Shown piece by piece: positions 1-30,781 of a DNA stretch of 30,781 bases (position 1 is its first letter; every line of letters begins with the position of its first letter). The DNA is taken from assembly GCA_963580235.1 (NCBI GenBank), contig CAUZJP010000001.1, positions 1 through 30,781 on the forward strand, read 5' to 3'. The position numbers were made by a program, and so were the translations under genes. Under the pieces are notes generated by a model that did no database searches, was not told where the DNA came from, and worked only from the letters and a program-made list of their open reading frames with translations. This DNA is from Candidatus Thalassarchaeaceae archaeon (lineage in GTDB: Archaea > Thermoplasmatota > Poseidoniia > Poseidoniales > Thalassarchaeaceae).

Positions 1-1
1 C

Positions 2-3000
2 TATACAAATGTCGGAACGATTGCCCCCGACAACAACTACCTCGTCCTCAACACAGATGGCTCGATGATTGGTCAACTATCCTCCTCCTTCGTCTCGAGT
101 GTTCGACCTGGTGATGTCATCATGTTGGGCGGTACCACCTATCGAATTCAGTCAATTCAGGGCTCAAGGGTGAATGTCACTCCGGTGACAGGCTTCCGAC
201 CCACCGTGCCATCCTGGTCAGGCGAAGCGCTCAGCCGCAGCCATGAACTGTCTGTTGCAGTGCTAGACCTGTTAGGCGCAACCATGCTCTCCCTCCGTCG
301 CCAACGTGACCCGAGGGTGCTCCTCAAGGAGGGCTATGGGATGTCTTCCCCAATTGCGGAGGGTGTTGCTCGGTTCATGGAGCAACATGTCGCGGAGTCG
401 TTCGAAGTCCCTGCACAGAATCGAATCATGATGGAGGAGATAGCGGGAGGGGTGCCCACCTACATGGTGACGACCTGCCGCGGCAGGGCGTTCAACCTCA
501 CACTCGGATATTTCTTCGCTGGCTTGGCGCAGATGAACGAAATCCAAGTTCACGAGATGTCCTTCGATGAGAATGGCTTCCTCATCAAACTGTCAGGCCA
601 TGTGGATCCAAGTTCTTTTCCAGCGATTTTTGAGGCGAATGACCAACGAAATGTGATTGAACGATATCTGATGGACACCCAACTGTTCGCCAAGAGGTTC
701 AGAGAGATAGCAGGACGTAGCCTGATAATTCCGAGGCGAATAGGGGCGGAGGAAGTATCACCCCAGCAGTTCCAGCAGAAGGCCGAAGCACTGTTCAAGG
801 CCCACAGGGCGACGACGGACTCTCTTCTCATCAGAGAGACATGCAACGAAATCTTCCACTCTGATCTCGATTTGAAAGGGCTTGAGCAATTTGTGAACGA
901 TGTTATTTCTGGTGATTCCCGCATTCTCCACAGCAAGGTGAAACTCCCCTCCCCTTTGGGAATGAACCTCTACATGTCCGCCTTTGAGGACCTGCTCTCG
1001 ATGCGCACCCGCGCTTATCTCATCAAGGACATTGACCCCGAGATTCTCCGCCGGCTCCTCGGCCAACGGGCTCTCGCCACAGACCTCGACGAGTCGCAGG
1101 TGAACGATTACTACGGTGACAAGGTTGCGATACCGAAGGATGCTGACTCACTTCTTCAATTGATGGAGATGGGTGGGGGATTGGACAAGCATCACAAGAA
1201 TCCACTTTACGAAGACAAGTTGGAGGGGATCGATCAGGAAGAGATTCGAGAATGGATTCTCGAATTGATCGACAAAAATGCGATTATCAGAGTTAGCGAG
1301 ACAGGAAATGAACAGGTCGACCACAAATGGTTTTCTGAGCGGATGGCTGACATCCATGGTACGCTCGGAGTGTTGGCCACCCACGATATCGAGGAGATGG
1401 AGGATCTCAGAGAGGTATATACCGGTGGTTTGACCTACAAGATGGGCATAAAATATTCCGGCACTGATCCTACTGATTGGAAGGATGTGCCACTCTCAGA
1501 CCCACATGAGTGCCTGCGGGTTAAATTGGTCGATATGCTCGGCAGTGAAGGTCCGATGACCATGGCGCAGCTGATTGATAGATTGCCATTTCCAGAGAGA
1601 ATGATTGAGAACCTTCTGCACGAATTAGAAGTGCGAAATGTGGTCACAATTGGATTCTACCGACAGACCAATGATGGCGAATTCATTCTCCGCGTCGATG
1701 AACACTACATCACCGGTGGCGTGGAGAAAGTCATTGAATATCGAAACCTCCAGAACCTACTCCTAAAAAAGTCATTCAAGTTGTACGAAAACCCTCTCAA
1801 GGCTCTCGAGGCACATGTCCTGTTTCAGAAGATGCACGAGTTGTTGGATCGAGTCGAATCCTATCGCTTCGCAGACTGGAAGGACTTGAAGCACGACCCA
1901 GATGTCGTGATGGGGCGTCTGCTGCATAATCGCGTCGGGTACACCACCAAGCAACAACTTCCTCTGTTGCTCGGCTTGAGGCCTGAGCCCTGGATGGGCG
2001 AGATGGAACGCAAGTTGGTCGGCAAATTACGAGCCAATGACAACATCACTCGGCAACAACTGCTTGAGGACATCCCGCGCGATGAAGATTCGAAACACAT
2101 CATGAATCGAGCAAAGTATGCGATTAGCAACATGGAGAGGCAGATGTTGTTCGTCAAACAGTATGAGGAACTGCCAGAACGAAAACGCAGCCTCTCACTT
2201 TTCCACAAGGTCATTGATATCTACACTCCGATGCCCTTTGAAAAGGCACTTCTTGAGTTGATTCGACGAATCGGTCCAGTCAAGCGCTACACATTGGGTA
2301 ATTATGTCAGCCGAGCTGCGGAGGACCTCGATTTCGCATTACACTCTCTGCTCGACAAAGGCACCATCACGAAAGTGTCCGCGCTGCAACCCAATCTTAC
2401 TGATTTCTACTGCATCGCAGAGGATTCAATCGATGTTAGCAAGAGAATGAGAGAAGACCGCGAGATGCGTATTCTAACACAGTCCGACCCCTTCTGTTCT
2501 CGCTTCATCCAAGAGGTCAGATATGTTCTGAAACAGGGCTGGTACTATCCCGTATTCAAGGGGGTGGACCCGGTTGGTAGAATTCTGATGTACAAGGTCA
2601 ACGACTATCTTGAGGTGAAGGACATTCACATTCCACACGCCTACCTAGACGAGTTCGTAATCCAATTCGACCGCTTCCTAGAGAATTACCGAGACACGCT
2701 GGTCGAGATTTCTGTGCTCACCAATTTCAACGGAGAGAGCATCTCCGAGGCTTCCGTCAACACCAAGGAGGCATTTGAGAGAATTGGTTTCAAGGCGATT
2801 GGCGACGGACTGCGGATGATTCGCGGCGGGGTTATGGATCCTAAGCCGTACAAAGAATCCATCCGAAGCCTGTTTTGGAATCACAAGTTGCATCAGAATA
2901 CCCGTTCTGTTCATGAAACCGCCGCCGTCTCTCATATTGACGAGGTGAGGGATGACTTCGCCTTGCGCGGCAGGTGTGAGATGTACCGCGTCGACCTGAA

Positions 3001-3811
3001 GTCGATGGCAACCGCAAATCAACTCCATCAGGGGACCAACCTCAGAGGACGAAAGGTCTACGCAACCTACCCGCATTTCCAACGGCTATTGGCGATTCGG
3101 AACATTTCACCCGATGAGGAGCTGCTCGATGTATTGGAGTTCTTCTCTGAGAATTCCGATCCACAACTGTTCATGGACAGACACGCGATGCGCCGAGCTG
3201 AATTCAGGAAGTTGGCCCAACCACTCATCAAGACTGGCCACCTTGTACAGGATTACCGTGGAGGGTTTAGGACAGTGGACCCATTGCCCGTGGAAGACTT
3301 GTGGCAGATGAGGGTGAAATATCTGAAGGAGATTGTGAAGGATATTCCACTGATAACCCTGAAACAGTTTGAGAAGTTGGCCGGTAAGCCATTCAAGCCG
3401 GAAGATGTGATGGCCGTTCTGCATTTATTGGAGGAGGAGGGGGAATTCATCAAGGGATTCCTTCTTGAAGATATGAACGAAGTTTGCTGGGGCCGAAAAG
3501 AATCACTTGAGAATGCAGCAGAATTACCTCCGATGAGGGATTTCGTCCTGCCCCCGTCTGACCCACTCTCACCTTATTTCGCATCGCTTTTGAGAGAGCG
3601 GTTCGGTTACGGTTCAGCCTATCTTGTGTTTCATGAGGAGGAGCCTATTGCCGCTTTCAAAGCGAATACAAGAGATGGCGTCATACATATCACCGATCTT
3701 GTTACCGACCCAAAATTGGAGAAACAGTCTTTGAGAGTCATGAAGGAGTTTGCTTGGGAGCACAACATGCCTCTGCGGGGCAAGATCCTCGATAAGATCC
3801 GAGGCCGTTGA
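2..3811 (+). CDS. lhr: Long-form Lhr-family SF2 helicase, 5'-truncated: C-terminal part of the core plus a large winged-helix/AlkZ-like extension
   Basis: The frame is open from base 2 (YTNVGTIAPDNNYLVLNTDGSMIGQLSSSFV...GDVIMLGG), matching the Lhr 'GTIPD...IG.L...F...GD.F.LGG' segment. It is followed by PSWSGE and the DEAD/H-associated region (RFREIAGRSLIIPR, EIFHSDLDL, SPLG). The helicase motor lies upstream of the window. Confidence 0.9.
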   Translation, partial: YTNVGTIAPDNNYLVLNTDGSMIGQLSSSFVSSVRPGDVIMLGGTTYRIQSIQGSRVNVTPVTGFRPTVPSWSGEALSRSHELSVAVLDLLGATMLSLRRQRDPRVLLKEGYGMSSPIAEGVARFMEQHVAESFEVPAQNRIMMEEIAGGVPTYMVTTCRGRAFNLTLGYFFAGLAQMNEIQVHEMSFDENGFLIKLSGHVDPSSFPAIFEANDQRNVIERYLMDTQLFAKRFREIAGRSLIIPRRIGAEEVSPQQFQQKAEALFKAHRATTDSLLIRETCNEIFHSDLDLKGLEQFVNDVISGDSRILHSKVKLPSPLGMNLYMSAFEDLLSMRTRAYLIKDIDPEILRRLLGQRALATDLDESQVNDYYGDKVAIPKDADSLLQLMEMGGGLDKHHKNPLYEDKLEGIDQEEIREWILELIDKNAIIRVSETGNEQVDHKWFSERMADIHGTLGVLATHDIEEMEDLREVYTGGLTYKMGIKYSGTDPTDWKDVPLSDPHECLRVKLVDMLGSEGPMTMAQLIDRLPFPERMIENLLHELEVRNVVTIGFYRQTNDGEFILRVDEHYITGGVEKVIEYRNLQNLLLKKSFKLYENPLKALEAHVLFQKMHELLDRVESYRFADWKDLKHDPDVVMGRLLHNRVGYTTKQQLPLLLGLRPEPWMGEMERKLVGKLRANDNITRQQLLEDIPRDEDSKHIMNRAKYAISNMERQMLFVKQYEELPERKRSLSLFHKVIDIYTPMPFEKALLELIRRIGPVKRYTLGNYVSRAAEDLDFALHSLLDKGTITKVSALQPNLTDFYCIAEDSIDVSKRMREDREMRILTQSDPFCSRFIQEVRYVLKQGWYYPVFKGVDPVGRILMYKVNDYLEVKDIHIPHAYLDEFVIQFDRFLENYRDTLVEISVLTNFNGESISEASVNTKEAFERIGFKAIGDGLRMIRGGVMDPKPYKESIRSLFWNHKLHQNTRSVHETAAVSHIDEVRDDFALRGRCEMYRVDLKSMATANQLHQGTNLRGRKVYATYPHFQRLLAIRNISPDEELLDVLEFFSENSDPQLFMDRHAMRRAEFRKLAQPLIKTGHLVQDYRGGFRTVDPLPVEDLWQMRVKYLKEIVKDIPLITLKQFEKLAGKPFKPEDVMAVLHLLEEEGEFIKGFLLEDMNEVCWGRKESLENAAELPPMRDFVLPPSDPLSPYFASLLRERFGYGSAYLVFHEEEPIAAFKANTRDGVIHITDLVTDPKLEKQSLRVMKEFAWEHNMPLRGKILDKIRGR

Positions 3812-3817
3812 GTTGTT

Positions 3818-4795
3818 TTACGGTTCAACCGCCGACGCTTTGGTAAACGGCTTCATAATCGGTTCCATTAGTCTCAGAACATGAGAATGCAGAGTGGGTA
3901 GAAGTTCGAAGAGGACTATTGCCATAGCAAACATCGCAACCAAACTGCCGAATTTTGCGGCGTATGAGTGGGCAAAATCAAACATCCCTATGTCAAACCA
4001 GTTCCATTCTCTATAGGTGATGTCAAGATAGATGATTCCAGCATTTCTAAAGATGTTGAGAAGATGAATCACTGGTAGAGTGATGATGAAGGCGCGCGCC
4101 CTCAACTTCCACGACACACCCCGTAATGCAACTAGCGCCCCGACGAAGACGATCATCGATTGGAGCGCGCTGCATGCAAGAATGATGGAGATTCCAGCAG
4201 AACCACCTCCTTCGGTGAGAATCGGGATGTAGAATCCACCCTCGCCAAGCGGTTCAAGATAGAGCCACGGGTTCCCTTGAAACTCGGAAAATAATCCACT
4301 CGAGCCATCAGCGTAGTCGACCCTAGCTTCACCCAGAGAGAGGTCCGCAACCCCCGCTACCCTTAGGAAGAAGATACCCTGCCAAGCGGTTATCCAAACC
4401 AAGGCCATTGCGATGTTCGGAACCCAAGAGACGAGAAGATAGGGTGTGGATGCCCAAAATGTGCATCCACGGAACCAAACCAAGGCTGGCTCGTCCGTCC
4501 CTTCCCGTTCTGTACGGACTTCCCACACTGCGATAGCGATGGATAGTGGAAGCGCCGCTGCAGACATCAAGATGAGAACCGGGTCCCCAATTTCCACATA
4601 GTGTGGAGTGTCGAGAAAGAAGTAGAATCCGAGCATGATCCAGCCCGGAGCGGCGATACTGCCTCGACGGTCTCCCTTTGAGTGAAAACCGAGTCCGAGA
4701 AGCACCAAACCGATGATTGCGCAGTACAACCGTAGCATCTCGTCGGTGGTTCCGAGAGCCTCGGCGAGTGGATGTAGGATGTTATTAGACGCCAT
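3818..4795 (-). CDS. artA: Archaeosortase A-like (exosortase family) multi-pass membrane transpeptidase
   Basis: Multiple hydrophobic helices, with family motifs SIILACSALQSM (Cys), LLNIFRN (Arg) and FAHSYAAKFGS. ATG at 4795 preferred over the TTG at 4816. Confidence 0.85.
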   Translation of the reverse strand: MASNNILHPLAEALGTTDEMLRLYCAIIGLVLLGLGFHSKGDRRGSIAAPGWIMLGFYFFLDTPHYVEIGDPVLILMSAAALPLSIAIAVWEVRTEREGTDEPALVWFRGCTFWASTPYLLVSWVPNIAMALVWITAWQGIFFLRVAGVADLSLGEARVDYADGSSGLFSEFQGNPWLYLEPLGEGGFYIPILTEGGGSAGISIILACSALQSMIVFVGALVALRGVSWKLRARAFIITLPVIHLLNIFRNAGIIYLDITYREWNWFDIGMFDFAHSYAAKFGSLVAMFAMAIVLFELLPTLHSHVLRLMEPIMKPFTKASAVEP

Positions 4796-4856
4796 TCTAG
4801 GACAGTTGTGTATCAATAACTCGTAAATAGGCTGCCTCGCAGCGGGCTGTTGAGGA

Positions 4857-5444
4857 ATGCAGGTGGGATTCGACTTCGACTCTTTCGTCGACGGCTATGT
4901 CGCAGACTTGAGCCGTGCGCTCGCTAGTCTTTCAAAGCAGGACCTGAAGGCACTTTACGAACAAGTTCTCTCTGTAATTGATGGTGGAGGGACAGTTCAC
5001 TTCATCGGAAACGGCGGCTCTGCTGCCACCCCGTCACACTCCGCCGGGGACTGGAGCAAGGAACTCGGACTTCCAACGCTCTCTCATGTGGACAACATCT
5101 CAAGTCTGACCGCCTGGGCGAATGACACCTCCTACGACAATGTGTTCGCCGGAGCGCTCTCTACATGGGCAAAGGCGGGCGACCTGGTCGTCGGCTATTC
5201 CGGTTCCGGGAATTCACCGAATGTGCTGAACGGGATTGCAAAGGCGAAGGAACTTGGCTGCCTAACTGCATGTATCACTGGTGACTACAAGAGTGGAGGT
5301 GGTGGCAAACTTGCCAGGATGGTCGATGTTGCAGTAGTCTGTGACACGACTTCGATGGAGCGAATCGAAGACCTTCAACTCATCATCAACCACATCGTGA
5401 AGGAGGCGGTCAAAGCGGACCGCGGACTCCCGAGCCACTCATGA
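4857..5444 (+). CDS. gmhA: SIS-domain phosphoheptose (sedoheptulose-7-phosphate) isomerase-like protein
   Basis: GNGGSAATPSH, LTAWAND, GDLVVGYSGSGNSPNVL and RIEDLQLIINH. By eye, H/D/E/H occupy the positions of the E. coli GmhA H61/E65/Q172/H180 metal ligands. Confidence 0.8.
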   Translation: MQVGFDFDSFVDGYVADLSRALASLSKQDLKALYEQVLSVIDGGGTVHFIGNGGSAATPSHSAGDWSKELGLPTLSHVDNISSLTAWANDTSYDNVFAGALSTWAKAGDLVVGYSGSGNSPNVLNGIAKAKELGCLTACITGDYKSGGGGKLARMVDVAVVCDTTSMERIEDLQLIINHIVKEAVKADRGLPSHS

Positions 5445-5453
5445 GGCGGTTCT

Positions 5454-6098
5454 GTGCTGTTACCACATCGTCACTTATCCGAGTTGGGTGAGCCGATTGA
5501 TCTCCCCCCGATGCCAAGCGGGGTGGAATGGGAGGGAGATATCGCATTCCTCGACCGGGACGGGGTCCTCAACATCGGCAGCGAGGATTACATCAACGGA
5601 GTCTCGGAGTTAGTCATCTTCCCCGAATCAGGCCAGAGCGTTGCAAAAATCCGAAGCGCCGGATTCCGAGTCTGCATCGTCACCAACCAGTCGCCAGTAG
5701 GCCGTGGATTGTGGGGGCATCAGGTACTTGCCTCAGTCAATTCAGCCCTTCAGAAGGGCCTTCTGATGCAAGACCCTGACGCTCATTTAGACCTCATACT
5801 GTACAGCCCATACGCCCCTTGGGAGGGGGCGTGGTCTCGAAAAGGCCGTCCTGGAATGCTGCAAGCAGGTAGACAACTATTCGATGCGGCGAAGGAGGGA
5901 AGTGGAGTGGAACATTTCGATTACGGGCCCGATTACACAGCCCGAGATGAGGGCCGCTCCTTCATGGTGGGAGACCGACGGGCAGATGACGAAGCAGGTG
6001 TCGCCCACGGAGTCAGAATGTTCCGTTGCGAAGGAAGAATCGGTCTAGTTGATGTGCTCTCACGAGTTCTCGATGATTCAGATTCTGGTGACTACTAA
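5454..6098 (+). CDS. gmhB: HAD-IIIA phosphatase, D,D-heptose-1,7-bisphosphate phosphatase (GmhB)-like
   Basis: FLDRDGVLN (DxD), IVTNQS, RKGRPGML and FMVGDRRADDEAG. It lies 9 nt after the gmhA-like gene. The CxH..CxC Zn site is absent. Confidence 0.75.
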   Translation: MLLPHRHLSELGEPIDLPPMPSGVEWEGDIAFLDRDGVLNIGSEDYINGVSELVIFPESGQSVAKIRSAGFRVCIVTNQSPVGRGLWGHQVLASVNSALQKGLLMQDPDAHLDLILYSPYAPWEGAWSRKGRPGMLQAGRQLFDAAKEGSGVEHFDYGPDYTARDEGRSFMVGDRRADDEAGVAHGVRMFRCEGRIGLVDVLSRVLDDSDSGDY

Positions 6099-6100
6099 CT

Positions 6101-7381
6101 GTGGCTCAGAAACAGGAGAGTCCTCAAGAGCCAGTAAGGATTGGGATTTGCATGGGTTGGCTGGGGTTGGATGATACCGACTCACCTGAAGGCGGTTGCA
6201 CAACTTGGGAAATGCACCTGCTACTTTCACATCTTGAAAGTAAAGGGTTTGCCATCGTCGGCGCTCCTCGTCTAGTGAGGTTGTGGCCACATGCCCCGCG
6301 GCGCACCCGAGGCAATGCCGCACTCTCCGCAGAAATTGAGGAGGGTGGCCGTGAGACTGAATTACACCTCATTATGGGTGAGTGGTTTTCTGAACGGTTC
6401 AAACACCTCAATCATCTGACTCATCCCGATGACGGTTCTACGCCTTCTCCCACACTAATTTGGAGCAAGAGACAATTCTCCAGAGAGTGGTATTGGGCAG
6501 CTGTCCGCAATTGGGTCGAACCACAGAAAAGGCTCGACGCTCTACGCGAGCAATCTGAGGTCCAAGTTTGGACGATCGGTAGAATCGATGGCGTGGTCGG
6601 AGCAAGTTCGGCAATCGCCTGGCCGGCCGACCGAGATTGGACTTGGGAGGCTACCGCGTGGCGGTCGGCACAGAACATCGGGACAGATAGGGAAGTGCCA
6701 GTTGATTCAGTTAATGCCATGTCAGATAAGTTCCCTAAAACCATCTTGAATCGAGACCCGAATGCATTCCGTAGTTTCATCGCACCTCGTACGCCCTGTC
6801 CCGTTCTATATGGGATCAGGGCAGAAGATGAAGAGTCGGCTGGTGCTGCTCACGAGTGGTTACAGAGACAGGATGGCGTTGAGAGTTGCATCGCTATGCG
6901 AGTGCACAGGAGTAACCAAGCTACCGGTGATCACCTGATTTCCGACGACTCTGGCGTGACTATCGCCTCAGTGATTGACAGAAAAGGTGGACATGCTAGT
7001 GTCGAAGTATTCGACGGCATCTCACATTGCACTTTGGTCGCATTTTCTGAAGGGGGTCAAGTGAATCGCCTACTGCGCGCTTCCCAACTAGGAGACCGGT
7101 TGAGTTGGAGAGGGACTGTTTCACCCGATGGATCCATCCACCTTGAGAACCTGCGCGTCGATGACGCTGTACCGAGGATTGAAAACCGTCCCATCTGTGA
7201 TTGCGGCAGTCGATTCAGGCGAAAGGGACGAGGACAACCACTGACCTGCCCATCATGTTCCAACCAATCTCATTCTCACTGGCTTTCTACCACTATTGGT
7301 GATGAAGGCGCGTGGGTGGAGCCGCCAATCTCTCAGCGTCGCCATCTCGCACGACCACTGAACCGCGAGCCGAAGGTGTAA
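6101..7381 (+). CDS. tiaS: tRNA(Ile2) agmatinylcytidine synthetase
   Basis: GLDDTDSPEGGCTT, RLVRLWP..RTRGNAA, GVVGASSAIA, PVLYGIRA, SNQATGDHL, OB-fold GGHASV, C-terminal CDC..CPSC Zn ribbon and RRHLARP. Alternative start is the ATG at 6152. Confidence 0.9.
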   Translation: MAQKQESPQEPVRIGICMGWLGLDDTDSPEGGCTTWEMHLLLSHLESKGFAIVGAPRLVRLWPHAPRRTRGNAALSAEIEEGGRETELHLIMGEWFSERFKHLNHLTHPDDGSTPSPTLIWSKRQFSREWYWAAVRNWVEPQKRLDALREQSEVQVWTIGRIDGVVGASSAIAWPADRDWTWEATAWRSAQNIGTDREVPVDSVNAMSDKFPKTILNRDPNAFRSFIAPRTPCPVLYGIRAEDEESAGAAHEWLQRQDGVESCIAMRVHRSNQATGDHLISDDSGVTIASVIDRKGGHASVEVFDGISHCTLVAFSEGGQVNRLLRASQLGDRLSWRGTVSPDGSIHLENLRVDDAVPRIENRPICDCGSRFRRKGRGQPLTCPSCSNQSHSHWLSTTIGDEGAWVEPPISQRRHLARPLNREPKV

Positions 7382-7408
7382 TCCCCTTTCGGTTGTCCAA
7401 GACAATTC

Positions 7409-7672
7409 ATGGCAGAAGCTTTGACCTTGAGTTACATCGGATTTGGGCTACTCACAATCGGTCTCTTCTATGTGATTTGGCAGATTGTGAAAAGGAATCA
7501 AGCGATTGCCGCAGTAGAAAACACTCCAGCGGTCGCTGGTTCTGATGAGTTGACTGGAGGAGCCAAAAACCCGTCTCAGTTTGAAGAACCCGACGATGAT
7601 GCACTAGAGCAGATGGCCGATATACTGGCCTCCGCGGCAGAGTCTCAAGGTTTGGTACTCGAAGAAGAGTGA
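7409..7672 (+). CDS. Small hypothetical protein with one N-terminal transmembrane helix and an acidic tail
   Basis: 87 aa. Hydrophobic stretch LSYIGFGLLTIGLFYVIWQIV followed by KRNQ and an acidic C-terminus. It fills the gap after tiaS. Confidence 0.6.
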   Translation: MAEALTLSYIGFGLLTIGLFYVIWQIVKRNQAIAAVENTPAVAGSDELTGGAKNPSQFEEPDDDALEQMADILASAAESQGLVLEEE

Positions 7673-8253
7673 GAACGCTTTTCGAATCCGCCGTCATCCA
7701 AAATCAGTGAGAGCTTCTCTTGGCCGGTGTCCAACTGTCGCCGTTGATGGCCTCCTTCCTCGACTGTCAACAACCAAGTCCGACACCCCCACTTCTCTAA
7801 CTTCTCACGTCCACGGACCTTCCATGTCTCCTTTCCGGATGCATCCTCATAGAGTGCCGAGATGACGAGAAGATCTGGAGGATTCTCAGGCAGCGCCTTC
7901 ACAAGTTCAGAGATTGCCGAAGCAGCCATTGGATTGACATGGCCGCTGCGAGAGGTCCAATCATCGATTACGATGAGTGATGTATCAAGACTATTCGAGA
8001 GTCTACCAGCCGCGTCAACTCCTGTTGAGATGGCATCTCCACAAGGGAAGAGATGTAGTTTGGATAGTGTGCTCAATGGAATCGAATGTAGTAACTGGCG
8101 AAACCGCTCTGGATTGGGGGATTCTGGTGAGACCCAGATGGCTCGGCCGCCAGACTCCAATTCACGCCTTACACACTGCAAACCCAGGGTCGTCCCGCCG
8201 CACCCGCTGGCGACTGCGAGATGGACCAGACCGTCGAGGAGGGGTAGAGGCAC
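7645..8253 (-). CDS. RadB/RecA-fold-like protein with a degenerate Walker A
   Basis: VHLAVASGCGGTTLGLQ lies at the P-loop position, then RAIWVSPES..PERFRQL (RadB/RadA-like 'vyid.E..f..eRl.ql') and LIVIDD (Walker B). GGTGAG SD-like element precedes the GTG start. Confidence 0.65.
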   Translation of the reverse strand: MPLPLLDGLVHLAVASGCGGTTLGLQCVRRELESGGRAIWVSPESPNPERFRQLLHSIPLSTLSKLHLFPCGDAISTGVDAAGRLSNSLDTSLIVIDDWTSRSGHVNPMAASAISELVKALPENPPDLLVISALYEDASGKETWKVRGREKLEKWGCRTWLLTVEEGGHQRRQLDTGQEKLSLILDDGGFEKRSHSSSSTKP

Positions 8254-8347
8254 GGTAGCGGCTCACCACGGTGGTTCTTGAACTCTGAGTTGATTGAGTA
8301 GGGGGTGTTCGGCAATCGCTATCATGGGGCGGCTGTTGGGGTGATTC

Positions 8348-8569
8348 ATGGCCGGGGTACGCGAGGGCGAGAGAATTTCGCGCAGAGACCCTCCACCATA
8401 CGAAGAAATCGAAGAGGGTGGCTTGAAGGCGGCTCTCTCCAAACACGGTTTGATTGGAACCGCATTGATGGACAAGAATCAGTATGGCCCGCAGGCGATG
8501 ATTCTTCTTTTGGTGATTACTGCCACCGTGACAGGTACCTTCCTCGGCTTAGCGATGATTCTCTTCTGA
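8348..8569 (+). CDS. Small hypothetical protein with a C-terminal transmembrane helix
   Basis: 73 aa, ending in MILLLVITATVTGTFLGLAMILF. GGGGTGA SD-like element upstream of the ATG. Confidence 0.55.
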   Translation: MAGVREGERISRRDPPPYEEIEEGGLKAALSKHGLIGTALMDKNQYGPQAMILLLVITATVTGTFLGLAMILF

Positions 8570-8626
8570 TTTCAATCGCAAATCCGAAGTAGACGATAAA
8601 CAGCATTGTGCTGTCGAGGAGATTTT

Positions 8627-9979
8627 CTATTCCCCGATGGCTTGTCGAGCAAGCGCGACGGTTTCGTCAACCAATTCTCCCGAGACTCCTAAGTGACTTG
8701 CAGGGTCAAACAAACCGTGCAACTCGTCACCATCGAACAGCCCTGCGATTGCAGGCGTCCGAGCGCAGATGTCCTCAAGATGAGTACCGGAGGCGAGCGC
8801 CTCCATCGAGGCTGAGCGCAGCACTTCGTGCGCCTCATCCCTAGGCATCCCCTTCTCAACAAGGGCAATCATGACCTTCTCTGCCATCACGAGTCCATTT
8901 TGTGCCTCGATGTTAGCGAGCATTCTGGGAGCGTCGACGACCAACTTACCGAGGACCTGGTCAGTTTTCGCGAGCACATCATCGAGAAGTACGACAGAGT
9001 GGGAGAGCGTGAACCGCTCAGCACTGGAGTTAGCGAGGTCCCTCTCATGCCATAGGATGGCGTTTTCCCATGTGGGCATGACCATCGAGCGGACAATCCT
9101 TGCGAGTCCACAGGCGTTTTCAGCCATGATCGGGTTTCTCTTGTGAGCCATGGTCGAGGAGCCGACCTGCTTCTCGACGTCGAATGCTTCAGCAACTTCT
9201 GCAATCTCGGTTCGCTGCAGGTTTCTGACTTCTGTGAGTACCTTCTCAACGCTGGTTGCGACATTTGCCATCCACGAAACCCATTCGATGTAGCGGTCCC
9301 TACCGACCACTTGGGTTGTCACTAGTGGGACGCCGAGTCCAAGGTGAGTGAGAATCAATGCTTGCAACTCGCGGGCATTTTCTCCTTGGGCCGCCCCTGT
9401 CCCCACTGCTCCGAGGAACTTGCCTACGCAGACGCGCGGTGACATCTGAGCGAGCCGAAGAAGGTGGCGGCGAAACTCGTCAACCCAAACTGCGACTTTC
9501 AGCCCGAAAGTGATGGGGACTGCAGCCTGACCGTGAGTTCGTCCAAGCATCACGGTATCCCGTTCCCGCTCCGCAATGTTAGCCATCGTAGTAATCAATT
9601 GACAGAGCACTTCGTGCTGTATTTTTATTGAATCTCGAATCTGAATGGCTACCGCGGAGTCGACGATGTCGTTGCTCGTCGCGCCGAGGTGGATGCACCA
9701 ACCAGCGTCGCCCGCCTGCTCGGCCATCGCCTTGGTGAGCGCCATGATGTCGTGTTTCGTTTCCGCCTCTATTTCCAGAACTCTCTCTATCGTAACAGCA
9801 GTCGGATTTGAGATGGCAGCGACTGCGTCGTAGTCAGCTTCGGTGACTCGACCTAATTCCTTGTGCGCCCAAATTAATGCCCGCTCAACTTCAATTTGGC
9901 GAGCGTGGCGGCCATCATCAGACCAGATCTCTTTCACAGAGTCCCGGCCATAGCGGTAATCAAGTGGACAGAGTGGCAT
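8627..9979 (-). CDS. purB: Adenylosuccinate lyase
   Basis: PLDYRYG, ETKHDIMA, HLGATSNDI, GRTHGQAA.P.TFG and the signature GSSTMAHKRNP, followed by WHERDLANSSAER. Confidence 0.95.
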   Translation of the reverse strand: MPLCPLDYRYGRDSVKEIWSDDGRHARQIEVERALIWAHKELGRVTEADYDAVAAISNPTAVTIERVLEIEAETKHDIMALTKAMAEQAGDAGWCIHLGATSNDIVDSAVAIQIRDSIKIQHEVLCQLITTMANIAERERDTVMLGRTHGQAAVPITFGLKVAVWVDEFRRHLLRLAQMSPRVCVGKFLGAVGTGAAQGENARELQALILTHLGLGVPLVTTQVVGRDRYIEWVSWMANVATSVEKVLTEVRNLQRTEIAEVAEAFDVEKQVGSSTMAHKRNPIMAENACGLARIVRSMVMPTWENAILWHERDLANSSAERFTLSHSVVLLDDVLAKTDQVLGKLVVDAPRMLANIEAQNGLVMAEKVMIALVEKGMPRDEAHEVLRSASMEALASGTHLEDICARTPAIAGLFDGDELHGLFDPASHLGVSGELVDETVALARQAIGE

Positions 9980-10038
9980 CCCAACACCCTTTCATGAGTT
10001 GCGAGTCGGGGGTTCCGTTTGAGCGTGCCGCACCCGAA

Positions 10039-10830
10039 TTAATCGGTTAGTGAGGCAGTTTCGATGGCAAATTCGCCCCGTTGACCCTTCCAGAGAGGCT
10101 CTCCTACAATGGTAATTTGAGAGTTCATCCAAGGGGCTGAAAGAATCGCAGTTTCAAACTCCCCACCCTCTCCGTCGACAGTAAAACCGTGCCGCTCCGC
10201 CACCACTCCGAGTTCTCCCAATGACTGTTCGTCCAGACTTCTTCCAACCCACTCTTCGGTTAGGCCATCCGCTGATACTGAAGTCAGCATCATGGAGAAT
10301 CGTTGTTCGAGCAGGTTCTGCATGTGTTGTGAGGCGGAGTTGTGCCAAAGCGGAGCGAAGGATTTGATGCCGAGCCGCTCCGCCATTCTGTCGAGTCGCG
10401 TGCGTTGGTAATCACTGCGCAGCGCACCGGAAACCAGTCCGTCAATCGGAGTTTGACTGTTCATCCGCATCATATTTGCAGGGCGAGGCCAGTTAGGCGG
10501 CCAAAAGGTGGCCCACTCCTCTTCAGTCCAGTTGTTGGAATTACTGTCCTCGAGGGAGCCGGTAACCCCCCTCACCTGAGGGAGGAGGGCTTCCTCCAAC
10601 TGTCCTATTTCGACCTCGGGCTCACCCGAAACGATGACTGGCAGCCAAGGTATTCCAGCCGCTGCTGCTTGAAGTCCAGCGAGGGCCGTCGAAGGGAGTT
10701 GAAACATCATCGAATCATCTCCGGAAACTCGGACAGTCACAATGCCCGCTACCTCCCAGCCTTGTAGGAGTGCCCACCATACGGCGTAGCAGGAATCCTT
10801 CCCACCTGATGACAATACTAGCACGCGCAT
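10039..10830 (-). CDS. dph6: Diphthine--ammonia ligase (Dph6, PP-loop)
   Basis: MRVLVLSSGGKDS, SMMFQ, GALRSDYQRTR, FAPLW and GEGGEFET. Alternative starts at 10848 and 10869. Confidence 0.9.
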   Translation of the reverse strand: MRVLVLSSGGKDSCYAVWWALLQGWEVAGIVTVRVSGDDSMMFQLPSTALAGLQAAAAGIPWLPVIVSGEPEVEIGQLEEALLPQVRGVTGSLEDSNSNNWTEEEWATFWPPNWPRPANMMRMNSQTPIDGLVSGALRSDYQRTRLDRMAERLGIKSFAPLWHNSASQHMQNLLEQRFSMMLTSVSADGLTEEWVGRSLDEQSLGELGVVAERHGFTVDGEGGEFETAILSAPWMNSQITIVGEPLWKGQRGEFAIETASLTD

Positions 10831-11029
10831 GAGCCTCGGAGACATCATCAAATGAAAAAGCGTCCCCAATCCATGACATCCTGACCTTCACTTTTGCGTG
10901 ACTATCTGCTCGCAGAGTTCAGTTGGTTAGACTCGTAGCGATGCCAATCACCCCTACCGTCCTCTATGGAGGGTGGTTGGGCTCTCAAGGTTCATAAGAG
11001 GTCGACCGTCAGCCGCCGTTGGGAGTAGC

Positions 11030-11755
11030 ATGCAGCCGAGCGGACGAGGATATGACCACGGAATCACGACATTCAGCCCCGACGGGAGGCTGTTCCAAGT
11101 GGAGTATGCACGAGAGTCCGTCAAGAGGGGAACCACCACTGTCGGACTAAAGTATCGAGATGGGGTCATACTCATCGTTGACAAGCGAATCGCAAGCCGT
11201 CTCATCCTTCCGGAATCAATCGATAAGGTGTACAAAATCGATGAGCACATTGGCTTTGCAACCGCAGGACTGGTTGCCGACGCCCGCCAACTCGTCTCCC
11301 GCGCACGTACAGAATGCCAAGTGAACAGAATCACCTACAACGACCGGGTTCCAGTCGATATCCTGACAAAGAAAATCTGTGACTTCAAGCAGTCTTTCAC
11401 ACAATACGGCGGCGTCCGCCCATTCGGAACCGCTCTCCTGATAGCGGGGGTCGATCATAACGGCGTCCACCTCTACGAAACTGACCCGAGTGGTGCGTAC
11501 CAATCCTACCACGGTGGCGCTATTGGCCGAGGCCGCAACACTGTAGTCGATTTCTTTGAGAAGAGTTGGAAGAAGAACATGACCATGAACGCAGCAATCA
11601 AACTCGGATTGGAAGCGCTTCGAGACTCACTTGAAGACGACCTGAACAAGGATGCAGTCGAAATCGCAGTCATTGACACCGATGGTTACAGAGAGTTGCC
11701 CCACCAAGAGACAATAGGTCACATCAACCGGCTAAAACCACTTGAAGAAGAGTGA
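11030..11755 (+). CDS. psmA: Proteasome alpha subunit
   Basis: GYDHGITTFSPDGRLFQVEYA, GTTTVG, RPFGTALLIAG and ETDPSG. ATG at 11030 follows GGGAG. Confidence 0.97.
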   Translation: MQPSGRGYDHGITTFSPDGRLFQVEYARESVKRGTTTVGLKYRDGVILIVDKRIASRLILPESIDKVYKIDEHIGFATAGLVADARQLVSRARTECQVNRITYNDRVPVDILTKKICDFKQSFTQYGGVRPFGTALLIAGVDHNGVHLYETDPSGAYQSYHGGAIGRGRNTVVDFFEKSWKKNMTMNAAIKLGLEALRDSLEDDLNKDAVEIAVIDTDGYRELPHQETIGHINRLKPLEEE

Positions 11756-11817
11756 ACCGGCAGCCCTGAAGTCTAAGGGACTCCACCGCCTCTCCGCAAA
11801 CGGCGAGGGGGAATCTC

Positions 11818-12507
11818 ATGGTAAGTTTGGATGACGCGGTCACTGCCCGTTTGGAAAAGGGCGGCAAGCGATATGAGATACTAGTCGACCCTGACTTGGT
11901 TGATAAATGGAAGAAGGACCACGATTCCGTCAGCCTTGACGACCTGTTGGCGATAGACGAGGTGTGGCACGATGCGAAGAATGGTGACCGACCGACGGAA
12001 GAGAAGATGGTCGGTGTTTTCGGGACCACGGAGTTGTCCGTATGTGTCGAGAAGATTCTGAGCGACGGTTCCATTCAATTAACGACTGATCAGCGTAAGA
12101 AGATGGTGGCTGAGAAGCGGCGCCAAATCATCAATGAAATCTGCAGCCTTGCCATCGACCCCCAAACCAAGCTGCCACACCCGGTAGCGCGGGTCGAAAA
12201 CGCGCTCGATGAAGCCCGCTTTTCGGTTGACCCATTCAAACCATATGAGACCCAGGTGAAAGATGCCGTCGCGGTGCTCCGCCCCCTGATTCCCCTCTCA
12301 TTCACGACAGTGAAACTCGCCTTCAAAATCCCGGGCACCAACTACGGCCCAGTCTTCGCCATGGTACGGGAAGACTTGCAGAGGGAGGAGTGGCTCGCGA
12401 ACGGTGACTGGGCGTTCACGGTCGAAGTGCCTGCCGGAATGAAGAATGACTACATCGCAAAGGTAGGAAAAAGAGCCCCAGATGTCGTGGTCAAGGAACT
12501 CAAGTGA
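11818..12507 (+). CDS. Ribosome maturation factor SBDS/Sdo1
   Basis: MVSLDDAVTARL..GKRYEILVDP, IQLTTDQRKKM, IDPQTKLPHPVARVENAL and VEVPAG. Confidence 0.95.
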   Translation: MVSLDDAVTARLEKGGKRYEILVDPDLVDKWKKDHDSVSLDDLLAIDEVWHDAKNGDRPTEEKMVGVFGTTELSVCVEKILSDGSIQLTTDQRKKMVAEKRRQIINEICSLAIDPQTKLPHPVARVENALDEARFSVDPFKPYETQVKDAVAVLRPLIPLSFTTVKLAFKIPGTNYGPVFAMVREDLQREEWLANGDWAFTVEVPAGMKNDYIAKVGKRAPDVVVKELK

Positions 12508-12538
12508 CCAATCGCTCAAGTTGCGTTGCTATGCAACG

Positions 12539-12568
12539 GTTATAGAGGGGGGGGCGGTCGCCGGCGAC
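12539..12568 (+). promoter_or_regulatory. Putative internal promoter before rrp4: TATA-like box, G8 spacer and a 12-bp palindrome
   Basis: GTTATAGA (12539-12546), 9 nt (G8C), then GGTCG overlapping the perfect palindrome GTCGCCGGCGAC (12557-12568). Confidence 0.35.
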
Positions 12569-12579
12569 GGAGAGATACC

Positions 12580-13272
12580 ATGGGAGAAGATAGCGCCTCG
12601 GATGGGCGCGGTTCAGGACGAGACATCAAGCTCGTCGTCCCGGGTGAAGCGCTCGGACCTGCCGGTGACCGAATTGTCGGTCATGGCGTCGGTCGGCGCG
12701 GAGACCTGTTGATAGCAACACGGCTCGGACACTTGTGTGAACAGGGGTCTGAAGTCTCAGTGGTACCGGTGAAAACAGCCTACATGCCTCGACCCGGCGA
12801 CTTGGTCGTCGGATACATCGAGGGAATGAGGGCAAACATCTGGTTCATTGACATCGGGGCTCCATTCAACGCCATTTTGCCTATGAGCCTCGCACCGGGT
12901 AAGGTCGATTATGGGGCCACTCGTGACGCCATGGATGTAGGGACCACAATCCTCTGCCGAGTGCAGGAGGTTGACGAATCCCACTCATCTGTCGTTACCA
13001 TGAAGGGCATGGGACTACGGAAGCTGAATTCCGGCTTCGTTGACCAAGTACCGCCACACTTGAATGCACAGATTATCGGCTCAAAGGGTTCGATGATTCA
13101 GATGCTTAAGGAGGCGAGCGACTGCCGCATAATCGTGGGGCAGAACGGTCGTCTTTGGATAGAGGGGGAGCCTGAGGGCGTTCGTCTCGTGCGAGATGCA
13201 TTGAAAATGATTCGTGAGACCGGTCATGCACCGGGCCTTGCGGGGCGAGTTCAGAGTCTTCTTGACAGTTGA
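12580..13272 (+). CDS. rrp4: Exosome RNA-binding cap subunit Rrp4 (S1 + KH)
   Basis: VVPGEAL, YMPRPGDLVVGYI and KH loop IIGSKGSMIQML..IIVGQNGRLWI. ATG at 12580 follows GGAGAG. Confidence 0.93.
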   Translation: MGEDSASDGRGSGRDIKLVVPGEALGPAGDRIVGHGVGRRGDLLIATRLGHLCEQGSEVSVVPVKTAYMPRPGDLVVGYIEGMRANIWFIDIGAPFNAILPMSLAPGKVDYGATRDAMDVGTTILCRVQEVDESHSSVVTMKGMGLRKLNSGFVDQVPPHLNAQIIGSKGSMIQMLKEASDCRIIVGQNGRLWIEGEPEGVRLVRDALKMIRETGHAPGLAGRVQSLLDS

Positions 13273-13288
13273 AAATACGGAGTGTGTG

Positions 13289-14020
13289 ATGAAAATGGGT
13301 GGATATGGTGACGTCCAAATGATAGATGAAGATGGCAAGCGGGTAGACGGTCGAGGACCGGGTGACTTGCGACCCATTGAGATTGAGGTTGGAGTGGTTC
13401 CAGTTGCAGATGGTTCAGCGAGTATTCGCTGGGGTGCCAACTATGCGATTGCAACCGTGTATGGGCCGATGGAGGCGCATCCCCGGAAGATATCTCGTCA
13501 AGAGCGAGCAGTTCTCGATGTACGCTACAACATGGCTCCTTTCAGCACGACTGACCGGATGCGACCTGGATTCAACCGACGCAGCAGAGAGATCAGCAAG
13601 GTGACATCAGATGCTCTTGAGAGCGTCGTCCAACTCGAACTATATCCCCGAAGCAAGATACGGGTCGAGATTGAGGTTTTATGCGCAGAGGCAGGCACTC
13701 GTTGTGTAGGGCTGACTGCAGCATCAGTAGCTTTGGCAGACGCCGGCATCCCGATGACCGACATGGTCGTCAGTGTGGCATCTGGCAAGATTAACGGCGT
13801 CGTGGTATGTGACCTCAACAAGGAAGAGGACAACTACGGGGAGGCGGACCTACCAATGGGTGTCCTTCCCAACACGGGTGATTTGGTCTTCCTACAGATG
13901 GATGGTGACTTGTCACCTGAGGAGTTCCAGCAGGCATGGGACTACAATGTCAATGCCGCACAAGCCGTTCACGAGATTATGGTGGCTGCTCTTGCAGACC
14001 GCTATGGAGGTGGTGAATAA
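13289..14020 (+). CDS. rrp41: Exosome RNase PH subunit Rrp41 (catalytic)
   Basis: RVDGRGPGDLRPI, DGSA, YNMAPFST, RRSREIS, AGTR, ALADAGIPM and EEDNYGEAD with two Asp six residues apart. Confidence 0.96.
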   Translation: MKMGGYGDVQMIDEDGKRVDGRGPGDLRPIEIEVGVVPVADGSASIRWGANYAIATVYGPMEAHPRKISRQERAVLDVRYNMAPFSTTDRMRPGFNRRSREISKVTSDALESVVQLELYPRSKIRVEIEVLCAEAGTRCVGLTAASVALADAGIPMTDMVVSVASGKINGVVVCDLNKEEDNYGEADLPMGVLPNTGDLVFLQMDGDLSPEEFQQAWDYNVNAAQAVHEIMVAALADRYGGGE

Positions 14021-14799
14021 TGGCTAACCCACTAGTTCCCGGACTCCTACGCGACCATCTGTCCGAACTCGCAGATCGAGACGAGCGTGTTGATGGCCGT
14101 GGTCAATGGGATGGTCGAGAGTTGACCATCGAGGTGAACCCACTACCAAACGCAGAGGGTTCAGCAAAGGTGACGATGGGCGATACAATCGTTTTCGTCG
14201 GCATCAAGTTCCAGATTCAGACACCCTATCCAGACCGCCCCAATCAGGGCGGCTTGATGACGAGCGCCGAGCTGCGCCCGGTTGCCGGCCGCCATTACGA
14301 ACCTGGGCCCCCAAGTCCAGAGAGCATCGAGATGGGCCGTGTCGTCGATCGTGGAATCCGCGAGTCGGGTTGCCTCGATGTCGATGCCCTCTGCATCATT
14401 CCCGGTGAGAAGGCGTGGCAGGTCATCATCGACTGCTTTGCTATCAGTGATGACGGAAATATGTTCGACGCCTTCGGACTTGCAGCAATCGTTGCACTGA
14501 AGAACGCAATCGTCCCAGCCGAGCGCTTCGATGTCGGCGAGGACTACCCACTACCGATTTCCTTGATGCCAATTATGTGTTCATACCACAAGGTCGGCGG
14601 ACGCTTCGTCTACGACGCCTCCCGAGAAGAGGAGGTTGGTGGCGACGAGCGCATCCACATCACCCTCGGTGATGATGGTCATGTCCATTCACTTCAGAAG
14701 GGGCTAAAGGGTGTGTTCACAGCGGCCGAATTCGACGAAATCATGACCGCTGCACGGCAGCGAGTCTCCGAACTCCAAGAAATAGTCAACAACCTGTGA
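14020..14799 (+). CDS. rrp42: Exosome RNase PH subunit Rrp42
   Basis: RVDGRG..GRE, NAEGSAKVTMGDT, PYPDRPNQG, IEMGRVVDRGIRES and DDGNMFDA. TAATG stop/start overlap with rrp41. Confidence 0.95.
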   Translation: MANPLVPGLLRDHLSELADRDERVDGRGQWDGRELTIEVNPLPNAEGSAKVTMGDTIVFVGIKFQIQTPYPDRPNQGGLMTSAELRPVAGRHYEPGPPSPESIEMGRVVDRGIRESGCLDVDALCIIPGEKAWQVIIDCFAISDDGNMFDAFGLAAIVALKNAIVPAERFDVGEDYPLPISLMPIMCSYHKVGGRFVYDASREEEVGGDERIHITLGDDGHVHSLQKGLKGVFTAAEFDEIMTAARQRVSELQEIVNNL

Positions 14800-14809
14800 G
14801 GTGCAATAA

Positions 14810-15220
14810 ATGTCCAAGAGAACCCAGAAGGCCGGATTGGCCGCTCGATTCGGTCCTCGCTATGGTGTGTCCGTGCGCCGTCGAGCCACAGCCGCAATCA
14901 AGAAGGTCAAGCGCCACTACACCTGCCCTGTCTGCCAATACCAGAAGGTCAGGCGTGATTCGCCGGGAATCTGGAGATGCCGCAAGTGCGACCACACCTT
15001 CGCTGGCGGAGTCTGGGAGCCCTTCACGCGCGCCACTGACTCCAACAACCGAATCATTCGCCGCTCCATTGACGGGGCAACTGCGACCGACATGGCCATT
15101 ATCGCCCAACAGAAGGCAGTAGAGTTTGAGCGTCAGCGGGCTGCAGAAGAGGATGATGATGCACCTATTGCCGAGATCGCCACGGAGGGAGACGACGGTG
15201 GCGAATCCGAAGAAGAGTGA
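14810..15220 (+). CDS. rpl37ae: 50S ribosomal protein L37ae (eL43) with a C-terminal acidic extension
   Basis: AARFGPRYGVSVRRR, CPVC..GIWRCRKC Zn finger and FAGGVWEP. Confidence 0.95.
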   Translation: MSKRTQKAGLAARFGPRYGVSVRRRATAAIKKVKRHYTCPVCQYQKVRRDSPGIWRCRKCDHTFAGGVWEPFTRATDSNNRIIRRSIDGATATDMAIIAQQKAVEFERQRAAEEDDDAPIAEIATEGDDGGESEEE

Positions 15221-15458
15221 GCGCTGTAGCGCTTCCTTGACAATTGCTGAGGGTGACATGGCAGCGGCTCTTGCCGCCGCATTGACGACTGAGGGTGCCG
15301 AAGTCACCCTAGACGACGATTCATTGACCGTCAATGTCCAATCAGAGACCATATCTGACCTTCGGGCGCGATTGAATTCGACGCTTCGTTCATTACAGGC
15401 GGCGTCCGAAGCGCTAACCGAGGCCGACCGCGCCTCTCAATCAACAGGAGGCGAGTGA
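15198..15458 (+). CDS. pcc1: KEOPS complex Pcc1-like subunit
   Basis: LTVNVQSETISDLRARLNSTLRSL matches the Pcc1 'i.a.d...LRa.lNs.lr' motif. It occupies the conserved position between rpl37ae and prefoldin beta. GTG at 15198 has GGAGG upstream and overlaps the end of rpl37ae. Confidence 0.8.
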   Translation: MANPKKSERCSASLTIAEGDMAAALAAALTTEGAEVTLDDDSLTVNVQSETISDLRARLNSTLRSLQAASEALTEADRASQSTGGE

Positions 15459-15782
15459 ATGACTGAAAACGATATGCGCACCGACCTGCAGAATGTTGTA
15501 CAGGAACTACAACTGGCTGCTCAACAGGTTGCCACCGTGAAAGCCCAAATCAACGAATTAGAAGGCACTTTGGATGCTCTAGCCACTCAGGAAGAGGATC
15601 GTCCCGTGTACCGGCAGAGCGGTCCAGTTCTCCTTGAGGTTGGCGACCGAGATGCCCTCGCTGAAGACCTGCGAAATAGCATTCAGCGACTGTCTGAGCA
15701 TGCAACTCGAATCGAAGAGAGGGAAAAATCCCTTCGTGAGCAGTACGAGTCTATCGTGAAGAAGTTCGAGGGAGCAGAGTGA
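15459..15782 (+). CDS. pfdB: Prefoldin beta subunit
   Basis: Two coiled-coil helices flanking PVYRQSGPVLLEV. Conserved position in the superoperon. Confidence 0.92.
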   Translation: MTENDMRTDLQNVVQELQLAAQQVATVKAQINELEGTLDALATQEEDRPVYRQSGPVLLEVGDRDALAEDLRNSIQRLSEHATRIEEREKSLREQYESIVKKFEGAE

Positions 15783-16774
15783 GCCAACAGACCTCCGACC
15801 TCTCCGTGCTCCACCAATGGCTGCAATCAGCAGTCGAGAGAGGCCCAATCGCAATCGTCTCTCACAAGAATGGCGACATGGATACAATCGGCTCCGCCTG
15901 CGCATTATCCCATGCCTTGGGTGACTCAGCCCGCGCCTGCGGACTCCACTCTTCCTCAATTGCAAAGCGAATCGTCGCAACGACTGAGGCTGAATTTCAT
16001 CTAATGGATGGAGGCCGGCCGCTCTGGCCTCGAACCTTGGGTAGTATCGTCGTCGTCGATGCCGCCTCTCCGAGTCAGGTGGGCATGTCTTTTCCGCCCG
16101 GGGTCCCAATCTGTGCGATCGACCACCATACCGGTGGCGCCGACTGGAGTTCTGCCGACCTGCACTTTCACTGGGATTGCCATTCAACCGCCGAGATGGT
16201 GTTCGCCTACCTCGATGAGTTCAGAACTGGTTCCATTGACAGTTCAGTCCGCCGCCTCCTACTCGCTGGCGTGATAACCGACACCGGCCGCTTCCGCCAC
16301 GCCGATTCCCGAAGTTTGGCTGCTGCCTCCAAAATGGTCGAACATGACGACCTAGACTACCACTCGTTCGTTGAAGAGATGGAATCGAATGAGTTGAACC
16401 ACTCCCAGAAGGTTGCGATTGCCAAGGCATTGAGCCGAGTCGAGTCAATAGATGCAGGTGAGTGGTTCCTGCTTCACACTCGGGCAGGCACCAACGAAGG
16501 AGTAGTTGCTCGGACTCTGATGTCAGCGGGTGCTGATGTTGCTCTGGTTGTAAGGCGAGCTAAGGATGAGACTCGTTTGGTCGCCCGCGCCAGCCGCAAG
16601 GCGGTATCTGAGGGGTGCAATCTCGGTGAGATGATGGAGTCCCTCGCTCTGCGGTTGGATGGAGATGGAGGTGGTCACCCCGGAGCTGCTGGTTGGAGTG
16701 GTGAGGCACCTGCTGTCACTGCCCGCTCTGGCTTCATAGCCGACCTATCGGGCTTGAGGAGGAAATCCTCATGA
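15779..16774 (+). CDS. DHH/DHHA1 phosphoesterase (NrnA-like)
   Basis: SHKNGDMDTIGS, VVVDAAS, IDHH, GVITDTGRF and DHHA1 motif GGGHPGAAG. GTGA overlap with pfdB. Confidence 0.9.
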   Translation: MSQQTSDLSVLHQWLQSAVERGPIAIVSHKNGDMDTIGSACALSHALGDSARACGLHSSSIAKRIVATTEAEFHLMDGGRPLWPRTLGSIVVVDAASPSQVGMSFPPGVPICAIDHHTGGADWSSADLHFHWDCHSTAEMVFAYLDEFRTGSIDSSVRRLLLAGVITDTGRFRHADSRSLAAASKMVEHDDLDYHSFVEEMESNELNHSQKVAIAKALSRVESIDAGEWFLLHTRAGTNEGVVARTLMSAGADVALVVRRAKDETRLVARASRKAVSEGCNLGEMMESLALRLDGDGGGHPGAAGWSGEAPAVTARSGFIADLSGLRRKSS

Positions 16775-17736
16775 CAACTCCGTCTGAAGCGGTCGCCCAA
16801 TTGCGAGAGAAATCAATCGATGTCCAATCGGCAATCTCCCAGGTCGACCCGCTGTCACTCGGTGAATGCGCCCTATTTGAGGGCGAAGAGGGCCTCTGCG
16901 CCGCCATTCAATCCGAACTTACTCCGGCTCAACTACACTTTCTGCAATTTCGCAGAGCACAACTCAACAATGATGCTGAAGCCGCTCAGGAGGCATTGAC
17001 TGCGTGTGTGACCTCTTCACGAGAGAGAGGGGAGAGAGACCATGCGCTTGAAGCCAGAGCGAGGATGGAGTGGGGATTGCTCCGCTTTGCGCTCGGCGAG
17101 TCTGAACAGGCGGGAGTGGACCTAAAATGGGCGATGGAGAGGCTGAATGCGCTCGAAGAGGGCAGTATCGCGCACGGTTTGGCTATGCTCAACATGGCGG
17201 CTTGGCATGAATCGGTTGGCGAGCCGATAATGGCCTTGGCGATTCACAGCCAAATCAGCCGTCATGGGCCTCATCTCGTTGAAACAATTGCGCTCAGTCG
17301 GTTGCGGGCCGCCCATCTAACCCTCAACATCGGCGATCTACAGTCGAGCCTTCGCCATAGTTGGGTCTCCTTCCAAGGTCTTCGTGACATGGACATGCCT
17401 GAACTCGTTCGAGAAGCTGCACTACTTTGGCTGGATGTGGCACTAAATGAGGTCTCAGACGAAGCTCCATCAATGCAGGAGAGAGTGGAGACAGCCAAGC
17501 CAAGGAACCCTGGGGATGGTGATGATGCGCGTTCAAATCCGGCCGACATCGCACAAATCCTGGAGTGGTTGGTCGACAATTGGGATGATGATGCAAGCGG
17601 CGAATTGAGGCCAGATATTGCAGTAATGATTGAGGCCGAACAGGCGATTGGGCAGTCTGCTTTCCAAGAGCGAATATCCCAGGTTGAAGAGTTGTCAGCA
17701 AGAGATGTGGTTGAACTTCTCACTGATCGAGATTGA
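16771..17736 (+). CDS. Hypothetical all-helical (TPR/solenoid-like) protein
   Basis: 321 aa, ATGA-coupled to the DHH gene. Repeating amphipathic helices (ARARMEWGLLRFALGESEQAGVDLKWA; LAMLNMAAWHESVGEPIMALAI). Confidence 0.65.
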   Translation: MTTPSEAVAQLREKSIDVQSAISQVDPLSLGECALFEGEEGLCAAIQSELTPAQLHFLQFRRAQLNNDAEAAQEALTACVTSSRERGERDHALEARARMEWGLLRFALGESEQAGVDLKWAMERLNALEEGSIAHGLAMLNMAAWHESVGEPIMALAIHSQISRHGPHLVETIALSRLRAAHLTLNIGDLQSSLRHSWVSFQGLRDMDMPELVREAALLWLDVALNEVSDEAPSMQERVETAKPRNPGDGDDARSNPADIAQILEWLVDNWDDDASGELRPDIAVMIEAEQAIGQSAFQERISQVEELSARDVVELLTDRD

Positions 17737-18757
17737 GTTGTGCTTGTTCAAGGTAGGGCTGTGCCCAAGTGTCGCCTCCAGTGACCAACCTTCTGGCAAG
17801 GAAGAAGGCGGCAGCAAATTCCTCTGCTTCCAAGAGAGTCCGTAACTTCTCTTCATCATCAGATTCCCTCGCCTCCTCCTCGGTTGGTAGGGCAAGTTCT
17901 TCATCGGGAGATGCAACCTTCATCGCTAGCGCCTCCATCCGTTCTAGGAACATCTCACGGGTGTCAGCGCTGGGTGCTTTCCATCGCTTGCCGGCACCAT
18001 CCATTCGTTTCTCCATCCGTACACGGAAGTTGTCGCGGGTAGGTAGTTGGGGGAAGTGAGTTTGGGCTTGGTCGTAGCAGAACCAGGCATCATCGACCTC
18101 GCCGCGCTTTTCATGCAGCCTGCCGAGTTCAGTCCACGCTTCATGGTTCATTGGTCGGTGGGCGAGGAGCCGTCGAATGAGTCTGATAAAGGCCTCTTCG
18201 TCCACAGTGCGCACTCTCTCCATCCGGCGACCGAAGAGGATGTTTGCGCGTGGGTCTGAGAGATCTAGTTTGAGTACTCTAGCCTCAAAATCCGAAATGC
18301 CGGTGGGGCCGATGATGGACCACCACGCATCAGGGTCGAGAGGGTCGGTGTCGAGCGCTGCATTGAGCAATTCTCCACCATGTGTGAGCATTTCCAAGGA
18401 ACCGAGTTGGCCCAGCTGCTCGGGGTCTCTTCCAAGGATTGTGAAGAGATCCTCGAGGACTGCGCGCAAGCCGTCAGAATCCGATAGAAGAAGTTTGACT
18501 TCGGTTAAGATGGTCCAATTAGCCTCGTGAGTGAAGTCGTGCAGGACTGCCTGTCGGGCACTCTGTTCGGCCCATGAGAGGTTCTTCGCCATATGAGCCG
18601 GGTCACTCTGTGCCAACTTGAGGAACTTCTTGGCCTGCGCTCGATGGCGATTACCCAAGCTTCGCCTCGGGTGCTGTAATCCGCTACCGCTCTGCTCGAC
18701 CACGATGGCACGCCGTCGTTCAAGCGTCAATGAACCTTCGGCAACCTGTGCCTTCAT
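17720..18757 (-). CDS. Hypothetical TPR-containing protein
   Basis: 345 aa, ATGA-coupled to the UbiD-family gene. A clear TPR-like unit: PMNHEAWTELGRLHEKRGEVDDAWFCYDQA..FP. Confidence 0.7.
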   Translation of the reverse strand: MKAQVAEGSLTLERRRAIVVEQSGSGLQHPRRSLGNRHRAQAKKFLKLAQSDPAHMAKNLSWAEQSARQAVLHDFTHEANWTILTEVKLLLSDSDGLRAVLEDLFTILGRDPEQLGQLGSLEMLTHGGELLNAALDTDPLDPDAWWSIIGPTGISDFEARVLKLDLSDPRANILFGRRMERVRTVDEEAFIRLIRRLLAHRPMNHEAWTELGRLHEKRGEVDDAWFCYDQAQTHFPQLPTRDNFRVRMEKRMDGAGKRWKAPSADTREMFLERMEALAMKVASPDEELALPTEEEARESDDEEKLRTLLEAEEFAAAFFLARRLVTGGDTWAQPYLEQAQLNLDQ

Positions 18758-20019
18758 GTCACTGATGTGAAAGGACCTTTGTCGCTTCCGAATGGAATCG
18801 TCGCATCGTAGCCAATCTTTGATGTCAAGCCATCCTCGCTCCGGGTCGGGTCAAGGCTACTTCCCCGCTGATTAGTCAGTATGATGGTGTCTCTATCGGG
18901 CTGCCACCGGGTCATGAGCGCCCACTCTACCCTTACAGGATCCGCAGGGTCAACATCGGTGTCAACAATGGTGACCGCCTTCATCGAGGTGTGACCGGCG
19001 AAGGCAGCCATAATTGCCGCATTTGCGTCATCAGCCGATTTCGGTTCGATTTGAACGACCGCAGACAACCAACCAGAGCCACCTTCCGTCATCACCACAT
19101 CAGTGCATGTGCAGACCTCAGAAACGGCCGCCTTGATGGTCGGTGCTCGCGGCAGCCCCATCAGGGCGCGGTGTTCACTACCGGCAGGCAGGATGGCGTG
19201 GAATATGGGGTCATTTCGATGGTGGATCGAGTGGATTTCGATAACCGGCTCCTGTCGAACATCGTCTACCGTCCCAGTGATGTCAACATAGGGCCCCTCA
19301 TCATCATCCTGCAGAGTGATGGTGGCCGCCATAGCGTATTCCGAATCGGCTGGCACTTCAATGCCGTTTGAGAGTTTGACCAGTTCGAGGGGCTTTCCGT
19401 AGAATTTCTCGTGTAACGCAGCAGCAACCGCGAGCTCGTCAATGGGCTCATCGAAGGACATCGCTGCGGCGAGTAGAACGCATGGGTCCGCTCCGTTCAC
19501 GATGGCGATGGGGAGTGGCTCACCCGCGGCGCGAGACTCGTTCACCATAGTGCGCAAATGTCGCGGCACCAGCCTCGCCACCACATGATTCGCATCTCGT
19601 ACGAACTGCCGATGGTAGGAGACATTTCGGTTTCCGCCCCATTCGGCGATGACTATGCTCGCAGACATGTAGCGACCTCTGTCCTCTGGCCAGTGATGGG
19701 GAATCGGTAGTTGATGGAGGTCTACCGGGTCGATTGAATTCTCGAATACGGGAGCATCTCCCGCGCAGGATACGGATTCACTTCTGTTGTTCATCGCCCA
19801 TCCGAGAACATCGATCACATCTGATTCTGAGATGTCGAAGTTTGAGGCCAAATTATGCCTCATACAGATATTCATTGCCGCCCGGTGGCCCGGTGCACCC
19901 AGAACTTCATCAAAGACAAGGGTCCTCCCGCGATGCTCCAAAGCAATCTCTCTCATTCCTCCGACGGGGTCTACTGAGGTGATATGCATCGCCTCACCGA
20001 GGTGCTCCCTGAAGGTCAT
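18754..20019 (-). CDS. UbiD-family prFMN-dependent decarboxylase, candidate trans-anhydromevalonate-5-phosphate decarboxylase
   Basis: DLHQLPIPHHWPEDRGRY, NVSYHR, RHL, EGPYVDITG, VDTDVDP..VEWALMTR and GSSLDP. At 421 aa it is in the size range of the short archaeal UbiD subgroup. The substrate is inferred from context. Confidence 0.85.
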   Translation of the reverse strand: MTFREHLGEAMHITSVDPVGGMREIALEHRGRTLVFDEVLGAPGHRAAMNICMRHNLASNFDISESDVIDVLGWAMNNRSESVSCAGDAPVFENSIDPVDLHQLPIPHHWPEDRGRYMSASIVIAEWGGNRNVSYHRQFVRDANHVVARLVPRHLRTMVNESRAAGEPLPIAIVNGADPCVLLAAAMSFDEPIDELAVAAALHEKFYGKPLELVKLSNGIEVPADSEYAMAATITLQDDDEGPYVDITGTVDDVRQEPVIEIHSIHHRNDPIFHAILPAGSEHRALMGLPRAPTIKAAVSEVCTCTDVVMTEGGSGWLSAVVQIEPKSADDANAAIMAAFAGHTSMKAVTIVDTDVDPADPVRVEWALMTRWQPDRDTIILTNQRGSSLDPTRSEDGLTSKIGYDATIPFGSDKGPFTSVT

Positions 20020-20124
20020 CGTCGGGGCGAATCACAGTAGTCGCTTCAAGGTTGGGGAATGCCTAATTGGGCTGGTCAGAAGAGAGTGTTACAGCGCCGC
20101 CGTCCTTCATTCATATCCGTCACC

Positions 20125-20148
20125 CTCATATACGCGAGGCAGGTCGGC
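20125..20148 (+). promoter_or_regulatory. Putative rps12 promoter: TATA-like box plus GGCAGGTCGGC
   Basis: CTCATATA (20125-20132), 9 nt, then GGTCG. The 11-mer at 20138-20148 is identical to one upstream of fusA. Confidence 0.45.
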
Positions 20149-20169
20149 GGGCTGCTTCAAGGTGTACGC

Positions 20170-20598
20170 ATGGGTAGGGGACTCTTTGCTGGTGCCAAAA
20201 TGAAGCGTGACCGTCAGCGGTTTCGGTGGAAGGACCGAGGCTACAAGAGGCGGGTTCTGAAGCTCAAGGAGAAGTCCGATCCACTCGGCGGTTCGTCCCA
20301 AGCAAATGGCATCGTCATCGAGAAGGTCGGCATTGAGGCGAAGCAGCCCAACTCCGGTATCAGGAAGGCCGTGAAGATCAGTCTGATTCGAACTGGCAAC
20401 AAGTTGACCGCCTTCGCTCCCGGCGACGGTGCAATCAACTTCATCGATGAACACGACGAGGTTCTCGTCGAAGGAATCGGTGGCCGCATGGGCCGTTCCT
20501 ACGGAGACATTCCCGGTGTTCGATACAAGGTCATCAAGGTCAACGGCGTCTCACTAAATGAGATGGTTCGAGGGCGCAAGGAGAAGCCGATTCGGTGA
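20170..20598 (+). CDS. rps12: 30S ribosomal protein S12 (uS12)
   Basis: [33 protein letters not shown] and [18 protein letters not shown] before the ATG at 20170. Confidence 0.97.
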
Positions 20599-20607
20599 GG
20601 TGTTTTC

Positions 20608-21252
20608 ATGGCAGATGAAGCAGAACTAGTCGAAGATGCACCTGAGCCCGAGGTCAAGGTTGAGGAGCCCGAGGTTCCAATCGCTGGCATCGGAACACTC
20701 GTCTTCGGTAAGTGGGACACTTCAGAAGTGACCTGCTTCGACCCTGGTATCGCTCCTTATGTCAATCTCAAGACCGTCGGCGTGCCACACTCTGGCGGCC
20801 GCCACGCAAACATGTGGTTCGGGAAGAGCAAACTATCAGTTGTCGAGCGCTTCATCAATGGCCTGATGAGAACAGGCCGTTACTCCGGCAAGAAACTTTC
20901 AACCGCGAAGGCGTTTGAGGCTGCCTTGGACAGAATCGCACAGCGGGATGGTGTAAATCCTCTACAGGTCTTTGTTGACGCCATCTCCAATGCAGCCCCG
21001 ATGGAGGAAATCATTCGAATCAAGTTCGGGGCTGTAAGCCAACCAAAGGCTGTCGACTCAGCCCCAAGCCGCCGCCTTGATGTCGCAATTCGCCATCTAG
21101 CGAAGGGCGCCACCCAGGCGACACACAAGAGCAAGAAGACCCTCACTCAAGGGATTGTGACAGAGATTTCCAAGGCAGCCGAAGGTGATGTCACCTCCTA
21201 CGCCATCGGAAAGAAGGATGAGGTTGAGAGAATCGCAGCCTCTGCTCGTTGA
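20608..21252 (+). CDS. rps7: 30S ribosomal protein S7 (uS7) with an acidic N-terminal extension
   Basis: FGKWD, PHSGGRHA..FGKS..VERFIN, NPLQV..AI.NAAP.EE, VDSAPSRRLD and KKDEVERIAASAR. GAGGTG SD. Confidence 0.97.
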   Translation: MADEAELVEDAPEPEVKVEEPEVPIAGIGTLVFGKWDTSEVTCFDPGIAPYVNLKTVGVPHSGGRHANMWFGKSKLSVVERFINGLMRTGRYSGKKLSTAKAFEAALDRIAQRDGVNPLQVFVDAISNAAPMEEIIRIKFGAVSQPKAVDSAPSRRLDVAIRHLAKGATQATHKSKKTLTQGIVTEISKAAEGDVTSYAIGKKDEVERIAASAR

Positions 21253-21350
21253 TTCAACCGTCACCCGGCTCCTGCTCTTTCCTTCAAATTGACAATTTTT
21301 ATGAAGATTTTTTGAGAAACAGCCATAGGTATCAGTTGGAGGGTGAATTC

Positions 21351-22508
21351 ATGGAAGATGTTGAGAGGAGCGCAAAACCATTCAACATCAACGCTTTGAA
21401 TGCAGTTTTTCTATTGGGCACGCCTCCCCTTGCCCTCATCGGCGCAATCTGGCACGGCTTCACATTCGGCATCACTTGGGTCGAAGGTGCGATCTTTTTC
21501 GTTTGGTATTTCGCCTGTGGTCTTTCAATCACCGTTGGCTATCACAGGCTGTTCACACATCGTAGTCACGAAGCGCGCTGGCCCCTCCGACTCGGCTATG
21601 CAATGTTCGGAGCCGGAGCCTTCCAAAATTCAATTCTTGAATGGTCAAGTGACCACCGCCGCCACCACAAGGAGACCGACCTCACCACAGACCCTTACAA
21701 CGCCGCTCGAGGATTTTGGTGGAGCCATTTTCTATGGATTATTTTCGATGAGCATACTGGTGAACCAGATTATTCCAATGTGCGTGACTTGCAGAAGGAC
21801 TGGGTTGTCCGATTCCAGCATCAGTTCATCTTCTCGACTGGATTCCTAATTGGCATGGTGGCCCCCGGCTTGGTTGGATACGCAATCGGAGGGCTTGGAG
21901 CAGGAATTGGAGGTTTTGTCTGGGGGGGCTTGGTTCGTACCGTTTTCGTGCATCACGGGACCTTCCTCATCAATTCGGCAGCACATGTCTGGGGTAAGCA
22001 GCCGTACACTACCGAAAACAGCAGTAAGGACTCCTTCTGGCTCGCATTCTTCACCTTTGGTGAGGGCTACCATAACTTCCACCACACCTTTCAGGCTGAC
22101 TATCGAAACGGCCATCGTTGGTGGCAATGGGATCCCTCCAAATGGTGGATTAAGGCATTCTCGCTGATCAAGTTGAATGACGGTCTTAAGAGGACTCCAA
22201 AGTGGGCGATTGAGTCTGCAAGAATGGAGACTAGATTTCAGAAGGCCGCAGCCGACTCTGTACAGCTCCATGGGGATTCGGAGATGGGTCTCTTTCAGGC
22301 CCGCTCAAAGCAGTGCTGTGAGGGGTATAGATTGGCCATGCGTCAAGTTGACGGAATGCGCCAACAACTGAAGCGTGCGAGTGCTGAGAAACGGCAGCAA
22401 CTAGTGGGACAGATTAGGCAAGGAAAGGAGTCAGTGCGACTCGTTCGAGATGAGTTTTCACGGCTCCTAGAGGAGATGTGCCTCGCCACAGCGCCAGTCT
22501 TGTCTTGA
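21351..22508 (+). CDS. Membrane-bound delta-9-type acyl-CoA/acyl-lipid fatty-acid desaturase with a C-terminal coiled coil
   Basis: All three His boxes are present: GYHRLFTH (~21543), DHRRHH (~21654) and GEGYHNFHH (~22071). Also SITVG, TDPYNA.RGFWWSH, HGTFLINSAAH and DYRNG..WWQWDPSKW. GGAGGGTGA SD before the ATG at 21351. Confidence 0.92.
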   Translation: MEDVERSAKPFNINALNAVFLLGTPPLALIGAIWHGFTFGITWVEGAIFFVWYFACGLSITVGYHRLFTHRSHEARWPLRLGYAMFGAGAFQNSILEWSSDHRRHHKETDLTTDPYNAARGFWWSHFLWIIFDEHTGEPDYSNVRDLQKDWVVRFQHQFIFSTGFLIGMVAPGLVGYAIGGLGAGIGGFVWGGLVRTVFVHHGTFLINSAAHVWGKQPYTTENSSKDSFWLAFFTFGEGYHNFHHTFQADYRNGHRWWQWDPSKWWIKAFSLIKLNDGLKRTPKWAIESARMETRFQKAAADSVQLHGDSEMGLFQARSKQCCEGYRLAMRQVDGMRQQLKRASAEKRQQLVGQIRQGKESVRLVRDEFSRLLEEMCLATAPVLS

Positions 22509-22536
22509 GGCCCGCAGTACCTCGTTCAGCCCCGAT

Positions 22537-22576
22537 GTCCTCGTGCGCGGGTGCTCGCCCGCGCAGGGGACTTTAT
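22537..22576 (+). terminator. GC-rich stem-loop with a short U-tract after the desaturase (possible terminator or RNA-stabilising hairpin)
   Basis: Perfect arms TGCGCGGG (22544-22551) and CCCGCGCA (22558-22565) around a 6-nt loop, extended by GTCCTC/GGGGAC and followed by TTTAT. Confidence 0.45.
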
Positions 22577-22595
22577 CAGTGGAGGGCAGGTCGGC
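22571..22595 (+). promoter_or_regulatory. Putative fusA promoter: TATA-like box plus GGCAGGTCGGC
   Basis: CTTTATCAG (22571-22579), then the same 11-mer at 22585-22595, 22 nt before the ATG (21 nt for rps12). Confidence 0.45.
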
Positions 22596-22617
22596 CGCGA
22601 CACCAAAGGTGGACCAC

Positions 22618-24825
22618 ATGGGACGCAAGGAAGACAACATCGCAAAGGCCACAGAAGTCATGCACATACGATCGCAGATTCGAAACCTCTGCATCGCTGC
22701 TCACATCGACCACGGAAAGACCACTCTCTCTGACAATTTGATCGCTGGCGCCGGGATGATGAGTGAGGAATTGGCAGGCAAGGCCCGAGTTCTCGATTTC
22801 GACGAGCAGGAAGCCGCACGTGGAATTACAATCAACGCTGCATCAGCATCGATGGTGCACAACATCGAGGGTACTGATTACCTAATCAATCTGATAGACA
22901 CACCCGGCCACGTCGACTTTGGTGGTGACGTTACCCGTGCCATGCGAGCGGTCGACGGCTGCTTCATCCTCACCTGTGCGGTTGAGGGTGCCATGCCTCA
23001 GACCGAGACGGTGGTCCGCCAGGCACTCAAGGAGAAGGTGAAGCCAGTGTTGTTCATCAACAAGGTGGACCGCCTCATCAACGAACTTCAGGTAACGCCA
23101 GAGGATATGCAGGAGCGATTCATGGGCCAGATTCAGAAGGTCAACAAACTGATTCGCCAATTCGCGCCCGAGGAGCACAAGAAGGACTGGCTGGTCAGCG
23201 TTGCTGACGGCACGGTCGCCTTTGGTTCAGCATACCACAACTGGGGGATTACAGTTCCATACATGCAGAAGTCCGGCATTTCATTCAAGGACATCTTTGA
23301 TTATTGTAACGACGAAAATCAAGAGGAGTTGGCTGAGAAAGCGCCTGTTCACGAGGTGCTTCTAGATATGGCGGTATCACAACTACCCGGCCCAGTCGAG
23401 GCCCAAGAATACCGAATTCCCAACATTTGGACTGGTGATTTAGAATCAGAATTGGGCAAGGCGATGATGACTTGCGATCCTGAAGGGCCGCTTGCTCTGA
23501 TGATTACCAAGATTTGGATGGATCCCCACGCTGGTGAAGTAGCAGTCGGCCGCCTATACTCTGGTACGGTTAACCACGGAGAGAGCGTTTGGGCGATTGG
23601 CGGTGCAAAGGCCGAGCGCGTTCAACAGGTCAGCATGATGGTCGGCGCTGATAGAATCGCGGTTCCGATGATTGTAGCTGGGAACATTGCAGCGATCACC
23701 GGAATCCGCTCAGCCGCTGCTGGAGTGACAATCGGTCGAGAGAGTGACATGGTTCCATTCGAAGCCATTCGCCACTACTCTGAACCTGTCGTGACAGTAG
23801 CAGTCGAACCCAAGTCAATGAAAGACCTTCCCAAGTTCATCGATGCACTGCGATCCCTTGCGAAGGCCGACGCCTCGCTCGAGGTTCGGACTAATGCCGA
23901 GACCGGGGAGGCACTTCTCGCCGGAATGGGCGAACTCCACTTGGAGATCACAGTCTACCGAATTGAGGAGGAGCAGGGGATCAAGGTCTCCGTCTCCGAG
24001 CCAATCGTCGTCTACCGGGAAACCGTCTCTGGAACCAATCGAGGCTCCTCGTTCGAGGGCAAGTCACCCAACCGACACAATCGATTCTACATCGAGGTGG
24101 AACAACTCTCCCCGGAAGTCGTCCAAGGACTGCGTGAAGGCGAGTTCGGTAGCGGCACAATCCGACCGAAAGATGGCAAGGAGGTCGGCCGGAAGTTCGG
24201 CGAGTACGGAATGGACAAGGACAAGATGCGCAAGATTTACGCCATCAACGGGACCAATGTCCTAGTCAACGACACAAAGGGTATCCAGTATCTTCATGAG
24301 ACCAAGGAACTACTCATCGAATCGTTCAACGAAGTATGCACGAAGGGCCCGATTGCTGAGGAGCCGATTATGGGCGTCATGGTCCGGCTGGTGGATGCAA
24401 AGCTCCACGAGGACGCCATTCACCGCGGTCCTGCGCAGACCATTCCAGCGATGCGGAACGCAATCAAGGGTGCTATGGTACGCGCTGGTTCTGTTCTCAT
24501 GGAGCCGATTCAGAAGTTGAATGTCTCAGTGCCGAATGACTGGCTCGGCGGCGTCACTCGTGAGTTGACAATGCGCCGTGGTGAGATTGAGGATATGCCA
24601 TCGGATGGTGAGATTACAACTGTGATTGGAAAAGTACCAGTCGCTGAAACCTTCGGATTCTCCAATGACATCCGTGCGGCCAGCCAAGGTCGCGCGGTAT
24701 GGAATACCGAGAATTGCGGCTTCGAAGAGTTACCTCGTAGCCTACTCGCTGATACGGTCGCTGTGATTCGAGAGCGCAAGGGCCTAAAGCCAGATATTCC
24801 CGGTGAATCCTACTACGCCGATTGA
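22618..24825 (+). CDS. fusA: Translation elongation factor EF-2 (aEF-2)
   Basis: AHIDHGKTTLSD, RGITI, DTPGHVDF, NKVD and the diphthamide loop HEDAIHRGPAQ. AAGGTG SD before the ATG at 22618. Confidence 0.98.
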   Translation: MGRKEDNIAKATEVMHIRSQIRNLCIAAHIDHGKTTLSDNLIAGAGMMSEELAGKARVLDFDEQEAARGITINAASASMVHNIEGTDYLINLIDTPGHVDFGGDVTRAMRAVDGCFILTCAVEGAMPQTETVVRQALKEKVKPVLFINKVDRLINELQVTPEDMQERFMGQIQKVNKLIRQFAPEEHKKDWLVSVADGTVAFGSAYHNWGITVPYMQKSGISFKDIFDYCNDENQEELAEKAPVHEVLLDMAVSQLPGPVEAQEYRIPNIWTGDLESELGKAMMTCDPEGPLALMITKIWMDPHAGEVAVGRLYSGTVNHGESVWAIGGAKAERVQQVSMMVGADRIAVPMIVAGNIAAITGIRSAAAGVTIGRESDMVPFEAIRHYSEPVVTVAVEPKSMKDLPKFIDALRSLAKADASLEVRTNAETGEALLAGMGELHLEITVYRIEEEQGIKVSVSEPIVVYRETVSGTNRGSSFEGKSPNRHNRFYIEVEQLSPEVVQGLREGEFGSGTIRPKDGKEVGRKFGEYGMDKDKMRKIYAINGTNVLVNDTKGIQYLHETKELLIESFNEVCTKGPIAEEPIMGVMVRLVDAKLHEDAIHRGPAQTIPAMRNAIKGAMVRAGSVLMEPIQKLNVSVPNDWLGGVTRELTMRRGEIEDMPSDGEITTVIGKVPVAETFGFSNDIRAASQGRAVWNTENCGFEELPRSLLADTVAVIRERKGLKPDIPGESYYAD

Positions 24826-24833
24826 GAACCCAA

Positions 24834-26525
24834 TCAGGCGATTCTGATAAGTTGCCAGTCGGTCAGCTCTCTCAGCACCGAAACTGCTTTCGACTCGGGC
24901 AGTGAATCGAGACAGCGATGTGCAATTGCATGGTGATCCAACGCCCTATTCTTGGCATACGCAATGGAGCCTACCGCCTCAAGTTCGGCGAGAACTGAGT
25001 CGAGGGTGCCACGAGAGGTTGCATGGTCTCCACATCCGAAGACCTGGTGGAAGGTCGGTAGAAGTGTTTCGTCTTGGCTGTGGGCGTGAATGGCAATCAG
25101 AGTCTTCTTCCCCTCAATCACATCAGAGCAGGCGGGCTTCCCGAGCGTATCGGAGTCACCAGTGGCGTCAATCAAGTCATCCATCAACTGGAAGCAGAGG
25201 CCGACATTCTCCCCCCATTCAGCAAGGCACTCGATGGTCTCATCCGAAGCACCTGATAGGAGGGCTCCAGTCCGAGCTGTGGTCGTGAACATTGCAGCAG
25301 TTTTTCCGGAAATCATGGCCAGGTAATCCGATTCTGAGACAGACTTCTGATTTTCAAAGTCCATGTCCATCTGCTGGCCTTCCGAGACATTTCTCACCAT
25401 CTGGCCAATAATCAACACAAGTTGCCTGAAGTGTTCTGCCGAGATGTGGGGTGACTCACTCAGCACCTCGAATGATACGGCAAGCATCGCATCACCAGCG
25501 TTGATTGCTGTTGGATGGTCGAATTCGATGTGAACTGCCGGGCGCCCCCTCCTCACCTCATCGTTGTCCATGATGTCGTCATGCACCAAAGTGAAGTTGT
25601 GGATGATTTCGATTGCTGCTCCAAGGTCATAGAGCCCCTCATCTGCTTGACCAGTCGCCTCTGCAACCAACCGGGGTAGGATGGCACGGAGTCTCTTACC
25701 CCCACCATCAATGAGGTGCAGCATCGCGGCCTGAAGTCGCTCATGGCTAGTCTTGGAAAGAGCGGCGCGTATTCTCGGCTCGACTTCTATACGGTGGTTT
25801 TCCAACGCATTGAGTAGAAGACTGTCCTCTCGCACCGTGACATCCCCCACCGAGTGAATTTTACCATCCTGAAAACTGGACATGTCGTCTAAATTACCCC
25901 ACCAATCGTCTAGGAACAGTTCTTTGATATGCTGGAACCATGGGGCGATAATCTCTCCATTTGCAGGGGAACGGGATACCAAGTCTTCCAATTCATCCAT
26001 GGAAACCCACCTAAATTCATCGATTTCGTTTGGATTCGGAGTTACTTCAACATCGGCACGGATGAAGAGGATGTGATCCAATTCATGTTCAATCCAGTTT
26101 TCATCAGCCCTCGCCTTGTACAGCATTCGGCTAATGAATTGGAAATTCTCAACAGGGACCGATTCAGGATCGACTCCCAATTCCTGCTGCAATTTACGAA
26201 TCGCCGCTCTCTTCGCTCCCATTCCGTCCTCCGCCTCGTTCTCTCCTTTCATGTCGAGGGGGTGGCTGCAGCAGGAGTTGGCCCATACCGAGGGGAAGGT
26301 GATTTTGGAGGAGGCTCGCTTCTGGATGAGCAATCGGTCTTTGGAATCGAATAGCAGTAGACTGAAGGCACGGTGTAATTTTCCAGAACCCAGATGACAA
26401 TCGACCTTTGAGGCTGAGCCGATGGCATTGTCCTGTTCGTCAACAAGGATGCACATCTCATCCATCATGGACATCTGCTCAGCATCGTATGAATCGCCAA
26501 GTACTGAGCCGGCCTCTCCATCCAT
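24834..26525 (-). CDS. Fusion of type-1 (Nudix) isopentenyl-diphosphate isomerase and geranylgeranyl-diphosphate synthase
   Basis: N-terminal half: CILVDEQD, HRAFS, WANSCCSHP, EHELDHIL, PNPNEI, PWF. C-terminal half: GGKRLR, FTLVHDDIMDNDEVRRG (FARM), GQQMD, KTAA, FQLMDDLID (SARM), GKKT. One uninterrupted ORF, with GGTGAG SD before the ATG at 26525. Confidence 0.92.
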   Translation of the reverse strand: MDGEAGSVLGDSYDAEQMSMMDEMCILVDEQDNAIGSASKVDCHLGSGKLHRAFSLLLFDSKDRLLIQKRASSKITFPSVWANSCCSHPLDMKGENEAEDGMGAKRAAIRKLQQELGVDPESVPVENFQFISRMLYKARADENWIEHELDHILFIRADVEVTPNPNEIDEFRWVSMDELEDLVSRSPANGEIIAPWFQHIKELFLDDWWGNLDDMSSFQDGKIHSVGDVTVREDSLLLNALENHRIEVEPRIRAALSKTSHERLQAAMLHLIDGGGKRLRAILPRLVAEATGQADEGLYDLGAAIEIIHNFTLVHDDIMDNDEVRRGRPAVHIEFDHPTAINAGDAMLAVSFEVLSESPHISAEHFRQLVLIIGQMVRNVSEGQQMDMDFENQKSVSESDYLAMISGKTAAMFTTTARTGALLSGASDETIECLAEWGENVGLCFQLMDDLIDATGDSDTLGKPACSDVIEGKKTLIAIHAHSQDETLLPTFHQVFGCGDHATSRGTLDSVLAELEAVGSIAYAKNRALDHHAIAHRCLDSLPESKAVSVLRELTDWQLIRIA

Positions 26526-26584
26526 CACTCTCACCGCCCTGCCGACCCCATTTGAGCCTTTAGTCGAGTGGTCGGCACACACTT

Positions 26585-27406
26585 TCAGTGTGTGGTTGCA
26601 AGGATCCTCGTACCGATTGGCGACAAGCCTTGGACAGCGGCGACGAGCCGTCCTGGCTGCTCGCCATCAATCAACCAAACATTAGCCACCTCTTCTGCAA
26701 TTGACGCTGCACGGTTCAACTTCAGTTCAATACCGCCTGTCACATCTATCTCTGATTCGTGTTGGCCGTTCAATGAATCACCTTGACTCCATGTTCTAAC
26801 TAACTCTGAATCAGACTCATGTGGCGGTGAGGACATCAATCCGGGAGCACCACCCATGGCGAATAGAACATGGTCGGCATCTAACTCTAAGGCCACTCTA
26901 TAGACAATATCATCTCCACTCAGGATTCCGAAATCCAATTCTCCTCCCACATTTACAACATCTCCGAACGAGACTGCTACGCGCCCGTCACCATGCGAAA
27001 AAATTGAGATATCACCTGAGAAATTCGGTCCTGTCCCAGTTGCCCAATCTCGAGGTCTTACAGAAAATGTGTCGATTCCACTCGAGGTCAAACCATCGAC
27101 TACGATCGAATTCAAGAGGTCCATGTCGCTTCTAACCGATTGAACAGCCTCGTCCTGACTACTGAGCCCCAATGTGTCCTGAGGTGTCCAACCAGGTTTC
27201 ATTCGACCCTGGGCGAGAGACCATGCCTTTGCCTTCAAATGGCCATAACTGCCTGCACCATGTACTACTATGACACGGAATCCGAGGTCGATTATATCCG
27301 ATACCGCCTCACAAAGTCCAGAAATGACATCGGGTTTTGCAGTGCACAATATACCCTTGTCGGTGATTAACCCGCCGCCGAACTTGATGACCACCAACTC
27401 TGTCAT
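26585..27406 (-). CDS. ipk: Isopentenyl phosphate kinase (amino-acid-kinase fold)
   Basis: VIKFGGGLITDK, VHGAGSYGH (IPK His), SFGDVV, ILSGDDI and DVTGGIELK. Directly upstream of the IDI-GGPPS gene. Confidence 0.9.
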   Translation of the reverse strand: MTELVVIKFGGGLITDKGILCTAKPDVISGLCEAVSDIIDLGFRVIVVHGAGSYGHLKAKAWSLAQGRMKPGWTPQDTLGLSSQDEAVQSVRSDMDLLNSIVVDGLTSSGIDTFSVRPRDWATGTGPNFSGDISIFSHGDGRVAVSFGDVVNVGGELDFGILSGDDIVYRVALELDADHVLFAMGGAPGLMSSPPHESDSELVRTWSQGDSLNGQHESEIDVTGGIELKLNRAASIAEEVANVWLIDGEQPGRLVAAVQGLSPIGTRILATTH

Positions 27407-27433
27407 GTACTCTCGTGAGCGGCCGAGGCTGAT

Positions 27434-27826
27434 GTGGGTTGCGGGTGCCATGTCCGCCGGGTTGATGAGGGTTGGATGGGTGCGCCATCTGTGAGCGAAG
27501 GTCCATCACTAGAGGAATTCCGCCGTTGGCTCCAAGAGGAGTTAGTGATGGCTGACTCAATCAAGAGCAAGTCCCTGCGAGAGAACAGACGCTGGCAGCT
27601 GGAATCGGCACTACAAGAGGCGATGGCCTTCCATGCAAGTGTCAGCCTCCTTCAGGCAGCTGAATTACCACTCTTCGAAGAGGCTGCATCAGTGCGTCTT
27701 CTCGCCACGGAGGAGGAAGCGGCCAGTGTCAAATCTTCTGGAAGCGATGGGGATTATTGCGTAAAGTGTGATGAACCGATGGATTCTGAACTTGAATTCT
27801 GTCCAGTTTGTGGCCACTTCAAGTGA
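27434..27826 (+). CDS. Hypothetical protein with a C-terminal Zn ribbon
   Basis: Helical N-terminal part and C-terminal YCVKC-x10-FCPVCG. The start is uncertain (27434, 27473 or 27491). Confidence 0.6.
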   Translation: MGCGCHVRRVDEGWMGAPSVSEGPSLEEFRRWLQEELVMADSIKSKSLRENRRWQLESALQEAMAFHASVSLLQAAELPLFEEAASVRLLATEEEAASVKSSGSDGDYCVKCDEPMDSELEFCPVCGHFK

Positions 27827-27896
27827 GCAGTGTACTGCCCTCAATCAGAGAACTCGGATATTCAGTCCAAGCCGTGGTAAGCCGGGATAGAAACGG

Positions 27897-28583
27897 TCAC
27901 TCTTCTTCTTCGGCCCACTGTTTGAGCATCAAATCGTACTCAACATTGTTCTCTTCGATAAGAGCACAATATGTGCCTTCCACACTTTCAGTCAGATAGA
28001 CCGTGGTTCCAGCATGATAGACGATGTCTCCGTTGGCCTGCATCTGAATGGTGTCGATTTCCAGGATTACAGGGCGATGGTGGTGAACATGACCGGCATT
28101 GGCGGCGGTGGTGACGGTTTTGGAGAGGTGGACCCATTTTCTGGAACCCGGAGAGATGCCTGCTTCAAGGTGAACTTCCAACTCATCGGGCGCACACGGG
28201 TAGTAGAGCAACTCGGGGATGTTTTCGGTAGGGAGATCCAACTCTATTTCCACTGTGTGGGCGTAGGTGGCGCGAACACTTCCTCCACGAACTTCGTACC
28301 GGCCCTTCGGGTCTGTGTTGACAATCGCCTCGATGTGCCTGTCTCGGAGCCAATGCTTGCGACGGTCCTTCCTTGCAATGGCTGTCGATAACTCACGAAT
28401 GCTGACCCAGCCGTTGATGTCCATGTCCAAGTCGAATTTCTCGGGAAAATGGCGAAGAATTCCAGCCATCCGTCGAGCGATTTGGTCTCGCTCTCTATCG
28501 TTCATGACGAACTTTCCTTCGCTGTTACAAGCGGGGCAAAGTGGTCCTTCGAAGTGACCGTGGAGGTGACACTCTCTTATCAT
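27897..28583 (-). CDS. kptA: RNA 2'-phosphotransferase (Tpt1/KptA) with an N-terminal Zn knuckle
   Basis: RECHLHG..CPAC, ILRHFPEKF, MDINGWV, DPKGRYE, VRATYAH, RKWVHLS and VYLTESV. Confidence 0.9.
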   Translation of the reverse strand: MIRECHLHGHFEGPLCPACNSEGKFVMNDRERDQIARRMAGILRHFPEKFDLDMDINGWVSIRELSTAIARKDRRKHWLRDRHIEAIVNTDPKGRYEVRGGSVRATYAHTVEIELDLPTENIPELLYYPCAPDELEVHLEAGISPGSRKWVHLSKTVTTAANAGHVHHHRPVILEIDTIQMQANGDIVYHAGTTVYLTESVEGTYCALIEENNVEYDLMLKQWAEEEE

Positions 28584-28689
28584 CGGAGGCGGCGACCGAC
28601 GCACCGTTCATGAACCCCTCGGTCAACAGTTGCCGATTACCCTCCCGTCTTTCGTCAATGATTATGACAGCGCGCCATGTGGCAGGGCT

Positions 28690-29835
28690 ATGCGTGCCGT
28701 AATTGCAGGCTACACCCGATCACCTTTCCAACCTGCCAACAAGGGTACTTTGGTGGATGTCAGACCTGAGGACTTCGCATCTCAAGTTGCCCAGGAAACT
28801 CTCTCTCGAACTGGGGTTTCTGGAGAGAATGTCGAAGACCTGATGCTCGGCTGCGCCTATCCTGAGGGTGAACAAGGGCTCAACCTCGGGCGGATTCTCA
28901 CCTACATGACCGGACTCCCCACCACAGTGCCTGGAATGACCACCAACCGTCTCTGCGGTTCTTCGATGCAGGTGATTCACAGCGCTGCGGGTGCCTTGAA
29001 GATGGGTTCAGGAGATTGCTTTCTCTGTGGCGGTGTAGAGTCCATGTCTCGGGTTCAACGGGGTGGCTTCAATCGCTCCCCGCACCCCGCACTTGAAGTT
29101 AGACTTCCAGAAGCTTACATTGCGATGGGATTGACCGCTGAGAATTTGGCGGTAAGCCATTCCATCGATCGAGTTCGTCAGGAGGAGTTTGCGCTCCGCA
29201 GCCACCAGAAGGCTGTGCGGGCTGATTCTCATTCCCACTTTGCAGACGAGTTGGTCAGCATCACCACTCCTAATGGAGAGGTAAACTCTGACGGCTGCAT
29301 CAGGGCTACGTCTACGCTTGAGGCGATGGCCGGGTTGAAGCCTGCTTTTGATGCAGCAGGGTCTGTTACCGCTGCGACCTCTTCTCCGCTAACTGATGGC
29401 GCATCATTTCTGCTCGTCTGTTCGGAGGATTTTGCGGTGGAACAGGGAATCAAACCCCTGGCTTCCATCGTCAGCACCGCGGTAGCCGGGGTGCCTCCTG
29501 AAATAATGGGGATAGGTCCTGTGCCGGCGACTCAGAAAGCCCTTTCACGCGCAGGTATTGGCCTTGATGAGGTATCTGTCATCGAATTGAATGAGGCGTT
29601 TTCAGCACAATCAATTGCGGTTCTGTCAGATCTCGGAATCGATGACGATGACCCACGCGTCAATATTGATGGAGGTTCCCTAGCCATCGGTCATCCGCTC
29701 GGTGCGAGCGGCGCCAGAATCACAGGGAAAGCGGCGAGTCTGCTGGAGCGAGTCGGGGGCCAATACGCGCTTGCTACGATGTGTATTGGGGGCGGCATGG
29801 GTATCGCCACAATCCTTGAATCATGGCAGCCATAA
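28690..29835 (+). CDS. Acetyl-CoA C-acyltransferase (thiolase), bacterial FadA-like type
   Basis: NRLCGSSMQ (nucleophile Cys), GGVESMS, MGLTAENLA, NEAFSAQ, GHPLGASG and TMCIGGGMG. Confidence 0.93.
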   Translation: MRAVIAGYTRSPFQPANKGTLVDVRPEDFASQVAQETLSRTGVSGENVEDLMLGCAYPEGEQGLNLGRILTYMTGLPTTVPGMTTNRLCGSSMQVIHSAAGALKMGSGDCFLCGGVESMSRVQRGGFNRSPHPALEVRLPEAYIAMGLTAENLAVSHSIDRVRQEEFALRSHQKAVRADSHSHFADELVSITTPNGEVNSDGCIRATSTLEAMAGLKPAFDAAGSVTAATSSPLTDGASFLLVCSEDFAVEQGIKPLASIVSTAVAGVPPEIMGIGPVPATQKALSRAGIGLDEVSVIELNEAFSAQSIAVLSDLGIDDDDPRVNIDGGSLAIGHPLGASGARITGKAASLLERVGGQYALATMCIGGGMGIATILESWQP

Positions 29836-29886
29836 TCCATGGATTCGGCGGAACTCCTATTTGGGTCGGCTGTGGCCATCTACCCG

Positions 29887-30781
29887 ATGGCATTCAGAAA
29901 GCGCCCGTTCGTCGGGAGCAAAGGCGGCAGAGAAGCAAAGGACAACCTCTCTGTGAGTGACGAGGGTGACTGCGCCCGCTGCGGTGGCGATGCCGGCCCA
30001 TCATCCATGGATGGCTATTTTTCATGCGTCCGCTGTAACTACGAGTGGAGGGACCCAAATTTTTCAACCAAGAAGAGGGAGCGAAATTTCGAGAGTATTG
30101 AGAAGGATTCCCAGATGGTCGATAAGTTTCGATCTGAACTTGAGAGTGGAACCGGTATAACCAGGGTTTTGGGTATTGAACAACATCTAACCGAGGAACA
30201 GGAATCTAGCCTTGGAAGGCTACAGGACAAGTGGGTTGACGGGATGCACGGTCACTACAATGCTGCCGATGAGGAGCGTAAACCTCTCATAATCAACTTC
30301 GATGAAGAGGACAACATTATCGATACTGATGTTGGTAAATTGACCATCTTGAACAATGATTTCGACGGTGGGGAGGAGGTTCGGGTGGAATATCCTGGTC
30401 TCGGAACAGAATTCTATGGCTATGATTCTGGTGATGGAAGAGGTTGGCGGCGAGGCCGAAATGGAGACGAGACTGCTCGGAACATAGCGACCATCATCAA
30501 CAGAGAGAGCGAGTTAGTTCACGCTTACTCTGAAGGGAACACAGTCATTTTTGAACTTAGGGACTCCTCTCTAGACCCCAAGGCTTTGGTTCTCTTCGTA
30601 GATGACCCTGGTGACAGGGATTTAGTTGCTGAGAAAGATGGAGTCACTTTGGATGCGGCTGCAATGAGCATTGAATCAGACTATCAGGCGGCTGTTGAGC
30701 TAATGTTGAGTGACGGGATCATCACTCCTAGCGAAGACCAACTCCTCTGGGCTATGAGACAGCACCTCTCCATCAGCGAAG
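29887..30781 (+). CDS. 3'-truncated hypothetical acidic protein with an N-terminal Zn ribbon (not in the supplied ORF track)
   Basis: My translation gives an open frame from ATG 29887 (or 29839) to the window end: MAFRKRPF..CARCGG..YFSCVRCNYEW..DGIITPSEDQLLWAMRQHLSISE. Confidence 0.75.
   Translation, partial: MAFRKRPFVGSKGGREAKDNLSVSDEGDCARCGGDAGPSSMDGYFSCVRCNYEWRDPNFSTKKRERNFESIEKDSQMVDKFRSELESGTGITRVLGIEQHLTEEQESSLGRLQDKWVDGMHGHYNAADEERKPLIINFDEEDNIIDTDVGKLTILNNDFDGGEEVRVEYPGLGTEFYGYDSGDGRGWRRGRNGDETARNIATIINRESELVHAYSEGNTVIFELRDSSLDPKALVLFVDDPGDRDLVAEKDGVTLDAAAMSIESDYQAAVELMLSDGIITPSEDQLLWAMRQHLSISE

Follow-up and report, generated by a model that had tools for sequence, protein, structure and literature searches.

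An SCD-family desaturase gene between the ribosomal protein S7 and elongation factor 2 genes of Poseidoniales archaea

Described relatives and the archaeal protein

Genetics has shown that DesA, the only Ole1-like desaturase of Shewanella oneidensis, makes unsaturated fatty acids, and DesA alone is sufficient for this synthesis in vivo (PMC4273635). The Pseudomonas enzyme DesB is reported to take as its substrate acyl-CoA formed from exogenous fatty acids (PMC10634369, PMC4273635). Other relatives are SCD1 and yeast Ole1, cyanobacterial DesC (sn-1 stearoyl-lipid delta-9 desaturase) and plant ADS, and the acyl-ACP desaturase-acetylenases JamB and TtuB. DesC and ADS desaturate acyl chains that are part of glycerolipids, and their electron supply is of the prokaryotic or plastid ferredoxin type. 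JamB and TtuB work with type I synthase carrier domains. A literature search for a desaturase of Marine Group II (MGII) archaea found no paper on the gene described here, which already bears the name acyl-CoA desaturase in public annotations. The window, that is, the whole stretch of DNA analyzed, is an entire contig (30.8 kb) of a MAG that is 72% complete and comprises 268 contigs.

The gene (21351–22508, + strand) encodes an SCD-family membrane fatty-acyl desaturase of 385 aa, as judged from Pfam, PDB homologues and a structure model. The protein scores 54.5 bits against Pfam FA_desaturase (PF00487; cut-off 29.7), and in the PDB phmmer finds the SCD1 proteins of human and mouse (E 1e-42). 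It contains the His boxes HRLFTH (residues 65–70), HRRHH (102–106) and HNFHH (241–245) as well as the SCD1-type NSAAH (N208 and H212). Residues H65, H70, H102, H105, H106, N208, H212, H241, H244 and H245 align to SCD1 and are invariant among 22 homologues. Every di-iron ligand (nine His and one Asn) is kept, and the three His boxes are intact as the earlier note had read them. The AlphaFold model has a pLDDT of 91.8 and superposes on SCD1 in Foldseek with a TM-score of 0.80–0.85 (by target) and an rmsd of about 2.5 Å. Its helices 15–39, 43–69, 160–180 and 182–208 reproduce the four-transmembrane-helix fold of SCD1. Residues from about 12 to 283 form the four-helix-bundle catalytic core of the model, and residues from about 284 to 377 form three long C-terminal helices. 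Family, ligands and fold together make this an intact gene of the SCD/delta-9 type, in agreement with the delta-9-type label it was first given.

Fungal Ole1-type acyl-CoA desaturases are the nearest reviewed proteins in the match list of the structure model, at 36% identity. The score against NCBIfam NF049918 ('DesA family fatty acid desaturase') is 50.3 bits, well under its cut-off of 400, which leaves the protein outside that family. A domain search of the protein finds no fused cytochrome b5 domain; fused forms occur elsewhere, among distant desaturases. Because cytochrome b5 is neither fused to the enzyme nor found in the 72%-complete genome, we assign the desaturase on sequence grounds to the broader SCD-like family and not to the Ole1/SCD1 type in the strict sense.

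The archaeal enzyme resembles Shewanella DesA (SO0197) and its relatives in being a stand-alone protein of ~380 aa without a cytochrome b5 domain and in having, C-terminal to an Ole1-like core, an extension made of helices. Shewanella species of the sister bacterial clade are about 41–42% identical to it; these are species other than S. oneidensis, and SO0197 itself lies outside the tree. Unlike Shewanella DesA, it belongs to an archaeal host and has no FabR/DesT-type regulator beside its gene. With SCD1 (PDB entries 4YMK, 6WF2 and 4ZYO) and yeast Ole1 it has in common the four membrane helices, all di-iron ligands and 29–36% identity, but in this genome cytochrome b5 is not detectable, and the three long helices amount to ~100 aa of extra C-terminal region. 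The tunnel Trp of SCD1 (TWLVNSAAH) is replaced by Phe (TFLINSAAH). DesC and ADS belong to the same SCD-like subfamily, at about 30–32% identity, and lack the long C-terminal helices. JamB and TtuB also have the SCD-like fold, at a lower identity of 26–29%; their genes lie inside their own biosynthetic clusters, whereas the archaeal gene is far from the megasynthase operon.

Gene order, junctions and spacer signals

The genes for ribosomal protein S12 (uS12; 20164–20598; Pfam Ribosom_S12_S23, E 1.6e-43), ribosomal protein S7 (uS7; 20608–21252; Pfam Ribosomal_S7, E 1.5e-32), the desaturase and archaeal elongation factor 2 (aEF-2; 22618–24825; TIGR00490, 1055.9 bits, and six Pfam domains) all lie on the + strand. 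The complete, co-directional desaturase gene that the earlier note placed between rps7 and fusA is therefore confirmed. It is separated from S7 by 98 nt (21253–21350, + strand) and from EF-2 by 109 nt. A UbiD-family decarboxylase gene (18754–20019, − strand; Pfam UbiD and UbiD_C; TIGR00148, 304 bits) is the divergent neighbor of S12 in all loci examined and is conserved order-wide. Convergent to aEF-2 is a gene whose product joins a type 1 IPP isomerase to a prenyltransferase of the GGPP-synthase type (24834–26582, − strand; Pfam NUDIX and polyprenyl_synt, TIGR02150).

It is extremely improbable that this order results from chimeric assembly, or from a recent insertion confined to one strain and drifting to loss. 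Such a reading draws on the window being one whole contig of a fragmented MAG, on a GC content slightly lower in the gene region (0.52–0.53 versus 0.55–0.56) and on broken copies in relatives, where the gene is in two pieces in G026 and has an in-frame TAA in G039. However, metagenome contigs bridge both the S7/desaturase junction (X5, 20433–21394) and the desaturase/EF-2 junction (X5, 22349–22748; X4, 22384–23309). These contigs stem from seawater metagenomes sequenced in other studies, in runs that carry no flag as a potential source of the window DNA. The bridging contigs, the occurrence of S12-S7-desaturase-EF2 in more than 20 related genomes of two families, a dN/dS of about 0.1 and a gene tree that largely agrees with that of the flanking genes refute this reading.

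In the S7-desaturase spacer, TTTTTATGAA at 21296–21305 is followed by a T6 run at 21308–21313; archaeal T runs can double as terminators. The strong Shine-Dalgarno sequence noted earlier before the desaturase is present as GGAGGGTGA at 21338–21346. The AT-rich upstream region ascribed to the gene also exists, but the box TTTTTATGAA is not conserved: it is missing from the nearest relative, G003, whose desaturase is 95% identical, so its role is uncertain. A separate conserved AT-rich element occurs in another part of the genus. This spacer folds no better than its shuffles (z = +0.31), and the desaturase-EF2 spacer folds with −52.3 kcal/mol (z = −2.28). The downstream hairpin was correctly recognized; it is GC-rich, lies 3' of the desaturase stop codon (22544–22565, + strand), consists of a 9-bp stem and a 4-nt loop, and is kept in the closest relatives G003, G009 and G007. 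It lacks a subsequent T run, and a terminator role is putative.

Upstream of EF-2 on the + strand are a promoter-like box CTTTATCA (22571–22578), a conserved AGGTCGGCCGC element (within 22571–22612) and the Shine-Dalgarno sequence GGTGG (22608–22612). Boxes homologous to CTTTATCA are found ~45 nt 5' of the EF-2 ATG in 41 loci, and thus in all the genomes examined, with the desaturase present or absent, and we infer that CTTTATCA is a promoter. In another genus, the S7-EF2 gap is occupied by unrelated genes. Since the box persists with or without the desaturase and other genes also enter the gap, the gap is a variable gene slot and probably not a broken operon. The idea that the desaturase interrupts a tight str operon thus probably has to be given up. 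Its place beside EF-2 is a curiosity; between S7 and EF-2, Poseidoniales have a breakable gap with a putative promoter. The conserved motifs suggest that the desaturase is probably a separate transcription unit. Two metatranscriptome runs yielded one exact 151-nt contig inside the desaturase gene, which is a hint of expression only, and no RNA contig in these runs bridges a junction; such contigs do not show transcript ends or levels.

Distribution, origin and age

The desaturase is present in 99 of the 301 sampled genomes of the order. The full S12-S7-desaturase-EF2 arrangement occurs in family f1 (genera g1, g2 and g11) and in family f3 (g9, g20 and g24), and genus g5 of family f1 has at least the desaturase-EF2 linkage. 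Other lineages keep the gene at other genomic sites, and distant copies occur in other families of Thermoplasmatota. These counts bear on the frequency of the insertion, a point raised by the earlier note. Its view of a gene fixed between S7 and EF-2 is supported, and dN/dS values of 0.06–0.12 indicate purifying selection. All Poseidoniales desaturases form one clade (support 99/94), whose neighbor is a clade of Gammaproteobacteria with Shewanella among them; this bacterial affinity agrees with a horizontal acquisition.

On both the gene tree and the flanking-gene tree, the S7-desaturase-EF2 state lies at the base of each family, with the genomes that lack it nested inside, and at least three later losses or relocations are required. 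Because it is found in both large families and is basal on both trees, the arrangement is old, probably ancestral to the two main Poseidoniales families, and a recent or sporadic insertion is ruled out. A Poseidoniales ancestor would have acquired the gene from bacteria, and the gene would have settled in the S7-EF2 gap, upstream of the promoter-like box of EF-2. Afterwards it was presumably inherited mostly vertically, with some lineages moving it and many losing it. It is absent from two thirds of the sampled genomes, including whole genera that retain PlsC and the megasynthase, and is therefore dispensable.

Substrate, electron supply and lipid context

We consider it likely that the gene encodes a working di-iron SCD-like desaturase making monounsaturated fatty-acyl chains, and that this bacterial gene is ancient in Poseidoniales. 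A fatty-acyl chain is the best reading of the substrate. The enzyme would use oxygen to introduce a cis double bond, probably at the delta-9 position, into a long saturated fatty-acyl chain carried as acyl-CoA or already lipid-bound; among the reviewed proteins matching the model, SCD-like relatives use CoA, lipid or ACP carriers. The monounsaturated chains may then enter fatty-acyl-containing lipids and tune membrane fluidity.

A small separate donor, perhaps a 2Fe-2S ferredoxin, would supply the electrons, a proposal made because cytochrome b5 is neither fused nor found. Cytochrome b5, an FNR-type (NAD_binding_1) reductase and rubredoxin all gave no match in this 72%-complete genome. Of the donors the earlier note suggested looking for, cytochrome b5 is thus not found here, but a 95-aa 2Fe-2S ferredoxin is present (locus L165, 1459–1743). 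In family f1, this ferredoxin is absent from exactly seven genomes, all of them desaturase-less; it nonetheless occurs in the desaturase-less genus g8 and in G008, G017 and G023. The independent contrasts are too few, and the ferredoxin is therefore only a lead.

MGII are reported to have no G1P dehydrogenase, which makes the glycerol-1-phosphate backbone of archaeal lipids, and to possess G3P dehydrogenase and PlsC homologues (PMC6962369, PMC6461757). Of 301 genomes of the order, 300 have a PlsC-type acyltransferase, which is absent from all four archaeal controls. An operon of FabI, a KS-AT-ACP-KR-DH type I fatty-acid-type megasynthase and PPTase is present in 39 of 41 relatives, this genome has two acyl-CoA-ligase-type genes, and at one locus (L068) the desaturase is flanked by 3-hydroxyacyl-CoA dehydrogenase and enoyl-CoA hydratase genes. 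The acyltransferase, the megasynthase and these beta-oxidation neighbors uphold the earlier suggestion of fatty-acyl lipid metabolism as the context. The lipid genes it named are only partly there: PlsC-type genes are nearly universal, but PlsY and GpsA gave no match in this genome (72% complete). A PF01210 match considered as GpsA was rejected, as it is a 3-hydroxyacyl-CoA dehydrogenase.

The desaturase adds evidence for fatty-acyl lipid handling by Marine Group II archaea. It has been under purifying selection since before the two-family split, which suggests that, in at least one third of the species genomes sampled, fatty-acyl chains serve as building material and not as fuel alone. The desaturase would be an anabolic, membrane-tuning enzyme and not a catabolic one. 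We propose only tentatively, and with more doubt than confidence, that many MGII have partly ester-linked monounsaturated membranes made through the megasynthase, the desaturase and the PlsC-type acyltransferases. If true, the 'lipid divide' between archaea and bacteria would be crossed naturally in one of the most abundant groups of ocean archaea, with the desaturase as the fluidity control of MGII membranes. MGII lipids have so far not been detected in field surveys, and no unusual mixed lipids turned up when the lipids of MGII-rich water were surveyed (PMC6962369).

It is unlikely that the enzyme serves seawater-derived fatty acids, acting after their activation to acyl-CoA and balancing saturated and unsaturated acyl-CoA pools, instead of desaturating chains of the cell's own making. 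Poseidoniales do have beta-oxidation genes and acyl-CoA ligases (also PMC6461757, PMC9723583), one lineage has the desaturase between two beta-oxidation genes, and pool balancing was already proposed for Pseudomonas DesB. But burning a saturated fatty acid needs no desaturation, the order has its own megasynthase, and no DesC-type reductase or DesT-type regulator adjoins the gene. This reading also overlaps the best explanation, since its products could still enter membrane lipids. Acyl chains on the carrier domains of the PfaA-like megasynthase are an improbable substrate, which would be desaturated in tailoring a special 'secondary' lipid and not the bulk lipid of the membrane. Among the reviewed proteins that match the model are TtuB and JamB, at ranks 11 and 21 and with a TM by hit of 0.74–0.78, and nearly the whole order has the megasynthase operon with its ACP domains. 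Identity is nevertheless higher to the Ole1-type acyl-CoA enzymes (36%) than to TtuB (29%) or JamB (26%), the desaturase never adjoins the megasynthase operon in the loci examined, and it is missing from two thirds of the megasynthase-bearing genomes.

An isoprenoid ether chain of archaeal-type lipids, the other substrate raised by the earlier note, is very improbable. Only proximity speaks for it, with genes for UbiD, IDI-GGPP synthase, an IPK-like kinase and a thiolase within about 8 kb. Incomplete geranylgeranyl reduction yields unsaturated archaeol with no need for a desaturase, and among the family members found none acts on isoprenoids. Gene order also speaks against the idea: mevalonate-pathway and GGPP-synthase neighbors also flank S12-S7-EF2 in desaturase-less genomes, and in other lineages the desaturase lies at unrelated sites.

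The locus and the encoded protein

Genes for S12 (20164–20598), S7 (20608–21252), a 385-aa desaturase (21351–22508) and archaeal EF-2 (22618–24825) follow one another on the forward strand, so the desaturase does lie co-directionally between S7 and EF-2, as the earlier note had read it. The locus is genuine rather than a chimeric assembly. Both junctions of the desaturase, with S7 and with EF-2, are bridged by Logan contigs that other studies' seawater metagenomes yielded (run X5, 20433–21394 and 22349–22748; run X4, 22384–23309), and the order S12-S7-desaturase-EF2 recurs in many other genomes. The translation genes are surrounded by isoprenoid-precursor genes. A UbiD-family decarboxylase (18754–20019, reverse strand) diverges upstream of S12, an adjacency conserved across the order. 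A type 1 IPP isomerase (IDI) fused to a GGPP-synthase-type prenyltransferase (24834–26582, reverse) converges on EF-2 from downstream, and an amino-acid-kinase-family (IPK-like) gene (26585–27451, reverse) and a thiolase (28630–29835, forward) lie beyond it.

By sequence, the desaturase clearly belongs to the SCD-like family. It matches Pfam FA_desaturase with 54.5 bits against a cut-off of 29.7, and human and mouse stearoyl-CoA desaturase 1 (SCD1) with an E of 1e-42. The three His boxes previously noted as intact are all found (HRLFTH, 65–70; HRRHH, 102–106; HNFHH, 241–245) together with the SCD1-type NSAAH (N208, H212), and these motifs are invariant in 22 diverse homologues. The AlphaFold model (pLDDT 91.8) shows a fold with four membrane helices that compares with SCD1 structures at TM 0.80–0.85. 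Residues 284–377 are predicted to fold into three long helices with no counterpart in SCD1; bacterial relatives of about 380 aa carry the same C-terminal extension. Unlike Ole1/SCD1-type enzymes, which are marked by a cytochrome b5, the archaeal protein has none. The nearest reviewed proteins are fungal Ole1-type acyl-CoA desaturases (36% identity), and public annotations also read acyl-CoA desaturase; against the NCBIfam DesA equivalog it falls short, scoring 50 bits where the cut-off is 400. Wherever the gene is retained it is under purifying selection, with a dN/dS of 0.06–0.12 (0.01–0.07 for S12, S7 and EF-2). Homologues are recorded under Poseidoniales, Poseidoniaceae or 'Euryarchaeota archaeon', so the host belongs to the Marine Group II archaea (MGII). 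A literature search found no paper on an MGII desaturase.

The desaturase is a real, old and selectively maintained gene; its enzyme family is ordinary, its host unusual. Its placement between S7 and EF-2 is a curiosity. The gene matters for its bearing on fatty-acyl lipids in MGII and for the ease of experiment. The same genome has a second PF00487-family gene (C64, L160:1417–2451, reverse), an AlkB-like alkane 1-monooxygenase (PDB 8f6t, E 1e-43; 8sbb, E 1e-38) that adjoins a 2-phosphoglycerate-kinase-like gene.

The S7–EF2 gap and its history

The spacer features described from the sequence are all present on the forward strand: an AT-rich box (TTTTTATGAA, 21296–21305) and a Shine-Dalgarno (GGAGGGTGA, 21338–21346) ahead of the desaturase, and a 9-bp GC hairpin (22544–22565) behind it. 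However, TTTTTATGAA is missing from the 95%-identical relative G003. Elsewhere in the genus a different AT-rich element is conserved ahead of the desaturase, and the T5 and T6 runs after S7 could equally be S7 termination signals. EF-2 has an A/T box about 45 nt ahead of its start codon in every genome examined (CTTTATGAAC in the window's family; CTTAAGAACCCC or GATTTGATAAACCCC in Poseidoniaceae; CTTTATCA, 22571–22578, forward, in the window), followed by a conserved GC element and a GGTG Shine-Dalgarno. The box is present whichever gene precedes EF-2, be it S7, the desaturase or another, and the upstream motifs are retained between genomes with saturated synonymous sites. We infer that they are EF-2's own promoter and leader.

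The gap itself is a variable slot. It measures 90–220 nt where the desaturase is absent, and in Poseidoniaceae genus g8 it can hold a 129-aa weakly DsrE-like protein (E 0.0026; G028 and G032; L047:1012–1398, reverse, and L050) or a 242-aa membrane ORF of no family (G029; L048:435–1160, reverse). A slot that holds other genes and an EF-2 box kept with or without the desaturase speak against the insertion into the str operon first proposed; the gene probably does not interrupt an operon. Among RNA contigs, a single exact match of 151 nt fell within the desaturase, and neither junction was crossed.

Of 301 genomes sampled from the order, 99 were found to carry the desaturase (14/149 in the window's family, f1; 82/149 in Poseidoniaceae, f3; 2/2 in f2), and the slot arrangement occurs in both main families. 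Carriers in f1 come only from a handful of larger-genome genera (g1, 9/11; g11, 2/2; g2, 1/2; g3, 1/3; g5, 1/17). The gene was not found in sampled genomes of eight other f1 genera or in g8 (0/43). The order S7-desaturase-EF2 is seen in g1, g2 and g11 of f1 (g5 at least as desaturase-EF2) and in g9 (6/6 examined; the contig of member G030 stops just past the desaturase), g20 and g24 of f3; the gene is sited elsewhere, in varied contexts, in g7, g10, g19 and f2. UBA60 (L063) and G088 (L152) carry UbiD-S12-S7 as a block in inverted orientation to desaturase-EF2, leaving the desaturase beside EF-2, not S7; the EF-2 match in L063 is in three pieces.

The gene tree has a 30-sequence clade that splits into an f1 branch, in which all copies with readable context adjoin EF-2, and an f3 branch, in which in-slot copies are basal and relocated g7 copies nested. 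A tree built from the neighbours UbiD, S12 and S7 likewise places the in-slot state basal in both families, with genomes without it nested, and requires at least three changes. The simplest reading is that the arrangement already existed when the two main families diverged and that several losses or relocations followed. Two copies appear to be decaying: that of the complete genome G026 (L019, C1:825597–826651) matches in two pieces with residues ~88–145 missing, and that of G039 (C37:15164–16291) has an in-frame TAA.

Relationship to bacterial desaturases

The closest non-archaeal relatives, at about 40–43% identity, come from Gammaproteobacteria (Shewanella, Aeromonas, Glaciecola, Microbulbifer, Steroidobacteraceae), Verrucomicrobiota, Elusimicrobiota and Bdellovibrionota. 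In maximum-likelihood trees all Poseidoniales desaturases group in a single clade (SH-aLRT 99 in a quick tree; 99/94 in a more careful one), with the gammaproteobacterial clade as sister in the 88-row tree. The pattern fits a single old bacterial acquisition, in line with the horizontal transfer suggested earlier; because the root of the tree is not established, we leave the donor unnamed. In Shewanella oneidensis, DesA (SO0197) is the sole Ole1-like desaturase and, by genetics, suffices for aerobic unsaturated-fatty-acid synthesis (PMC4273635). This makes DesA the nearest studied bacterial model of the archaeal enzyme, as a likeness that need not imply orthology to SO0197. More distant SCD-like genes (31–38% identity) occur in other families of the phylum, and therefore such archaeal desaturases are not unique to the order. 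They are found in nearly all sampled members of Thermoplasmatota families f10, f28 and f29 (genomes G315–G539), where matches are mostly limited to a ~270-residue core and some have in-frame stop codons.

Redox partner and substrate

Among the electron donors suggested by the earlier note, cytochrome b5 was not found in the 72%-complete genome of the window, nor were an FNR-type reductase or rubredoxin. A 95-aa 2Fe-2S ferredoxin is encoded (C16, L165:1459–1743, forward). Within f1 it is absent from exactly seven genomes, all desaturase-less (G004, G011, G018, G019, G020, G022 and G024), but desaturase-less g8, G008, G017 and G023 retain it. Its distribution tracks the desaturase partly in f1 and not in g8, and we take it as no more than a lead to a possible redox partner.

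SCD-like enzymes act on acyl-CoA, glycerolipids or acyl-ACP. An isoprenoid chain, the alternative raised initially, is suggested by the nearby UbiD, IDI-GGPPS, IPK-like kinase and thiolase genes; however, the same genes flank S12-S7-EF2 in genomes without the desaturase, and that alternative loses its footing. For a fatty-acyl substrate there is a good circumstantial case. PlsC-family acyltransferases, one of the lipid genes the note had proposed to look for, occur in 300/301 genomes of the order and in 0/4 archaeal control genomes. The window's genome encodes beta-oxidation enzymes and two proteins of the acyl-CoA-ligase type, and the desaturase at L068 is flanked by 3-hydroxyacyl-CoA dehydrogenase and enoyl-CoA hydratase genes. 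MGII are reported to lack G1P dehydrogenase but to encode G3P dehydrogenase along with PlsC homologues and fatty-acid genes, and field work is reported not to have found their lipids (PMC6962369, PMC6461757). Genes for a FabI-like enoyl reductase, a KS-AT-ACP-KR-DH megasynthase and a phosphopantetheinyl transferase of Sfp type make up an operon that was read whole in two relatives (L163, 802–11247; L164, 136–10225), and its megasynthase is present in 39/41 relatives (60–98% identity, 2,827–2,941 aa). The domain order of the megasynthase, which lies on C165 (L056) in the window's genome, is KS-AT-(KS-like)-ACP x2-KR-DH.

What the first reader, a model, noticed from the sequence alone, without database searches (positions are those of the whole stretch)
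24834..26525. Eukaryote-like type-1 IDI fused to an archaeal-type GGPP synthase
Seen: one ORF with IDI1 (~25850-26525) and a trans-prenyltransferase (~24834-25830). The IDI part has features I associate with eukaryotic rather than E. coli-type IDI1: the N-terminal 'YDAEQ..MMDEMCILVDEQD' helix, the CCSHP motif, the insertion before 'GAKRAAIRKL..ELG', and the C-terminal 'PWF..I..LFL..WW'. Phe at -5 of the FARM (FTLVH-DD) fits a short-chain (C20) product. Established: most archaea use the FMN-dependent type-2 IDI, with type 1 mainly in haloarchaea. Inference: a bifunctional enzyme channelling IPP to DMAPP to GGPP, co-transcribed with ipk. It is evolutionarily informative (direction of transfer with eukaryotes) and could be useful for terpenoid engineering.
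Basis: partly seen in the sequence, partly recalled or inferred. Interest (0 to 1): 0.62.

Follow-up and report, generated by a model that had tools for sequence, protein, structure and literature searches.

The report
Eukaryote-like IDI fused to archaeal GGPP synthase
A Marine Group II archaeon makes one protein that joins a eukaryote-type isopentenyl-diphosphate isomerase to its own archaeal geranylgeranyl-diphosphate synthase; related genomes show the isomerase replaced the usual archaeal type-2 enzyme at the same spot before the two genes fused.

Summary
Window 24834-26525 (-) is one intact ORF with a type-1 IDI domain, a linker of about 9 residues and a short-chain trans-prenyl diphosphate synthase domain. 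It lies 59 nt downstream of ipk.

- **IDI half:** it is of the eukaryotic long form. It scores 215 bits against human IDI1 and 62 against E. coli IDI, and its fold matches human IDI1 (TM 0.94).
- **Synthase half:** it is archaeal and vertically inherited.
- **Not an artefact:** full-length fusions occur in nearly all genomes searched of both main Poseidoniales families. All catalytic residues of both domains are invariant in 121 homologues.
- **Only IDI present:** no type-2 IDI was found in 105 Marine Group II genomes.

New here is the history of the locus. Two lineages of the same class (f2, f5) carry idi2-ggpps, and in f2 the wider order EF-2 | ggpps-idi2-ipk | KptA matches the window. A sister order (f4, probably Marine Group III) has a stand-alone eukaryote-like idi1 overlapping ggpps. 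The two main families have the fusion.

So idi2 was displaced in situ by idi1, idi1 apparently moved between the two orders, and then it fused with ggpps.

Enzyme activity, product length, channelling and co-transcription are untested. I found no paper describing the fusion.

The parts
24834..26525 (-). CDS of the IDI1::GGPPS fusion (563 aa from ATG 26525; stop codon 24834-24836). The open frame reaches up to a GTG at 26582.
25842..26525 (-). Type-1 IDI domain of the eukaryotic long form, residues 20-247 (numbered from the GTG). Cys105 lies in SCCSH at 26262-26276; Glu165/Glu167 lie in EHE.
25815..25841 (-). Short linker (about VGDVTVRED) between the complete IDI C-terminus and the first helix of the synthase. 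Length and sequence vary among homologues (4-20 aa).
24837..25814 (-). Short-chain trans-prenyl diphosphate synthase domain (archaeal GGPPS/IdsA type), residues 257-582.
25566..25595 (-). Phe330 (-5) and first aspartate-rich motif: FTLVHDDIMD.
25167..25181 (-). Second aspartate-rich motif: DDLID.
26585..27451 (-). Isopentenyl phosphate kinase gene, immediately upstream on the same strand. Its stop lies 59 nt before ATG 26525.
22543..24825 (+). EF-2 gene, convergent neighbour. It anchors the conserved synteny with the idi2-bearing relative.
27897..28604 (-). Tpt1/KptA RNA 2'-phosphotransferase gene, the other synteny anchor.

Best explanation
The gene encodes a bifunctional enzyme of a Marine Group II archaeon (Poseidoniales, Thalassarchaeaceae-like).

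Inferred mechanism:
- The archaeal mevalonate route ends with IPK making IPP.
- The N-terminal type-1 IDI domain interconverts IPP and DMAPP. Cys105 and Glu167 are the acid/base pair; His63, His70, His107, Glu165 and Glu167 hold the metal.
- The C-terminal synthase domain condenses DMAPP with three IPP to a short-chain product, most likely C20 GGPP. It uses the two DDxxD motifs, and Phe330 limits chain length.
- GGPP would feed ether lipids and other GGPP-derived isoprenoids.
- The fusion fixes a 1:1 ratio and places primer synthesis beside elongation. True channelling is not shown.

History, shown by comparison:
- The ancestral locus was ipk-idi2-ggpps.
- idi2 was displaced in situ by a eukaryote-like idi1, which overlapped ggpps as in the sister order f4.
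- Loss of the stop then joined the two genes end to end in the ancestor of the two main Poseidoniales families.
For: **Architecture and folds**
- Domain architecture and family scores.
- AF2 model: pLDDT 88.9.
- Foldseek: human IDI1 TMt 0.94, rmsd 1.3 A; Pyrococcus and Geoglobus GGPPS TMt 0.90-0.93.
- Sequence search of solved structures: human IDI1 215 bits against E. coli 62. The best synthase hits are the same two archaeal GGPPS entries (5jfq, 1wy0), 5jfq with the same HNFTLVHDDIMD context.

**Conservation**
- More than 120 clusters of full-length homologues.
- Full-length fusions in nearly all of 118 genomes of families f1 and f3.
- Every IDI and synthase catalytic residue is invariant or nearly so in 121 sequences, and Phe330 is invariant.

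**Only IDI present**
- idi2: 0/40 in f1, 0/65 in f3, 0/43 in f4; none in the window's own genome.
- One IDI1 only in the window's own genome.

**History**
- The f2 genome G004 has EF-2 | ggpps-idi2-ipk | small ORF | KptA, the same order as the window. f5 genomes have idi2-ggpps overlapping by 4 nt.
- All 9 f4 genomes examined have idi1 then ggpps in separate frames.
- The stand-alone IDI C-terminus and the GGPPS N-terminus align across the junction.
- The GGPPS tree follows taxonomy: ((f5,f4),(f2,(f3,f1))), key branches 97-99.
- Archaeal IDI1s form one clade (SH-aLRT 93) among eukaryotic sequences.
Against: - No enzyme activity, product length or transcript was measured.
- The synthase domain falls below NCBIfam's equivalog cut-offs (IdsA_Meth 274 of 468; GGPP_syn 245 of 500). 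C20 therefore rests on Phe at -5 and on similarity to solved archaeal GGPPS.
- The backbone of the IDI tree is unresolved and its root sits on a long bacterial branch. 'Nested within eukaryotes' and 'sister to eukaryotes' cannot be told apart.
- pTM is 0.70, so the mutual orientation of the domains is uncertain and says nothing about channelling.
- The window's own genome is only 72% complete.
Confidence: 0.82

Rival explanations
1. The single ORF is an assembly or gene-calling artefact that joins two adjacent genes (idi1 and ggpps).
For: In the sister order f4 the two genes are adjacent and overlap by about 10 nt, so one indel could join them. The window comes from a fragmented MAG of 268 contigs.
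Against: Uninterrupted full-length frames of 555-666 aa occur in over 100 independent genomes, including single-contig ones (G003, G027). More than 120 protein clusters from several sources show the same. The linker is conserved in position.
Confidence: 0.01
2. The IDI-like domain is no longer an isomerase. It would act as a regulatory or Nudix-hydrolase module, for example trimming prenyl diphosphates, with isomerisation done elsewhere.
For: It belongs to the Nudix superfamily. It evolves faster than the synthase half: mean identity within f1 is 48.5% against 63.0%. Some f1 genomes have a second short Nudix/IDI-like ORF at 30-35% identity.
Against: All residues equivalent to E. coli K21, H25, H32, R51, K55, C67, H69, E87, Y104, E114, E116 and W161 are invariant in 121 fusions. 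It scores over the IPP_isom_1 equivalog cut-off. No idi2 was found in 148 f1, f3 and f4 genomes, and a mevalonate-pathway organism needs an IDI.
Confidence: 0.04
3. The synthase domain does not make mainly GGPP. It could be a bifunctional FPP/GGPP synthase like methanogen IdsA, or make C25, and the paralogue elsewhere in the genome could supply lipid GGPP.
For: The best NCBIfam model is IdsA_Meth (short-chain, 274 bits). The geranylfarnesyl model also scores 219, and all are under their cut-offs. The genome has two more polyprenyl synthases.
Against: Phe at -5 is invariant and the FARM context is identical to Geoglobus GGPPS. The full-length paralogue has Ala at -5 (EMIHTATLVHDD), which points to a longer product. 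The fused gene is the syntenic orthologue of the single-domain ggpps next to idi in all relatives.
Confidence: 0.2
4. The long-form IDI1 was not taken from a eukaryote. Either eukaryotes got it from an archaeon of this kind, or both got it from an unsampled third lineage.
For: The IDI tree backbone is unresolved and the archaeal clade is not robustly nested inside any eukaryotic group.
Against: The f2 and f5 lineages keep idi2 at the same locus, so IDI1 is derived within this class. The non-archaeal members that carry a name span metamonads, Rhizaria, oomycetes, fungi, animals and dinoflagellates, which suggests the long form is old in eukaryotes. IDI1 identity between f4 and f1/f3 (45-46%) equals that between f1 and f3 (44%). 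GGPPS identity falls from 54% to 36% over the same comparison, so the archaeal IDI1 is young relative to the class.
Confidence: 0.15

Closest known systems
Human (eukaryotic) type-1 IPP isomerase IDI1 (PDB 2icj, 2i6k, 2dho)
   Same: 215 bits over the whole domain, 44% identity in the Foldseek superposition. The N- and C-terminal extensions, the CCSHP motif and the insertion are the same. All catalytic and metal-binding residues match. Model TMt 0.94, rmsd 1.3 A.
   Different: Here it is the N-terminal half of a two-domain protein in an archaeon. It lacks any eukaryotic targeting sequence.
Archaeal GGPP synthases of Geoglobus acetivorans (5jfq) and Pyrococcus horikoshii (1wy0); methanogen IdsA (NF040698)
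   Same: These are the best sequence and fold matches. The HNFTLVHDDIMD context is identical to 5jfq, with aromatic at -5 and both DDxxD motifs.
   Different: 36-37% identity only. It falls below the NCBIfam equivalog cut-offs and carries an IDI domain at its N-terminus.
Stand-alone idi1 + ggpps pair of the sister order f4 (probably Marine Group III), and the idi2 + ggpps pair of lineages f2 and f5
   Same: Same locus and gene order; in f2 the wider neighbourhood (EF-2, ipk, KptA) also matches the window. The ggpps genes are orthologous, and f4 has the same eukaryote-like IDI1 at 50-60% identity.
   Different: They are unfused. In f2 and f5 the isomerase is the unrelated FMN-dependent type 2.
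IDI-SQS fusion of diatoms and other marine algae
   Same: It is a natural fusion with a eukaryote-type IDI1 as the N-terminal domain and an isoprenoid-chain enzyme as the C-terminal domain. Such proteins are among the best hits to this IDI domain at 54% identity (papers PMC6330534, PMC12168105).
   Different: The partner is squalene synthase (PF00494), not a prenyl diphosphate synthase, and the hosts are eukaryotes.
Uncultured-eukaryote IDI fused to a human-type (type III) GGPPS (P0141)
   Same: Same two activities in the same order on one chain.
   Different: Its synthase half is GGPS1-like (309 bits to 2q80) and only distantly related to the archaeal one (58 bits). It is an independent, convergent fusion.
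E. coli-type short IDI1 (1hzt and related entries)
   Same: Same Nudix fold family and the same catalytic residues.
   Different: 62 bits only. It lacks both terminal extensions and the 9-residue insertion, and it falls outside the 98-supported long-form clade.

Membership tests
Type-1 IPP isomerase (TIGR02150, Nudix fold) | Score over the curated equivalog cut-off | tested here: met
   173.4 bits against 105.8
Type-1 IPP isomerase (TIGR02150, Nudix fold) | Catalytic Cys and Glu plus His/Glu metal ligands (E. coli C67, E116, H25, H32, H69, E114) | tested here: met
   C105, E167, H63, H70, H107 and E165 are present, and invariant or nearly so in 121 homologues. The residue list is from my knowledge of the E. 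coli structures.
Type-1 IPP isomerase (TIGR02150, Nudix fold) | IPP/DMAPP isomerase activity | not testable with these tools
   Needs an enzyme assay.
Eukaryotic long-form IDI1 | N- and C-terminal extensions, CC motif and the insertion before the alpha-helix, relative to bacterial IDI1 | tested here: met
   Alignment with E. coli IDI and human IDI1
Eukaryotic long-form IDI1 | Groups with eukaryotic sequences to the exclusion of bacterial IDI1 | tested here: met
   Clade of 144 rows, SH-aLRT 98, excludes E. coli and a gammaproteobacterial IDI. Of the 29 non-archaeal members looked up, 13 carry an organism or eukaryote-database label, and all 13 are eukaryotes. Haloarchaeal IDI1 was not included.
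Short-chain trans-prenyl diphosphate synthase, archaeal GGPPS/IdsA type | PF00348 with both DDxxD motifs and no insertion in the first | tested here: met
   225.9 bits; DDIMD 335-339 and DDLID 468-472, invariant
Short-chain trans-prenyl diphosphate synthase, archaeal GGPPS/IdsA type | Aromatic residue five positions before the first motif (chain-length limit) | tested here: met
   F330, invariant in 121 sequences
Short-chain trans-prenyl diphosphate synthase, archaeal GGPPS/IdsA type | Score over an NCBIfam equivalog cut-off (IdsA_Meth 468, GGPP_syn 500) | tested here: not met
   274.6 and 245.5 bits. The unfused orthologues in relatives also fall below, so this reflects lineage divergence.
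Short-chain trans-prenyl diphosphate synthase, archaeal GGPPS/IdsA type | C20 product | not testable with these tools
   Needs product analysis.
Type-2 (FMN) IPP isomerase (TIGR02151) | Presence in this genome or in Marine Group II | tested here: not met
   No match over the cut-off in the window's own genome. 0/40 in f1 and 0/65 in f3. Present in f2 and f5.
Diatom-type IDI-SQS fusion | C-terminal squalene/phytoene synthase domain | tested here: not met
   The partner here is PF00348, not PF00494.

The most novel reading that the evidence does not exclude
A eukaryote-derived IDI1 displaced the ancestral idi2 at the ipk-idi-ggpps locus of the ocean's two main planktonic euryarchaeal groups. It spread between Marine Group II and the sister order f4 (probably Marine Group III) after their split. 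In Marine Group II it was then welded to GGPPS, giving a natural single-chain enzyme that makes GGPP from IPP alone. No such archaeal architecture or history turned up in my literature searches.
Probability: 0.55. Interest if true: 0.65.

Novelty: new variant of a known kind. Interest (0 to 1): 0.56.

Why it matters
- **Evolution:** it is a clean, datable case of non-orthologous displacement in a core archaeal lipid pathway. The incoming gene is of eukaryotic type, and all three stages survive in living lineages: idi2-ggpps, idi1 overlapping ggpps, and the fusion.
- **Biology of abundant archaea:** the isoprenoid supply of the most abundant surface-ocean archaea runs through a chimeric enzyme.
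- **Annotation:** pipelines name only one half ('isopentenyl-diphosphate delta-isomerase' at NCBI, 'GGPP synthase type I' at JGI). Pathway reconstructions for these archaea can therefore wrongly miss one step.
- **Engineering:** a natural IDI::GGPPS, plus a convergent eukaryotic one, gives ready-made scaffolds for terpenoid production, where synthetic fusions of this kind are built by hand.

Tried and rejected
**Rejected explanations**
- Assembly artefact: rejected by the fusion's presence in over 100 genomes.
- Bacterial-type IDI1: rejected on score, indels and tree.
- Single vertical origin of IDI1 in the class ancestor: disfavoured. f2 and f5 keep idi2 in situ, and IDI1 identity does not fall with taxonomic distance while GGPPS identity does.

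**What led nowhere**
- In the first IDI tree f4 split into two clades. This was not robust: holding f4 together is not rejected (AU p = 0.70) and even gave a better likelihood.
- Naming the nearest eukaryotic donor failed. The tree backbone is open, and most metagenomic representatives carry no name.
- The one scan of genome contigs gave only 5 loci.
The genomic context of a divergent stand-alone archaeal IDI1 (P0133) and of fusion P0098 could not be examined.
- The sigma-70 promoter and terminator scan was uninformative for an archaeon.

**Literature**
- Ten literature searches and five targeted reads found no description of the fusion. One further paper was not held.
- The two main Marine Group II genome papers do not mention IDI or mevalonate.
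- This is absence in a limited library, not proof of novelty.

Full report
**Observation**

The window holds one open frame, 24834..26582 on the minus strand, 582 aa from a GTG. Pfam finds a NUDIX domain (69-201) and polyprenyl_synt (281-506). NCBIfam places the first half in IPP_isom_1 (173 bits, cut-off 105.8). The second half scores best with short-chain IdsA (274 bits) and GGPP synthase (245 bits), both under their equivalog cut-offs.

- Homologues align from about residue 20-31.
- Residues 1-22 are disordered in the model.
- The Atlas record begins at residue 20.
- GGTGA precedes the ATG.

The gene upstream on the same strand (26585..27451) is isopentenyl phosphate kinase. Its stop lies 59 nt before that ATG.

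**The two halves**

The IDI part scores 215 bits against human IDI1 and 62 bits against E. coli IDI.
- an N-terminal extension;
- CCSHP against VCGHP;
- a 9-residue insertion before GAKRAAIRKL;
- a C-terminal WW-containing extension.

An AlphaFold2 model built on 58 homologues has mean pLDDT 88.9 and pTM 0.70. Foldseek matches its first domain to human IDI1 (TMt 0.94, rmsd 1.3 A). It matches the second to the GGPP synthases of Pyrococcus horikoshii and Geoglobus acetivorans (TMt 0.90-0.93). By sequence these are also the best solved relatives, and 5jfq has the identical HNFTLVHDDIMD context.

**Is it real and active?**

More than 120 protein clusters at 54-93% identity have the same two-domain architecture. 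Their source names include Thalassarchaeaceae, Marine Group II and Thermoplasmatota.

Among 120 genomes of the same order, the two large families (f1, which includes the window, and f3) carry full-length uninterrupted fusions almost without exception. Some of these are single-contig genomes.

In 121 fusion sequences every residue equivalent to the E. coli IDI catalytic and metal-binding set is invariant or nearly so (one sequence differs at one position). So are the synthase motifs: GGGKRLR, F330 at -5, DDIMD, RRG, GQxxD, KT, FQxMDDLID and GKxxSDxxEGKxT.

The window's genome (a MAG, 72% complete) has no type-2 IDI and only this one IDI1. No idi2 was found in 40 f1, 65 f3 or 43 f4 genomes. A mevalonate-pathway organism needs an isomerase, so this domain should be the working one.

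The genome has two further polyprenyl synthases. The complete one has Ala at -5, which suggests a longer product.

**History of the locus**

- **f2 and f5.** Two lineages of the same class lack IDI1 and have idi2. f2 is in the same order as the window.
- **Synteny in f2.** In genome G004 the order is EF-2 | ggpps <- idi2 <- ipk | small ORF | KptA. This matches the window gene for gene, except that the isomerase is type 2 and unfused.
- **f5.** idi2 and ggpps overlap by 4 nt.
- **f4.** A sister order with small genomes, probably Marine Group III (my inference), has a stand-alone eukaryote-like IDI1 of 222-305 aa in 39 of 43 genomes. In all nine loci examined it is followed at once by ggpps in another frame.
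- **The junction.** The stand-alone IDI C-terminus (...GEIHNMGEVA) and the stand-alone GGPPS N-terminus align on either side of a variable 4-20 residue linker in the fusions. This is what loss of a stop in overlapping genes would give.

**Phylogenies**

The synthase tree follows taxonomy: ((f5,f4),(f2,(f3,f1))), with the key branches at 97-99. The synthase half is therefore native and vertically inherited.

In the IDI trees:
- All long-form sequences form a clade (SH-aLRT 98) that excludes E. coli IDI, a gammaproteobacterial IDI and short Nudix paralogues.
- With balanced sampling the 34 archaeal sequences form one clade (93, not starred) among sequences that are eukaryotic wherever an organism or eukaryote-database label exists. 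Those labels are Carpediemonas, Guttulinopsis, Intoshia, catfish, Albugo, Piptocephalis, Bolinopsis, Biecheleria, MMETSP transcripts and one unnamed eukaryote.
- The backbone is unresolved, so no donor group can be named.

Mean pairwise identity separates the histories of the two halves:

| Comparison | GGPPS | IDI1 |
|---|---|---|
| f1-f3 | 53.6% | 44.2% |
| f1-f2 | 44.4% | (f2 has no IDI1) |
| f1-f4 | 35.6% | 45.2% |
| f3-f4 | 36.6% | 46.0% |

IDI1 identity stays flat where GGPPS identity falls. Together with idi2 kept in f2 and f5, this favours one acquisition followed by transfer of idi1 between the two orders, after f2 branched off. The alternative, co-residence of both genes followed by four losses, is not excluded.

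**Mechanism**

This part is inferred.
- IPK yields IPP.
- The IDI domain equilibrates IPP with DMAPP.
- The synthase domain, presumably a dimer like its relatives, elongates DMAPP with IPP to a short-chain product limited by Phe330, most likely GGPP.
- Fusion guarantees equal amounts and proximity. Channelling is possible but nothing here tests it.

**Comparison and novelty**

Natural IDI fusions are known in diatoms (IDI-SQS; PMC6330534, PMC12168105), and such proteins are among the best hits to this domain. One uncultured eukaryote has an independent IDI fusion with a human-type GGPS1.

I found no paper describing the archaeal fusion or the in-situ replacement of idi2. The proteins are in public databases but are named after one half only.

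I rate it a new variant of a known kind, of moderate to good interest.

Noticed in passing
window 18754-20019 (-): UbiD-family decarboxylase (TIGR00148, 304 bits) about 5 kb from ipk. It could be the anhydromevalonate-phosphate decarboxylase of the archaeal mevalonate route, but no specific model matched.
   Followed up: partly
window 28630-29835 (+): FadA-type acetyl-CoA C-acyltransferase (TIGR01930, 394 bits), the bacterial beta-oxidation type rather than the archaeal HMGS-associated thiolase.
   Followed up: partly
window 27434-27826 (+); L021 6993-7328: Small ORF (130 aa) with a C-terminal CxxC...CxxC motif and no family match. It is conserved in the same position between ipk and KptA in the idi2-bearing relative.
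   Followed up: partly
L002 1363-2379 (+); L003 1345-1902 (-) and 243-1340 (-): The window's genome has two further polyprenyl synthase paralogues. One has Ala at -5 of the FARM. The other is cut by the contig end and sits beside a geranylgeranyl reductase family gene.
   Followed up: partly
P0141 (556 aa, JGI metagenome contig): Independent fusion of a eukaryote-type IDI1 with a human GGPS1-like (type III) GGPP synthase. It converges on the archaeal architecture.
   Followed up: partly
P0186 (672 aa); P0134 and P0136 (1059 and 739 aa): Other IDI1 fusions among the representatives: HMG-CoA reductase followed by IDI, and IDI behind long N-terminal regions with no Pfam match.
   Followed up: no
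G019:C34:4038-4505, G059:C12:22302-22772, G047:C41:17102-17566, G011:C18:32457-32924, G009:C14:33594-34031, G023:C5:210960-211424: Some f1 genomes carry a second, short IDI/Nudix-like ORF (166-197 aa, 30-35% identity). It branches outside the long-form clade. Two copies have an in-frame TAA.
   Followed up: partly
P0133 / P0275 (235 aa, MAO69936.1, 'Euryarchaeota archaeon'): A complete stand-alone archaeal IDI1 on contigs up to 1.86 Mb, only 48-50% identical to any fusion sampled.
   Followed up: partly
G037:C2:137992-139695; G105:C29:1-1359: Two relatives show the fusion gene with a single in-frame stop (TAG, TGA). These could be sequencing errors or recent pseudogenes.
   Followed up: no
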